Shown here: one piece after another, positions 1-64,000 of the stretch
Numbering within the stretch: the stretch's first letter is position 1
Layout: each line of letters opens with the position of its first letter
Source: an uncultured Actinomycetes bacterium
GTDB lineage: Bacteria > Actinomycetota > Thermoleophilia > UBA2241
Assembly: GCA_963709345.1 (NCBI GenBank)
Contig: CAVPVX010000007.1
Span: 288,001 to 352,000, forward strand
Direction of reading: 5' to 3'
Length of the DNA stretch: 64,000 nt
The notes under the pieces: model-generated
What the model was told of the DNA's origin: nothing
Seen by the model: the letters and a program-made list of their open reading frames with translations, nothing else
Databases searched by the model: none
Made by a program: the position numbers and the translations under genes

Positions 1-824
1 CGGAAGGCGTGGGACTCGAGCACTTCCATGCCCGGGAACAGAGACGCGAGGTTCGCGGCGATCAGCTGCTCGAGCCAGGTGAACCACTGCGCGTCGGGGC
101 CTGCGGCGTCCGCCGTCGCGCCCGCGGGGGCCGGCATCGGCACCAGGCGCGGCAGGGTGTCCGGCACCTTGACGCGTGCGAAGTGCTCGTCGCCGTTGGC
201 GTCGCGCGCGAGGACCCCGAGATTGTGGCTCATGTTCGAGATGTGGGGGAACGGACGCCCCGGGTCGAACGCCAGCGGCGTGAGCACCGGGAACACCTTC
301 GCCTCGTAGTACCCGTCGAGCGCGGCTCGCTGCGCCTCGTCGAGACTGCCGTAGTCGACGATGTGGATGCCGGCGGCGTCGAGTTCGGGACGGAGCTCGC
401 TGAAGCACTGGCGCGCCGCCTTCATGATGCCCCACGCCCGCTCCTGGGCGAGGGGCAGCAGCTTCTGCGGCGTGTAGCCGTCGGCCGAGGAGTCGGTGAC
501 GCCGGCCTCGACCTGCTGGCGCAGGCCGGCGATGCGCACCATGAAGAACTCGCCGAGGATGGACCCGACGATACCGACGAACTTCACCCGCTCAAGCAGC
601 GGGTTACGGGTGTCGCGAGCCTCATCGAGCACACGCTCGAAGAAGTCGAGCATGCTGAGCTCGCGGTTGATGTACAGCGCCGGGTCGCGAAGATCCGCGT
701 CGGTCGGCTCCACCGGCAGCGTCGCGTCGACGGAGAACTCCTCCTGCGACGCCGGCGTGGTCTGCTTCACCGCCTGCCGCCCGTGGTGCTCGTCGGCGCG
801 TGTACGGTCATCGGCCCCCCTCAC
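1..824 (-). CDS. ppk1: Polyphosphate kinase 1, 5' part (runs off window start)
   Basis: Manual minus-strand translation gives LYINRELSMLDFFERVLDEARDTRNPLLERVKF...EFFMVRIAGL and VFPVLTPLAFDPGRPFPHISN, the PPK1 N-terminal motifs. GTG at 824 follows a GAGGAGG RBS. Not in the ORF track. Confidence 0.92.
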   Translation of the reverse strand, partial: MRGADDRTRADEHHGRQAVKQTTPASQEEFSVDATLPVEPTDADLRDPALYINRELSMLDFFERVLDEARDTRNPLLERVKFVGIVGSILGEFFMVRIAGLRQQVEAGVTDSSADGYTPQKLLPLAQERAWGIMKAARQCFSELRPELDAAGIHIVDYGSLDEAQRAALDGYYEAKVFPVLTPLAFDPGRPFPHISNMSHNLGVLARDANGDEHFARVKVPDTLPRLVPMPAPAGATADAAGPDAQWFTWLEQLIAANLASLFPGMEVLESHAF

Positions 825-982
825 GGCACTCCTCCTCACTGCCGGAGCGGCATGCGCCCCGGCTCCCGTCGTCCGGAGTTGACAGTATACGCCCCGTTCG
901 TGGGTTTTCGGCGCGCACCGTACGCGCCGCGGCCGGTGGGACCGTCAGTGCGGTCTCACCGGCCGGCGAAGCGCTCGTGGCT

Positions 983-1216
983 TCAGACGAGGTTCTCGAC
1001 CCGGTCGACGCCGGGCACCACGTTCTTGAGGTGCCGCTCGACGCCGTTCGTGAGCGTGAGTTGCGACATGGGGCAGCCTGCGCAGGCGCCCTGGAGGCGT
1101 ACCTGCACGACGCCGTCGTCCAGCACGTCGATGAGCTCGATGTCGCCACCGTCGGCCTGGAGGGCGGGACGGATGTCGCCAAGGGCCTTCTCGACCTGTT
1201 CCTTGATCTCTGTCAT
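983..1216 (-). CDS. NifU/Nfu-like Fe-S scaffold protein
   Basis: IRPALQADGGDIELIDV...LQGACAGCPMSQLTL (NifU C-terminal CxxC domain). Confidence 0.9.
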   Translation of the reverse strand: MTEIKEQVEKALGDIRPALQADGGDIELIDVLDDGVVQVRLQGACAGCPMSQLTLTNGVERHLKNVVPGVDRVENLV

Positions 1217-1224
1217 AGGTGTGT

Positions 1225-1671
1225 TCACCTCCTCGTCGCCTGCCGGCGGCCGGGAGAGGCGGATACACGTCGCCGTGGATCGGCCAGGGCCGCGAACGTC
1301 ACAGCCTGCAGCTCCTCGGTCAGGAGCACTTCGACACCGTGCCAGAAGTCGTGGGTGTCGCACACGTCGCCGGCGCACGGCTCCGCCCGCTGGCGGCAGC
1401 GGCAGAGCAGGATGGGGCCTTCGGCGGCTTCGTAGACCTCGCGCACGGTGATGCGGTCGGCGGGGCGGGCAAGCATGACGCCGCCCTGCTGGCCGCGCTG
1501 CGTGCGCACCAGGCCGGCACGCGCCAGATCGCCGATGACCTTCGCGAGGCGCGGCACGGGGATGTGCTGCGCAGCGGCGATGTCGCCGGTGTGCAGCACC
1601 GTGCCGAACTCGTACCTGGAGAGCTCGTGGACCGCGCGCACCGCGTAATCCGCTTGCGTGGACAGCTTCAT
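1225..1671 (-). CDS. Rrf2-family transcriptional regulator
   Basis: MKLSTQADYAVRA...LARAGLVRTQRGQQGGVMLARPADRITVREVYEAAEG with a Cys cluster. Confidence 0.9.
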   Translation of the reverse strand: MKLSTQADYAVRAVHELSRYEFGTVLHTGDIAAAQHIPVPRLAKVIGDLARAGLVRTQRGQQGGVMLARPADRITVREVYEAAEGPILLCRCRQRAEPCAGDVCDTHDFWHGVEVLLTEELQAVTFAALADPRRRVSASPGRRQATRR

Positions 1672-1744
1672 GGTCTCTTTTTACCCGAAGTAGAAGAAAA
1701 TATCCACTTTGACCCGTGGCCGCCTCGCCACAGGCGGCGGGCGG

Positions 1745-2545
1745 TCAGACCTCGTCCCAGGCCCAGAGCAGGTTCTCGCGGTGGACGGCCTCGTACACGG
1801 CGTCGACCGCCGCCGTGCCGGCGGCGTCGAGGAACCGTGCCGGCGACAGGTCGAGCTCGCCGCGCGGGACTCCCCGCGCCTTCTCGGCCGCCACGGCCCT
1901 GTACACGCCAAGGATGTAGCTCTCATTGGCGTCGATGATGGTCTTGTCCATGGCCTTGCCGTGACTGGGAACGACGAGGTCGACGGGCAGCTGCTTGAGT
2001 CGGCGCAGCGTCGTCACCCACTTCTCCATTCCGTCTCGCTGCGCGAAGTTCGGCAGCGGCCACTCGACGGTGTCGCCGCCAAAAAGGATGCGCGCGCGCG
2101 TGAGGAACACCACCAGCGAGTCCTCGCTGTGCCCGGGGGTGTGGATCAGGTGGACCGACTCGTCGCGGTCCGCGTAGGTCAGCCGGTCGCCGAAGGTGAT
2201 CCCCGGCAGCGGCACCCCCTCCGCGGGCGGCAGGCGAACCATCTCGTACGCGCCGTCGAGCTGCGTCTGGATGAGCCGCGGACACACCTGCTGCGCCACG
2301 ATGTCCGCGTGGGCGAACGCCGCGTTGCCGTACACGTGGTCCCAGTGGTGGTGTGTGTTGACCACGACGAGACGGCGGCCGCTCGCGGAGACCGCCAGGA
2401 AGTCCAGGACGGGGCGCATGTCGTCGGGAGTCGTCAGGGTGTCGACGACGAAGGCGCGGCGCTCCGTCAGGATCACTCCGCAGACCGTAGGGAAGCCCTC
2501 GGCCGCGATCGCATGCGTCCAGATGCCCGGCGTCAGTTCCTTCAT
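1745..2545 (-). CDS. MBL-fold metallo-hydrolase
   Basis: NTHHHWDHVYGN motif; HTPGHSED; PSHG. Confidence 0.85.
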   Translation of the reverse strand: MKELTPGIWTHAIAAEGFPTVCGVILTERRAFVVDTLTTPDDMRPVLDFLAVSASGRRLVVVNTHHHWDHVYGNAAFAHADIVAQQVCPRLIQTQLDGAYEMVRLPPAEGVPLPGITFGDRLTYADRDESVHLIHTPGHSEDSLVVFLTRARILFGGDTVEWPLPNFAQRDGMEKWVTTLRRLKQLPVDLVVPSHGKAMDKTIIDANESYILGVYRAVAAEKARGVPRGELDLSPARFLDAAGTAAVDAVYEAVHRENLLWAWDEV

Positions 2546-2590
2546 CTCGCGTCCCGTCTGTCTGCGGCTGCGTTGCCCCGCCGGGGCCGG

Positions 2591-3814
2591 TCAGCCGACC
2601 TCGTGGATGCTCTCGGGCGCCAGCGTCAGGCGCTCCGGGGCGCTCCCGGTCACGACCCATGTGTTCTCGATACCCACCGCCCCCAGCCCGGGCAGCACGA
2701 ACTTCGGTTCGAGCGCGAACACCATACCCTCCTCGAGTTCGAGCGCGCTGCCCGTGAGGACGGGGAGCTCGTCGAGCTCGATGCCGAGGCCGTGGCCCAC
2801 GTACGGCACCTGGCCTGCGCCGGAGCCCATGAACCGCTCCGCAAGACCCGCCTCCGCGGCGGCGGCCACCGCCGCCTCCCAGACCGCGCGGCACGCCGCC
2901 CCGGGGCGCGCCGCGCCCACCGCCGCCGCCTGGACGGCGAGCGCCGCGTCGTGCGCCCGGCGCAGAGGCGCCGGCAGCGGGCCGATGGAGAAGGTGCGCG
3001 TGAAGTCGGCCATGTAGCCGTCGCGCACGGGGACGAAGTCGAAGACGATGGGCTCGCCGCGGCCGATGCGCCTGAAGCTCGCTCCTTGCGCTACGGAAGG
3101 GCTGAGGCCGGTGCCGGCGAGCGGTGTGTCCAGGTAGCTCGGCACGCAGCCGCTGACGCCGGTCAGCAGCTGCCCGTAGAACATCTCCTGATTGAAGCCG
3201 CGCATGCGGATGTAGCCCTCGTGGCCCAGACGGCGCGCCTCGGCCTCGACCCGGCCGGCGAACTCCACCTCCGTGAGGCCTTCGCGCAGGATCCCCGGGA
3301 TCAGGGCGCAGACGTCGTCGGCGACCTTCGCGGCGGCACGGATGCGCGCGACCTCCCAGGCGGACTTGACGGCGCGCCGGCGCACGATGTCGCGGCCGAC
3401 GTCCTCGAATACTGCGTCAGGCAGCAGGCGCTCGATCGCACGAAAGCGACTCACGGGCAGCACATCGAGCTCCAGCCCGACTCGCGCGGGCAGGTTCCCG
3501 TAGCGTTCCCTCAGAGCGTCGGGCAGCGCCTTTGGCGAGGCCGCTTCGACGATGCCGCCGAGCGCCGACTCGAGCCGCGCGCGCTCCGCCACCTTGCGCA
3601 CGAAGAGCGTCGCGTCGCCGACGGCCGGCACGTAGAGGTGCCCCTGCTGGATCGTGCCGGCGTAGTAGTACAGGTCGGCGTTCTGCACGATGACGGCCGC
3701 GTCCAGCCCGCGAGCGGCGAGCACGGTCTGGAGGTCCGCCAGTCGGGCCGCCAGCTCAGCCGCGGGGACCAGCGTTGCCGCGGGTTCGACGTAGCGCAGT
3801 TCGTCGCTGGTCAC
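2591..3814 (-). CDS. Xaa-Pro aminopeptidase (M24 family)
   Basis: YMADFTRT, GHGLGIELDELP, LEPK, GIENT metal-ligand motifs. Confidence 0.88.
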   Translation of the reverse strand: MTSDELRYVEPAATLVPAAELAARLADLQTVLAARGLDAAVIVQNADLYYYAGTIQQGHLYVPAVGDATLFVRKVAERARLESALGGIVEAASPKALPDALRERYGNLPARVGLELDVLPVSRFRAIERLLPDAVFEDVGRDIVRRRAVKSAWEVARIRAAAKVADDVCALIPGILREGLTEVEFAGRVEAEARRLGHEGYIRMRGFNQEMFYGQLLTGVSGCVPSYLDTPLAGTGLSPSVAQGASFRRIGRGEPIVFDFVPVRDGYMADFTRTFSIGPLPAPLRRAHDAALAVQAAAVGAARPGAACRAVWEAAVAAAAEAGLAERFMGSGAGQVPYVGHGLGIELDELPVLTGSALELEEGMVFALEPKFVLPGLGAVGIENTWVVTGSAPERLTLAPESIHEVG

Positions 3815-3827
3815 GAGACCGCCGCCG

Positions 3828-4805
3828 CTAGAGGACGAAGGACGTGACCCGCCACCACGCGACCGCGACGAGCACGAGGGCGATGCCGACGATGGCCAGG
3901 GTGTCGCCCGTGCCGAACCTGGCGCGCGGGTCCTTGCGGCCGCCGAGCATGAGCGCGTACATCGTCGCGGCGCCCACCAGCAGTCCGCCGATGTGCGCCT
4001 GCCAGGAGATCCGACCGGCCGAGAAGGTGAACACGAGGTTGATCACGAGCAGGAACACGACGTTGTTGAGCAGGGCGCGCGACTGGAAGTCGCGGCCGCG
4101 ATTGAGGAACGCGTGCACGGCGAGCGCGCCGAAGATGCCGAAGATCGCCCCGGAGGCGCCGACGACGAGGGAGTTCGCCGGCGCCGCCACGAGGACGAGC
4201 ACCGAGCCCGCGAACCCCGAGAGGAAGTAGAGGATGACGAACTTGACGCGCCCGACCGCCGCCTCCACGAACCCGCCGATCGCCCACAGCGCCCACATGT
4301 TGAAGGCGAGATGCAGGATGCCGTCGTGGAGGAACATGGAGGTGAAAAGACGCCAGTACTCATGATCGACCAGTACGTACGGGATGTACAACGCCCCGAT
4401 ATCGGCCATCGCCTGGCCGGAGCCGCCCCCCATGATGCGCGAGGCGCCGGTGACGAGCTCGACGACGAACATGATGAAGTTGAGCGCCAGGAGGATCTTG
4501 GTCGCCGACCAGCCGGCCGGCGCGCCGACGCCCCCCGAACTCCAGCGCGAACGGATCTGGCCGCGCGTGATGACCGTGGGGCGCGTGCCCCCCGCGTTCT
4601 GCTGCCGCATGCAGTCCGGGCAGCGGAAGCCGACGGGCGCCGGGATCATGCACTCGTGGCAGATGGGGTTACCGCAGTTCGTGCACGACACGCCGGTCTC
4701 GCGGTCGGGGTGCCGGTAGCAGTACCGGACCTCGAGGTCGCCGGGCATCTGCGTGTCGAAGTCCGGGGGCAGGTCGCCGCCGGCCGGTCGCAGAGGGCTG
4801 CTCAC
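3828..4805 (-). CDS. Rhomboid intramembrane serine protease with N-terminal zinc-finger
   Basis: CYRHPDRETGVSCTNCGNPICHEC; WRLFTSMFLH, HLAFNM, GASGAIFG, AHIGG. GTG start overlaps the upstream stop; ends in TAG. Confidence 0.9.
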   Translation of the reverse strand: MSSPLRPAGGDLPPDFDTQMPGDLEVRYCYRHPDRETGVSCTNCGNPICHECMIPAPVGFRCPDCMRQQNAGGTRPTVITRGQIRSRWSSGGVGAPAGWSATKILLALNFIMFVVELVTGASRIMGGGSGQAMADIGALYIPYVLVDHEYWRLFTSMFLHDGILHLAFNMWALWAIGGFVEAAVGRVKFVILYFLSGFAGSVLVLVAAPANSLVVGASGAIFGIFGALAVHAFLNRGRDFQSRALLNNVVFLLVINLVFTFSAGRISWQAHIGGLLVGAATMYALMLGGRKDPRARFGTGDTLAIVGIALVLVAVAWWRVTSFVL

Positions 4806-5248
4806 GCCGGCGCTCCCGCAACGTCGGGGAGGCGCGCGAAGAGGTCGCGCAGCCATGCCGGCATGGCGATGGCGCGGCCCGTCTCGCGCTCGCACACCGC
4901 GAGCCGCGTGAAGCCGGTTACGAGCAGCAGGCCGTCGTCGCGCGTGACCTCGTAGTCGAAGGCGAAGGAAGCCGGGCCGACGGAGTCCAGGCCGGCCGAG
5001 ACGGTGAGGAGATCGTCGAGGCGCGCGGGGCGCAGGTACTTGAGCCGCGCCTCGACGACCGGCAGCAGGAGGCCGCGTGCCTCGATGTCGGTGATGGGGT
5101 GGCCGAGCGCGCGGAGAAGCTCCACGCGCACGACCTCGAAATAGGTGAGGTAGTTGCCGTAGTAGACGACGCCGGCGGCGTCGGTCTCGGCGTAGCGCAC
5201 GCGCACGCGCGTCGCGAATCGGGGCTGTGACGGCTGCGGCGTGCTCAC
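4802..5248 (-). CDS. Acyl-CoA thioesterase (YbgC/4HBT hot-dog fold)
   Basis: RVRYAETDAAGVVYYGNYLTYFE motif; start inferred at GTG 5248. Confidence 0.85.
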   Translation of the reverse strand: MSTPQPSQPRFATRVRVRYAETDAAGVVYYGNYLTYFEVVRVELLRALGHPITDIEARGLLLPVVEARLKYLRPARLDDLLTVSAGLDSVGPASFAFDYEVTRDDGLLLVTGFTRLAVCERETGRAIAMPAWLRDLFARLPDVAGAPA

Positions 5249-5331
5249 GCCCCCGAGTGTAGCACGGCGCCGGGGACGGTACGCACCACCGGCCCCGCGC
5301 TCCCCGCCTCGCCGGCCGCGGCCCCGGACGG

Positions 5332-5367
5332 CGGGAGGGCGGGGCGCCGAAGCGCCCCGCCCTCCCG
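5332..5367 (-). terminator. GC-rich hairpin downstream of the aminotransferase
   Basis: CGGGAGGGCGGGGCGC-CGAA-GCGCCCCGCCCTCCCG, a 16-bp perfect inverted repeat. Confidence 0.6.
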
Positions 5368-5391
5368 GACGGACCAGCCTGAGGCCTGGGA

Positions 5392-6666
5392 TCAGGCGAA
5401 CGCCACCTTGGCGGCCTCGTCGAAGATCCCGAGTGCGACGTCCATGTCCGCGTCGCTGATGTTGAGCTGCGGGAGGAAGCGCACGCAGTTGCCGAAGGCG
5501 CCGGCGCCCATGAGGATGAGCTTGCGCTTGCTGCACTCGGCGATGAAGGCCTTGGACGCCGCGGCGTTGGGCTCTTTGGTGCCGGGGTTGACGCACTCGA
5601 TGGCGGCCATGAGGCCCTTGCCGCGCACCTCGCCGATGCACGGGTACTGCGCCTGCTTGTCACGGAAGAAGCCCATGAGCTTCTCGCCCTGCTTGGCGGC
5701 GTTCGCCAGCGTGCCGTCTTCTTTCATCGCGGCGATGGTGGCGACGGCGGCGGCGCACGCCACGGCGTTACCGCCGTAGGTGCCGCCCATTGAACCGGGC
5801 AGGCACTTGTCCCAGAGCTCGTGGCCGGCGGCGATGGCGCCCAGCGGGTAGCCCGAGGCGATGCCCTTGGCGACGGTGACGATGTCCGGCCTCACGCCGT
5901 AGTGCTCGTGGCAGAACCAGGCGCCGGTGCGGCCCATGCCGGCCTGGATCTCGTCGATGACAAGGCAGGCGCCGATCTCGTCGGCGATGAGGCGCAGCTC
6001 CTGCATGAACTCCTTGGTCGGGACGATGAAGCCGCCCTCGCCCTGGATCGGCTCGACGATGATCGCGGCCACATCGTCGCCGTAGATCTCGGCGCGCAGC
6101 ACGCGGCGCACGTCCTCGATCGCGTACGCGGTCGGGTCTTCGCTGGCGGGAGTGCGGAACGGATAGCAGTACCGCGCGTGGTAGATGCCGCCGACAAGAG
6201 GCTCGTGGTGGCCGCGGTAGTGCACCGCCGAGTCGGTGAGCGCCATGGTGAGGTGTGTGCGGCCGTGGAAGGCGCCTTGGAACGCGATGACGCCCGGCCG
6301 GCGCGTGACCTGCTTGGCCAGCTTGATCGCGTTCTCGACCGCCTCGGCGCCCGAGTTGGCGAACATGACCTCGCCCATGCCGTCCGGCAGGATCTCGACG
6401 AGGTCCTTGGCCAGCTCGAGCATCGGGCCGTGGCGGTAGATGTTCATCTGCGCGTGCGGCACCTTCGCCGCCTGCTCCTGCACCGCTTTGACGACCTTGG
6501 GGTGGCAGTGGCCGGTGTTGACCACGGCGATGCCCATGACGAAGTCGAGCCACTTGCTGCCGTCCGTGGCGTAGACCCAACTGCCTTCGGCGTGATCGAT
6601 CGTGATCGGCGCGACCGGACCGAGGAAGTGGGGCATGTGTTCCATGTGCGCGGGCTTGTCCGACAT
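5392..6666 (-). CDS. Class III PLP aminotransferase (4-aminobutyrate aminotransferase-like)
   Basis: NSGAEAVENAIK, FHGRT, EPIQGEGG, DEIQAGMGRTG, AKGIASG, GGTYGGN. Confidence 0.9.
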   Translation of the reverse strand: MSDKPAHMEHMPHFLGPVAPITIDHAEGSWVYATDGSKWLDFVMGIAVVNTGHCHPKVVKAVQEQAAKVPHAQMNIYRHGPMLELAKDLVEILPDGMGEVMFANSGAEAVENAIKLAKQVTRRPGVIAFQGAFHGRTHLTMALTDSAVHYRGHHEPLVGGIYHARYCYPFRTPASEDPTAYAIEDVRRVLRAEIYGDDVAAIIVEPIQGEGGFIVPTKEFMQELRLIADEIGACLVIDEIQAGMGRTGAWFCHEHYGVRPDIVTVAKGIASGYPLGAIAAGHELWDKCLPGSMGGTYGGNAVACAAAVATIAAMKEDGTLANAAKQGEKLMGFFRDKQAQYPCIGEVRGKGLMAAIECVNPGTKEPNAAASKAFIAECSKRKLILMGAGAFGNCVRFLPQLNISDADMDVALGIFDEAAKVAFA

Positions 6667-6866
6667 GTAGTGACCTCCAGCTCAGACCGTACTTCTACCA
6701 AGACGTGACGGCCCGGCGACGGGCGCCGGCCCAGCGAGAGACGCGCGACGCAGCCGACGGGAACAGGCCGCTCGAACCCCATGGCTCGCTGCGCTCACTG
6801 TACCAGAGCCAGAAGGGCTCACACGCTCCAATGCACCACGTGCGGGACACGATGTCCGCGTTTCCT

Positions 6867-6883
6867 TTGGACAACATGTCCAA
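6867..6883. promoter_or_regulatory. Inverted-repeat operator candidate
   Basis: TTGGACA-ACA-TGTCCAA in the divergent intergenic region. Confidence 0.45.
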
Positions 6884-6915
6884 TGCGCGACTCTGTTGAC
6901 TTGTGCGCGAGTGTG

Positions 6916-6961
6916 TTGACAGGGACGCTTCGAGGCGAGAGAATCGTGACGGAATTCACAG
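6916..6961 (+). promoter_or_regulatory. sigma70-like promoter plus Rex-type operator
   Basis: TTGACA(6916)-N17-GAGAAT(6939), overlapped by TCGTGA-CGGAAT-TCACAG (6944-6961), close to Rex consensus TTGTGA-N6-TCACAA, directly upstream of rex. Confidence 0.6.
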
Positions 6962-7017
6962 CGTTCCTTCTGTAACGGCGCCCGCGCCGCGAGACCACGA
7001 GCATCCCGGGAGCCCAC

Positions 7018-8058
7018 GTGGTATCGAGAAAGACCGTGTCACGCATGAGTCGCTACCGGCGGCTGCTCACCTCGCTGCGCCAGAGCGGCGTGGAGAGCAT
7101 CTACTCTCACCAGCTCGCGAGACACGCCGTCGTCAGCGCCGCCCAGGTGCGCCGTGACCTCATGGCCATCGGGTACTCCGGCAGTCCCAACAAGGGCTAC
7201 GACGTCGACGCCTGCATCGACAGCATCGGCTGCTTCCTCGACGGCACCGGGCGACAGGAAGTCGCGCTGGTCGGGGTCGGCAACCTCGGGCGCGCCGTGC
7301 TCGCCCATTTTGCCGGGAAGAGCCCTGCGGTGGCTATCGTGGCCGCCTTCGACGTCGACCCGGCGCTCACGGACACGGTCATCCACGGCGTGCGCTGCTT
7401 CGACGCCTCGCGCATCGAGACGCTCGTGCGCGACCTCTGCACAGAGATCGCCGTGCTCACCGTGCCCGGCGAGAGCGCCCAGCAGGTCGCCGACACGCTC
7501 GTCCTCGCCGGGGTCAAGAGCCTCATCAGTTTCGCCCCGGTTCCCCTGCATCTACCCAACGAAGTCTTCGTCGAGTACATGGACATCACCGCGGCGCTTG
7601 AATCGGCTGCGTACTTCGCCCGGCTGGGCGGGCGCGAGGAACCGCCCACGAACGGCGACGGCGACATCGAACCCATGGTCAAGAAGCTCGAATCCCTTCT
7701 GGCGAGGTCACGGATGAAACTGGAAGATCTGGCCCGCGGTATCGGAGCCGTCATCATCACCCCCGGGAAGCCGGGCGGCACCACGGTCGCGAAGATCTAC
7801 GCGGGCGACCGGGTCAGCGACCTGCTGAACGAGGCGTCAGACGAGACGCTCCTCGTCAGCAACCTCGCGAGCGTCCAGATGCTGCGCGTCGCGGAGCTCA
7901 TGGACGTGCCCGGCATCTGCTTCGTCAACGGCGTAGAACCGGACGACGAGATGGTCCAGCTCGCCAGGGAGAACGCCACGCTCCTCATGGTGTCGCCGCA
8001 GGGTGTGTTCGAGACCTGCGGCCTCATCTACCAGCACCTCGGCGGAGACCTCGCCTGA
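7018..8058 (+). CDS. rex: Redox-sensing repressor Rex fused to a C-terminal DRTGG-like domain
   Basis: SAAQVRRDL...GYDV and VGVGNLGRA Rex motifs; C-terminal IYAGDRVSDLLN...VAELMDVPGICFVNG...FETCGLIY is DRTGG-like. Confidence 0.88.
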   Translation: MVSRKTVSRMSRYRRLLTSLRQSGVESIYSHQLARHAVVSAAQVRRDLMAIGYSGSPNKGYDVDACIDSIGCFLDGTGRQEVALVGVGNLGRAVLAHFAGKSPAVAIVAAFDVDPALTDTVIHGVRCFDASRIETLVRDLCTEIAVLTVPGESAQQVADTLVLAGVKSLISFAPVPLHLPNEVFVEYMDITAALESAAYFARLGGREEPPTNGDGDIEPMVKKLESLLARSRMKLEDLARGIGAVIITPGKPGGTTVAKIYAGDRVSDLLNEASDETLLVSNLASVQMLRVAELMDVPGICFVNGVEPDDEMVQLARENATLLMVSPQGVFETCGLIYQHLGGDLA

Positions 8059-8061
8059 GCC

Positions 8062-9630
8062 ATGGAGCACCTGGTCTACGACATCCGCAGCGGAGACTTC
8101 ACCAGCGCCGGCGCCGCGTCGCGCGACCTCAAGCAGCACCTCAAGCGCATCGGCGCGGAGAGCGACGCCGTCCGCCGCGCGATGATCGCCGCGTACGAGG
8201 CCGAGATGAACGTGGTGATCCATACCGCCGACGGCGGACGGCTCGAGGCGGCGGTCAGCGACGGCCAGCTCGACGTCGACGTCGTCGACCGCGGACCGGG
8301 CATCACCGACGTGAGCGAGGCCATGCGCGAGGGCTGGTCGACGGCCACCGCCGAAGCCCGGGCGCTCGGCTTCGGGGCGGGTATGGGTCTGCCCAACATC
8401 GAGCGCAACAGCGACCGCATGACTCTCTCGTCGGTGGTTGGAGAGGGCACGCGCGTGAGCTTCTCCGTCGCGCTCCGTCCGGAGGCCGCAGACCAGGGAG
8501 CGCGGCCGTCGTCGCTCGGCGTCGCCGCCGAACTCTGCACCGAGTGCCGGCACTGCCTGACGGCCTGTCCGACGGCCGCCATCCGCGTGCGCGAGGCGCG
8601 GCCGTCGGTCCTCGACCATCTCTGCATCGACTGCACCTGCTGCATAGCCGCCTGCGCGCCCGGCGCGCTGACGATGCTGGACGCACCCGGCGGGTTCGGC
8701 GGCGACGATGCCGTGCTGGTCGTCCCCCCCGCGCTGCTCGCCGGATTCGGCGAGCACTCGGTCGAGGCGGTCACCGAAGAGCTGCGCGGCCTCGGCTACA
8801 CCGAGGTCGTCTCGGCGCACAGCTACGAGGACGACCTCCGCCGGGCGGTGCTCGAGTTCGCCGGCGAGTGCGGCGAAGGAGCGCCCGTCATCTCCCCCGT
8901 CTGCCCCGCCGTCGTCAATCTGATCGAGGTCAAGTTCCCATCGCTCGTCGGGCACCTCGCCCCCTTGGCATCGCCCTGGGAGGCGGCGCAGGCCGACCTC
9001 TCGGGCCGCGCCGTGACCTTCGCCGTCTCATGTCCGAGCCAGCGTAGCGCGCTCCTCGCGCAGCAGCCGACCGCCCAGCGCGACACCGTGACCGTGAGCG
9101 CCGTGCGCGACGCCGTGCTGCCGCGTCTTGCGGCACGCCCCGCTCCGACCGCCTGTACCAACACCACGCGCCCGCAGGCCGCCGGCGCCGACGATCTGCT
9201 CCTCGTGACCGGCGTCTCCCATGTCCTCGCTGTGCTCGAGGCCGTGGAGGACGGTCGCCTGCCCGGCGTCACCGCCGTCGAGCCGTACATCTGCGACGGC
9301 GGCTGCTTCGGCTCGCCGCTGCTCGGCGAAGACGCCTACGTCGCCGCCTGGCGCTGGGCCGCCGTCGGCGGCGCCACGGCCGGAGACCGCGCTTGCCACC
9401 CGCGCACGCGACCGTACCGGCCCCGCCCCGGCATCCGCCTCGATGCCGACATGGCCGTCGCCATCCGCAAGCTCACGGAACTCGATGCCGAGACCCGAGC
9501 GCTGCCCGGCAAGGACTGCGGCGTCTGTGGCGCCCCCACGTGCGCCGCGCTCGCCGAAGACATCGTCATGGGGCGCGCGGTACGTGCCCTCTGCCCGTGC
9601 GTCGCCCCAGAGGAAGAGAGGCTGTCATGA
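8062..9630 (+). CDS. RsbT-like Ser/Thr kinase fused to a degenerate [FeFe]-hydrogenase-like Fe-S domain
   Basis: AAYEAEMNVVIH, DRGPGI, GFGAGMGLPNI; two CxxCxxCxxxCP-type motifs; SPVCPAVV; CDGGC; C-terminal LPGKDCGVCGAPTC. Confidence 0.8.
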   Translation: MEHLVYDIRSGDFTSAGAASRDLKQHLKRIGAESDAVRRAMIAAYEAEMNVVIHTADGGRLEAAVSDGQLDVDVVDRGPGITDVSEAMREGWSTATAEARALGFGAGMGLPNIERNSDRMTLSSVVGEGTRVSFSVALRPEAADQGARPSSLGVAAELCTECRHCLTACPTAAIRVREARPSVLDHLCIDCTCCIAACAPGALTMLDAPGGFGGDDAVLVVPPALLAGFGEHSVEAVTEELRGLGYTEVVSAHSYEDDLRRAVLEFAGECGEGAPVISPVCPAVVNLIEVKFPSLVGHLAPLASPWEAAQADLSGRAVTFAVSCPSQRSALLAQQPTAQRDTVTVSAVRDAVLPRLAARPAPTACTNTTRPQAAGADDLLLVTGVSHVLAVLEAVEDGRLPGVTAVEPYICDGGCFGSPLLGEDAYVAAWRWAAVGGATAGDRACHPRTRPYRPRPGIRLDADMAVAIRKLTELDAETRALPGKDCGVCGAPTCAALAEDIVMGRAVRALCPCVAPEEERLS

Positions 9631-9980
9631 AGCTCGACGACATTGCCAGCGAGCTCGGATTCACCGAGCTCACACCCGACGCGGCCGGCAACCGGGAGAC
9701 CGAGATCGACCACGGGTACGCCTCCGACCTGCTCAGCGATGTGCTGGCGCACGCGCCGGAGGACGGGCTGCTCGTCACCCTGCAGGTCCACCTGAACGTC
9801 ATCGCGGTCGCCAGCCACGCCGAACTCGCCGCCGTGGTCTTCGCCGGCGGTCGCAGGCCCGACGACAACGTGCTCGCGAAGGCTGTCGCGGAGGGCCTCT
9901 CCCTGTATTCGTCGCCGGCTGACACCTTCGACATCGTCGGCCGCCTCTACGCCCTCGGGGTGAAAGGGACTCATGCGTGA
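9627..9980 (+). CDS. DRTGG-domain protein
   Basis: GYASDLLSDVLA...VTLQVHLNVIAVA; ATGA overlap with the previous gene. Confidence 0.8.
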   Translation: MKLDDIASELGFTELTPDAAGNRETEIDHGYASDLLSDVLAHAPEDGLLVTLQVHLNVIAVASHAELAAVVFAGGRRPDDNVLAKAVAEGLSLYSSPADTFDIVGRLYALGVKGTHA

Positions 9981-10717
9981 ACGTCTGCACTGCAGACCTG
10001 CACGTCCACACGGCGCTGTCACCGTGCGCCGCGAACGACATGACGCCGCCGGCCATCGTCGCCACGGCGATCGCTGAAGGCCTGGACATGATCGCCATCT
10101 GCGACCACAACAGCGCGCGCAACGCCGGGGCCGTACAGGAAGCCGCCGGCGAGCGCCTCGCCGTACTCGCGGGCATGGAGATCACCTCGGCGGAGGAGTG
10201 CCACGTGGTCGGCCTCTTCCCTTCCGCCGCCGCCGCCGAGGCCGCCGCGGCCGAGGTGGGCGCCGGGCTGGCGCCGGCCGACGACGGGTACGAGACGTTC
10301 TTCGGCGAGCAGTTCGTCGTCGACGCCGGCGGCAGGGAGACCGGGCGCGAACACCTCGCCCTGGCCACGGCGACCTCACTCGACGTCGACGCCGTCGTCG
10401 ACCTCGTGCACCGGCACGGCGGCCTCGCCATGGCAGCGCACATCGACCGCAAGAGCTTCGGCGTGATCGGCCAGCTCGGGTTCTTCCCGGCCGAAGCGGG
10501 CTTCGATGCGGTCGAGCTTTCACGCCACATCACGCCGGGCTCCGGGCGCGAGGCCGAGTTCGCGGTCCACGGGCTGCCCGTGCTGCACTCATCGGATGCG
10601 CACTATCGCGACGACATCGGCGCGGTGTGCACGACCATCCACTGCGAGCGGGCAAGCTTCGACGAACTGGCCCTGGCCCTGTGCGGTCGCGACGGACGGA
10701 GCGTGGGCGATGCATGA
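9977..10717 (+). CDS. PHP-domain phosphoesterase
   Basis: DLHVHTALSPC, ICDHN, AHIDR, SSDAH. Confidence 0.88.
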   Translation: MNVCTADLHVHTALSPCAANDMTPPAIVATAIAEGLDMIAICDHNSARNAGAVQEAAGERLAVLAGMEITSAEECHVVGLFPSAAAAEAAAAEVGAGLAPADDGYETFFGEQFVVDAGGRETGREHLALATATSLDVDAVVDLVHRHGGLAMAAHIDRKSFGVIGQLGFFPAEAGFDAVELSRHITPGSGREAEFAVHGLPVLHSSDAHYRDDIGAVCTTIHCERASFDELALALCGRDGRSVGDA

Positions 10718-11204
10718 CCTCTCGCTCTACCTCCTCGACATCCTCGAGAACTCCGTGCGCGCGGGGGCCACGGTGATCGCGACGGGTATCGCCGCCGACC
10801 GCGGCAACGACGAGCTCTCGATCAGCGTCGAGGATGACGGCCCGGGCCTGCCGGTCGAGCCGGAGCAGGCCCTCGACCCCTTCTTCACGACCAAGACGAA
10901 CAAGAGGACCGGCCTCGGCCTCAGTCTCTTCCGCCAGGCGGCGGAAGGCGCCGGCGGCGGGCTGAGCGTCGGCCGCTCCGATGAACTCGGCGGCGTCTCG
11001 GTCCGCGTCTGGATGCGGCTGGACGACGTCGACCGTCCACCGCTCGGCGACGTCGCCGCCACGATCGCCACCATGGTCGTCACCAACCCCGGCATCGAGT
11101 TCCGCGTCGACCTTGCCGACGGCGATGCACACCGCTCACTGCGCGGACCCGAAGTGCCCCAGGGCCTCCCGGCGCTCGTCGCCTTTCAGGAGGCCACCCG
11201 TTGA
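10710..11204 (+). CDS. HATPase_c-domain protein (histidine-kinase-like ATPase)
   Basis: MHDLSLYLLDILENSVRAGA, DDGPG, DPFFTTK, GLGL, DRPPLGD. Confidence 0.82.
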   Translation: MHDLSLYLLDILENSVRAGATVIATGIAADRGNDELSISVEDDGPGLPVEPEQALDPFFTTKTNKRTGLGLSLFRQAAEGAGGGLSVGRSDELGGVSVRVWMRLDDVDRPPLGDVAATIATMVVTNPGIEFRVDLADGDAHRSLRGPEVPQGLPALVAFQEATR

Positions 11205-11318
11205 CCAGCGAGCCCAACGGAAGGCGGTGGTAGCACCGTCTACGAGGCGGGCCTACGGCCCGAGACCAGGACCTCATCTGCGAAGCGATCGCAGTGGAAC
11301 CAAGCGAAGGAGAGGCGA

Positions 11319-11861
11319 ATGAGTGAAGAAGTGAGGCCGTGCGCCTGCTGTGACTGCGACGAGGAACCGACCGAGGAAGAACTCCTCGAGCGGCTCGACG
11401 CCGTCATCGCCGAGTACAAGGGCAAGCCGGGCGCCCTGATCCCGGTGCTGCAGCTGGCCCAGGGCATCTTCGGCTACCTGCCCGAGGTCGCGCTGAAGCA
11501 TGTCGCGCGCGAACTGCGCAAGCCGTACAGCGAGGTCGCCGGCGTGGTCGGCTTCTACTCGTTCTTCACCACCGTGCCGCGCGGCAAGCACCTGATCCGC
11601 ATCTGCATGGGCACCGCCTGCTACGTGCGCGGCGGCGTCGCGGTGCTCGACGCGTTCAAGAAGGGGCTCGGCATCGACATCGGCGGCACCACCGAGGATC
11701 GCCTCTTCTCGCTGGAGATCGGCCGCTGCTTCGGCGCCTGCGGTCTCGCCCCCGTCATCATGATCGACGACGACGTCCACCACCGCGTCAAGCCGAAGCG
11801 CGTCGGCGAGATCCTCGCCCAGTACGCCGAGGAACCCGTCCTGGCCGAGAGGAGTGCCTGA
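11319..11861 (+). CDS. [FeFe]-hydrogenase NuoE-like subunit (HydC/HndA type)
   Basis: LIPVLQLAQ, FYSFF, CMGTAC, CFGACGLAP [2Fe-2S] motif. Confidence 0.9.
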   Translation: MSEEVRPCACCDCDEEPTEEELLERLDAVIAEYKGKPGALIPVLQLAQGIFGYLPEVALKHVARELRKPYSEVAGVVGFYSFFTTVPRGKHLIRICMGTACYVRGGVAVLDAFKKGLGIDIGGTTEDRLFSLEIGRCFGACGLAPVIMIDDDVHHRVKPKRVGEILAQYAEEPVLAERSA

Positions 11862-11862
11862 C

Positions 11863-12234
11863 ATGGCCGACAAGATCACCAGCCCCGACCAGCTCAAGTC
11901 GCTGGCCGCGAAGGCCAAGACCGACATCGACCTGCGTGAAGGCCGCAAGGAGACGCAGGTGACCGTGCACATGGGCACCTGCGGCATCGCCGCCGGCGCC
12001 CGCGAGATCGTCGCCGCGTTCATGACCGAGCTCGCCGCCGCTGGCGTCACCTCGGCCAGCCTGCACCAGTCCGGCTGCGCCGGACTCTGCGAAGAAGAGC
12101 CGATGGCGACCATCACCCTGGCCGACGGCACGATGTACCGCTACGGCCTGCTCGACAAGGCGAAGGTCCACACCATCGTGGAAGACCATCTCGTCGGCGG
12201 CACCCCCGTCGACGCGTACCTGATCAAGACCTGA
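11863..12234 (+). CDS. Thioredoxin-like [2Fe-2S] ferredoxin subunit (HndB/HydD type)
   Basis: MGTCGIAAGA, GCAGLCEEEPM. Confidence 0.85.
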   Translation: MADKITSPDQLKSLAAKAKTDIDLREGRKETQVTVHMGTCGIAAGAREIVAAFMTELAAAGVTSASLHQSGCAGLCEEEPMATITLADGTMYRYGLLDKAKVHTIVEDHLVGGTPVDAYLIKT

Positions 12235-12251
12235 GAGCGAGTGAACTGACT

Positions 12252-15305
<3,054 letters not shown>

Positions 15306-15322
15306 GCAAGGAGAGCACCAGG

Positions 15323-17098
15323 ATGCCAACCCTGACCATTGACGACACCAAGGTCGAGGTGCCGGAGGGCACCACGGTCCTTCAGGCCGCCCGCCAGGCC
15401 GGCGTGAAGATCCCCACCCTCTGCTACCTCGAAGACGTCCAGTCCATCGGCGCCTGCCGCGTCTGCCTCGTCGAGGTGGAGGGCGCCCGCACGCTGGTCG
15501 CCTCGTGCAGCCAGCCGGCCTCCGACGGCATGGTCGTCAGGACCAACACCGGCAAGGTGCGCGACGGCCGCAAGATGGTCGTCGAGCTGATCCTCTCGGA
15601 GCACGACGGCGACTGCAAGACCTGCGGCCGGTCCGCCGACTGCGAGCTGCGCACGCTCGCCGACGAGCTGGGCATCGGCGACCTGCGCTACGAAGGCGAG
15701 AAGACCTTCAGGATGATCGACGAGAGCACCCCGGCGCTGATCCGTGACACCGGCAAGTGCATCAGTTGCCGGCGCTGCGTGACGGTCTGCAACGAGATCC
15801 AGGAAGTGGGCGGCCTGTTCGCCCAGGGCCGCGGCTTCGCCACGCTCATCGGCCCGGCCTTCGCGCAGAACCTGAGCGACGTCGTCTGCGTGCAGTGCGG
15901 CCAGTGCGCCGCCGTGTGCCCCGTCGGCGCCATCCAGGAGCGCAACGAGATCGACCGGGTCTGGGACGCCCTCGAGGACCCGACCAAGACCGTCATCGTG
16001 CAGACCGCGCCGGCGATCCGCGCCGCGCTCGGCGAGTGCTTCGACTACCCGGCCGGCACCCTGGTGACCGGCAAGATGGTCGCCGCCCTGCGCCGACTCG
16101 GCTTCGACGCCGTCTTCGACACCGACTTCACCGCCGACCTCACGATCATGGAGGAAGGCACGGAGCTGCTCGTGCGCCTGAAGAAGGCACTGGTCGACGG
16201 CGAGTCCGTCGCCCTGCCGCAGTTCTCCAGCTGCTCGCCGGGCTGGATCAACTACATGGAGCATTTCAATCCCGAGATGCTCGACAACCTGAGCACGTGC
16301 AAGAGCCCACAGCAGATGTTCGGCGCGGTCGCCAAGACCTACTACGCAGAGAAGATCGGCGTGAAGCCGGAGGACATGGTCGTCGTCTCGATCATGCCCT
16401 GCACGGCCAAGAAGTTCGAGGCCGCGCGCCCGGAGATGAACGACAGCGGCGTGCAGGACGTCGACATCGTGCTCACCACGCGCGAACTCGGCGCCTTCAT
16501 CAAGCAGGCCGGCATCGACTTCCGCAGCCTGCCCGACGAGGAGATGGACGCGCCGCTGGGCATGAGCACCGGCGCCGCCGACATCTTCGCCAACACCGGC
16601 GGCGTCATGGAGGCGGCACTGCGCACGGCGTGGGCGATCGTCACCGACTCCGAACCATTCCCGTTCCCGAACCTGCACGTCGAGCCGATCGAGGGCCTCG
16701 ACGGCGTCAAGACCGCGACCGTCAAGGTCACCGGCGCCAAGGGCGACTGGGCGTTCCTCGAGGGCGCCGACCTCAAGGTCGCCGTGGCTCACGGCCTCGG
16801 CAACGCGCAGAAGGTCATCGACCAGATCAAGAGCGGCGAAGCTGAGTACCACTTCGTCGAGGTCATGACCTGCCCCGGCGGCTGCATCGGCGGCGGCGGG
16901 CAGCCCCGCCTCACCACCAACGCCGTGCGTGAGGCGCGCATCGCCGCCATCTACCGCGAGGACGAGGGCCGCGAGCTGCGCCAGTCGCACGAGAACCCCG
17001 CCGTCTGCGAGCTCTACGAGGAGTACCTCGGGGCGCCCTGCGGCGAGATCTCGCACCACCTCCTGCACACCCACTACTTCGAGCACGACCGCGTCTGA
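15323..17098 (+). CDS. hydA: [FeFe]-hydrogenase catalytic subunit (group A)
   Basis: H-cluster motifs SSCSPGW, MPCTAKKFE, EVMTCPGGCIGGGGQP; N-terminal Fe-S domains; ATG at 15323. Confidence 0.93.
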   Translation: MPTLTIDDTKVEVPEGTTVLQAARQAGVKIPTLCYLEDVQSIGACRVCLVEVEGARTLVASCSQPASDGMVVRTNTGKVRDGRKMVVELILSEHDGDCKTCGRSADCELRTLADELGIGDLRYEGEKTFRMIDESTPALIRDTGKCISCRRCVTVCNEIQEVGGLFAQGRGFATLIGPAFAQNLSDVVCVQCGQCAAVCPVGAIQERNEIDRVWDALEDPTKTVIVQTAPAIRAALGECFDYPAGTLVTGKMVAALRRLGFDAVFDTDFTADLTIMEEGTELLVRLKKALVDGESVALPQFSSCSPGWINYMEHFNPEMLDNLSTCKSPQQMFGAVAKTYYAEKIGVKPEDMVVVSIMPCTAKKFEAARPEMNDSGVQDVDIVLTTRELGAFIKQAGIDFRSLPDEEMDAPLGMSTGAADIFANTGGVMEAALRTAWAIVTDSEPFPFPNLHVEPIEGLDGVKTATVKVTGAKGDWAFLEGADLKVAVAHGLGNAQKVIDQIKSGEAEYHFVEVMTCPGGCIGGGGQPRLTTNAVREARIAAIYREDEGRELRQSHENPAVCELYEEYLGAPCGEISHHLLHTHYFEHDRV

Positions 17099-17147
17099 GA
17101 CACGGATGACGCGGCGTGGACGACGAGGCGGGCTTCACGGCCCGCAG

Positions 17148-17182
17148 CGGAGGCGGCCCCGGGCATCCCGGGGCCGCCTCCG
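17148..17182 (+). terminator. Hairpin after hydA
   Basis: CGGAGGCGGCCCCGGG-CAT-CCCGGGGCCGCCTCCG. Confidence 0.55.
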
Positions 17183-17234
17183 GGGGCGCGCAGCCGGAGA
17201 GACGACCGGCGAGCGGCTATACTGAAGGCAGACC

Positions 17235-17642
17235 ATGAGCGCAGAGCAAGCCCTGATACTGATCGTCGACGACGACTACGACTTCCTCGAGATCAACCGC
17301 ATCATCCTCGAGGGGGCGGGTCACCGCGTCGTCACCGCCACGAACCCGGCGGAGGCCCATGAGCGCATCGAAGCCGAGGCTCCGGACCTCGTGATCACCG
17401 ACCTCATGATGACCAGCATCGACGCCGGCTTCGCCTTCGCGGCGCAGCTCAAGAACGACCCTCGCACCGCCGCTGTGCCGATCATCATCAGCACCTCCGT
17501 CAGCAGCCAACTCGGGCTCAACTTCCGTCCCGACTCCGACGAGGACCTCGCGAAGATGAACGTCGACGCCTACTTCGACAAACCCATCGACGCCCAGGCG
17601 CTCGTCGCCAAGGTCGCCGAGCTTCTCGGCCGCGCCGGCTGA
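17235..17642 (+). CDS. Single-domain response regulator
   Basis: ILIVDDD, PDLVITDLMM, KP. Confidence 0.88.
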   Translation: MSAEQALILIVDDDYDFLEINRIILEGAGHRVVTATNPAEAHERIEAEAPDLVITDLMMTSIDAGFAFAAQLKNDPRTAAVPIIISTSVSSQLGLNFRPDSDEDLAKMNVDAYFDKPIDAQALVAKVAELLGRAG

Positions 17643-17664
17643 CGCGCGCAGCCACGGTCACGCA

Positions 17665-19719
17665 ATGAACGAAGACCAAGTCCCCTACCTCCAACTCGTC
17701 ACCACCATCGGCGAGAAGTGCCGCGGCTGCTACACCTGCGTGCGGGAGTGCCCGGCCAAGGCGATCCAGATCCTCGACGGCCAGGCGAGCGTCATCCAGA
17801 CGCGCTGCATCGGATGCGGCAACTGCGTGACCGTCTGCAGCCAGAACGCGAAAGAGGTGCTCAGCGGCATCGAGACGACCGAGGGACTCCTCGCTGGGCC
17901 GTTGCCCGTAGCGGCGATCGTCGCTCCGAGCTACTCGGCCGAGTTCACGGAATGCGACACGGCCGCCCTGGTCGGCGCACTGCGCGACCTCGGCTTCGAC
18001 TACGTCCACGAAGTCAGCTTCGGGGCCGACCTGGTCGCCGCCGAATACGCGCGCCTCCTGGCGCAGGACGACGGACGCTACGTGGCGACGTCGTGCCCCG
18101 CGGTCGTGAGCTACACCCGCAAGTACCATCCCGACCTGTTGGACCACCTCGCCCCCATCGTCTCGCCGATGCTCGCCATTGCCCGCGTTCTCCGCAAGAA
18201 GTATGGGCCCGACATGAAGATCGTCTTCATCGGGCCCTGCATCGCCAAGAAGGGCGAGGCTCGCTACGCACAGTTCGCGGGAGAGGTCGAGGAGGCACTC
18301 ACCTACGTCGAGCTTCGCACGATGTTCGCTGCCCACGGCGTCAGCCTGCTTGGGCGCGACGGCGCGGACTGCGACTTCGACCCCCCACACGGCAGCCTCG
18401 GCGCCCTCTTCCCCATCAGCCGCGGGCTGCTGCAGGCGGCCGATCTCTCTGAGGATCTGCTGACCGGAGACATCGTCAGCGCCGACGGCCGCCAGAACCT
18501 CGTCGAGGCCATCTCGGACTTCGAATCCGGCGAGACGGACGCCCGTCTGCTCGACATCCTGTGCTGCGAGGGCTGCATCATGGGCGCCGGCTTCAGCACC
18601 GAAGACCCCATCTTCAAGCGCCGCTCCGACGTGAGCGCCGAGACGCGGGCCCGCCAGGTGGGCTTCGACGGGGCCGCCTGGGAAGCGGCGACGGCCGAGT
18701 ACGCCGACGTCGACCTGTCACGCGACTTCGCGCCCTTCGACCAGCGCTTCGACGACATGCCGACGCCCGATGAGGTCAGCGAGCTCCTCGCGCGCATGAA
18801 CAAGTTCGCCCCCGAGGACGAGCTCAACTGCGGCGCCTGCGGCTACGAGAGCTGCCGCGACCACGCGGTGGCGATCTGGCAGGGGCTCGCCGAAGTCGAG
18901 ATGTGCCTGCCGTACTCCGTCGAGGAGTTGCACAAGACGGTCAGCGAACTGCAGGAGTCGCATCTCTCTCTCGAGACCACCAAGGAGGCCCTCGTCAAGA
19001 GCGAGAAGCTCGCCAGCATGGGCCAGTTGGCAGCCGGCATCGCGCATGAGGTGAACAACCCGCTCGGCATCCTCCTGCTTCACGCCAACCTGCTGCTCGA
19101 GGATTGCGAGGATGATCAGGCGGTGACCGAGGACGTCAAGCTCATCGTCAACCAGGCGAACCGCTGCAAGAAGATCATTTCGGGCCTGCTCAACTTCGCC
19201 CGGCAGAGCCGCGTGGTGCGCCAGCCGACTGACGTCACCGACCTGGTCGCCGAGGTGCTGCGCACGAGCCCGATCGAGGACGGCGTCTCGATCGAGGTCG
19301 TCGACCACCTGGACGACGCGGTCGCCGAGCTCGACGGCGATCAGGTCGTCCAGGTGCTCACCAACCTGCTCACCAACGCCCAGCACGCGATGCCGGAAGG
19401 CGGCACGATCTTGGTGACGCTGGACGGCACGGAAGAGAACGTCGTCGTCTCGGTCAAGGACGAGGGCACGGGCATCGCCAAGGAGCACCTCGACAAGCTG
19501 TTCAGCCCCTTCTTCACGACCAAGCAGGTCGGCAAGGGCACCGGCCTCGGGTTGGCGGTCACCCACGGCATCGTGAAGATGCACCGCGGCCAGATCACCG
19601 TCGAGTCGAACCCCGACCCGGCCGCCGGGCCCACCGGGACCACATTCACCATCGTACTGCCGCGTTACGAGACCGAGACCACCGCCCCCGCCAGCTTGCA
19701 GGAGATCACGGAGGCCTGA
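17665..19719 (+). CDS. Sensory (group C-like) [FeFe]-hydrogenase fused to a histidine kinase
   Basis: 2x[4Fe-4S]; ATSCPAVV, IGPCIAKKGEA, DILCCEGCIMG; LNCGACGYESC FeS domain; AGIAHEVNNPL H-box; NLLTNA, DEGTGI, FFTTK, GTGLGL. Confidence 0.88.
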   Translation: MNEDQVPYLQLVTTIGEKCRGCYTCVRECPAKAIQILDGQASVIQTRCIGCGNCVTVCSQNAKEVLSGIETTEGLLAGPLPVAAIVAPSYSAEFTECDTAALVGALRDLGFDYVHEVSFGADLVAAEYARLLAQDDGRYVATSCPAVVSYTRKYHPDLLDHLAPIVSPMLAIARVLRKKYGPDMKIVFIGPCIAKKGEARYAQFAGEVEEALTYVELRTMFAAHGVSLLGRDGADCDFDPPHGSLGALFPISRGLLQAADLSEDLLTGDIVSADGRQNLVEAISDFESGETDARLLDILCCEGCIMGAGFSTEDPIFKRRSDVSAETRARQVGFDGAAWEAATAEYADVDLSRDFAPFDQRFDDMPTPDEVSELLARMNKFAPEDELNCGACGYESCRDHAVAIWQGLAEVEMCLPYSVEELHKTVSELQESHLSLETTKEALVKSEKLASMGQLAAGIAHEVNNPLGILLLHANLLLEDCEDDQAVTEDVKLIVNQANRCKKIISGLLNFARQSRVVRQPTDVTDLVAEVLRTSPIEDGVSIEVVDHLDDAVAELDGDQVVQVLTNLLTNAQHAMPEGGTILVTLDGTEENVVVSVKDEGTGIAKEHLDKLFSPFFTTKQVGKGTGLGLAVTHGIVKMHRGQITVESNPDPAAGPTGTTFTIVLPRYETETTAPASLQEITEA

Positions 19720-19722
19720 GCG

Positions 19723-20940
19723 ATGACCGTCGAGCCGACAGCACGTGAAAGCCTCATGGACCCGCAGCAGGTCACCCTCCGGGTGGTGATGGTCGACGAC
19801 GAGGAGGCCCTCTGCCTCGGCGTGCGGCGCATCATCCAGAAGTACAAGGTCCACGTCCCGGACGTCCTCGTCGACGCCGACTACGGGTTCCGCTACTTCA
19901 CGAGCGGCGAGGACTACCTCTCGTACCTGAACGACGGCGGCGCCGTCGACCTGCTGCTCCTCGACCTCAAGCTCCCCGGCGTCGGCGGCATGGACGTCCT
20001 CGACGCCATGAGCGCCCAAGGCCGCGAGGTGCTCACGATCATGATCACCGCCTACGCGACCTTCGAGACCGCCGTCAAGGCGACCAAGCTCGGCGCCTAT
20101 GACTTCCTCGCCAAGCCGTTCACACCCGACGAGCTACGCTACGCGCTGCGCAAGGCGACCAGCCAGCTCATCCTGAGCAAACAGGCGCTCAAACTGGCGG
20201 AGGAGAAGCGCGAGATCCGCTTCAACTTCATCTCGGTCCTGGCGCACGAGCTCAAGGCGCCGCTGAACGCGGTGGAGGGCTACCTCAACATCCTGCGCAC
20301 CACCGAGGCCGACCAGAACCTCCAGATGGTCGAGCGCAGCATCGTGCGTGTCGACGGCATGAAGAAGCTCATCATGGACCTCCTCGACCTCACCCGCATC
20401 GAGTCGGGCCAGCGCGAGCGCCAGATCAAGCGGCTCGACCTGCACGAGCTGGCCAAGGCGTCGATGGAGCTGTTCGCGGTCGACGCCGAGCGCCGCGGCA
20501 TCACCGTCAAGCTCGAAGGCGAGGGTGTCGAGCTCATGGCCGACCCCGGCGAGGCTGAGATCGTCCTCAACAACCTCATCTCCAACGCGGTCAAGTACAA
20601 CCGTGACGAAGGTGAAGTGACCGTGCGGCTCAGTCGCAAAGGCGACGCCGTCTCGATCGCCGTCACCGACACCGGCATCGGCCTCACAGCGGAAGAGGCC
20701 GGCAAGCTCTTCAGCGAGTTCACGCGCATCAAGAACGAGCAGACGGTGAAGATCCTTGGCAGTGGCCTCGGCCTCAGCACGGTGCGCAAGATCGCCAACA
20801 TGTACGACGGCGAAGCGCGCGTACAGAGCGAGCAAGGCGTGGGCAGCACCTTCACGGTAACGCTCCACGACGCGCCGCCCGCCGGCGGCGCGGCGCCCAC
20901 CGACGACGCGGCCCTGACGGCCGCGGCGCCGTCCGCCTGA
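19723..20940 (+). CDS. Hybrid receiver-histidine kinase
   Basis: VMVDDEE...DLKLPG...KPF receiver; LAHELKAPL H-box; NNLISNAVKYN, DTGIG, GSGLGL. Confidence 0.88.
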   Translation: MTVEPTARESLMDPQQVTLRVVMVDDEEALCLGVRRIIQKYKVHVPDVLVDADYGFRYFTSGEDYLSYLNDGGAVDLLLLDLKLPGVGGMDVLDAMSAQGREVLTIMITAYATFETAVKATKLGAYDFLAKPFTPDELRYALRKATSQLILSKQALKLAEEKREIRFNFISVLAHELKAPLNAVEGYLNILRTTEADQNLQMVERSIVRVDGMKKLIMDLLDLTRIESGQRERQIKRLDLHELAKASMELFAVDAERRGITVKLEGEGVELMADPGEAEIVLNNLISNAVKYNRDEGEVTVRLSRKGDAVSIAVTDTGIGLTAEEAGKLFSEFTRIKNEQTVKILGSGLGLSTVRKIANMYDGEARVQSEQGVGSTFTVTLHDAPPAGGAAPTDDAALTAAAPSA

Positions 20941-21022
20941 CGTCGCCGATACGCTCGCGACGCGTCTCCGGCGCCCGGCTTGCCCAAGCCCCCGGGTGGT
21001 GTGCGATACTAACGTCACGTGC

Positions 21023-21040
21023 TCGTGACCCCTTGCACAA
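21023..21040. promoter_or_regulatory. Rex-type operator candidate upstream of the second hydrogenase operon
   Basis: TCGTGA-CCCCTT-GCACAA, 10 of 12 conserved positions of TTGTGA-N6-TCACAA. Confidence 0.45.
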
Positions 21041-21258
21041 GCGGCCGCGATGCGTTAGAAACGCCGAGTAGCTGAGGCCAGGTCGAACGGGGATTCTGTG
21101 AAGTGAACGGCCAGCACTTATCGTCGTATCCCTTGCGCGCTCTCGCCGTGACGGCGCCTGCCGTCATGCCCGGGTCCGCGATACGGAGACGGCGATGACT
21201 GGCTGTGTGGGCGTGCCATCCGGCGACGCCAGGGGAACGGTAACCGACAGAGGAGTAC

Positions 21259-21633
21259 GTGGTGCCCAAGATCCTTATCGTTGACGACGACCCGGACATC
21301 GTCGATGCCGGCAGACTGGTCCTCGAACGCGAGGGCTACGAGGTCGTAGGCGCGCCCAACCGCGCCGACGGCATGAAGCAACTCGAGGAGAGCAAGCCCG
21401 ACCTCCTCATCCTGGACGTGATGATGGAGGAGCCGGACGACGGCCTCCGCATGGCGCGCGAGATCCGCAAGAGCGGCAACAACGTGCCGATCATCATGCT
21501 CACCAGCGTCAACGCCGCCATGGGCCTCAACATCGACAAGGACGGCGAGATCGTCCCGGTCGACGAGTTCCAGCCCAAGCCGGTGGAGCCACAGACGCTG
21601 GTCGCCAAAGTCAAGAAGCTCCTCGAGCAGTGA
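21259..21633 (+). CDS. Single-domain response regulator
   Basis: ILIVDDD, PDLLILDVMM, KP. Confidence 0.88.
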   Translation: MVPKILIVDDDPDIVDAGRLVLEREGYEVVGAPNRADGMKQLEESKPDLLILDVMMEEPDDGLRMAREIRKSGNNVPIIMLTSVNAAMGLNIDKDGEIVPVDEFQPKPVEPQTLVAKVKKLLEQ

Positions 21634-21644
21634 GAGGACGAGAG

Positions 21645-22142
21645 ATGCCCGTGACCAACCAAGAGCAGCTCCGCACCGACGTTCTCGCCCTGGTCGACAA
21701 ACTCGGCCCCGGCAGAAGCTCTCTCATCCCGATCCTCCGGGATGTCAAGAGCCACCACCACGAGATCGACAGCGAATCGATGCAGACCATTGCCGACATC
21801 CTCGACATCCACCCCGTCGAGGTCTACAGCGTGGCGTCGTTCTACGCATTCCTGCACGGCGCCCCCGAGGGCCGCTTCGTCGTGCGCCTGTGCGGCACCC
21901 TGTCGTGCGATTTTGCCGGCAAGGCCGCCGTCGCCGAGGCGCTCACCGATGAGCTCGGCATCGACTTCGACGCGACCACCGAAGACGGCGTCTTCACGCT
22001 CGAATGGGCGAGCTGCGTCGGCATGTGCGACCAGGGCCCGGCCCTGCTCGTGAACGACGAGGTCCACACGCGGGTCACGCCGGAGTCGGTGCGCGAGATC
22101 GTCGCCGCCTGCCGGTCCGCCGCTGCGACCCAGGAGGGCTGA
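21645..22142 (+). CDS. NuoE-like hydrogenase subunit (HydC)
   Basis: LIPIL, VYSVASFY, CGTLSC, CVGMCDQGP. Confidence 0.88.
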   Translation: MPVTNQEQLRTDVLALVDKLGPGRSSLIPILRDVKSHHHEIDSESMQTIADILDIHPVEVYSVASFYAFLHGAPEGRFVVRLCGTLSCDFAGKAAVAEALTDELGIDFDATTEDGVFTLEWASCVGMCDQGPALLVNDEVHTRVTPESVREIVAACRSAAATQEG

Positions 22143-22145
22143 GCA

Positions 22146-23342
22146 GTGGCAACGGCGATCGAGACCAAGGGCAACGCCCTCACCTACGAGACCATCGAGG
22201 CCGAGGCCGGCCTCAAGGCCGCGCTGGCCATGAGCCGCGCCGACCTCGTCGACTTCGTGCGCGACAGCGACCTCAAGGGCCGCGGCGGCGCCGGATTCCC
22301 GACGGGCATGAAGTGGGGCTTCTGCGCGGCGGAGAAGGCCGACCAGAAGTACATCATCTGCAACGCCGACGAGGGCGAGCCCGGCACCTTCAAGGACCGC
22401 GTCATCCTCACCCGGTTCGCCGACCTCGTCTTCGAGGGAATGACCATCGGCGGCCGCGCCATCGGCGCGTCGCTCGGCATCATCTACCTGCGCGCCGAGT
22501 ACACCTACCTGCGCCCGCACCTCAACGAGGTCATCAAGCAGCGCCGTGAGAAGGGCCTTCTCGGCCATGACGTCATGGGCGTCGAAGGTTTCGACTTCGA
22601 CATCATCACCGCCATCGGCGCCGGCGCCTACGTGTGCGGCGAAGAGACCGCCCTTATCGAGAGCCTCGAGGGCTTCCGCGGTGAGCCGCGCAACCGCCCG
22701 CCCTTCCCCGTGGTCGCAGGTCTGCTCAACAACCCGACGGTCGTGAACAACGTGGAGACGCTGGCCTCGGTGGCGGCGATCCTCGCCAAGGGCGCCGACT
22801 GGTTCAAGGGGTTCGGCACCGACAAGTCGACCGGCTACAAGCTCTTCAGCATCAGCGGCGACTGCGACAAGCCCGGCGTGTACGAGTTCCCGTGGGGCAT
22901 CACCGTCGCGGAACTGCTCAAGGAGGTCGGCGGCGAAGGCGCCAAGGCCGTCCAGATCGGCGGCGCGAGCGGCATCTGCGTGCCCGCGAGGGACTTCAGC
23001 CGCGCGCTGGCATTCGAAGACATCCCCACCGGCGGCTCGGTGATGGTCATCGGCCCGAGCCGCGACATCCTCGACGTCGCCGAGAACTTCCTCGAGTTCT
23101 TCGTCGAGGAGAGCTGCGGCCAGTGCACGCCGTGCCGCCTCGGCAACCCCCAGATGCTCAAGGTCGTCCAGCTGCTCAAGCAGGGCTCCTGCCCGCCTGA
23201 GTTCCTGGCCGACGTCAAGGCTCTGGGCGAGACCATGAAGGTCGCCTCGAAGTGCGGCCTCGGGCAGACCAGCCCGAGCGCCTTCCTCTCGATACTCGAG
23301 GGCTTCGAAGACGAGATCAGCAACCGCGCCCCGAGCGCCTGA
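22146..23342 (+). CDS. Short NuoF-like diaphorase subunit (HydB)
   Basis: GRGGAGFP, NADEGEPGTFKDR, GAYVCGEETAL, GGASG, ESCGQCTPCR; only 398 aa. Confidence 0.9.
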   Translation: MATAIETKGNALTYETIEAEAGLKAALAMSRADLVDFVRDSDLKGRGGAGFPTGMKWGFCAAEKADQKYIICNADEGEPGTFKDRVILTRFADLVFEGMTIGGRAIGASLGIIYLRAEYTYLRPHLNEVIKQRREKGLLGHDVMGVEGFDFDIITAIGAGAYVCGEETALIESLEGFRGEPRNRPPFPVVAGLLNNPTVVNNVETLASVAAILAKGADWFKGFGTDKSTGYKLFSISGDCDKPGVYEFPWGITVAELLKEVGGEGAKAVQIGGASGICVPARDFSRALAFEDIPTGGSVMVIGPSRDILDVAENFLEFFVEESCGQCTPCRLGNPQMLKVVQLLKQGSCPPEFLADVKALGETMKVASKCGLGQTSPSAFLSILEGFEDEISNRAPSA

Positions 23343-23355
23343 CGAGAGCGAGGGA

Positions 23356-25293
23356 GTGAGCATGAGCAATCCCACCACGCCGATCCATCGCGCGCCGCTC
23401 TCGCAGCAGCACCGGCGCGTCATCACCACCACCAGCCCGGACGCCATCGGCGCCCTGGTCAGCGTCACCATCGACGGCGTCGAGGCCAAGGTACCGTTCG
23501 GCACCACGATCCTCGAGGCATCCAAGAACGCCGGCGTCAACATCCCGACGCTGTGCGACCACCCGGACCTCAACGTTGCCGGCGTCTGCCGCATGTGCGT
23601 CGTCGAAGTCGAGGGCCAGCGAACGCTGCAGCCCGCCTGCACGTTCCCGGTCGTCAACCAGATGAAAATCAAGACGCACACGCGCAAGGTCCGCATGGCC
23701 CGCAAGCACGTGCTCGAGCTGCTGCTCAGCGAGCACTGCGGCGAGTGCTACAGCTGCGTGCGCAACGGCAACTGCGAGCTGCAGTCCCTGGCCGAGGAGT
23801 ACGGCATCACCGAGTTCGCCTTCGGGCACCCGAGCGAGCCGCTCTACGAGCAGGACACGTCCAGTTACTCCGTGATGCGCGACATGAACAAGTGCATCCG
23901 CTGCCGCCGCTGCATCCGCACCTGCATCGACGTGCAGGAGGTCGGCGTGCTCGAGGCCATCGGCCGCAGCAACAAAGTCACGATCGAGACCTTCGAAGAC
24001 ATGCCGCTCGGCTCCGTGGTCTGCATCAACTGCGGCCAGTGCGTCAACCGCTGCCCGGTCGGCGCCCTGTACGCCAAGGACGAGACCGACGAAGTCTGGG
24101 CCGCGATCGACGATCCCGACAAGCATGTGGTCATCCAGACCGCCCCGGCGCCACGTTCGGCGATGGGGGAGGTCTTCGGCCTCGAGCCCGGCACGCCGGT
24201 CACCTTCGAGATGAACACGGCGCTGCGCCGGGCCGGCTTCGACATGGTGTTCGACACCAACTTCACCGCCGACCTCACCATCATCGAGGAGGGCACGGAG
24301 CTCATCCTCCGGCTCTACAAGGCGCTGGTGCTGGGTGACAAGGACGTCGCCCTGCCGCAGTTCACCAGCTGCTCGCCCGGCTGGGTCAAGTACCTCGAGC
24401 ACTTCTACCCCGAGTACCTGCCCAACGCCTCGAGCGCCAAGAGCCCACAGCAGATGTTCGGCGCGCTCATCAAGACGTACTACGCCGAGAAGCTGGGCCT
24501 GGACCCGGCGAACATCGTGAGCTGCGCGCTCATGCCCTGCTCGGCCAAGAAGTACGAGTGCAACCGTCCCGAGATGGTCGACTCCGGCTTCCAGGACGTC
24601 GACTATGGGCTCACGACGCGCGAGCTTGGCAAGATGTTCAAGGAGGCCGGCCTGCACGTGCCCAGCCTGCCCAAGAGCGACTTCGACGACCCCTTCGGCA
24701 CCGCCACCGGCTCCGGCGTCATCTTCGGCGCCACCGGCGGCGTCATGGAGAGCGCCCTGCGCACCGTCATCGAGCTCGTCACCGGACTCAAGGTCGAGAG
24801 CATCTACGACCACGGCGACATCATCCCGGTGCGTGGCTTCGAGGGCGTCAAGTACGCCGAGCTCACCATCCCCCAGGTCGGCCCGGTGCCCGAGATCCTC
24901 GCGCACCTCGTGCCGGATTGGGAGTGGCTGAACGGCGCCACCCTCAAGGTGGCCGTCGCCCACGGCACCGCCAACGCCAAGAAGGTCATGGACGACATCA
25001 AGGCCGGCGGCAAGTTCAGCGAGTGCCACTTCATCGAGATCATGGCCTGCCCCGGCGGTTGCCTGGGCGGCGGTGGCCAGCCGATCCCGACCAGCCCCGA
25101 GATCCGCGCGGCGCGCGCCAAGGCGATCTACGCCGAGGACCACGCCTACGACGTCCGCAAGTCCTACGAGAACCCGGCGGTCGCCGCTTCCTACGCCGAG
25201 TTCCTCACCGACGGCCCGTGCGGGCACAAGAGCCACAAGCTCCTGCACACCGACTACACGGCCCGCGGCAAGCACATCCCGCAGGACGACTGA
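23356..25293 (+). CDS. hydA: Second [FeFe]-hydrogenase catalytic subunit (group A)
   Basis: FTSCSPGW, MPCSAKKYE, EIMACPGGCLGGGGQP. Confidence 0.93.
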   Translation: MSMSNPTTPIHRAPLSQQHRRVITTTSPDAIGALVSVTIDGVEAKVPFGTTILEASKNAGVNIPTLCDHPDLNVAGVCRMCVVEVEGQRTLQPACTFPVVNQMKIKTHTRKVRMARKHVLELLLSEHCGECYSCVRNGNCELQSLAEEYGITEFAFGHPSEPLYEQDTSSYSVMRDMNKCIRCRRCIRTCIDVQEVGVLEAIGRSNKVTIETFEDMPLGSVVCINCGQCVNRCPVGALYAKDETDEVWAAIDDPDKHVVIQTAPAPRSAMGEVFGLEPGTPVTFEMNTALRRAGFDMVFDTNFTADLTIIEEGTELILRLYKALVLGDKDVALPQFTSCSPGWVKYLEHFYPEYLPNASSAKSPQQMFGALIKTYYAEKLGLDPANIVSCALMPCSAKKYECNRPEMVDSGFQDVDYGLTTRELGKMFKEAGLHVPSLPKSDFDDPFGTATGSGVIFGATGGVMESALRTVIELVTGLKVESIYDHGDIIPVRGFEGVKYAELTIPQVGPVPEILAHLVPDWEWLNGATLKVAVAHGTANAKKVMDDIKAGGKFSECHFIEIMACPGGCLGGGGQPIPTSPEIRAARAKAIYAEDHAYDVRKSYENPAVAASYAEFLTDGPCGHKSHKLLHTDYTARGKHIPQDD

Positions 25294-25306
25294 CACCACC
25301 CGCGTC

Positions 25307-25342
25307 CAGGAGGCGCCGCCGCTTCGGCGGCGGCGCCTCCTG
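25307..25342 (+). terminator. Hairpin after the second hydA
   Basis: CAGGAGGCGCCGCCGC-TTCG-GCGGCGGCGCCTCCTG with a UUCG loop. Confidence 0.65.
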
Positions 25343-25463
25343 CGTGTGTCGCGTCGACAGGTGACCTGATGCGGGATGCCGGGCCGATGAATCCCGAGCG
25401 CCGAGGCGTCTGCATCGTTTACACTACGAGCGGGTAGATAATCCGCAGCGGGCAACGAGGTCA

Positions 25464-26828
25464 ATGGGAGCAGACAAACAGCAGCGACGGCCCTCCGTCA
25501 CGTACGTCGACCCGTTCCGAGACGCCGACGCGCTCAAGCCCATCGGAGCCAAGGAACGTGCTCTTCTCCGCACCGTGAACCAGAAGATCGCGGCGCGCCC
25601 CTCCCTGCGAGCAATCGTCGACTATCTCTTCGAAAAGACTCAGGCGCTGATTCCGTGCGACCGCATGGGCCTCGCCTTCGTCGACGAACGCGGGGAGCTC
25701 GTTACCAGCTACTACAACCGGGCCTCCTACGAGCCGCTGCGCATCGGCCAAGGCTATCGCGAAGTCCTGCAGGGCAGTTCGCTGCACGAGGTCATGCAGA
25801 ACGGGTTGCCGCGCATCATCAGTGACCTCGAGGACTACGTGCGGGAGCACCCCCGAAGCCGCTCCTCGAAGCTCCTCATCAAGGAGGGCGTGCGCTCGAG
25901 CCTGACGTGCCCCCTCAGCGTCGAGGGGCGCGTCGTCGGCTTCATCTTCCGCAGCTCCCGCGAAGCTCACGCGTACGGCCCCGGCCACATCGAGCTGCAG
26001 ATGGCGATCACCGAGCGCCTCAGCCAGGCGGTCGAGAAGGCCTGGCGGATCGAGCAGCTCGAGGAGGCCAACTACGCCTACACGCAGATGCTGGGATTCG
26101 TCAGTCACGAGCTCAAGAGCCCCGTCGCCTCGATGGTGACGGACGCACAGATCCTCAGCCAGGGCTACCTCGGCGATCTCACCCCCGAACAACTGGCCAA
26201 GGTCACCAGCATGGAGCGCAAGGGCCAGTACCTGCTCAGCCTCGTCCGTGAGTACCTGGACCTCGCGCGTGTGGAGGGCGGAGAGCTCACCCTCGCCACG
26301 CGCCCGCGAGTGGACGTGATGGAGGCCGTCGTCGACGAGGCCGTCGAGCTCGTTCGGCCGCAGATCGACGCCCACGGGATGCAGCTGATGGCATGCGTGC
26401 CGACTCCCCCACTCCCGCTCGTCTGCTGCGACTCGACGCTCCTGCGCATCGTCCTCGTGAATCTTCTCGACAACGCCGTCAAGTACGGCAACGAAGGCGG
26501 GGAGATCCACCTGACGGCCGAGGTGTCGCCGAACACCACCAAGAAGGGCGAGAAGCTCCGCGTCAGCGTCTGGAACGCAGGCCCCGGCTTCAGCCAGTCC
26601 CAGCAGGACAAGCTCTTCCGTCGCTTCTCGCGGCTTGACGACCCCGCGCTCAAGAGCCGGCGCGGCACGGGCGTCGGGCTCTACAACGCCTGGCGCATCA
26701 TCCAGCTGCACAAAGGCCGGCTCACCGCCGAGTCAAAGCACGGGGAGTGGGCAGAGTTCGCATTCGAGATCCCGGCGTCGGCCGAGTGCGCCGAGCCGGA
26801 AGCTGTCGACCGAGGGAGCAGCGCATGA
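25464..26828 (+). CDS. GAF-domain histidine kinase
   Basis: GAF-like (EGVRSSLTCPL); VSHELKSP; NLLDNAVKYG; GTGVGL. Confidence 0.85.
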   Translation: MGADKQQRRPSVTYVDPFRDADALKPIGAKERALLRTVNQKIAARPSLRAIVDYLFEKTQALIPCDRMGLAFVDERGELVTSYYNRASYEPLRIGQGYREVLQGSSLHEVMQNGLPRIISDLEDYVREHPRSRSSKLLIKEGVRSSLTCPLSVEGRVVGFIFRSSREAHAYGPGHIELQMAITERLSQAVEKAWRIEQLEEANYAYTQMLGFVSHELKSPVASMVTDAQILSQGYLGDLTPEQLAKVTSMERKGQYLLSLVREYLDLARVEGGELTLATRPRVDVMEAVVDEAVELVRPQIDAHGMQLMACVPTPPLPLVCCDSTLLRIVLVNLLDNAVKYGNEGGEIHLTAEVSPNTTKKGEKLRVSVWNAGPGFSQSQQDKLFRRFSRLDDPALKSRRGTGVGLYNAWRIIQLHKGRLTAESKHGEWAEFAFEIPASAECAEPEAVDRGSSA

Positions 26829-28228
26829 CAGCATTGCCGGAGAAGGGCACGTTCATCGACGAGGCGGCGATCGACGACGCCATGCTCGCCGCCTCTACCA
26901 AGGACGCAGGGCGCGTCCGCGAGATCCTCGCCAAAGCCCTGGAGCTCAAGGGACTCGCTATGGACGAGGTGGCGGTGCTCACCTCCGTGAGCGACCCCCA
27001 ACTGCTGTCTGAGCTCTTTGAGACGGCGCGCGACGCCAAGGACGCGATCTACGGCTCGCGACTGGTGCTCTTCGCCCCGCTCTACATCAGCAACCTCTGC
27101 AACAACGACTGCCTCTACTGTGCCTTTCGCGTGCGCAACAAGGCGCTCAAGCGACGCGCCCTCACCCAGGACGAGATCCGCCGCGAGGTCGAGGCGCTGG
27201 TCGACCAGGGTCACAAGCGCATCCTGCTCGTCGCAGGCGAGTCGTATCCCAAGCAGGGCGGCTTCCAGTACGTGCTCGACAGCATCGCGACCATCTACGA
27301 CGTCAAGCGCGGCAACGGCGAGATCCGCCGCATCAACGTCAACGTCGCGCCCTTGAGTGTCGACGATTTCCGCGCTCTCAAGGCGACCGGCATCGGCACC
27401 TTCCAGCTCTTCCAGGAAACGTACCATCGCGCGACCTACGCGTCCGTCCACGTCGGCGGCAAGAAGAGGGACTACGACTGGCGCGTCACCGGCATGCACC
27501 GCGCCATGGAAGCCGGCATCGACGACGTCGGCATCGGCGTCCTCTTCGGCCTCGCCGACTGGCGCTTCGAGATCCTGGCGATGCTGCAGCACATCCACGA
27601 ACTCGAGCGCGCCTTCGGCGTCGGCCCGCACACGATCAGCATGCCGCGCCTCGAGCCCGCCAGCGGCTCGGACATGGCGAGCAAACCGCCGCTCCCGGTG
27701 AGCGACATCGACTTCCGCAAGCTCGTCGCCATCCTCCGCCTCGCGGTGCCTTACACGGGCATGATCATGAGCACGCGCGAGACGGCCAACCTCCGCCGCG
27801 AGACCTTCGCTCTCGGCGTCAGCCAGATCAGCGCCGGCAGCCGTACCAATCCCGGCGGCTACGAAGAGGACGAGGAGTTCGACGCCGCGCAGTTCCAGCT
27901 TGGCGACCACCGCTCGCTGGACGAGGTGATCCGTGACGTCGCCGAGCTTGGGTACGTCCCGAGCTTCTGCACCGCCTGCTACCGCCTCGGGCGCACGGGC
28001 ATGGACTTCATGGATCTCGCCAAGCCGGGCGACATCAAGCACCACTGCGACCCGAACGCTCTGAGCACCTTCGAGGAGTACCTGCTCGACTACGGCAGCG
28101 AGGAGACCCGCGCCATCGGCAAGGCGCTCATCACGCGGAAGGTCGCGGAGATGGACGACGTCCGCCGCGCCCACACCCAGAAGATGCTCGACAAAGTGCG
28201 CGCCGGCGACCGCGACGTGCTCTGCTGA
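26825..28228 (+). CDS. hydG: [FeFe]-hydrogenase maturase HydG
   Basis: FAPLYISNLCNNDCLYC radical SAM motif; C-terminal PSFCTACYR...C auxiliary cluster. Confidence 0.93.
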   Translation: MTALPEKGTFIDEAAIDDAMLAASTKDAGRVREILAKALELKGLAMDEVAVLTSVSDPQLLSELFETARDAKDAIYGSRLVLFAPLYISNLCNNDCLYCAFRVRNKALKRRALTQDEIRREVEALVDQGHKRILLVAGESYPKQGGFQYVLDSIATIYDVKRGNGEIRRINVNVAPLSVDDFRALKATGIGTFQLFQETYHRATYASVHVGGKKRDYDWRVTGMHRAMEAGIDDVGIGVLFGLADWRFEILAMLQHIHELERAFGVGPHTISMPRLEPASGSDMASKPPLPVSDIDFRKLVAILRLAVPYTGMIMSTRETANLRRETFALGVSQISAGSRTNPGGYEEDEEFDAAQFQLGDHRSLDEVIRDVAELGYVPSFCTACYRLGRTGMDFMDLAKPGDIKHHCDPNALSTFEEYLLDYGSEETRAIGKALITRKVAEMDDVRRAHTQKMLDKVRAGDRDVLC

Positions 28229-28296
28229 ACACGGCGCCGACGGACGGCCCCCGAGCGCGACCGAAGCGTCATGACCATGACACGAAAGGAAGCACT

Positions 28297-28557
28297 GTGA
28301 ACGACGACCACATCATCCTCGGCATCCACATCACCAACCGGCTGAAGAATGCCGCCTCCGTGCAGAAGGTCTTCACCGAGTACGGCTGCAACATCAAGAC
28401 GCGGATCGGGCTCCACGACGTGGACGAGAACGTCTGCTCGCCCAGCGGCGTCGTCCTCATCGAGTTCTTCGGCTCGGACGACGAGGCCACCGCGATGATG
28501 GCGAAGCTGAACGAGGCAGAGGGCGTGCAGGTCCAGAAGATGGTGTTCAACCACTGA
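28297..28557 (+). CDS. Small ACT-like hydrogenase-system protein (TM1266-like)
   Basis: VQKVFTEYGCNIKTRIGLH; located inside the maturation operon. Confidence 0.65.
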   Translation: MNDDHIILGIHITNRLKNAASVQKVFTEYGCNIKTRIGLHDVDENVCSPSGVVLIEFFGSDDEATAMMAKLNEAEGVQVQKMVFNH

Positions 28558-28579
28558 GCGCGACGCCCCGGACAGACCG

Positions 28580-30010
28580 ATGAGCAACGGCGTGCGCCTC
28601 GAGCGCGACATGCTCGGTGAGATCGCCGTGCCGGCGGGCAGCCTGCACGGCGCGCACACCGAGCGGGCGCTCGAGAACTTCCCGCTCGCCGGGCGGCCGG
28701 TGCACCTCGAGCTGGCGCGCGCGTACGGCATGGTCAAGCTGGCCTGCGCGCGCACCAACCGGGCGCTCGGCGTGTGGGCCGGCGACGACGCCAAGGCCGA
28801 CGCCATCGAGCGCGCCTGCCGTGAGCTGGCCGACGGGCTGCTCGACGACCACATCGTCGTCGACCGCCTGCAGGGCGGCGCCGGGACGAGCACCAACATG
28901 AACGTGAACGAAGTGCTGGCCAATCGCGCCCTGCAGATCCTCGGCGAGACGCCCGGCGAGTACGAGCGCGTCTCGCCGCTCGACGACATCAACCTCCACC
29001 AGAGCACGAACGACACCTACCCCACCGCGCTCAGGCTGGCGGCCATCGAGCTGCTCCACAAGCTGGAGGAGCAGATCGTCTCGCTGCAGGAGGCCTTCCA
29101 GGCCAAGGAGCAGGAATTCGCGCACGTCGTCAAGGTGGGCCGCACGCAGTATCAGGACGCCGTGCTCACGACCCTCGGCCGCGAGATGGGCGCCTACGCC
29201 GAGGCGCTGGGCCGCGACCGCTGGCGCATCTACAAGTGCGAGGAGCGCCTGCGCGTCGTGAACCTCGGCGGCACCGCCATCGGCACCGGCTTCGCGGCGC
29301 CGCGCCAGTACGTCTTCCGCGTGGTCGACACGCTGCGCGAGCTCACCAGCATCGGCTTCGCCCGCGCCGAGAACCTCACCGAAGCGACGCAGAACGCCGA
29401 CGTCTTCGTCGAGGTCTCGGGGATCCTCAAGGCGCACGCCGCGACCCTGCTCAAGCTCGCCGGCGACCTGCGGCTGCTGAGCTCCGGGCCGGAGGCGGGG
29501 CTCGGCGAGATCCGGCTGCCGCGGCGGCAGGCCGGCTCGAGCATCATGCCGGGCAAGGTCAACCCCGTCGTCCCCGAGGCCGTCAGCCAAGCGGCGCTGC
29601 TGGTGTTCGGCTACGACACCACCATCGCCACGGCCGCCGGCCTCGGCAGCCTCGAGCTCAACGCCTTTCTGCCACTCATCGCCGCCTGTCTGCTGCAGAG
29701 CCTCGGGCTGCTGGCGCACTCAGACGAAATCCTGCGCCGGTTCTGTGTCGAGGGCATCGAGGCCGACGAGGAGCGCTGCGCGACGCACGTGCGCGTCTCC
29801 AGCGCCGCCGCGACGGCGCTCGTCCCCGAACTGGGCTACGACGCGGCCTGCGGCGTCGTCCGCAGGGCCGCTGAGCGTGGGGAGACTATCCGCGACGTCG
29901 TCGTCGACGACGGCCTGCTCTCGGCGGACAGGTACGACGAACTGCTCTCGGCCGAAGCCGTCTGCCGTCTGGGCACGCCCCAGACGCGCGGCGCCGGCGT
30001 GGAGGACTGA
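28580..30010 (+). CDS. aspA: Aspartate ammonia-lyase
   Basis: QGGAGTSTNMNVNEV, QSTND, KVGRT, GSSIMPGKVNPV. Confidence 0.88.
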   Translation: MSNGVRLERDMLGEIAVPAGSLHGAHTERALENFPLAGRPVHLELARAYGMVKLACARTNRALGVWAGDDAKADAIERACRELADGLLDDHIVVDRLQGGAGTSTNMNVNEVLANRALQILGETPGEYERVSPLDDINLHQSTNDTYPTALRLAAIELLHKLEEQIVSLQEAFQAKEQEFAHVVKVGRTQYQDAVLTTLGREMGAYAEALGRDRWRIYKCEERLRVVNLGGTAIGTGFAAPRQYVFRVVDTLRELTSIGFARAENLTEATQNADVFVEVSGILKAHAATLLKLAGDLRLLSSGPEAGLGEIRLPRRQAGSSIMPGKVNPVVPEAVSQAALLVFGYDTTIATAAGLGSLELNAFLPLIAACLLQSLGLLAHSDEILRRFCVEGIEADEERCATHVRVSSAAATALVPELGYDAACGVVRRAAERGETIRDVVVDDGLLSADRYDELLSAEAVCRLGTPQTRGAGVED

Positions 30011-30054
30011 GACGTGATCGCGGCTTCGCGGCGCTCTCACAAGGAGGAGGGCTC

Positions 30055-31362
30055 ATGGGCCTGATGGACGCACCCCGCGGCATGCGCCTGCACATCGGCA
30101 TCTTTGGCCGGCGCAACGTCGGCAAGAGCAGCCTGCTGAACGCGATCACCCGCCAGGACGTCAGCATCGTGAGCGACTTCGCCGGCACCACGACCGACCC
30201 TGTCGAGAAGCCGATGGAGTTGCTGCCGCTCGGCCCCATACTCTTCATCGACACGGCCGGGATAGACGACGTCGGCGTGCTCGGCGAGCTGCGCGCGAAG
30301 AAGACCACGCAGGTCTTCGACCGCACCGATCTGGGCGTGCTGGTCACCGAGGCCGGAAGCTGGGGCGAGTACGAAGACGGCATCCTCGACGAGTTCCAGG
30401 AGCACAAGACGCCGGTCGTGGTCGTCTTCAACAAGAGCGACCTCGTGAGCAAGCCGGCGCCGGTCAAGCGCCTGCAGGACCTCAAGATCACACCCGTGAT
30501 GACCGCCGCCAGCGAGGGGCGCGGGGTCCTCGACTTCCGCCAGGCGCTGCTCGACGCGGCGCCGCCGGACTTCATCGACAACCCGTCGATCCTCGGCGAC
30601 CTCGTCAATTCCGGCGACCTCGCCGTGCTCGTCGTGCCGATCGACAAGGAGGCGCCGCGCGGCCGCCTGATCCTGCCGCAGGTGCAGAGCATCCGCGACC
30701 TCATGGACAGTGACGCGATGGCGCTCGTGGTGAAGGAGCGCGAGCTCCGCAACGCCATCGACCGCCTCAACCGGCCGCCGAAGCTGGTGGTCACCGACTC
30801 GCAGGCGTTTCTCAAGGTCGCCGCAGACACGCCGCCCGAGGTCCCGATGACGAGTTTCAGCATCCTCTTCGCACGCTTCAAGGGCGACCTCGTCAGCCAG
30901 GTCGAGGGCACCCTGGCGGTCGACGACCTGAAGAGCGGCGCCAACATCCTCATCGCCGAGGCCTGCAGCCACCACCCCATCGCCGAGGACATCGGGCGCG
31001 TCAAGATCCCCCGCTGGCTGACCCAGTACGTCGGCGGCAAGCTGAACATCGAGCACATGCAGGGCCACGACTTCCCCGACGACCTCTCGCGCTGGGACCT
31101 CGTGATCCACTGCGGCGCCTGCACCTTCAATCGCCGGGCGATGCTCGGCCGCATCCTGCGCTGCCGGCAACAGGGCGTGCCGATCACCAACTACGGCCTC
31201 GTGATCGCCTTCAGCCTCGGCATCTTCGAGCGCGCGCTCCAGCCCTTCCCCGCCGCCCTCGAGGCGTTGCGGGCGGCCCACGCGCGACGGGCCGGGCACG
31301 CACCGGCGGAGCCGGTGACCGCCGGCCTGCCCGACGACGCCGCCGTCGACGACCTGTGCTGA
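30055..31362 (+). CDS. hydF: [FeFe]-hydrogenase maturation GTPase HydF
   Basis: GRRNVGKSS, GTTTD, DTAG, NKSD; EACSHH and HCGAC Fe-S ligands. Confidence 0.93.
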   Translation: MGLMDAPRGMRLHIGIFGRRNVGKSSLLNAITRQDVSIVSDFAGTTTDPVEKPMELLPLGPILFIDTAGIDDVGVLGELRAKKTTQVFDRTDLGVLVTEAGSWGEYEDGILDEFQEHKTPVVVVFNKSDLVSKPAPVKRLQDLKITPVMTAASEGRGVLDFRQALLDAAPPDFIDNPSILGDLVNSGDLAVLVVPIDKEAPRGRLILPQVQSIRDLMDSDAMALVVKERELRNAIDRLNRPPKLVVTDSQAFLKVAADTPPEVPMTSFSILFARFKGDLVSQVEGTLAVDDLKSGANILIAEACSHHPIAEDIGRVKIPRWLTQYVGGKLNIEHMQGHDFPDDLSRWDLVIHCGACTFNRRAMLGRILRCRQQGVPITNYGLVIAFSLGIFERALQPFPAALEALRAAHARRAGHAPAEPVTAGLPDDAAVDDLC

Positions 31363-31417
31363 TGGCGGCGCCCCGCTTCTCGCTCGCAGCCGGCCGGCAC
31401 CGGACGCGCACGCCGCG

Positions 31418-32512
31418 ATGACGCCCGCCTCCCCCGCGCTCCCGCCGCTCGGCGTCGCCGACGCCCTGAGCCGCGACGCCATCGAGCACTGGTTGCGCGA
31501 GACCGACCAGGCGCGGCTCGAGACGCTCTGGGCGCTCGCGGACGAGACGCGTCATCGCTACGTGGGCGAGGCGGTCCACCTCCGCGGCCTCATCGAGGTG
31601 AGCAACTACTGCGTGCGCGGCTGCACGTACTGCGGCATCCGCGCCGCCAATCGAGATGTGGAACGGTATCGCCTCTCCGGCGACACCATCGTCGCGAGCG
31701 CCCACAAGGCCGTCGACTTCGGTTACGGCACCATCGTGATGCAGGCCGGCGAGGACTACGGCCTCGAGGCCGAGTGGATGGCCGCCGTGCTACGGCGCAT
31801 CCGCGCCGAGACGTCCGTGTCTGCGATCACGCTCAGCCTCGGCGAGCGTTCCGATGAAGACCTGGCGCTCTGGCGCGAGGCCGGGGCCGACCGCTACCTG
31901 CTGCGCTTCGAGACATCCAACGATGCTCTGTACCGCCACATACATCCCGACCTGCCCGGCAGGGTGAGCGACCGCATGGCGATCCTGCGGCGCCTGCAGG
32001 AACTGGGCTACGAGGCGGGGACGGGGATCATGGTCGGCATCCCCGGCCAGACCCAGCACAGCATCGCCGACGACATCGACCTCTTCCGCGGCATGGACAT
32101 GGACATGATCGGACTGGGACCCTACCTGCCCCATCCGGCGACGCCCCTGGGGCAGGAGTTCGAGCGACGGCAGGCCGAAGGCGACTGGCCGCCGGATCAG
32201 GCTCCCAACAGCGAGCTTATGACCTGCAAGGTCCTCGCGCTCACGCGCCTCGCGCGCCCAGACTCCAACCTCCCGGCGACGACGGCGCTCTCGCTGGTCA
32301 ACAAGGCCGGAGGGCGCGCTCACGGCCTGGAGCGCGGCGGCAACGTGGTGATGCCCAATGTCACGCCGCCGAAGGAGCGCGAGAAGTACGAGATCTACCC
32401 CGAGAAGGCAGCCGTGCACGAGACGGCCGAGGCCATCAACGAGAGCATCATGGCCCTCTTGGAGTCGCTCGGCCGCACGGTGGGCACCGGAGCCGGCGGC
32501 CGCGGCTCCTGA
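31418..32512 (+). CDS. hydE: [FeFe]-hydrogenase maturase HydE
   Basis: RGLIEVSNYCVRGCTYCG, GADRYLLRFET, NVVMPN, YEIYP. Confidence 0.92.
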   Translation: MTPASPALPPLGVADALSRDAIEHWLRETDQARLETLWALADETRHRYVGEAVHLRGLIEVSNYCVRGCTYCGIRAANRDVERYRLSGDTIVASAHKAVDFGYGTIVMQAGEDYGLEAEWMAAVLRRIRAETSVSAITLSLGERSDEDLALWREAGADRYLLRFETSNDALYRHIHPDLPGRVSDRMAILRRLQELGYEAGTGIMVGIPGQTQHSIADDIDLFRGMDMDMIGLGPYLPHPATPLGQEFERRQAEGDWPPDQAPNSELMTCKVLALTRLARPDSNLPATTALSLVNKAGGRAHGLERGGNVVMPNVTPPKEREKYEIYPEKAAVHETAEAINESIMALLESLGRTVGTGAGGRGS

Positions 32513-32540
32513 GCAGCCCGGCCCGGCGAGGCCTCAAGAC

Positions 32541-32576
32541 GGAGCGGCCGGGGCGCTCGCGCGCCCCGGCCGCTCC
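32541..32576. terminator. Hairpin between convergent genes
   Basis: GGAGCGGCCGGGGCGC-TCGC-GCGCCCCGGCCGCTCC. Confidence 0.55.
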
Positions 32577-32605
32577 CGCTCCACTCAGTCTGCTGCGCTA
32601 GAGCC

Positions 32606-34270
32606 TCACTTCGTCAGCTTGAACGCCCTGCCGTCCATCGGAGCCATCTGCGGGATGCCCATTCTCCGGAGCACCGTCGGAAGGACGTCGACGAGACGGA
32701 AGGATGCAGTCCGATCCGCGTGCTTCATGCCCATGGCGTAGAACACCATCGGGATGCGCTGGACTTCTTTCTGCGCTCCACCGTGGTCGCCGTACACGCC
32801 GTAGCCCGTCCGGTCCTTGAGCAGGCCGATGACGTCGGGCGCCGTCGGAGATGCCATCGTATTGACGAGCTTCTGACCGTTGGCAGTCCACCAGGAGCGC
32901 TCGGCCCTGGTCATCTTGCCGGTCGACGCCAGCACATACCGGTCACCCCAGCGCACGTAGGTGGCGATGACGTCGGGCATGGTCTTCATCGCCGCGGCGG
33001 CCTCGGCCTTCTTGGCCCAACTGCGATCGATGAGCCAGGCCTCCATGGCTGTGGACTGATAACTGTAGGCCAGGTTACCCGTCGCGTTCAGCGGACCGAG
33101 GACGGCCTCGTTGTTGTCACCCGCAAGCCCGTAGTCCGTGTTCGCGCAGGTGTCGTTCGGATCGTAGTACCAGCTCTTCATGCCGCCACCGGCCACGTCG
33201 ACGTAATGCGCGTTCTTGGCGTGCGTCGCGCCGTGGTCGGCGAGGACGACGAAGAGCGTGCTGCTCCATTGACCCTCATCCCTGAGCGCCTGGATGACGC
33301 GGCCGACCTGGTCGTCCGCGTTCTTGGCGATCCAGGGCATGTGGACCTGAGCCATGATCGAGGATGGATCCCAGCCGTACCTGGCGACCGTATCGACGGA
33401 TCCGCCGCCCCACATGTGGCCGATCTTGTCGATACCGCTGAAGTTCAGGTGCATCGCGGACCAGTCTTCATGCTGCATCACGGCGATGGCCGCGTCGGCC
33501 ACCCAGTCGTCACCGCTCAGGTTGTCTTGGTAGGGGCCGGGGACCATGCGGCCGTCTTCCGGGTACAGGTAGGCGGGCATGTCCACGTCGGTGTCGTAGT
33601 AGTCCCAGGGGCCCTCTGAGCTATGGTTGCCCGTACTGATCTTGAACCGGTTGTCATCGGTGATGTAGCTGGGCACGTTGCCGCCGGAAGAGCCGCGGTA
33701 CTTGCCGGTCCAGTCCAGTTTCCAGCTCGGGTCGACGTCCTTCTTGCTGCCGAACGTCACCCAGATGTCGGAACTCGAGGCGGCCGTGGATGCCACCTGG
33801 TAGTACTTGCCACCGAAGTTGGCGACGACACTGCCGGGGAACTTCTCATGCATGTAGTCGCCGAGCTTGGGGTACCCCTCGGCTTCGACGAGCATCGTGT
33901 ACTGGTCATAGTTGAGGTCGCCGACGGTGACGATCGCACCCGCGCCGTAGCCGAGGACGTTCTTCGTGTCACGTATCACCTCGTCCGACCAGCCCATATG
34001 CTTGGGGAACTGGCCGCTGACGATGGTGTTGTGGCTGACGACCGTCTCCGATGCCATCTGGCCGACGGTGGCCTTCGTGAAGTTCTGGCCGTGCTTCTGC
34101 AGCCACAGGACGTTCGTCATGTTGTACTTCTTCGCGTACCCGGGCTTCATCTGGTCCATCGTGATGATGATGACCTTGGTCGGCCGCGCTGCAAGCGCAG
34201 CTCCGGCGGCCACGAGTAAGACGAGCAGTGCCGCGATGGCGAGCAGGAGTCCTCTGCGAACGACCGTCAT
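32606..34270 (-). CDS. Secreted alkaline-phosphatase-superfamily (nucleotide pyrophosphatase-like) enzyme
   Basis: Signal peptide; ITMDQM, ETVVSH, DKIGH, LADHG, GDHGG. Confidence 0.78.
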   Translation of the reverse strand: MTVVRRGLLLAIAALLVLLVAAGAALAARPTKVIIITMDQMKPGYAKKYNMTNVLWLQKHGQNFTKATVGQMASETVVSHNTIVSGQFPKHMGWSDEVIRDTKNVLGYGAGAIVTVGDLNYDQYTMLVEAEGYPKLGDYMHEKFPGSVVANFGGKYYQVASTAASSSDIWVTFGSKKDVDPSWKLDWTGKYRGSSGGNVPSYITDDNRFKISTGNHSSEGPWDYYDTDVDMPAYLYPEDGRMVPGPYQDNLSGDDWVADAAIAVMQHEDWSAMHLNFSGIDKIGHMWGGGSVDTVARYGWDPSSIMAQVHMPWIAKNADDQVGRVIQALRDEGQWSSTLFVVLADHGATHAKNAHYVDVAGGGMKSWYYDPNDTCANTDYGLAGDNNEAVLGPLNATGNLAYSYQSTAMEAWLIDRSWAKKAEAAAAMKTMPDVIATYVRWGDRYVLASTGKMTRAERSWWTANGQKLVNTMASPTAPDVIGLLKDRTGYGVYGDHGGAQKEVQRIPMVFYAMGMKHADRTASFRLVDVLPTVLRRMGIPQMAPMDGRAFKLTK

Positions 34271-34460
34271 GTGTTCCCCCTTGTGCGAGCATTCTCCGCC
34301 CGGAGACCACGACCCAGATGACCGGGCAGTCCTACCATGGCGACCCTACGCTTGTGCGTTCTCGAATGTCAATGAAAGAAAGTGTGCACTTATGGAGAAT
34401 GTGAGCACCTCGGCGGCGGTAGCGCCACCGGCCATGTTCAGATAGAATCCGTCACCGCGT

Positions 34461-34537
<77 letters not shown>

Positions 34538-34540
34538 CCT

Positions 34541-34822
34541 TCAGCCCTTCTCGGCGTCCTCTTCGATCCCCAGCAGACGCGCGTACGCATCCGGGTTGTA
34601 CCCCACGATGAAGTCGGCCTCGCCGAATTTCGCGAACGGGAACGCCGACGCACCCCAGGCCCGCATCTCCTCCTGGATGTGCGCCTGCATCTCGCCGTCG
34701 GCAAGGTCGTAGTCGACGTAGTCGTACACGACGTGCTTGTCGTCGAGCCACGCCAGCGACTTCTTGCACCACGGGCAGGTGCTCAGCGTGTACAGCTCGA
34801 CCTTGATACTCTGCTCGGCCAC
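34541..34822 (-). CDS. Glutaredoxin-like protein
   Basis: LYTLSTCPWCKK (CxxC), AFP. Confidence 0.82.
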   Translation of the reverse strand: MAEQSIKVELYTLSTCPWCKKSLAWLDDKHVVYDYVDYDLADGEMQAHIQEEMRAWGASAFPFAKFGEADFIVGYNPDAYARLLGIEEDAEKG

Positions 34823-34851
34823 TCGCGTCTCCTCGCTCGGGACGGCGCGCC

Positions 34852-35115
34852 TCAGCTGCGTTTGAGCAGCCTGTCATACGCCGTCGGGTCGTATCCCTTG
34901 ACCACCCTCCCGCCGATACGCACGAAGGGAAAGCCGTCGGCGCCGGCGGCCTTCATCTCGGCGGAGATCGTGCGCTGCAGATCGGGGCCTGCGGTGTCGT
35001 ATTCGATGACCGAGGCCCTGATGCCTCGCTGCTTGAAGTAGTCCTTCGCCTTGCGGCTCCACCCGCAGGTCGTCAGCGAGTAGACCGCCACCGGTGGTGT
35101 CCTTCCCATCGTCAT
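34852..35115 (-). CDS. Glutaredoxin-like protein (CxxS)
   Basis: VYSLTTCGWSRKAK, GFPFV. Confidence 0.75.
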   Translation of the reverse strand: MTMGRTPPVAVYSLTTCGWSRKAKDYFKQRGIRASVIEYDTAGPDLQRTISAEMKAAGADGFPFVRIGGRVVKGYDPTAYDRLLKRS

Positions 35116-35304
35116 CCTCCGCGCGGGTCATGCCGCGCCGTCGTTGACCGTGATGCCGCTCTCGCAGGTATACCCCGGACTGCACGTTCGAAGGCCCGGC
35201 CACGCCCCCGACGGCAGCCGCGGTTGAAGCCGCCGCGGCGTGGCGATACTCCATCATGACGCGGCGCCGACCGTGGCGCCGCACCTCTATGCGCAGGAGG
35301 GACC

Positions 35305-36846
35305 ACGCCTCAGGGATCGCCACTCCATTCCGGAGAGGCCGCCGCAGCCGCCATCGTCTGGCTGCGGCGCGATTTGCGCATCGCCGACAACCCGGCTCTG
35401 CTCGCCGGTCTGGAGCGAGCGTCGCGGAGCAGCGGCGGTCTGCTCCCGGTCTACATCTGGGAAGGCGCCGGAGGGAGAGCATGGGCCCCCGGAGCGGCTG
35501 CGCGCTGGTGGCTCTGGCGCTCGCTGCGCGCCCTGGACGCGGACCTGGTCCGGCGCGGCTCGCGGCTCGCCGTCGAGCGCGGGGATCCGGCGAGCATCTT
35601 GCCGGGTCTGGCGCGACAGGCCGGAGCCGGCGTGGTCGTGTGGGCCTCCGGCCTCGACCCCGAAGAGCTCGCCGACGACGAGCGCGTGGCGGCGGCGCTG
35701 CGCGCCGCCGCCATCGAGTCTCTCGTCGTCCCGCAGGCGAACCTGCTCTTCGATCCGGCCGCGCGACGCACGCGCGAAGGGCGGCCGTACACGGTCTTCA
35801 CGCCGTTCTGGCGCAGCTGTCTCACCGGCCCCGCGACACCCGAGCCTCACCCGGAGCCCCACGCCTTGCCGCCGGCGCCGGCGCGGCCTGTGGGCCTCCC
35901 CCTTGCCGCGCTCGAGCGCGAGGCCGTCCGGCCGTGGTCCGCCGGCCTCGACGAGGTCTGGACCCCGGGCGAGACCGGCGCCCACGCGCGCCTCGCCGGG
36001 TTCCTGGACGGACCTCTCGCGGGATACGCCGCCGACCGCGACCGCCCGGACCTCGAGGCGAGCTCGCGTCTCTCACCGCATCTGCGCTGGGGCGAGCTGA
36101 GCGCCCGCCAGGTGTGGCACGCCGTCGCCGGCGTGCTCGCCGAGGCGGGCCTCGATCTCGAAGCGGCCGTAGGACCTCCGGGGTGGAGCAAAGAGCAGGC
36201 GCCGGGTCTGCGACGTTCCACCGGCGCCTTCCTGCGCCAGCTGGGCTGGCGGGAGTTCGGCCACCACCTGCTGCGGCACTTCCCCGAGACGCCGGAGCGG
36301 CCGCTGCACGAGCGCTTCTCCGCCTTCCCCTGGCGCGACGACCCGGACGAGCGCGAGGCGTGGCGGCGCGGGCGCACCGGCTACCCGGTCGTCGACGCGG
36401 GGCTGCGCGAGCTGTGGACGACCGGCTGGATGCACAACCGCGCACGGCTGCTCGCCGGCTCGTTCCTCGTCAAGGACCTGCTTCTGCCCTGGCAGGACGG
36501 CGCCGCGTGGTTCTGGGACACCCTCGTCGACGCCGACCTCGCAAACAACACACTGGGGTGGCAGTGGGTGGCGGGCTGCGGGGCCGACGCGGCGCCGTAC
36601 TTCCGCGTCTTCAACCCTGTGACCCAGAGCCGGCGCTTCGACCCGGACGGCGCGTACGTCCGCCGCTGGGCGCCCGAGATCGCGGAGCTCGATACGCCGC
36701 ACCTGCATGCGCCGTGGGAGGCGCCGCAGGCCGCGCTCGTCGCCGCCGGAGTGCGACTCGATGCGACGTACCCGGAGCCGCTCGTAGAGCACGGCGAGGC
36801 TCGCTTGCGCGCGCTCGCCGCCTACGAAGCCGTCCGGGCACACTGA
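35305..36846 (+). CDS. phrB: Class I deoxyribodipyrimidine photolyase (start uncertain)
   Basis: IVWLRRDLRIADNPAL, SRLSPHL, LGWREF, GWMHNRAR, DADLANN, PYFRVFNP; no canonical in-frame start upstream of the WLRRD motif. Confidence 0.85.
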   Translation, partial: TPQGSPLHSGEAAAAAIVWLRRDLRIADNPALLAGLERASRSSGGLLPVYIWEGAGGRAWAPGAAARWWLWRSLRALDADLVRRGSRLAVERGDPASILPGLARQAGAGVVVWASGLDPEELADDERVAAALRAAAIESLVVPQANLLFDPAARRTREGRPYTVFTPFWRSCLTGPATPEPHPEPHALPPAPARPVGLPLAALEREAVRPWSAGLDEVWTPGETGAHARLAGFLDGPLAGYAADRDRPDLEASSRLSPHLRWGELSARQVWHAVAGVLAEAGLDLEAAVGPPGWSKEQAPGLRRSTGAFLRQLGWREFGHHLLRHFPETPERPLHERFSAFPWRDDPDEREAWRRGRTGYPVVDAGLRELWTTGWMHNRARLLAGSFLVKDLLLPWQDGAAWFWDTLVDADLANNTLGWQWVAGCGADAAPYFRVFNPVTQSRRFDPDGAYVRRWAPEIAELDTPHLHAPWEAPQAALVAAGVRLDATYPEPLVEHGEARLRALAAYEAVRAH

Positions 36847-36910
36847 CCGGACTGCCGGCGGCGTCGCCAGACGCCGGACCGGCGGACCGCCCCCCGCCGG
36901 AGCACGGACC

Positions 36911-37393
36911 TCAGCCGAGCGTGACGATCCGGGGCTCCGGCCGGCCGGCCGACCCGACGGTGAGCAAGGCGCACGTGCGCGGCCCGCCGAAGCGCGCCCT
37001 GCCTGCGGAGCCGGGGTTGAGGAAGAGCGTCTCCCCCCTCCACTCGACGGCGGCCCGGTGGCTGTGGCCGCTGACGACCACGTCGTACCCCTCCGTCACG
37101 GGGTCGTGGCGCCCCATGAGACTCGACAAGATGTGGCAGACGATGATGCGCAGGCCGGCGACCTCCGCCTCGGCCTGCAAGGGTAGATCCTCCCACGAAG
37201 GCGGATCGGTGTTGCCGGCAACGACGGTGAGCGGCGCCAGCGCCTCAAGACGAGGCAGCACGCCGCTGCCCACATCGCCCGCATGCACGATGTGCAGCGC
37301 TCCGGCGAACAGGGCGTCGAGCTGGTCGTCGTAATGGCCGTGCGTGTCGCTGACGACGCCGATGACGGCGGCTTGGCCGGCTGAGGTCTCCAC
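36911..37393 (-). CDS. YfcE-like metallophosphoesterase
   Basis: VSDTHG, HAGD, GNTD, GHSH, NPGS. Confidence 0.85.
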   Translation of the reverse strand: METSAGQAAVIGVVSDTHGHYDDQLDALFAGALHIVHAGDVGSGVLPRLEALAPLTVVAGNTDPPSWEDLPLQAEAEVAGLRIIVCHILSSLMGRHDPVTEGYDVVVSGHSHRAAVEWRGETLFLNPGSAGRARFGGPRTCALLTVGSAGRPEPRIVTLG

Positions 37394-37450
37394 ACAGATA
37401 GGATACAGGGAGTCGCGGACGACAGCAGGCGGACGAACAGGGAGGACGTC

Positions 37451-38170
37451 ATGGCGGGTCTTGCCGGCAAGCGCGTGGTGATCACCGGCGGCACCAGCGG
37501 GATCGGCGCCGCGACGGCGCAGCGGTTTCGCGACGAGGGGTGCGAGGTCGTCATCCTGGCGCGCCGCCCGGGGCCGGACGTCGTCCAGTGTGACGTGAGC
37601 GACCGGGAGCAGGTCGAGCGTGCCTTCGCGAGCATCGGCAGCCTCGACGTGCTCATCGACAACGCCGGGACGAGCGTGCGGAGCCCGGCGGTCGACATCG
37701 GCGCCGGCCAGTGGGACCAGGTCATCGCGACCAACCTGAGCGGCGCCTTCTGGGTCGCCCAGGCCGCCGGTCGCGCGATGCTCGCCGGCGACGGTGGCGT
37801 GATCCTCTTCACCGCCTCGACGAACGCCCTCGTCGGCTACCGGTACTACGCCGACTACAACGCCAGCAAAGCCGGGCTCGTGGCGCTCACCAGGTCGCTG
37901 GCGCTGGAGTGGGCGCCCCGGATCCGTGTCAACGCCGTCTGCCCCGGCTACGTGCTCACGCCGATGCAGGAGGCGGAGTACACGCCGGAGATGCTCGACG
38001 AGGTGAACCGGCGCATCCCGCTCGGGCGTCACGCGATGCCCGAGGAGCTCGCCGGCCTCTTCGCCTATCTCGCCGGCGACGAAGCCGCGTACTTCACCGG
38101 CTCGGTGATCGTGATGGACGGCGGCGAGACCGCCGGCAGCGTCGTGAGCGGCGGCGGGCCCGGCTCCTGA
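37451..38170 (+). CDS. SDR family oxidoreductase
   Basis: TGGTSGIG, DNAG, YNASK, VNAVCPG. Confidence 0.9.
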   Translation: MAGLAGKRVVITGGTSGIGAATAQRFRDEGCEVVILARRPGPDVVQCDVSDREQVERAFASIGSLDVLIDNAGTSVRSPAVDIGAGQWDQVIATNLSGAFWVAQAAGRAMLAGDGGVILFTASTNALVGYRYYADYNASKAGLVALTRSLALEWAPRIRVNAVCPGYVLTPMQEAEYTPEMLDEVNRRIPLGRHAMPEELAGLFAYLAGDEAAYFTGSVIVMDGGETAGSVVSGGGPGS

Positions 38171-38246
38171 CGCCCGGGGGTCGTCACACCGGGTCCTTCG
38201 CCGGGGTGCTCACACCGGGCTCCACGTCATCGGCCGTCCGGCCTGA

Positions 38247-38735
38247 TCACGTGGCGGCGCTGAACACCAGCGACTCGGCGCCGTCGGAGCCGAACAGGGT
38301 CAGCGTGTTCCCCGCCAGGTGGACGGAGGCCGCATCCTCCAGCAGCCGCAGATAGACCGACTCCGCCTCCATGTCGGCCTCGGGGCCGGCCATCATCGTC
38401 ACGGCCGGCTTGCCGGCCGAGAAGTCGTTGCCGGGGCCGGTCGTGTACGAGCCGGAGTACGTGTTCACGGCGCTCGTCCCGGATACTTGACCGTCGGCGA
38501 AGGCCGCCGTGATCGTGAAGTCGAGGGGGTCGAGTCCACTCTCGCGCCAGCGCACGAGGGTCCACTCGGTGCCCTCCAGGTCGACGGCCTCGGGCTCGCC
38601 CGATCCGCCGCCGGTACCGTCGTCCGCCCCGTCGCCCCCGCACCCGCCGAGGCAGAACAGCGCTGCTGCCGCCGCCACGACCGCCGCGATGACGATGGCC
38701 ATCGTCACACGCCGTCTGAGCCAAGAGAGTGTCAT
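38247..38735 (-). CDS. META-domain lipoprotein
   Basis: Lipobox-like LGGC; LEGTEWTL, SGTSAVNTY, TMMAG...E. Confidence 0.72.
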   Translation of the reverse strand: MTLSWLRRRVTMAIVIAAVVAAAAALFCLGGCGGDGADDGTGGGSGEPEAVDLEGTEWTLVRWRESGLDPLDFTITAAFADGQVSGTSAVNTYSGSYTTGPGNDFSAGKPAVTMMAGPEADMEAESVYLRLLEDAASVHLAGNTLTLFGSDGAESLVFSAAT

Positions 38736-38856
38736 CGCCCCCGCCTTTCGCCATCGACGTCGACGCACCCGGCCGACCGCCATCCCGTTTGGCAGGGAAG
38801 ATAGCACGGTCGTGCCGTGAGCAGGGATGTCGGAGCGGCGCCGCGGGAGAAAACGC

Positions 38857-38933
38857 TGGTAGCGGCGGTAGGACTCGAACCTACGACACGCGGATTATGA
38901 TTCCGCTGCTCTGACCACCTGAGCTACGCCGCC
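38857..38933 (-). tRNA. tRNA-Met(CAT)
   Basis: GGCGGCGTAGCTCAG...GCGGA-ATCATAA-TCCGC...GTTCGAGTC...ACCA. Confidence 0.93.
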
Positions 38934-39180
38934 ACGGCGGATGCCTACGGTACCACAGGCACATTTGGCGCTCAATCCGCACCCGGAGCGGCCGCTCACC
39001 GGCCTTCGGCCAGGGCCGGCGGCCGCGTTCAGCGGCGTCATCCCGACCAGATGACGGCGCTCTCACGCGTCCGCGATGCAGATGCCGGCGCCTGTGTGCG
39101 ATCAGCCCACCCGCGCACCATGGCGAGCGCCCGTCGCGGTTGAAAGCGCCCCCGCTTTCGCGTAGGATTCCACGGCTCCC

Positions 39181-39264
39181 GGGGGAGTGCCCGAGTGGTT
39201 AAGGGGGCGGACTGTAAATCCGTTGGCGCAGCCTACCCAGGTTCAAATCCTGGCTCCCCCACCA
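39181..39264 (+). tRNA. tRNA-Tyr(GTA)
   Basis: Long variable arm; GCGGA-CTGTAAA-TCCGT; CCA end. Confidence 0.95.
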
Positions 39265-39268
39265 GCTA

Positions 39269-39344
39269 GCCCGGTTAGCTCAGTCGGCAGAGCACCTCCA
39301 TGGTAAGGAGGGGGTCCGCGGTTCGAGTCCGCGACCGGGCTCCA
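39269..39344 (+). tRNA. tRNA-Thr(GGT)
   Basis: CCTCC-ATGGTAA-GGAGG anticodon arm; CCA end. Confidence 0.95.
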
Positions 39345-39622
39345 AGACTTCCCCGCTCATCGGCACTTTCTACCCGCTGCCTCTTCGCCACCAGCACCAA
39401 CCGCACCCAATTCCGCACCTTGCGGCGAGCCGTTCGCGGACCGTCCGCAGGCCGCTCGCGCGCTTTGATAGCCCGCCGGCACGAGCTCGGAGGACGACGG
39501 CAGCCGCGACCGCGGCATACGTCCTGAAGAAGCCGGCCTGGCCTGGCGCCACCTGGTGAGGATGGCCGGCCGTCGATCGGCCGGCACCGTCGCGGGGTCC
39601 ACCAGGGTCCGCCCAGCGGCAT

Positions 39623-39658
39623 GAGGCCTCCGGCGCAGATAGCTGCGCCGGAGGCCTC
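39623..39658. terminator. Hairpin between the tRNA operon and a convergent lipoprotein gene
   Basis: GAGGCCTCCGGCGCAG-ATAG-CTGCGCCGGAGGCCTC. Confidence 0.55.
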
Positions 39659-39664
39659 TGCGCG

Positions 39665-40114
39665 TCAGCGCTTCTCGAGGAGCGTCACGGTCCAGTCGCA
39701 GTTGGCCGACTCGACCTGAACGATGTAGTCACCGGCGTCCTTGTCCAGCATGCTCGAATCGGAGCCGGCCTCGTCGGGCCACGCCGCTGGGAAGCCACCA
39801 TCCTTCTCAAGATCCCAGTCGGCCTGTTCGACGTAGGCGGCCATGACCGGCATCGTCTCGCCTTCCATGGTGAACTCCAGCTTCTGCTCACCGCCCTCGA
39901 GCGTGAACGACGGAGACCGCTTGCTCGCAGATCCGTTCATGGACATGACCTCGACCCACCCGCCATCGCCGCCCGACTCATCTGCTGTAGGCTCTGTCGT
40001 GGCGCCGTCTGCCGATCCGTTGTCAGCGGGCGTCGTGGTGGTGGTCTCCCCACCGCATGCAGCCACTGAGACCGCCAAGATGAGGATGGTCAGGAGGATG
40101 AACAGACGCTTCAC
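39665..40114 (-). CDS. Hypothetical lipoprotein
   Basis: VKRLFILLTILILAVSVAAC lipobox followed by a Thr-rich linker. Confidence 0.7.
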   Translation of the reverse strand: MKRLFILLTILILAVSVAACGGETTTTTPADNGSADGATTEPTADESGGDGGWVEVMSMNGSASKRSPSFTLEGGEQKLEFTMEGETMPVMAAYVEQADWDLEKDGGFPAAWPDEAGSDSSMLDKDAGDYIVQVESANCDWTVTLLEKR

Positions 40115-40237
40115 CGAATGCCCCTTCCGTTCGCCAAGCGAGCCCCTCCGCCCGCTCGTTGCAGGACGATGGTACACCACGACGGCGACGGAACCACGTG
40201 ATGTGGCGGCCCGGTGAATACGCGCGTATGTTCGTGT

Positions 40238-40570
40238 TCAATTGCGCGGGACGACCTGATCGAGGCGCTCGAGGCAGAGCTCGTCGGGCGGGAGTCGTGA
40301 AAAGCGCGACAGAGCGACTCTGCATCGTCCCCCCGTGGTCGCCGAGCGTGAACGCGCTGTACGCTTCGGCTCAACGTGCGCGACCACAATGGCGGCGATG
40401 TGGCTTCGCGGTGGGGCCTCCGCCGGCAGCGCGACGACGAGCTCATCCACCTGCGCCGCAGAGACCTCCGCCAGGATCTCGACCCCTGCAGAGGTGTTGC
40501 GCACCCACCCGGTCACGCCGCACACGCTCAGGCGGACGGCGCGAGGGTCTGTTGTCGACGCGTCGCTCAC
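40238..40570 (-). pseudogene. Remnant of a HypF-like acylphosphatase N-terminal domain
   Basis: AVRLSVCGV|TGWVRNTSAGVEI...LPAEAPPRSHI resembles the HypF N-terminus lacking the VQGVGFR segment; no HypF body follows. Confidence 0.5.
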
Positions 40571-40633
40571 CGCACCGCCGCGATACCGAAGGGCACGCGC
40601 CCGACGCGCCCTTCGCTGGACCGCCGGCGTTGC

Positions 40634-41560
40634 TCACTCCGGGCAGCGGAACTGCAGATCGTCCTTGTAGTGGAGCTCGCCGCACTCGGGACAGCGCAGC
40701 TCGTACCAGAACCCGATGGCGACCTGATGCCGTTCGCAGAACTTGATGCGCGCGGCGAGGACCTCGAGCTCGGGGGCGCCGCACGCCATGCAGGTGAGCA
40801 GCACATCGTCGCCCAGGTCGTAGGCTTGCTCCAGTCGCTGCATGGCCCCCGTGGCGCCCTCGTGCGCCGGGAGCTCGTCCTCGTGGCCGCACCCGTCCGT
40901 CCCGGGCGGCACCTCCGCAAGCTCGAGCGCCGTCACCAGCCCGGGTAGAAACGCAAGGGTGCGACGGGCGCGGCGCAGATTCTCCTGGAAGCGGCAGCCG
41001 CCCGGCTCCTCGCCTATGAGCTCGCACTCGTGACGCTCCACGAGCTTGTGCCGCGTGACGAAGCAGCGCATGTCGATGTGGTCGACCTCGACCGGCTCGA
41101 TGTGCACCGTGCGCGGGCGGCCACGGCCGCGATGGTAGTCGTGTGGCGGCACCAGCGAAAGACACCCGATCTTCGCGTCCGCCTCAAGCGCGGCAACCGC
41201 CTTGTCCAGCCATCCCGGCTGGAACACGAGGGTGTCGTCGACCCTCACCAGATAGTCGCCCTCGACGAGGCGATGCAGGCGGTCGAGGCCGCAGTGCTCG
41301 CCGTGGGCGGAGCCGCTGTCGAGCTCGAAGCCGCTGATGCGGCCGCGCAGGTACTGACGCACCAGGTATGTTGCCACCTGCTCAGGCGCGTCATTGGCGA
41401 ACACGGCGAGCTCCCACGGGTCGTCCACCGTCTCGCGGATGCCGCGAAGGACAGTCCGCAGGGCCGGCACGCCATGACTCGTGAAGACCACGATGCCGGC
41501 GCTTGCAGGCGGTGTGCCCGCAGAGCCCCGCTCGCCGGCCAGGCTGCGCCCGCCGGTCAC
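40634..41560 (-). CDS. GT-A-like protein with a C-terminal Cys-rich (Zn-ribbon-like) domain
   Basis: GDYLVRVDDTLVFQPGWLDKAV (DxD-like); CMAC...CERH...CPEC; start inferred at GTG overlapping the upstream stop. Confidence 0.55.
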   Translation of the reverse strand: MTGGRSLAGERGSAGTPPASAGIVVFTSHGVPALRTVLRGIRETVDDPWELAVFANDAPEQVATYLVRQYLRGRISGFELDSGSAHGEHCGLDRLHRLVEGDYLVRVDDTLVFQPGWLDKAVAALEADAKIGCLSLVPPHDYHRGRGRPRTVHIEPVEVDHIDMRCFVTRHKLVERHECELIGEEPGGCRFQENLRRARRTLAFLPGLVTALELAEVPPGTDGCGHEDELPAHEGATGAMQRLEQAYDLGDDVLLTCMACGAPELEVLAARIKFCERHQVAIGFWYELRCPECGELHYKDDLQFRCPE

Positions 41561-41724
41561 GCCGCCCCGCGTTTCTCGCGGACCATGCCGACGACACGCT
41601 CGGCGGTGGCGGCCACCGGAAGCGAGAGCTCCACGCCCGGCTTCTCCATGAGCGCCCTGGTGGAGATGTCGTAGGCCTTGCCGGTCGCTTCGGCGGAGCA
41701 CCCCGGATAGTACAGATACCTCAT
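41557..41724 (-). pseudogene. Truncated HdrB-like (CCG domain) 5' fragment
   Basis: MRYLYYPGCSAEATGKAYDISTRAL, only about 55 codons; TGATG coupling to the hdrC remnant. Confidence 0.65.
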
Positions 41725-42150
41725 CAGGCCTTCTCCTCCTGAGCGTCCAGATAGGCCGAGATCTTGTCCAGCTCGTCGCACCCGCGGATGTTCGTGGCGG
41801 CCAGCGGCAGGCGGCCGGCGGTAGAGAGCTGGAGCCCGACCTGCCGGAAGCGGAAGGGCATGCCCCGGTTCCTCGGCGAGCATGTACTTGGTCATGAACT
41901 CGACCTCAAGGTTGCGGCCGTGCTCGTGGACGCTGTCCACGAAGTACTTCTTCATCGCCGGGTTCTTGCCGTCCTTGGGCACGAGGCTGCACATCAGGTC
42001 CGTGATCTTGATGCCGGTCGGGCAGGAGCCGGTGCAAGTGCCGCACTACTGGCAGATCTCGATCTTCTCACCGCCCGGCATGCCCAAGACGGCTTCGGTG
42101 AACTGCCTGTGCAGCTCCCTGGCTTGCGCTGTGGTCGCTGGCTCGGTCAT
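41724..42150 (-). pseudogene. Degraded HdrC-like Fe-S protein
   Basis: EICQ*CGTCTGSCP joined directly to TGIKITDLM (internal deletion), FVDSVHEHGR, then a frameshift before PFRFRQ...IRGCDELDKI. Confidence 0.7.
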
Positions 42151-42301
42151 TCCCCTCTCCAGTTCGTCACCTGAATGGCGTATTCGACGGCGCGCCATCC
42201 GCCGGATGCCGGAGCACACGGACGTGCCGCAACGTCGCCGACGCTCACTTCTTAGGCTCGGGGGCGGGTCGAACGAACCCGCGTCTCCGGCCACTGCACG
42301 C

Positions 42302-42319
42302 TTGTGAACATCATAACAA
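42302..42319. promoter_or_regulatory. Rex-type operator candidate upstream of the hdrC remnant
   Basis: TTGTGAA-CATC-ATAACAA versus TTGTGAA-N4-TTCACAA. Confidence 0.55.
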
Positions 42320-42666
42320 CTCCGCCCACTTCAGCGCACGTGCCGCGATCCGCGGTTCCCCCACGACTTCTCCGCTCTCGAATCACGTACCACGCCGCCC
42401 AGGCTCCCTCCTGTCGCTGTCCTTAATGAGGGCACAACCCCGGGCGACTGAACGGACGGCCCGCCGGCAGCTGCCGCGCATCGAATCAGGTGTTCCCCCC
42501 ATTGAGGCTGTACGGCGACTCCCCACGCACGGAGCGGTGACGCCGGACGTAGCGCAACGCGTTGTGACTCCCTTGGGCCACGGTTACCCCGGTCTCGCGG
42601 CGGAGATCGGCGCAGAAGTGGAGGCGCTGCCGGCACCCTGAACCGCACGCGGAGGCGCACGGGGGT

Positions 42667-43341
42667 TCAGTCGAGACCGACGAGCCCTTCGCGAATGGCG
42701 TATCTGACGAGGTCGGTGACCTTGTGCAGGTCAAGCTTGTCCATGATGTTGCCACGGTGCGTCTCGACCGTCTTGCGGCTGAGGCACAGCAGATCGGCGA
42801 CATCCTGATTGGTGTTGCCTTCGGCGATGAGCTTGAGCACCTCGCGCTCGCGCGCGGTGAGCTCGCCGGCGGCGCGCAGCGCGGACGGCTCGCGCACCAG
42901 GTGTGGGTAGTCCCCGAGCACGGTCTCGAGCCCCTGCGGCTGCAGGACCCGGCCGCCGCTCACGACGGCGCGGACAGCGGCGATCAGGTCCTCCTTGTCG
43001 ACCGTCTTGAGCAAGTAGCCGCCGGCGCCGGCCCGGACAAGTCGGAGCAGGCAGTCCTGGCGATCGTTGCGCGTGAGGACGACGATCCTGAGGTGGGGGT
43101 AGCGCCCCAGCAGCCGATCGGTGAGTTCGAGGCCGTTCATGCGCGGCATGATCGTCTCGGTGACGATGACGTCGGGGTCGCAAGAACCAATGAGGGGCAG
43201 CGCCTCGAGACCGTCGGCGGCTTCGGCGACCACGGTGATGTCCGGCTGCGCCTCGAGCAGCGCCCGCACGCCCTGGCGTTCGATGGCATGGTCGTCGACC
43301 AGCAGTACCCGGATCTCGGCTGGTGGGCCGCTCACACGCAT
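42667..43341 (-). CDS. NarL/LuxR-family response regulator
   Basis: VLLVDDH receiver; LTAREREVLKLIAEG...SRKTVETHR HTH. Confidence 0.9.
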   Translation of the reverse strand: MRVSGPPAEIRVLLVDDHAIERQGVRALLEAQPDITVVAEAADGLEALPLIGSCDPDVIVTETIMPRMNGLELTDRLLGRYPHLRIVVLTRNDRQDCLLRLVRAGAGGYLLKTVDKEDLIAAVRAVVSGGRVLQPQGLETVLGDYPHLVREPSALRAAGELTAREREVLKLIAEGNTNQDVADLLCLSRKTVETHRGNIMDKLDLHKVTDLVRYAIREGLVGLD

Positions 43342-43521
43342 CCCCTTGCCTCGGTCGCGGGTACAGGCTCCATCCACCCCCGACCTTGGTGGTCTTTGCG
43401 AGCGTATTCTAGGGTGTAGACCCGAGGGCGACAATCGCTTGCGCGCGCTGCGGACGCTCCATGCGCGCCGCCGCTTTGCGCGCGCGCTCCCCGTGCCCTA
43501 GAATGCCAAGGCTTCACCCGA

Positions 43522-43597
43522 GCCGACGTAGCTCAGCTGGCAGAGCACTTCACTCGTAATGAAGGGGTCCGCGGTTCGATTCCGCGCGTCGGCTCCA
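43522..43597 (+). tRNA. tRNA-Thr(CGT)
   Basis: CTTCA-CTCGTAA-TGAAG anticodon arm; CCA end. Confidence 0.95.
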
Positions 43598-43926
43598 CTC
43601 CTCTTCCTCTCCGCGCCCGGACGCAGCTTCGGGGCGCCGGCTCCGTCGACGCCGGTGTGCCGGAGCAACAGGCGCAGCGCCGCGGCGGCCAGGTACCCGC
43701 GGCCCCGGCGACGTACCAGCACACGACCTACGCAGCGCACCCTGCAGGGAACGCAGATCGAGTCGGGGAGCGCCATCGTCGTCATCCGTTGACGGGCGGA
43801 CCGGCCCCGTACGCGGCAACGGCCGGTGCGAGCTTGCCTGGCGAGAGGCGAGCGTCACACCGGCCGCGTAAGAGTCTACCACGTGAGGTGCGTTACGGGC
43901 TTGGCCCGCCGCGCCCGGCCCCACGC

Positions 43927-44364
43927 CTACTTGACGCCGTTCAACGCCTCCTGAGCGCCGGGGTCGTCCATCGTGTAGTTGTCATCGCTGGATGAGCCGG
44001 GTGTGGGCCACTGCGTCGTCTTCTCGGCGACGTCGTCGACCACCCAGATCATTGAGCTTGCGTCGAGGAACTTGGTCGCCCATACGCCGACCTGCTCGCC
44101 CTCGGACGAGTCGAACTTCACGGCCACGAAGTAGCCGCCGGCGACGTTCTTCGACTCGGCGACAGCGGCCGCCACGGGCTTCATGTCGACGCCCTCGAAC
44201 TGGCCTTCGGCGATGGCGCTCATCATGACTTCCGCCTCCGTCGCGGCGGACGAGGACGGGCTCGGCGAAGCGTCGTCACCAGATGAACCGCAGCCGAGCA
44301 GCAGCCCTGAGCCGAGGGCGAGTGCAGCGGCGAACGCGAGGAGACGCAAAGAACGGAGTGTCAT
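43927..44364 (-). CDS. Hypothetical lipoprotein
   Basis: MTLRSLRLLAFAAALALGSGLLLGC lipobox; ends in TAG. Confidence 0.7.
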   Translation of the reverse strand: MTLRSLRLLAFAAALALGSGLLLGCGSSGDDASPSPSSSAATEAEVMMSAIAEGQFEGVDMKPVAAAVAESKNVAGGYFVAVKFDSSEGEQVGVWATKFLDASSMIWVVDDVAEKTTQWPTPGSSSDDNYTMDDPGAQEALNGVK

Positions 44365-44649
44365 GGGGAGATCCTTCCGATCGAGGTCGGAGAAGCTTAC
44401 CAGCCGGAGCGGCCCACTGCAGCCCGGGCACGGCAGAAGCCGGCGCCACGCGGGTGACACCGGCTTCTGCCGATCTCTGGGTACGACGTGGTCAGCGCGG
44501 CCGGCGGGCGGCCGCACCCCCTGCAGCGCGTACGACCCGCCGCGACCTGTGCTTCCCTGAGACTTTTCGGTCAATCGTGTGCATATTCGCAGTCCAGATT
44601 CGATAGAATCCCCTATAGTGAATCCATACCCCCCCTGAAGGAGACGTTC

Positions 44650-45930
44650 ATGGCGCACGCAGAGAACTTCGAGAGAGCCCTCCAGGTGGGCCGACCTCCC
44701 ACCATCAAGGCCCTGTTCCCGAACTCCAAGGCGCTGCTCGTCAGCGGCAAGGTCATCGACCGGGCGATGCGGGCCAAAGGCAACGCCATCGCGATGGCGG
44801 CCAACGGACGCAACTCCTTCGTCATCCGTGGGGCGCTGCGGGCCGCGCAGAGGGCCAACGCCGCGCTCATCATCGAGATCGCCAAGTCCGAAGGCGGGCA
44901 GAAGGCGTACTGCCCGGTGAACTACTGGAACATGGCGCGCATCGTCGACGCCCTGTGCAACGAGATGGGCATCACGATTCCCGTGGCCATCCACGCCGAC
45001 CACTACGGCATGAAGAACGACGCGGACCTCGCGCAGGCCATGGTCGAGGTCCCCACCATGTTCGAGGCGGGCATCACGTCCATCGCCATCGACGCCTCCC
45101 ACCAGCCCAACGACCAGAACCTGCTCGCCAACCTCGCCGTCAGCCCGTGCATCCCGGCCTGGGCCGGTCTGGAGACCGAGATCGGGGAGATCAAGGGCTC
45201 CACCGGGCTCTCCACGCCGGACGAGGCGCTGTTCCTCATCCAGGGGCTCAACGCGCACGGCATCTTCGCCGACTGGATCGCGCTCAACAACGGGACCACG
45301 CACGGCCTCGAGGCGTCCGACGCCGGCATCCAGGTCGAGCTCACCGCCGCCGTCCATGAGGCCCTCACGCCCTACAACGTCAGCGGCGCCCAGCACGGCA
45401 CGTCGGGCAACAGCTCAGAGCGGCTTCGCGAGATCGCAGCCAAGACGCACACCACCAAGGCCAACGTGGCCACGGCCCTCCAGATGATCTCCTGGGGCCT
45501 CGAGGTCAACGACTACGGCAACGCCCAGCTCAGCCCCGACGGTGAGTTCATCAAGGTGGAAGGCGAGGGCGTGACCGAAGAGATGTGGGCCGAGGTGGTC
45601 GCCTACGCCGACGAGAAGGGCTGGAAGAAGGGCAACTACAAGAACCTCAACCTCCCCTTCGAGAACCGGTTCCTGGCGCAGCCCGCGGAGGTCCGCGAGC
45701 GGATGGCCAGGCGCGTCGAGGACTTCGCCTACAAGATGATGACCGATGTGCTGGGCACGGGAGACACCGCGCCGCTCGCCGTCGAGGCGATCCTCGAGGC
45801 CGGGTCCTACGACCTCGGGGCCAAGGTCGGGCGCATCGAGGATCCGGCCGAGTGGACCGACGCCAAGATCGTGGAGCGGGCGAAGTCGCTGGACGTCGAC
45901 AAGGGTGCAGAAGGCGACTTCGACGATTGA
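44650..45930 (+). CDS. fba: Class II fructose-bisphosphate aldolase
   Basis: AIHADH, IDAS, ETEIGEI, NNGTTHG, AQHGTSG, KANVAT; GAAGGAG RBS. Confidence 0.85.
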   Translation: MAHAENFERALQVGRPPTIKALFPNSKALLVSGKVIDRAMRAKGNAIAMAANGRNSFVIRGALRAAQRANAALIIEIAKSEGGQKAYCPVNYWNMARIVDALCNEMGITIPVAIHADHYGMKNDADLAQAMVEVPTMFEAGITSIAIDASHQPNDQNLLANLAVSPCIPAWAGLETEIGEIKGSTGLSTPDEALFLIQGLNAHGIFADWIALNNGTTHGLEASDAGIQVELTAAVHEALTPYNVSGAQHGTSGNSSERLREIAAKTHTTKANVATALQMISWGLEVNDYGNAQLSPDGEFIKVEGEGVTEEMWAEVVAYADEKGWKKGNYKNLNLPFENRFLAQPAEVRERMARRVEDFAYKMMTDVLGTGDTAPLAVEAILEAGSYDLGAKVGRIEDPAEWTDAKIVERAKSLDVDKGAEGDFDD

Positions 45931-46072
45931 CCGGCGTCGTCTCGTCGCGTTGAGGCGCCCCGCAGGCGCACGCCACAGCGGCGGGGCACTCCCCGAGCGT
46001 GGTGCGCGGCGCCGGCGGGCGCCGCTGAAAGAGCAGACGAGCGCGGCGGCCGGCTGAAGCCGGCCGCCGCGC

Positions 46073-46906
46073 TCACTCCTTGGCCGCCTCTCCCCCGCTC
46101 TCCGCCGGCGCGAACACCGTCGTCTCGCCCGGCCGCAGCACGCGTACGTCGACCTCCGGCGCAAGGTGCGCCGCATGCCGGGCGAAGGCGTGTGGCCACT
46201 CGGCCCACTTGGCGTTGAACTCCGGCGGCAGCCACGGCGGGTAGATGGTGCCCCAGTGCACGGGCACGCACGCGGCCGGCCGCAGCAACTGCAGCGCTCT
46301 GGCCGCCGAAAGCGGGTTCAGGTGGTCGTCGGGCAGCCGCGGGCCCCAGCCACCGACGGGCAGCACTGCGACGTCGATCGGCGCCAGGTCACGCATGCCG
46401 TCGTACAGGCCGGTGTCGCCGGCGAAGTAGGCGCTGAGCCCGCCGACGACGACGTAGCCAAGGGCGGCCGACTCCGCGGCAAGCGGGTACCGGATGCCGG
46501 CGTGGTCCGCGGGGACGGCCTTCACGCGCACGCGTGCGGAACCGGAAGACCCGACCGCGCCCGCCGGGCCGATCTCCACCTCGTCCCCCACGTCCATCTC
46601 GAGCGGCACGAAGCCGAGCCGTCGCAGCAGGTTGCCGAGGCCACGGGGCACCACGACCGGCGTGCGCCGGTCGATGAGCCGCAGCGACGGCACATCCAGG
46701 TGGTCGAGGTGGGCGTGCGAGATGAGGACGGCGTCGAGGTCGCGCCGCACATCCGGCGGCGGGACGGGGCTGCGCCGGATCAGGACGCCGATCCTCCGGC
46801 GCAGCAGTGGGTCGGTGAGCAACCGCACGCCATCCAGCTCGAGGAGCACCGTCGAGTGCCCCGCGAACGTGAGCGAGAGAGAGGACGTCTCCGTGTGTGT
46901 GCCCAT
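46073..46906 (-). CDS. MBL-fold hydrolase (UlaG/RomA-like)
   Basis: GHST, TDP, SHAHLDHLD, FAGDT, PVHWGT. Confidence 0.85.
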   Translation of the reverse strand: MGTHTETSSLSLTFAGHSTVLLELDGVRLLTDPLLRRRIGVLIRRSPVPPPDVRRDLDAVLISHAHLDHLDVPSLRLIDRRTPVVVPRGLGNLLRRLGFVPLEMDVGDEVEIGPAGAVGSSGSARVRVKAVPADHAGIRYPLAAESAALGYVVVGGLSAYFAGDTGLYDGMRDLAPIDVAVLPVGGWGPRLPDDHLNPLSAARALQLLRPAACVPVHWGTIYPPWLPPEFNAKWAEWPHAFARHAAHLAPEVDVRVLRPGETTVFAPAESGGEAAKE

Positions 46907-46935
46907 GCCGCAACCCTACCCGAGGCGGGCGGCGC

Positions 46936-48325
46936 TCAGCGGTCGGCGGCGGCCTCCAGCCCGCCGGCGGCGTCGCGCCGCGACAGCCCGAGCAGCGCCG
47001 CGATGTTCGCCTTCGCCTCTTGCGGGCTGGGATCGTGCGGGTAGGTCGTCTCCGACTCGAAGAGCCGCCCCAGCCGCCGCTCGCCGCGGACCTCGTGCAT
47101 GGTGAGCGGGTCGCTGAGGTCGGCGACCGCGACGCCGAGCGCGCCGGCCACCGTCCGCTTCGCGTCTGCCAGTCTCATGCCCTTGGCCATCTCGAGCCGC
47201 GCCACCAGATCTCCGGCGGCGCGCAGCCCGTTCATTCCCGAGGCCACGGCATGGGCGACCGGCATCCCGAAGGAGTCGCCCGACCCGACCTACAAACCGT
47301 CCAGGTGCAGGATGTCGACGCAGGCACGCGAGCACCGTGAGATCGCGTCGACGGGCGCGAATGCGTTCATGGGCACGCCGCCCACGCCCATGCCGACGTT
47401 GGCGTGCACGGGGATCTTCGCGACCGCCATGCACGGCTTCATGAAGGTGAGCGCACGAGCCGTGTTCCACGCGACTGTGCGGCTCGTGTTCACGTTGACG
47501 GCCGGCCCGAAGACGGTGGCGCCGGCCTCCTGCACCACTTCGAGCTGGCCGGCGGGCTTGAGCCCGGCCAGCCGCACGCCCTTGTACTCGAGCTGCCCGT
47601 GCGTGCCGAGCACGAACTCGCCGGACATGCCGACCATGATGCCCATGTCCGGGTACTTCGCGCGCAGCCGCTCCACGGCGAGCAGCGTCGCGAGGAAGTC
47701 GGCGTCACCGCCGGCGCCGGCGGTGTCGAAGTTGATGCCGTCGGCGCCGGCCTCCCACATCTGCCCCGCCACGTACAGCATGTCGTCGACGGCCAGCTCC
47801 ACCGCGGTTTCCTGAGCGGCGCGCGCCTCGTCGATCCGCATCGCCGGGAGCAGCTCCGACCAGTTGCCGCAGGGGCCGTCGGGCTCGGAGTAGCGCCCAA
47901 GGTCCGGCTGCGCACCGTAGTGTACCGGGATAGTGACGCGCTCCTGGGCCTCCTTCATCGCCTGCTGCTCGGAGCCGACGATGGTCTTGACGGCCTTGTA
48001 CGAGTAGTCGATGTGGTAGAGCTCGCAGGAGTCCGATGCGAAGCATTGCTCGTACTGCAGCAGAGCGTCGACCCGACTGCCCTGCTGCTGCGTGCCGGTG
48101 CCGTCGAAGCTGAGGACGACTTCGTCGCCGATGTCCACAGCACTGAAGCGCGCCGAAGTCGCGAAGATATCCAGAAGGTGCTCGAGCTCGGCGTCCTCGA
48201 GCGGCGGCGACTTGGCCCGAGCTGGCCGCCGCCTCCGTGCCCTCCTCGACCTCGGCGCGCAGCTGACTGCGCGTCAGCGCCACTCCCGAGCCGTCGCCGA
48301 GCCGTGTGATGATCGTCGCTTCCAC
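46936..48325 (-). pseudogene. mtbB: Dimethylamine methyltransferase MtbB-family copy 1: in-frame TAG (Pyl) at 47290-47292 plus a +1 frameshift near 48223
   Basis: IITRLGDG N-terminus; YGAQPDLGRY; VNVNTS; GMGVGGVPM; LDGL-TAG-VGSGDSFGM...GLRAAGDLVAR. The N-terminal ~34 codons are one base out of frame. Confidence 0.82.
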
Positions 48326-48497
48326 CGTGTTTCCCCCCTCGCATGTGCGGGCGCGCCGGCGCGGACCGGCCGACCGCGCCGTCCCGGAAGATGCTACGCA
48401 GAGATCCCGCATCGGGCAATGGCTGATTGTGCGGCAAACCTCGCGTGCCGGTCGCGCGAACCTGCTCCCCCCGCATGCGAACGGCCAGAGCGACGCC

Positions 48498-48560
48498 TTG
48501 ACACTCCGGCGACGCACTCGGTATCGTGCGGGGACCATCGCGTTAGTTATGTGAACAACC
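48498..48560 (+). promoter_or_regulatory. Promoter and operator of mtbB copy 2
   Basis: TTGACA(48498)-N18-TATCGT; GTTAGTTATGTGAACAAC at 48542-48559 resembles the palindrome at 52337. Confidence 0.55.
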
Positions 48561-48601
48561 AAATCCACTCGTCCAACGCCCGCGGGCGCCCGGGAGGGAC
48601 C

Positions 48602-49990
48602 ATGGCACAGCGCATCCCGACACGGCTCGGCGACGGCTCGCTCGCCGAGCTCACGCGAGCCGAGATCGAGACCGACCTGCACGCCGGGACTGAGGCGGCG
48701 GTCAAGCGAGCGAAGGTCGAGCCGCTCGCCCAGGGTGAACTCGACCACCTGCTCGACATCTTCACCTCCCCGGCCAAGTTCACCTCGGTGGACTACGGCG
48801 ACGAGGTGATCCTCGGGTTCGACGGCTCGGGCAACGCCGATCTCGGCGCGCCGATCCTCGAGCAGGTCGTCTACCAGAACCATCACGGCGCCGACATGAT
48901 CGAGCTCTGGCATCACGACTACTCGTACAAGGCCGTGCGCACGGTGCTCTCGTTCCAGACGCAGATGCTCAAGGACGCGCAGTTGCAGACGGTGATCCCG
49001 CTCAACTACGGCGCCATGCCCGACCTGGGGCGGTACTCGCAGCCCGACGGCCCCTGCCCCAACTGGTCGGAGCTCATGCCGCTGGGCAAGATCGCGGAGG
49101 CGCGGACCGCGCAGGAGGAGGCGGTCGAGCACGCCGAGCGCGACATGTGGTGCGTGGCCGAGGCGATGGTCGCCGCCGGCGCCGACGGCCTCGACTTCGA
49201 CACGGCCGGCGCGTCCGGCGACGCCGATCTGCTGGCCACACTCAACGTCACTCGGAGGATCCGTGAGACGTGGCCCGACATCGGCGTCGAGATCGGCCAG
49301 GCCGCCGAGCTCGTGCTCGGCATGCACGGTCAGCTCGAGTTCGACGGCGACCGGCTGGCCGGCCAGTGGCCGCTCGGGCAGCTCCGCGCCTGCACCGCCG
49401 CCGGCGCCACCATCTTCGGGCCGGCGGTCAATGTGAACACGACGAAGTCGCTGGCCTGGAACACCGCTCGCGCCTGCACGCTCGTGAAGCCGGTGACCGC
49501 CGAGGCCACCATCCCCGTCCACATGAACGCCGGGATGGGTGTCGGCGGCGTCCCGATGACACCGTATCCTCCGAGCGACGCCACGTCGCGCGCCTCCAAG
49601 GCGCTCGTCGACATCCTCAAGCTCGACGGGTTGTAGGTCGGCATCGGAGACCCCCTCGGGATGGCCTCCTCACACGCGCTCGCCTCGGGCATGGGCGGGA
49701 TGCGGACCGCCGGAGATCTGGTGGCCCGCATGCAGATGACCCGGGGAATGCGCCTTCCGCAGGCCAAGCAGTACGTCGCCGACAAGCTCGGCTGCTCGGT
49801 GCTCGACCTCAGCGACACCGTGGCGATGCACGACATCCGCCGCGACCTCGGCCTCGGCCGCATCCAGGTGCAGGACCTGACGTACGCCGACCACCCGGGC
49901 GCGATGGAGGCGAAGTTCCACATCGCCGACGTTCTCGGCATCCCGATCAACTCCGTGGAGTGCTTCAAAAGGCACGCCGGCGTGAAATAG
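48602..49990 (+). CDS. mtbB: MtbB-family copy 2, in-frame TAG (Pyl) at 49634-49636 (codon 345)
   Basis: IPTRLGDG...YGAMPDLG...LKLDGL-TAG-VGIGDPLGM...GMRTAGDLVARMQ...AKFHIADVLGIPINS, matching MtbB DGI-O-IGVGDPLGM. Confidence 0.92.
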
Positions 49991-50062
49991 CCGGCGTCGA
50001 AGGGCCGGCCCGCCGCCGGCCCGCCGCGAGCGCCACTGCGACGAAAGACAGCGAGGACGACG

Positions 50063-51533
50063 ATGGCTTCTCAGCTGGACCTCAGCACACGGCAGCCGCT
50101 GCTGCCGCTCGGCTCCGACTTCAAAGTGACGTTCTACGACGCGGCGCGTCTGGACCGCTACCGCGACGCCGTCCTGACGGTGCTCGAGCGCACCGGCGTG
50201 CGCTTCGGCTCGCCGAAGGCGCTCGCCGTCCTCGAGGAGCACGGCGCCGAGGTCGACCGCGCGTCCGGAGTCGTGCGCTTCGCGCCCGACCTCGTGGGGC
50301 GCGCGCTCGCGAGCGCCCCGCGCGACTTCTGGCTCGGCTCCCGCGACGGCACGCTCGACCTCGACCTCGCCGGCGACGAGACCTTCAACACGACCAACGG
50401 CTGCGGCACCGAGGTGATCGACTGGCGGACCGGCGTGCGCCGGCCGCCGACCAAGGACGACCTCTCGGCCATCACGCGGATGGTGGACTACCTGGGCTCG
50501 CTCCAGTTCTGGTGGCCCAACGTCGCCGCCGCCGACTGCGGCGACACCCACACCCTGCACGAGCTCGACGCGGCCTGGAACAACACGCAGAAGCACCTCC
50601 AGGGCATGGTGCAGGGCGAGCGCAAGGCGCGCTACGCGGTCGAGATGGCGACGGTGATCGCGGGAGGGGCGGAGCAGCTGCGCCGCCGCCCCCCGATGAG
50701 CGACCTCATCGGCACGGTCCAGCCGCTCGTCAACGACAAGGAAGGCATCGAGGCCGCGCTCGTGTTCGCCGCGGCCGGCATCCCCGTGTGCTTCGTGACC
50801 ATGCCCACCTACGGGACGACGGCGCCGGCGACCAAGGCCGGCGCCCTCGTGATGGGCTTCGCCGAGCTCATCAGCGCCGACGGTGTGCGTGCAGCTGGCG
50901 CATCCCGGCGCCCCGGTCATCCTCTTCCCCCTGCCGGTCCACGCCGACCCGCGCACGGCCGCGCTGGCGACGGCGCCTCTGAACCACCGCGGCCTCTTCC
51001 TGCCCGGCGAGCTCGTCCATCACTTCGGCCTGCCGTCGATGACGGGGTACGCCGGCACCGACGACGACCTGCCCGGCAGCTGGCTGGCCGCGGCGGAGAC
51101 GGCGCACACGGTCATGCTCGCCGGCATCGTCGGCTCGGAATTGATGACCACCATCGGCCTCACCAACCGGTACCAGCTGTTCACGCCCGAGCACATGATG
51201 CTCGACGACGACCTCTACCGGCGCGCGACGAGCGCGTTTCGCGACCTGGAACTGGACGAGGAGACGCTGGCGCTCGACGTCATCGACGCCGTCGGGCCCG
51301 GCGGGCACTTCCTGGGACAGCCGCACACCCGCCGTCACATGAAGGAGACCGTGGAGCGCTCGATCGGTCAGGAGATCGGCCCGGACGGCGCGCACCTGCG
51401 GGATGCGCTCGAGGTCGCGCGCGAGCGCGGCCTCGACATCCTCGAGAACTACGCGCCGGAGCCGCTGGACGCGGCCAAGGCGGCGGAACTCGCGAGGATC
51501 TGCGCCGCCGCGGACGCGGAACTGCGCGGGTAG
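50063..51533 (+). pseudogene. Non-Pyl MttB-superfamily methyltransferase with a +1 frameshift near 50879
   Basis: VLERTGV, ALASAP, GTTAPAT, LALDVIDAVGPGGHFLGQPHT; one extra G (AGCGCC-G-ACGGTG) relative to the paralog at 55919. Confidence 0.8.
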
Positions 51534-51601
51534 GGCGGCGGGGCAGGGCGCTGAGCCACAGCCCGCGGTCGGACCGCGAGCTGCTCAGCCGAAGCCCGGG
51601 G

Positions 51602-52222
51602 TCAGTCCGGGTCGCCGCCAGACTCGACGTACCCGAACACCAGACGCCGCCAGAGATCGAAGGCGGGGCCGACGTCGAGGTCGGGGTCGGCCTGCACCTG
51701 CAAGGCGACTCCGTCGGCGATGGCCACGGTGAGCATCGCCAGCGGCTCGATGTGAGCGGGCGGCTCCTTGTCCACCGCATCCTTGAGCGCCCAGGCGTCG
51801 AGGCGTCGGTACCACTCGAAGAGGTCGCGCAGATGCGGCCGCAGGTGCTCGTCGCGGATGACGTGAGGGATGACCTCGAAGAACATGCGGTACGCATCCC
51901 GGTCTTTCGGCAGACCCTCGTGCAGGCGCATGAGCTGCGTCCGCCGCTCGTCCCCCGCCGGCACCGTCGTCAGCTGCTCGATGAGGTCCACGCTCTCCTG
52001 GTAGAGCACCGAGTCGACCAGCGCCGTAAGCAGACCCGCCTTGTTGCCGAAGTGGTAGCGGATCAGAGCGGGGTTCTCTCCGGCCTCGCGAGCGATGGTC
52101 GAGAACGTCAGCGCGCGAAACCCGTCGCGAAACAGCACGCGCTTGGCGGCGTCCAGGATGCGCACCGCCGTCGGCGGCAGATCCGGCGTTGGATCGCTTA
52201 TCGGCAGCTCGTACCTTCCCAT
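51602..52222 (-). CDS. TetR-family regulator
   Basis: RILDAAKRVL...TIAREAG...IRYHFGNK. Confidence 0.9.
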   Translation of the reverse strand: MGRYELPISDPTPDLPPTAVRILDAAKRVLFRDGFRALTFSTIAREAGENPALIRYHFGNKAGLLTALVDSVLYQESVDLIEQLTTVPAGDERRTQLMRLHEGLPKDRDAYRMFFEVIPHVIRDEHLRPHLRDLFEWYRRLDAWALKDAVDKEPPAHIEPLAMLTVAIADGVALQVQADPDLDVGPAFDLWRRLVFGYVESGGDPD

Positions 52223-52300
52223 CGCCCCGCCCCTTTCTGCACGCGCGGCGCCTCCCGGGGCGCCGGCGCCCCGGCCGGCGCCGTGCGCAAGCGCCGACGC

Positions 52301-52356
52301 TTGACAGCCTCCGGTCGTCTGCTAGTCTACCGCATCAGTTAGTTGTGTGACTAACT
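52301..52356 (+). promoter_or_regulatory. Promoter and palindromic operator of the mtbB3-mttB-corrinoid operon
   Basis: TTGACA(52301); TGnTAGTCT extended -10 (52320-52328); AGTTAGT-TGTGTG-ACTAACT (52337-52356) next to the divergent tetR. Confidence 0.65.
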
Positions 52357-52385
52357 AATCATCGCCTTCACCCTGGAGGTACCAT

Positions 52386-53783
52386 TTGGAACGGTCCGTG
52401 CGCACACGACTCGGCGACGGCTCGCTCGTCGAGATGACGCCGAGCGAGATCCGCGCCGATCTCGTCGAGGGTATGGAGCTCGGCGCCCGCCGCGCCAAGG
52501 CCCCACCGCTGAGCGAGGCCGAGATCGACCACCTGCTCGACATCTTCGCCAGCGAGGCGAAGTTCAGCGCCGTCGACATGGGCGACGAGATCGTGCTCAG
52601 CTTCGACGGCACGGGCAATCTCGACTCCGGTGCGCGCGTCGACGAGCTCTACAGCTACCAGAGCCACCGCGGCGCCGACATGCTCGAGCTCTTCTCCATC
52701 GACTACTCGTACAAGGCGATCAAGACGATCCTGAGCTACGAGACCCAGGTGATGAAGGTCGCCCAGCTCAACACGCTGGCGCCGCTGCAGTACGGCGCCA
52801 TGCCCGACCTGGGCCGCTACTCCATGCCCGACGGCCCTATCCCCAACTGGTCGGAGCTCATGCCGCTCGGCCGCATCGAGGAAGCGCGCGACGCGCAGGT
52901 GGCGGCCATCGACCATGCCGTCGCCGACATGGTCTTCGTCGCCGAGGGCATGTGGGAGGCCGGCGCCGACGGCATGGACTTCGACACCGCTGCCGCGGCC
53001 GGCGACGGCGATCTGCTTGCCACGCTCACCGCGGTCGAGAAGATCAAGCACAGGCACCCCGACTGCGGGATCGAGCTCGGGATGGCCAGCGAGTGCGTCC
53101 TCGGGATGCACGGCGAGCTCACCTACAAGGGCCGGCGCCTCGCCGGGATGTGGCCCCAGGACCAGGTCCAGGTCGCCCAGGAGGCCGGCGCCACCATCTT
53201 CGGTCCGGCGGTCAACGTCAACACGACGAAGAGCGTGGCCTGGAACGTGGCGCGCGCCTGCACGATCATCAAGCCGGCGATGGCGGTCGCCGAGATCCCC
53301 GTGCACCCGAACGTGGGCATGGGCGTCGGCGGCGTGCCGATGAGCCCCTATCCCCCAGCCGACGCCGTGTCTCGCGTCTCGCGCGCACTGGTGGACATCC
53401 TCAAGTGCGACGGGTTGTAGGTGGGCGTGGGTGACCCTCTGGGCATGGCGTGCACGCACGCGCTCGCCTCGGGCATGGGTGGAATGCGGACCGCCGGAGA
53501 TCTGGTGGGCCGCATGCAGATGACCCGGGGCATGCGCCTCAAGCAAGCCAAGACCTACGTGGCCGGCAAGCTCGGCGTCTCCGTCGCCGACCTCGCCGAC
53601 CCCATCGCCATGCACGACGTGCGCCGGGACCTCGGCCTCGGCCGCATCCCGGTGCAGGAGCTCACGTACTCGACGCACGCCGGCGCCATGGAGGCGAAGT
53701 TCCACATCGCCGAGGTGCTGGGCGTCCCGATCAACAGCGTCACGCGCTTCCAGGAGTGCGCCGGGCTGCACACCCGGGCCTGA
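52386..53783 (+). CDS. mtbB: MtbB-family copy 3, in-frame TAG (Pyl) at 53418-53420 (codon 345)
   Basis: TTG start after GGAGGT; LKCDGL-TAG-VGVGDPLGM...GMRTAGDLVGRMQ. Confidence 0.92.
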
Positions 53784-53811
53784 TGAAGCTCACGAGCAAA
53801 GGAGGGCCGCT

Positions 53812-55281
53812 GTGAAGCGGAACCTGCACGCCGGCGGCGCCCGCAGCCGCGGGCTGAGCGTCAACGTGTTCACCGACGCCGAACTGGACGAGATCCACCT
53901 CGCCACGCTCGAGGTGCTCGAGCGCACCGGCGTCTTCGTCGAGGACGGCGAGGCGATCGACATCTTCAAGGACGGCGGCTGCCGGGTCGACCGCGAGACG
54001 CGGATGGTCCACATCCCCCCGTTCGTCACCGAGGACGCGATCCGGTCGGCGCCCAGCAGGTACACCCTGTACGGGCGCGACCCGAAGAACGACGTCGTCA
54101 TGGAGCCGGGGCGGGTCGCCTTCACGAACTTCAGCGAAGGCCTCCGCGTGATCGACCCGGAGACGGGCGAGCAGCGCGAGTCCACCAAGCAGGACATCGC
54201 CGACATCGCCCGCCTCAACGATTACCTCAGCGAGATGGACACGCACGAGATCTCCGTCGGCGCCGCGGGAGTGCCGCCGTCCACGTGCGCGGTCCACAAC
54301 AGCGAGATGCAGTTCCTCAACACCACCAAGCCGATCGGCGTCGGTCCGCTCAGCCGGCTCGAGGTCAACGCGATCTTCCGTATGGCCGCGGAGATCGTCG
54401 GCGGCGAGGACGAGCTGCGCGAGCGGCCCATCCTGTACAGCGGGGTCTGCCCCGTCAGCCCGCTCAAGCTGCCGCGCGACGTGACCGAGGTGGTCATCGA
54501 GTCGTCGCGCTGGTGGATCCCGGACAACATCCTCAGCATGGCCATGGCCGGCGGATCCAGCCCGGTCACCCTGGCCGGCTCGCTCGTCACGCACAACGCC
54601 GAGGTGCTGGCCGGCATCACGCTGGCCCAGCTCACCGAGCGCGGCTGCCCCGTCATGTACGGCAGCTCGACCACCGCCATGGACCTCAAGCTCGCAGCCG
54701 CATCCGTCGGCTCGCCGGAGATCTCGCTGATCAGCGCCGCGGTGGCGCAGATGGCGCGGCGCTACCTGCTCCCCAGCTTCGTGGCCGGGTTGTAGACGGA
54801 TTCCAAGCTCGGTGACGCGCAGGCCGGTCACGAGAAGACCCTCACCGGACTCACGGCAGCGTTGGCAGGGGCCAACCTGATCTACGGGGCGGGGATGATC
54901 GAATCGGGCGTCACCTTCGACAGTGCGCAGTTCGTGATGGACAACGAGATCGCACGCATGATCAAGCACGTGGTCGGCGGCATTCGCGTGGACGACGAAA
55001 GCCTGGCGGTGGAGGACATCGCCAAGGTCGGCGCGTTCGGCGACTTCCTGAGCCTCGACGCGACGCTGACACACATGCGCGAGCTCAGCCAGCCGACGGT
55101 GCTCGACAGGCGCGTGCGCGAAGACTGGGAGGCGCGCGGGTCGACCGACCTCTACACCCGGTGCCTCGAGACCGCGCGCGACGTCCTGCATGAGTACCGG
55201 CCCGAGCCGGTACCCAACGACGTCGCCGCACGCATCCATGCCATCGTCGAAGAGACCGACCGCGCCGCCGGCGTCGGCTGA
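53812..55281 (+). CDS. mttB: Trimethylamine methyltransferase MttB, in-frame TAG (Pyl) at 54793-54795 (codon 328)
   Basis: CPVSPL, SMAMAGGSSPVTLAG, YGSSTT, GSPE; LPSFVAGL-TAG-TDSKLGDAQAGHEKT...GANLIYGAGM, matching MttB VAG(x)-O-SD(x)K...QAGHEKT. Confidence 0.93.
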
Positions 55282-55292
55282 AGGAGACCCGT

Positions 55293-55919
55293 ATGAACGA
55301 CCAGCTCAAGCAGGCCATCATCGCCGGCGACGCCGATGTGGCCACCGCACTCACGACGGCGCTCCTCGCCACCGGGGCCACGGCGCGGGAGATCCTCGAC
55401 TCCGCCCTGCTCCCCGGCATGGAGGTCGTCGGCACGCGCATGCGTGACGGCGAGTGCTTCATCCCCGAGGTGCTGCTCTCCGCCCGCGTCATGCAGGCCT
55501 GCCTCGACCTGCTGCGCCCGCACATGGCCGCCGGCGACGAGGCCGGCGGCGGCGTGGTCGTGATCGGCACCGTCGAGGGCGACCTGCACGACATCGGCAA
55601 GAACCTCGTCGGCATGCTCCTGCAGGGGGCCGGCTTCACGGTCGTCAACCTCGGCACCGGGGTGACGGCGGCCGACTTCGTCGCCGCCGTCAAGGAGCAC
55701 GCGCCGAAGATCATCGGCATGAGCGCCCTGCTCACGACCACCCTGCCGCACATGGCCGAGACGATCGCCGCGCTCAAGGCCGAGGGCCTGCGCGACTCCG
55801 TCAAGGTGATGGTCGGCGGCGCCCCGGTGACCGCCGCCTACGCCGACGAGATCGGCGCCGACGGCTACGGCGCCAACGCCGGCATGGCGGTGGAGCGGGC
55901 GAAGGAGCTGGTGGGGTAG
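55293..55919 (+). CDS. Methyltransferase cognate corrinoid protein (MttC/MtbC-like)
   Basis: FIPEVL; GTVEGDLHDIGKNLV B12-binding motif; MSALLTTT; VMVGGAPV; ends in TAG. Confidence 0.93.
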   Translation: MNDQLKQAIIAGDADVATALTTALLATGATAREILDSALLPGMEVVGTRMRDGECFIPEVLLSARVMQACLDLLRPHMAAGDEAGGGVVVIGTVEGDLHDIGKNLVGMLLQGAGFTVVNLGTGVTAADFVAAVKEHAPKIIGMSALLTTTLPHMAETIAALKAEGLRDSVKVMVGGAPVTAAYADEIGADGYGANAGMAVERAKELVG

Positions 55920-57412
55920 TGCCCGCGCCGCCACCCGCGGGCGCTCCTGCAGAACAGGCCGGACCGCGGCAGCAGCCGTTGGCGCCCCTGCGGTCCGACT
56001 TCCCGTGGCGCTTCCATGACGAGGCGGAAGTGGAGCCGCTACGCGAAGCGACCCTTCGGCTCCTCGAGACGACGGGCGTGCGTTTCGAGTCGCCAAAGGC
56101 GCTCGCGATCCTGAAGAGAGCCGGCGCCAGGGTGGACGAGGGTTCCGACCTCGTCCGTCTGCCTCGCCGGCTGGTCGCCGAGGCGCTCGCCCTGGCGCCG
56201 CGGCGGTTCACGCTCGGCGCCCGGGACGCCGCCTGCGACCTCGAGCTCGGCTCCAGCGCGACATACGGCACTACCGACGGCTGCGGCGTGGAGGTCGTCG
56301 ACTGGCACTCAGGCGAGCGTCGCTCGTCCACCAAGGCCGACCTCGAGGCGATCACGCGTATGCAGGACTGCCTCGGCTCCATCTGCTACTGGTGGCCCAC
56401 GGTGAGCGCCGGCGACTGCGGTGAGACGGCCCAGCTCCACGAGATCGAGGCCGGCTGGAACAACACGAGCAAGCACCTCATGGGCATGGTGCAGGGCGAG
56501 GCGCTGGCGAAGGCGGCCGTCGAGATGGCGACCACCGTGGCCGGCGGGGCCGAAGAGCTCCGCCGCCGACCTGTCATGAGCGACCTCATCGGCACGGTCT
56601 CGCCGCTCACGCACGACAAGGACGGGATCGAGGCCGGCCTGGTCTTCGCCGAGGCCGGCATCCCCGTCTGCTACGTCACCATGCCGAACCTCGGCACGAC
56701 GGCGCCGGCGACCAAGGCCGGAGCCTTCGTCGTGGGCGCCGCCGAGATCGTCGCCGCGGCGGTACTCCATGAACTCGCTTCGCCCGGCGCACCGGTGATC
56801 GGGTCGATCATGCAGATCTACGCCGACCCGCGCACGGCGCTCACCATGACATCCCCCCTCGACGACCGCTGCCGCTTCCTGGCCACGGAGCTGCTGCACA
56901 GCTTCGGCCTCCCGGCGCTCGGGCCGTTCGGCGGCACCGATGCGGCGGCGCCGGGGACATGGCTCGCCGGCGTCGAGACGATGCTCCAGTTGTTGCAGGT
57001 GCCGCTCGACGGCTGCGAGCTGTACACCGGTATCGGTCTCACCAACACGTATCAGCTGTTCACGCCCGAGGCCCTGATCCTCGACGACGATCTCTACCAC
57101 CGCGCGAGGCACGCCTTCCTCGACATCCCCATGGATGAGGAGTCGCTCGCGCTTGACGTGATCGAGGCCGTGGGTCCCGGAGGGCACTTCCTCGCCCAGC
57201 CACATACGCGCCGGCACATGCCAGACGCGGTCCTGCGCGCGGTGAGCCAGGAGATCGGCCCCGACGGCCAGCACTACCGCGACCCGGTGGAGGTGGCGCG
57301 AGAGCGCGCGCTGGCCATCCTCGAGCGCTACGTCCCGCAACCGCTGGAGGAGAACGCTCAGGCGGAACTGCGAAGGATCGTCGCAGCGGCAGACCGCGCG
57401 GTGCGCGGCTAG
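55919..57412 (+). CDS. Non-Pyl MttB-superfamily methyltransferase
   Basis: LLETTGV, GTTAPAT, LPALGPFGGTD (Gly at the Pyl-equivalent position), LALDVIEAVGPGGHFL; GTG start overlaps the corrinoid stop. Confidence 0.85.
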   Translation: MPAPPPAGAPAEQAGPRQQPLAPLRSDFPWRFHDEAEVEPLREATLRLLETTGVRFESPKALAILKRAGARVDEGSDLVRLPRRLVAEALALAPRRFTLGARDAACDLELGSSATYGTTDGCGVEVVDWHSGERRSSTKADLEAITRMQDCLGSICYWWPTVSAGDCGETAQLHEIEAGWNNTSKHLMGMVQGEALAKAAVEMATTVAGGAEELRRRPVMSDLIGTVSPLTHDKDGIEAGLVFAEAGIPVCYVTMPNLGTTAPATKAGAFVVGAAEIVAAAVLHELASPGAPVIGSIMQIYADPRTALTMTSPLDDRCRFLATELLHSFGLPALGPFGGTDAAAPGTWLAGVETMLQLLQVPLDGCELYTGIGLTNTYQLFTPEALILDDDLYHRARHAFLDIPMDEESLALDVIEAVGPGGHFLAQPHTRRHMPDAVLRAVSQEIGPDGQHYRDPVEVARERALAILERYVPQPLEENAQAELRRIVAAADRAVRG

Positions 57413-57439
57413 CGCTCGCAAGCGCCTCGCCGCCCCCGT

Positions 57440-58249
57440 CTACTCGAGCAGCATGCGGTCGACGGCGAACGCCTCGCCGGCGACCTCGTGGAACTTCTCG
57501 ACGAGGTCGCTCACCTGGAGCGCCGCCTTCTGCTCCTTGTCGATATCGAGGACGACGCGACCGCCGTGCATCATGACGAGACGGTCGCCGTAGCGCAGCG
57601 CCAGCTCCATGTTGTGCGTCACCATGAGCGTCGTGAGGCCGCGCTCGGCGATGATCGCGGCCGTGAGGTCCATGATCGTGGCCGCGACCTTTGGGTCGAG
57701 CGCGGCCGTGTGCTCGTCGAGCAGCAGGAGGCTCGGCTCGGCGATGGTCGCCATGAGCAGCGACATCGCCTGCCGCTGGCCGCCGGAGAGCTTGTTGACG
57801 CCGGCTTTGAGCCGGTCCTCCAAGCCCATACCGAGTCGTGAGAGCTGCGCGCGCATGACCTCACGGCGGCGGTGCGTCACGCCGCGACGCAGGCCGCTGC
57901 GCTTCTGGCGCATCAGCGAGATGGCGAGATTCTCCTCGATGGTCATCGACGGCGCCGTGCCGGCGCGGGGATCCTGGAACACCCTGCCGATCAGGCGACT
58001 GCGCACGTGCTCGGCCTGCCGCGTGACGTCGCGGTCACCGAGTTGGACCTTGCCGGCGCTGACGGGGAAGGTGCCGGCGACCGCGTTGAGCAGCGTCGAC
58101 TTGCCCGAGCCATTGGAGCCGATGATCGTCACGAACTGGTCCGCGGGGACGACCAGATCGATCCCGTTGAGGGCGACGACCTCGTTGGCCGTGCCGGGGA
58201 AGAACACCTTGCGCAGCCCGCTTATCTCGAGGGGAGCCGGGGCGCTCAC
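57440..58249 (-). CDS. ABC transporter ATP-binding protein
   Basis: GSNGSGKST, LSGGQRQ, LLLDEHTAALDP. Confidence 0.92.
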   Translation of the reverse strand: MSAPAPLEISGLRKVFFPGTANEVVALNGIDLVVPADQFVTIIGSNGSGKSTLLNAVAGTFPVSAGKVQLGDRDVTRQAEHVRSRLIGRVFQDPRAGTAPSMTIEENLAISLMRQKRSGLRRGVTHRRREVMRAQLSRLGMGLEDRLKAGVNKLSGGQRQAMSLLMATIAEPSLLLLDEHTAALDPKVAATIMDLTAAIIAERGLTTLMVTHNMELALRYGDRLVMMHGGRVVLDIDKEQKAALQVSDLVEKFHEVAGEAFAVDRMLLE

Positions 58250-59148
58250 AGCCGCACCACCTTGCGGCGGACGGTGGGTATGGAGAGCGCGATGACGACG
58301 AGCAGCGCCGTGAGCAGCTTGAGATCGGTGGGCGCGATGCCGAGGCGCAGGCTGATGGCTATGAGCAGCCTGTACACGATGGAGCCACCGATGACGCTGA
58401 AGAGCACCCAGCTGACACTGCGCACGCCGAAGATGACCTCGCCCATGATCACCCCGGCGAGGCCGGCGACGATCGTCCCGATACCCATGCCCACATCGGC
58501 GAAGCCCTGCTGCTGGGCGACCAGCGACCCGGTCAGGGCGACGAGCCCGTTGGCGATGGACAGCCCGACGATGCGCGTGAAGTTGGTGTTGGTGCCCATG
58601 GCCCGGATCATCTGCTCGTTGTCGCCGGTGGCCAGCAGCGTGAGCCCGAACTCCGTGTGCAGCAGCCAGTCGAGGATGTACTTGACGACGATGGCGAGCG
58701 CGGCGACGACGAGGACGACGTTCCACCCGACCATGGTGAGCGAGAACAGCGCCCCGATCTTGTCGAAGATGACCTCGACACCGAGCAGCGGGGTGTTGCT
58801 GCGCCCCATGATCCGCAGGTTGACGGTGTACAGCGCCGTCATCGTGAGGATGCCGGCGAGCAGCTTGGGACCGTAGTTGGTCGAGTTGTTGTCCCCGGAC
58901 TTGAGCAGCAGATGCAGGAAGCCGGTGACGACCCCGGCGCAAAGCCCCGCGCCCACGCCGGCGGCGGTGGCGACGAGCGGCGACTGCCCGCTCACGATGA
59001 GCGCTCCCGTGACGGCGGCTCCAAGCGGCAGACTGCCGTCGACGGTGAGGTCGGGAAAATCGAGGACGCGGAAGGTGAGGAAGACGCCGAGCACCATGAA
59101 GCAGTAGATGAGGCCCTGCTCGAGGGCGCTGGACATGATCACTTCCAC
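58246..59148 (-). CDS. ABC transporter permease
   Basis: FPDLTVDGS, ATGDNEQM, multiple hydrophobic segments. Confidence 0.9.
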   Translation of the reverse strand: MEVIMSSALEQGLIYCFMVLGVFLTFRVLDFPDLTVDGSLPLGAAVTGALIVSGQSPLVATAAGVGAGLCAGVVTGFLHLLLKSGDNNSTNYGPKLLAGILTMTALYTVNLRIMGRSNTPLLGVEVIFDKIGALFSLTMVGWNVVLVVAALAIVVKYILDWLLHTEFGLTLLATGDNEQMIRAMGTNTNFTRIVGLSIANGLVALTGSLVAQQQGFADVGMGIGTIVAGLAGVIMGEVIFGVRSVSWVLFSVIGGSIVYRLLIAISLRLGIAPTDLKLLTALLVVIALSIPTVRRKVVRL

Positions 59149-59166
59149 GTGCCGCTCACTTCCGTA

Positions 59167-59205
59167 GTCGGGGCCGGGACCGCTGTTCGCGGTCCCGGCC
59201 CCGAC
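59167..59205 (-). terminator. Intra-operon hairpin between binding protein and permease
   Basis: GTCGGGGCCGGGACCGC-TGTTC-GCGGTCCCGGCCCCGAC. Confidence 0.55.
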
Positions 59206-59245
59206 GATTCTATCGTGCCTGCGCCCATTGTGGCCGCCAGACGCC

Positions 59246-60256
59246 TCAGAACTTGCTGACGGCCTCGCTCACGAGGTCGGCCGGGATGGTGACGCCCTGG
59301 TCCGCGGCGGCCGTCTCGTTGATCGAGAGCTGCAGGTTGGCCGCGTACTCCACCGGGATCTCCGCGATCGGCGTGCCGCCGAGGATCATCGCGGCCTGGT
59401 AGCCGGCCTGCATGCCGAGATCCTTGTAGTCGAAGCCGTACCCGGCGGCAGCGCCGCGCTTGACGCTGTCGGTGTCGCCGGCGAGCAGCGGGATCTTGGC
59501 CTCGTTGCAGACCTTGACGATCGCCTCGAGGGCGGTGACGGCGGTGTTGTCGCCGATCACGGCGATGGCGTCGACGCGGCCGACGAGCGACTTGGCAGCG
59601 GCCTGCACCTCGGAGGAGTTGCCTGCCGTGGCGTCGACGATCTCGAGCCCCATGGCGCCTGCGGCCTCTTTGGCGGCCTCCACGATGTAGACCGAGTTGG
59701 ACTCGCCGGCGTTGTAGACGATGCCGACCGACTTGGCGTCGGGGTTGAACTGCTTCGCCAGTTCAAGGATGGGCTCGACGGGCTGCAGGTCGCTGACGCC
59801 CGTGACGTTGGCATCGGGCGACTCGGGGTTCGCGACCAGACCGGCGCCCACGGGGTCGGTCACGGCGGTGAAGACGATCGGCGTCGTCTTGTCGGCCTTC
59901 ACCACCGCCTGGGTGGTCGGGGTCGCGACGCCGAGAATCAGATCGAGCCCGTCGGCGGCGAACTTCTGGGCGATGCTGGCGGTCGTCGCCATGTCGCCCT
60001 CGGCGTTCTGCATGTCGTAGGTGACGTTGCTGAAGCCCTTCTCGGCGAGGGCTTCCTTGAAGCCTTCGACGGCGGCGTCGAGCGCCGGGTGGCTGACGAT
60101 CTGCGTGATACCGATCTTGTACGCTTTGGTGGTGTCGGCGCTGGCGCTCGGGCTGCTCTCGGTGTCCCCGTCGCCGCCGCAACCGGCGATGACGCCGGCG
60201 AGGGCCACGATGGCGAGCAGCGCCATGAGCAGGCTCAGCTTGAATGCGCGAGGCAT
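59246..60256 (-). CDS. ABC transporter substrate-binding lipoprotein (ABC_sub_bind/COG2984 type)
   Basis: IAGC lipobox; IGITQIVSHPALD; IVFTAVTDP; NVTGVSD. Confidence 0.88.
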   Translation of the reverse strand: MPRAFKLSLLMALLAIVALAGVIAGCGGDGDTESSPSASADTTKAYKIGITQIVSHPALDAAVEGFKEALAEKGFSNVTYDMQNAEGDMATTASIAQKFAADGLDLILGVATPTTQAVVKADKTTPIVFTAVTDPVGAGLVANPESPDANVTGVSDLQPVEPILELAKQFNPDAKSVGIVYNAGESNSVYIVEAAKEAAGAMGLEIVDATAGNSSEVQAAAKSLVGRVDAIAVIGDNTAVTALEAIVKVCNEAKIPLLAGDTDSVKRGAAAGYGFDYKDLGMQAGYQAAMILGGTPIAEIPVEYAANLQLSINETAAADQGVTIPADLVSEAVSKF

Positions 60257-60479
60257 CGTTCTCCTTTTTCCTGTTGTCCACGGACGAATGCGACATTCTA
60301 GTGCGCGGCGCCCGCCGGGCACAACCCCCAGGCTCATGAATATTCATGGTCTACGCGACGACGATGGGGCGACCGAGCCTGCAAGCAGGTCCATTGGACC
60401 ACAGAATACTCCATTAGTGCATGGACGCTCACCAGTCTCTCACCTCCGAAGGACGCGCGGCGCACCCCCGCTCCGGCAC

Positions 60480-60517
60480 GCCGAAGGGCGGGGCCGCACG
60501 CGGCCCCGCCCTTCGGC
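60480..60517 (-). terminator. Hairpin downstream of mtbB copy 4
   Basis: GCCGAAGGGCGGGGCCGC-AC-GCGGCCCCGCCCTTCGGC inverted repeat. Confidence 0.55.
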
Positions 60518-60602
60518 TCTCTCTCGACGGCACACCTGTCGTCGTGGCCGGCCGCCGCGCGACGGGCGGGCCTCCCGCCCCTCCCCGCGCCGGCTCGTAC
60601 CT

Positions 60603-61994
60603 TTACAGGCGCGCCCGCTCCTTGAACCGCTCGACGCAGTTGATCGGGATATCGAGCAGCTGGCTGATGTTGAACTTGGCCTCCATCATGCCCGCCTCGC
60701 CGGGGTGCGTGGCGGACGTCACGCTGAGCAGCCCCAGGCCATGCTCCTTGCGGATCAGCTCCATGGCCACGGGGTCGCTGAGGTCGCGCGTCGAACAGCC
60801 GAGCTTGCCGGCCACGTATTCCTTGGCTTCCTTGAGACGCATGCGTCTGGTCATCTGCATCCGAGCCACGAGATCTCCCGCTGCCCGCATACCGCCCATG
60901 CCGGACGCCTGCGTGTGGGCCGACTCCATACCGAGAGCGTCGCCCGTGCCCACCTAGTAGCCGTCGATCTTGAGGATCTCGACGAAGGCCTTGCTCGCCC
61001 GCGAGGTCGCGTCGGCCGGCGGGTAGAGGCACGTGGGGACGCCGCCGACGCCCATGCCCACGTTCACGTGGACGGGGATCGTGGCGACCTCGGCGGCCGG
61101 CTTGATGAAGGTGATCGCCCGGGCGATGTTCCAGGCGGTCGACTTGCCTGTGTTGATGTTGACGGCCGGCCCGTAGATGCTGGCGCCGGCCTCGGTGACC
61201 ATGCGCAGTTGGTCCTTGGGCCACATTCCGGCGAGCCTGCTGCCGTCAAACTCGAGCTGGCCGTGCATGCCGAGCACGAACTCGGCCGCCATGCCGATCT
61301 CGATGCCGAGCCACGGGTACTTCGTGCGCAGCTTGCGGCAGGCGGTGAGGGCGGCGAGGAAGTCGGCGTCGCCCGCCGCCCCGGTCGTGTCCATGTCGAT
61401 GCCGTCGGCGCCGGCCTCGATCATGGCGTCGGCGACGAAGCCGATGTCCTCGACCAGCATCTCGCACGCCTCCACCTGGGCGTCGCGCGCCTCGGCGATC
61501 TTGCCCATCGGCAGCAGCTCGGACCAGTTGGGAATGGGGCCGTCCGGCTTGGAATACCGGCCCAGGTCGGGCATGGCGCCGTACTGCACGGGGTTGGTGA
61601 GCAGCGCCTGGGCGATCTTCATGGTCTGGCCCTCGTGGGCCACGTTGGTCTTGACGGCCTTGTACGAATAGTCGGCCTGCCACAGCTCGACCATGTCGAT
61701 GCCGACGACCGTCTCGTAGCTCTGCAGGTCTTGCACGCGGTTGCCGATGTGCTTGGTCCCCGTACCGTCGTTCGACATGACGACTTCGTCGCCGATGTCG
61801 ACGGCGGTGAACCGCGCCGCCGAGGCGTAGATGTCGAGCAGGTGGTCGAGCTCCTCCTGCGTGAGCTCGGGCACCTTGGCCTTCTTGGCCGCGATCTGGG
61901 TACCGGCCTCGAGATCGGCCTTGATCTCGGAACGCGTCAGCTCGACGAGCGACCCGTCACCCATGCGTGTGGGGATCCTGGGCTCCAATGGCAT
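60603..61994 (-). CDS. mtbB: MtbB-family copy 4, in-frame TAG (Pyl) at 60954-60956 (codon 347)
   Basis: IPTRMGDG...LKIDGY-TAG-VGTGDALGM...GMRAAGDLVARMQ...AKFNISQLLDIPINC. Confidence 0.92.
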
Positions 61995-62311
61995 CACCTC
62001 CGTGCGTCGTCCGGGTCGACCGCTTACGGCGTGGCGGTCACCAGGGCCTGCGGAGAGCCACGTGTGAGAGAAGCGAATCGACCGCTGGTAAGCAGGCCTC
62101 GCGCGCAACTGTACAGCAGCCCGGCGACGGCGCGCCACCGGGTCGCGACGACCCCGAGGCCGGTCTTCAGGCGGCGGCCGGCGAGCGCCGCGGAGGGCGG
62201 GGCGGGAGAAACCACGAACGTCGCCAAGGCGATCGTGACGGCCACGCGCGCCGCGTCACGTCACTCCATGCCCCGCATCCGGCGCACCCGCCCCGCGCCG
62301 CACGCGCACTC

Positions 62312-62387
62312 TGGAGCCGGCGGGCGGAATCGAACCGCCGACCTGCCGCTTACAAGGCGGCTGCTCTGCCAGCTGAGCTACGCCGGC
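62312..62387 (-). tRNA. tRNA-Thr(TGT)
   Basis: GCCGC-CTTGTAA-GCGGC anticodon arm; CCA end. Confidence 0.95.
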
Positions 62388-62477
62388 CCGGTGCCAAGTC
62401 TACCGCAGAGGAGCCATGCCGCGGATCGGGGATGGAGTCGCGGTCGAGGATCCGTCATCCACGCGTGTCCACGGTCG

Positions 62478-63878
62478 TCAGGAGACGGCAGGACCTCGGC
62501 GCGTCCGCTCCGCGAACGCCTCGACCGAGCGCACCGGCAGGTCGAGCACATCCGTGATGGTGAACTTGGCCTCGATCGCCAGCGCGTCGGCGGTCGTCGC
62601 CGTGTCCTCGCTGGGGATCGTCCCCAGCCCGAGCTCACGTCGCACGTCCCACATGACCACCGGGTCGCTCAGATCTCCCGGCTCCACGCCGAGCTTGTCC
62701 GCCACGGCCGCCTTGGCCTCGGGGAGTCGCATCCTTCGCGTCAGCTGCATGCGGGCCACCAGATCTCCGGCGGTCCGCAGTCCGCCCATACCCGACGCGA
62801 CACCATGCCCTATCCCTTGGCTGTGGTTGTCGCCGGCTCCTATCTACAAACCGTCCAGCCGCAGGATGTCGACGCAGGCGCGCGAGGCGCGCGAGACGGC
62901 ATCGACCGGCGGCAGCGCGTGCATGGGCACGCCGCCGACGCCCATGCCGCCGTTCATGTGTACGGGGATCTCGGCGGCGCGGGAACACGGCTTGACGATG
63001 GTGCAGGCGCGCGCGACGTTCCAGGCGACCGACTTGCCGGTGTTGACGTTGACGGCCGGACCGAAGACCGAGGCGCCGGCCTGCGCCGCCAGGCGCATCT
63101 GCGCCTCGGGCCAGAGCCCGGCCAGCCGTACGCCCTCGTACTCGAGCTCGCCGTGCATGCCGAGGACGAACTCGCTCGCCATGCCGATCTGGATGCCCCA
63201 GTCCGGGTATTTCGCGCGGATCCGCTCGATGGCGCGCAGCGCCGCCAGGAAGTCGGCGTCGCCCGCGGCGCCGGCGGTGTCGAGGTTGATGCCGTCGGCG
63301 CCCGCCTCGTACATGCCCTCGGCGACGTAGACGATGTCGTCGACGGCCAGCTCGACGGCCGCCTCCTGGGCAGCGCGGGCGTCGTCGATCCTGCCCAGCG
63401 GCAGTAGCCGCGACCAGTTGGGCACCGGCCCGTCGGGTTCCGTGTAGCGCCCGAGGTCCGGCATGGCGCCGTAGTTGCACGGAATAGTCAGCAGGAGTTG
63501 CGCCCGGCGCATCGTCGCCTGCTCGAAGGGCAGCACCGGCTTGATCGGCTTGAAGGAGTAGTCGTGATGGTAGAGCTCGACGGTGTCGGTGCAGACTGTC
63601 TGCTCGTAGTTCTGCAGGTCGTTGATGCGTGAGCCGGCGTCCTGGCTGCCGACGCCGTCCGAGGTGAGCACCACCTCGTCGCCGATGTCGACGGCGGTGA
63701 ACCGCGCGGGGCTGGCGAAGATGTCGACCAGGTGGCCGAGCTCACCCTCGTCGAGCGGCTCGACCTTGGCTCGCCGGACGGCCGCCTCCGTGCCGTCGCG
63801 TACCTCGGCTTCGATGCCGGCACGGCTCATCCGCACCAGCGAGCCGTCGCCCATCCGTGTCGGGATGACGCTGTCCAT
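62478..63878 (-). CDS. mtbB: MtbB-family copy 5, in-frame TAG (Pyl) at 62844-62846 (codon 345)
   Basis: IPTRMGDG...LRLDGL-TAG-IGAGDNHSQG...GLRTAGDLVARMQ. Confidence 0.92.
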
Positions 63879-64000
63879 GACTCCTCCAGTCAACCGCCTT
63901 GCCGAAGCCCGTCGGAGCCCCCTCGGGGTCACCGTGAGCTCTCACCCCGGGCCTGTCCGAGGCTACACTCCGCGAGCGCGCCTGTCATGAACGCATCATT

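Follow-up and report, generated by a model that had tools for sequence, protein, structure and literature searches.

How does an organism in which UAG serves both as a stop codon and as the codon for pyrrolysine (Pyl) tell the one from the other? This open question is raised by the 64,000-nucleotide stretch of DNA analyzed here (the window), which contains five copies of mtbB, the gene for dimethylamine methyltransferase, and one of the non-homologous gene mttB, each with an in-frame TAG. The Thermoleophilia genome from which it comes carries pylT, split pylSn and pylSc genes, and pylB, together with about ten mtbB copies and nine Pyl-type mttB matches; TAG is also the stop codon of about 22% of long GC3-rich open reading frames (251/1,146). 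One gene of the genome, mtbB copy 2, uses TAG in both ways, as pyrrolysine and as its own stop codon, and the adjacent corrinoid protein gene also stops with TAG. An initial annotation of the window had proposed that a covarying RNA hairpin downstream of each in-frame UAG marks the codons that are read through. The features concerned are collected in Table 1.

Table 1. Positions in the window of mtbB and mttB genes, in-frame TAG codons, hairpins, and Rfam matches
Feature	Positions	Strand	Remarks
mtbB copy 1 hairpin	47195-47226	-	11/14 pairs; three outer pairs broken
mtbB copy 1 TAG	47290-47292	-	
RF02509 (PYLIS_2) match, copy 1	47193-47292	-	65 bits
mtbB copy 2 gene	48602-49990	+	Pfam PF09505, 527.7 bits
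mtbB copy 2 TAG (pyrrolysine codon)	49634-49636	+	rare Leu codon TTG before, 49631-49633
RF02509 (PYLIS_2) match, copy 2	49634-49733	+	68 bits (gathering score 36)
mtbB copy 2 hairpin	49700-49731	+	13/14 pairs (14-pair register); loop AGAU 49714-49717
mtbB copy 2 stop codon	49988-49990	+	TAG
mtbB copy 3 gene	52386-53783	+	
mtbB copy 3 TAG	53418-53420	+	
RF02509 (PYLIS_2) match, copy 3	53418-53517	+	64.4 bits
mtbB copy 3 hairpin	53484-53515	+	13/14 pairs
mttB gene	53812-55281	+	Pfam PF06253
mttB TAG	54793-54795	+	TTG before TAG
RF02510 (PYLIS_3) match, mttB	54793-54892		71.8 bits (gathering score 38)
mttB hairpin	54857-54879	+	CAG(C)GUUGGC-AGGG-GCCAACCUG; core 6 bp 54861-54876; loop 54867-54870
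mtbB copy 4 hairpin	60859-60890	-	12/14 pairs; carries GCG/CTC compensatory pair
mtbB copy 4 TAG	60954-60956	-	TAC before TAG
RF02509 (PYLIS_2) match, copy 4			57.7 bits
mtbB copy 5 hairpin	62749-62780	-	12/14 pairs
mtbB copy 5 TAG	62844-62846	-	
RF02509 (PYLIS_2) match, copy 5			46.8 bits

The mtbB hairpins: peptide constraint and covariation

The sequence GGAGATCT or its reverse complement is located at positions 49712, 53496, 47207, 60871, and 62761, that is, in all five mtbB copies of the window, and codon tables and a gapless alignment confirmed that it starts 75 nt past the last base of the in-frame TAG in each of them. The hairpin described with loop AGAU was present in every copy, with 11 to 13 of 14 base pairs; copy 2 had the 13 pairs originally given for it, and equivalent hairpins were found at the four other sites, the interval listed for copy 1 (47198 to 47223) being the inner part of its full register. 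The stem begins 63 nt after the UAG, and the hairpin spans about 65 to 95 nt downstream. Both compensatory double changes that the initial annotation had described were also recovered: in copy 4, GCC/CTG has become GCG/CTC, and in copy 1, CGG/GCC has become CGC/GCG, a pair that is G-U in copy 4.

By inspection, 10 of the 14 pairs involve first and second codon positions within M-R-T/A-A-G-D-L-V-A-R-M, a peptide that is better conserved than any other in the C-terminal part of the protein, and only 4 are free third-position pairs. Since the peptide is almost invariant, most of the helix is expected even without selection at the RNA level. Synonymous recoding showed that the amino acid sequence by itself yields 9.5 to 11.8 of the 14 pairs per copy. 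Single copies were not significant (P = 0.03 to 0.59), and copy 4 was no better than the null; when the five copies were pooled, however, there were 61 pairs compared with 52.3 ± 2.4 after recoding (0/1,000 recodings reached 61), and the summed MFE was -102.9 compared with -71.8 ± 7.7 kcal/mol (0/1,000). The synonymous-shuffled controls originally suggested are therefore beaten by the pooled copies, whereas any one copy is weak, and the decisive support for the hairpin comes from larger alignments rather than from single copies.

The covariation set consisted of 199 unique mtbB genes. All 203 genes examined for the codon had an in-frame TAG and none lacked it; the hairpin and UAG are thus inseparable in mtbB, which offers no loss-of-UAG contrast. 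Three full-length database proteins (P0045, P0092, and P0083) have Q or L at the Pyl position, residues that were taken as putative gene-caller codes.

The four third-position pairs were paired in 147/198, 139/198, 151/198, and 172/199 genes, compared with 90, 84, 99, and 124 expected under independence, and they ranked 4, 6, 10, and 14 among 94,395 third-position column pairs. When 122 Thermoleophilia genes were analyzed, the ranks were 1, 2, 3, and 16 among 93,533. When the hairpin was masked for tree building, parsimony on the resulting tree gave 7, 24, 24, and 6 double changes that kept a standard pair, and the value of 24 exceeded every one of 286 control pairs (mean, 3.5; 95th percentile, 9; maximum, 16). 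In 150 of the 191 unique segments, 87.6% of cells were paired compared with 79.5 ± 0.4% after shuffling (0/500 shuffles), both sides had changed in 144 cells compared with 50.6 in the shuffles, and slid registers paired 31 to 41% of cells. The covariation first noticed among five copies was therefore upheld at a larger scale, and a whole-gene helix scan detected no other covarying helix in mtbB; the hairpin alone has covarying pairs. Wobble pairs are common in the stem (UG 32 and 20), which points to sense-strand RNA rather than to DNA or antisense RNA.

RNAalifold, which the initial annotation had recommended, recovered only the three innermost pairs from 150 sequences, at -0.51 kcal/mol. This result argues against a strong consensus fold; because about half of the columns are constrained by the protein, it is not taken to refute the helix.

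Codon choice in the loop provides a second line of evidence. GGA and GAT are indeed non-preferred: in the 126 high-GC3 mtbB genes, 6.8% of Gly codons are GGA and 11.6% of Asp codons are GAT; despite this low usage, the loop codon is GGA in 123 of these genes (182/199 overall), and GAT follows in 87 of the 126. In two mid-GC clusters (GC3 of 0.56 to 0.59), GGA, GAT, and the triplet GGA GAT CTG were each found in 27/27 sequences, which indicates that it is the base that is kept, not codon rarity. The first loop base, A, is fixed through the rare GGA codon. A synonymous-site scan of mtbB, as originally proposed, identified +26 GGA, -1 TTG, and +27 GAT as the strongest codon-usage outliers (LLR of 349, 287, and 113, respectively; the next outlier had an LLR of 84). 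Apart from the hairpin, the strongest synonymous constraint in both mtbB and mttB is on the codon that precedes the UAG, usually UUG.

Based on the synonymous covariation, the wobble pairs, and the invariant rare loop codon, it is concluded that a real sense-strand RNA structure is under selection and that its pairing is maintained beyond what the protein sequence demands.

The mttB hairpin and the lineage range of the element

The analogous hairpin annotated in mttB, built from TTG and GCA, was present at a similar distance from the TAG. Among 62 Pyl-type mttB genes, the hairpin TTG and GCA codons each occurred in 61, and the two exceptions retained the pairing via amino acid changes; the top three codon outliers were the hairpin GCA, the hairpin TTG, and the -1 TTG. 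Pair 66-86 was AU in 37 genes, GU in 14, and UA in 9. The base of the stem lies 61 to 65 nt past the UAG, compared with 63 nt in mtbB, and the loop is AGGN; since the loops are at nt 81 to 84 in mtbB and 75 to 78 in mttB, 6 nt apart, the distances in the two genes are close without being equal. As non-Pyl controls, mttB had one close sequence and three distant ones. The close one, the nearest non-Pyl MttB homologue (41% identity, with GCG in the Pyl column), encodes the identical peptide AALAGAN, yet it does so with the common codons CTG and GCC. The same lineage keeps an analogous constrained stem-loop in an unrelated gene.

The element has a limited range. Among 77 metagenome mtbB sequences, the four pairs ranked only 106 to 1,459 of 76,249, and in a cluster of 45 sequences, designated archaeal-like from the mean protein identity to one archaeal-named match (P0098), they were paired at 0.31 to 0.56, the signal being largely missing. 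These low ranks and this weak pairing indicate that the element is not general to Pyl decoding. When genome contigs were scanned, the matches came only from Thermoleophilia. A search of 89 genomes of the family for mtmB yielded 12 Pyl-type genes of low diversity, 11 of which had TTG-TAG; a candidate hairpin of 5 bp lies about 90 to 104 nt past the TAG, with the rare codon AAT in 12/12, and differs from the mtbB and mttB hairpins in loop and distance.

Matches in sequencing runs accounted for small shares (0.26 or less). In four RNA-library runs, contigs from relatives piled up on positions 49684 to 49755, and two of them bridged the TAG and the hairpin (X7, 49569 to 49758, with 3 differences; X8, 49628 to 49814, with 5 differences). 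The pile-up shows nucleotide conservation, and it is silent on transcript ends, levels, and function.

Possible roles of the hairpin

We consider the chances to be about even that the selected mtbB stem-loop, which is helix 2 of the Rfam family PYLIS_2, and the -1 codon are cis signals for the translation of UAG as pyrrolysine; a role for the hairpin in this decoding is plausible, on circumstantial grounds. Some 50 nt separate the stem from the entry of the ribosome that decodes the UAG, and so the stem cannot be a SECIS-like or pseudoknot-like roadblock to that ribosome. Any action of the hairpin would have to be indirect: it might slow a leading ribosome and thereby cause those behind it to queue over the UAG, or it might bind a factor. 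By eye, no convincing likeness to the pylT of the genome was seen, and mimicry of tRNA-Pyl by the hairpin was dropped as a candidate. Nothing obvious was seen by eye for kissing or long-range pairing between the loop and the UAG region, and such pairing is beyond the reach of covariation because both regions are invariant.

Covariation and loop constraint show a selected RNA structure, not its purpose, and there is an appreciable possibility, which we would nevertheless place below an even chance, that the role of this structure is unrelated to UAG decoding. It could protect the transcript from a ribonuclease or target it to one, slow translation and thereby aid C-terminal folding or cofactor loading, or serve as the operator of a regulatory RNA-binding protein. 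A distance of 63 nt fits direct action on the decoding ribosome poorly. The peptide that the hairpin encodes is the best conserved one in the C-terminal part, and a connection with the folding of the protein, or with this region of it, is conceivable. Such a role leaves unexplained why a single lineage has AGRN hairpins at a near-equal distance from the UAG in two Pyl genes that are not homologous, why no synonymous outliers in either gene are stronger than the hairpin and the -1 codon, and why the closest non-Pyl MttB homologue, which shares the peptide, does without the rare codons (n = 1).

It is improbable that the loop and its flank (GGAGAU in mtbB and AGGGG in mttB) constitute an internal Shine-Dalgarno-like sequence that the stem merely displays and that causes pausing, or re-initiation after termination at the UAG. 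On inspection against the consensus, the A of GGA and the preferred U of GAU approach the Shine-Dalgarno core, and the loops are purine-rich (AGRN) in both genes; however, mttB matches the consensus only in part, a conserved, well-spaced start codon is absent (the V29 codon is GTG in only 112/199 genes, and the M32 ATG is 14 nt off), and the 24 compensatory changes of a stem pair are not explained by this idea alone. Finally, a palindrome devoid of RNA-level function, arising as a by-product of the peptide, GC-rich third positions, and paralogue ancestry, would suit the complementary Met/Met, Arg/Arg, Ala/Ala, Ala/Val, and Gly/Leu codons, the nonsignificant single copies, the near-zero RNAalifold consensus energy, and the chance-level third-position pairing in the archaeal-like cluster, but this highly improbable reading is already contradicted by the loop codon usage, the ranks on the same tree, the compensatory double changes, and the pair counts.

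A cis signal for pyrrolysine translation is thus the reading that we prefer for mtbB, and a broader proposal can be built on it, which we put forward tentatively and regard as somewhat unlikely in its full form. In pyrrolysine-using bacteria that retain UAG as a stop codon, Pyl-UAGs may bear a two-part mRNA signal that arose separately in methyltransferase genes that are not homologous. The first part would be a codon rich in U/A, most often UUG, that occupies the P site right before the UAG, and the second would be a stable hairpin with an AGRN tetraloop, its base about 61 to 65 nt downstream. It can be envisioned that the hairpin acts at a distance, either because a leading ribosome stalls and leaves the UAG in the A site of a queued one or because a putative factor is recruited. 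If true, it would be the first covariation-supported cis-acting Pyl recoding signal and would explain how bacteria discriminate a Pyl-UAG from a stop UAG. Three precise targets can be mutated: the four synonymous stem pairs, the one loop base, and the -1 codon.

Comparison with known elements

Hairpins with AGNN tetraloops are recognized by the yeast RNase III Rnt1p, which is eukaryotic. The loops AGAU and AGAC in mtbB and AGGN in mttB fit this pattern, and their A and G are constrained; to our knowledge, there is no bacterial reader of AGNN loops, and the resemblance may be taken as a lead only.

Bacterial SECIS elements bind a dedicated factor, SelB, whereas we know of no dedicated elongation factor for Pyl. 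Local stimulators of read-through or of Sec insertion are known within about 10 nt of the stop codon. Like a bacterial SECIS, the mtbB hairpin is situated in the coding sequence past a recoded stop, with selection at synonymous sites of the overlying codons. Neither in mtbB nor in mttB, however, is the stem within about 10 to 15 nt of the recoded stop, as would be expected of a SECIS-like element; the stem bases are 63 nt (mtbB) and 61 to 65 nt (mttB) away, unlike the bacterial SECIS, which is described in PMC1976440 as lying directly downstream of UGA. The same 2007 paper reports a search for a bacterial cis element in which no common structure was found.

The PYLIS of mtmB1 (Rfam RF01982, as quoted in PMC3639795) is a structure proposed downstream of the UAG in monomethylamine methyltransferase genes of Methanosarcina. 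Likewise, the mtbB hairpin lies in the mRNA no more than about 100 nt past the Pyl UAG of a methylamine methyltransferase gene and is proposed to favor UAG translation; the mtmB1 element, however, belongs to a non-homologous gene, has another structure, starts close to the UAG, and is reportedly not essential. With regard to the classical mtmB PYLIS, reviews state that Pyl insertion requires no cis element (PMC8211752; bioRxiv 10.1101/2024.09.30.615893). In the main texts of the open-access papers searched, neither the covariation nor the mttB hairpin was found to have been reported, and the same holds for the UUG codon at -1. The mttB hairpin falls inside the match to RF02510 (PYLIS_3) at the UAG, at model positions 65 to 87, but it is not in the consensus structure of the family (pairs 76 to 97), whose consensus sequence at these positions is not self-complementary.

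The initial annotation had regarded a covarying bacterial element as new, and for mtbB this novelty was overstated: Rfam RF02509 (PYLIS_2, "Pyrrolysine insertion sequence mtbB") already contains the helix, and in cmscan all five copies scored above its gathering score. The two are alike in that the family is a 100-nt model of the same gene that begins at the UAG; model position 1 was the TAG in every match in the window, and the genes match Pfam PF09505. Helix 2 of the family (73 to 80 with 85 to 92, loop aGAc) is the window hairpin, but the model has 7 pairs and omits 25.3-28.3, whereas this lineage has 14 positions with CGN Arg codons. In 150 sequences, 88.4% of helix 2 cells were paired, with changes on both sides in 2 of the 7 pairs, compared with 64.7% for helix 1 (7 to 19 with 25 to 38), several pairs of which were about half unpaired; cmscan flagged many non-canonical pairs in helix 1 of the window copies. 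The structure dates back to Have et al. 2013 (PMC3639795), a purely predictive paper, and RF02509 appears to derive from the consensus given there; the family is itself a prediction, and a role in pyrrolysine insertion is implied by its name. What is new is therefore the strength of the evolutionary support for the helix, not the helix as an object: a predicted Rfam family that is generally held to be doubtful has one helix that is strongly supported by evolution in bacteria.

Covariation of the mtbB hairpin

In all five mtbB copies in the window, GGAGATCT begins 75 nt past the TAG, as the initial annotation had claimed, in the middle of an inverted repeat that forms 11 to 13 of 14 pairs around the loop AGAU; the two compensatory changes that it had described were both found. 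The hairpin spans codons +22 to +32 (TAG being codon 0), with the peptide M/I-R-T/A-A-G-D-L-V-A-R-M. Codon positions 1 and 2 account for 10 of the pairs (AU/AU of Met, CG/CG of Arg, and GC of Ala, Ala/Val, and Gly/Leu), which are fixed because the encoded peptide is nearly invariant. Only four pairs join third positions: 22.3-31.3, 23.3-30.3, 24.3-29.3, and 25.3-28.3 (codon.position). By synonymous recoding, the peptide alone gives 9.5 to 11.8 pairs. In this control, which had been proposed at the outset, individual window copies were unconvincing (P values of 0.03 to 0.59; 0.59 for copy 4); however, the five copies pooled surpassed 1,000 of 1,000 recodings, both in pairs and in energy.

We compared 203 mtbB genes (199 unique; GC3, 32% to 98%) from the source genome, 30 related-genome loci, 80 genome-contig loci (titled Thermoleophilia or Actinomycetota, except for L038, titled Deltaproteobacteria), and 80 diverse metagenome loci; the Pyl column was TAG in all 203. 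The four free pairs were formed in 147/198, 139/198, 151/198, and 172/199 genes, where column composition predicts 90, 84, 99, and 124, and included all of GC, CG, AU, UA, GU, and UG. The frequent U-G and G-U pairs argue for a sense-strand RNA and against a palindrome at the DNA level or an antisense RNA. Ranked against every other third-position column pair of mtbB on the same tree, the free pairs stood at 4, 6, 10, and 14 among 94,395 in the full set and at 1, 2, 3, and 16 of 93,533 in the 122 Thermoleophilia genes; the suggested covariation thus held in a larger alignment. Parsimony on a hairpin-masked tree placed 7, 24, 24, and 6 pairing-preserving double changes at these pairs, compared with a mean of 3.5 (95th percentile, 9; maximum, 16) at 286 control pairs.

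Structure pairs were counted in 150 of 191 unique 105-nt segments, the 41 omitted being those least like the window's copy and mostly from the hairpin-poor cluster described below. Paired cells made up 87.6%, against 79.5 ± 0.4% after shuffling (reached by 0 of 500 shuffles), cells changed on both sides numbered 144 versus 50.6, and registers displaced by 1 to 3 columns were 31 to 41% paired. A whole-gene helix scan of the Thermoleophilia set yielded 30 candidate helices, with covarying pairs only in the two halves of the hairpin. RNAalifold, also proposed initially, gave contrary evidence: from these 150 sequences it recovered the three innermost pairs and nothing further (-0.51 kcal/mol). 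A sense-strand RNA hairpin is under purifying selection in mtbB.

Contigs of many relatives piled up over the hairpin (window positions 49684-49755) in four RNA-library runs against positions 49300-50000, which fits this region being the most nucleotide-conserved stretch of mtbB. At codon +31, Trp (TGG) takes the place of an otherwise invariant Arg in 12 of the 203 genes, or 10 of the 199 unique ones (metagenome loci L153, L156, L158, L164, and L171 among them); TGG still pairs, as G-U, with the Arg codon opposite it in the stem.

Constrained codons and a parallel hairpin in mttB

The loop codons had been called non-preferred, and are: in high-GC3 mtbB genes GGA makes up 6.8% of Gly codons, yet occupies the loop in 123 of 126, and GAT 11.6% of Asp codons, yet 87 of 126. 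The first base of the loop is the third base of a Gly codon, and this codon is GGA in 182 of 199 genes. When codon columns were compared one by one with gene-wide usage in the 122 Thermoleophilia genes, by likelihood ratio, the top three deviations were GGA at +26 (349), TTG at -1 (287), and GAT at +27 (113), the next column scoring 84. Both loop codons were present in all 27 sequences of two metagenome clusters whose GC3 is 0.56 to 0.59; it is the bases that are conserved, not codon rarity.

When mtbB was clustered at 55% protein identity, four clusters (151 sequences) bore the hairpin, with means of 11.7 to 12.6 pairs, GGA in 100%, and mostly TTG at -1. A hairpin-poor cluster of 45 sequences averaged 9.4 pairs, with third-position pairs at 0.31 to 0.56, GGA at 64%, and mostly ATA at -1; its outer pairs are broken in most members because the outer-stem Arg codons are AGR. 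This cluster is the nearest to the sole archaeal-named match ("Ca. Methanohalarchaeum," P0098), and only one of its members, L001, comes from a bacterial genome in the class to which the window belongs; that one forms 12 of 14 pairs.

Thermoleophilia mttB shows a nearly invariant GCG TTG GCA GGN GCC AAC across 62 unique genes of the Pyl type. TTG and GCA each occur in 61 of 62, against gene-wide shares of 6.7% of Leu and 5.6% of Ala codons, and are the largest codon-usage outliers (LLR, 161 and 179), the -1 codon being third. The loop varies freely at its last base (AGGG, 35; AGGC, 18; AGGT, 5; AGGA, 3), outer-stem pair 66-86 varies (AU, 37; GU, 14; UA, 9), and two exceptions retain the helix via amino acid changes (CTG with AAC to GGC; GCA/GCC to GGA/CTC). 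Among non-Pyl homologues the nearest, L221 (41% identical; GCG in the Pyl column), spells the same AALAGAN with CTG and GCC, both common codons, and three distant non-Pyl paralogues with ALAGA also use common codons. With nt 1 set at the T of TAG, the stem base and loop lie at nt 65-69 and 75-78 in mttB and at nt 67 and 81-84 in mtbB; two nonhomologous Pyl genes of this lineage thus carry a hairpin at nearly equal distance from the UAG.

In both genes, the hairpin goes together with a constrained codon immediately 5' to the UAG. The rare Leu codon TTG directly before the Pyl TAG is common to mtbB (TTG, 96; TAC, 20; 122 Thermoleophilia genes), mttB (TTG, 35; GCG, 22; 62 genes), and Pyl-type mtmB (11 of 12), and Gly-Leu-Pyl is read in all three families. 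Pyl-type mtmB genes of related genomes (L228-L233, L260-L264) have a candidate 5-bp hairpin, CAGCU-GAAUG-AGCUG, some 90 to 104 nt past the TAG, with the rare codon AAT in 12 of 12 and only wobble-compatible variants among few, very similar sequences; one non-Pyl mtmB homologue with the peptide LNELK has AAC in place of AAT.

Gene inventory and dual use of UAG

Locations of features in the window and, where a contig (C) is named, elsewhere in the source genome
Feature	Location	Strand	Remark
Hairpin, mtbB copy 1	47195-47226	-	
Hairpin, mtbB copy 2	49700-49731	+	
Hairpin, mtbB copy 3	53484-53515	+	
Hairpin, mtbB copy 4	60859-60890	-	
Hairpin, mtbB copy 5	62749-62780	-	
Hairpin, mttB	54857-54879	+	
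-1 codon TTG, mtbB	47293-47295	-	
-1 codon TTG, mtbB	49631-49633		
-1 codon TTG, mtbB	53415-53417		
-1 codon TTG, mttB	54790-54792		
-1 codon TTG, mtbB	62847-62849	-	
Pyl codon, mtbB copy 2	49634		TAG
Stop codon, mtbB copy 2	49988-49990		TAG
Stop codon, corrinoid protein gene	55917-55919		TAG
tRNA-like call	38638-38731	-	94 nt; ARAGORN
Broken mtbB copy	C11:176091-177485		tblastn
pylT	C11:14991-15063		ARAGORN tRNA-Pyl call
tRNA-Sec	C1:120215-120312		ARAGORN

The window (69% G+C), from a genome of 3.11 Mb, contains five dimethylamine methyltransferase family genes (mtbB; copy 2 matches Pfam PF09505 at 527.7 bits), each with a single in-frame Pyl TAG; the closest mtbB loci, at 87 to 90% protein identity, are in MAGs titled Thermoleophilia or Actinomycetota. 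Beyond the window are six further mtbB copies or fragments. A broken copy, in several frames, retains the TAG, the preceding TTG, and the GGA GAT CTG hairpin core. The window's Pyl-type MttB has nine strong matches in the genome (E ≤ 1e-100), where non-Pyl MttB-family paralogues are also many. Split pylSn and pylSc, pylB, and pylT are present; a search of the open-access literature pairing "pyrrolysine" with "Thermoleophilia" returned nothing relevant. Since tRNA-Sec is called alongside tRNA-Pyl, the 21st amino acid may be in use here as well as the 22nd. The tRNA-like call has an undefined two-base anticodon, and three similar odd calls lie elsewhere in the genome.

UAG serves this organism both as a Pyl codon and as a stop. 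TAG terminates about 22% (251/1,146) of long GC3-rich ORFs, as selected by a crude filter in which the Pyl genes are counted; mtbB copy 2 uses it twice, and the corrinoid (B12-binding) protein gene adjoining mttB downstream ends with it.

Function and relation to known elements

We infer, as an evenly balanced judgment, that the hairpin serves UAG-to-Pyl decoding. At its distance from the UAG it cannot directly contact a ribosome that is decoding this codon; speculatively, a ribosome might queue behind a paused leader, or the hairpin could bind a factor. The selected RNA structure could instead have another RNA-level role, which we regard as possible but doubtful, and a Shine-Dalgarno (SD)-like role is unlikely. 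That the hairpin is a by-product of the peptide, which does fix most of the pairs, is scarcely credible beside the free-pair covariation.

In an Rfam scan, each of the five mtbB copies matched RF02509 (PYLIS_2, "Pyrrolysine insertion sequence mtbB") at 46.8 to 68 bits (gathering score, 36), and RF02510 (PYLIS_3) fell at the mttB UAG. The RF02509 consensus has two helices, the second of which (model positions 73-92, loop aGAc) is the mtbB hairpin. As an object, therefore, this hairpin is not new but belongs to a known, predicted family; the initial claim of novelty was too strong, because RF02509 and Have et al. 2013 (PMC3639795) precede it. The mttB hairpin, on the other hand, has no place in the PYLIS_3 consensus. 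Have et al. describe a design covering 100 nt after the UAG, a "relatively canonical" structure drawable for mtmB and mtbB and none for mttB, and prediction only. Open-access searches found nothing on covariation support for the mtbB hairpin, its extension in bacteria, the mttB hairpin, or the -1 UUG. Reviews (PMC8211752; bioRxiv 10.1101/2024.09.30.615893) hold that Pyl insertion needs no cis element, and the mechanism counts as unknown in the field; a 2007 paper (PMC1976440) considered a bacterial cis element "reasonable," yet reported no common structure. With covariation support, extension in bacteria, a counterpart hairpin in mttB, and the UUG preceding the UAG, this long-standing question is now directly testable.
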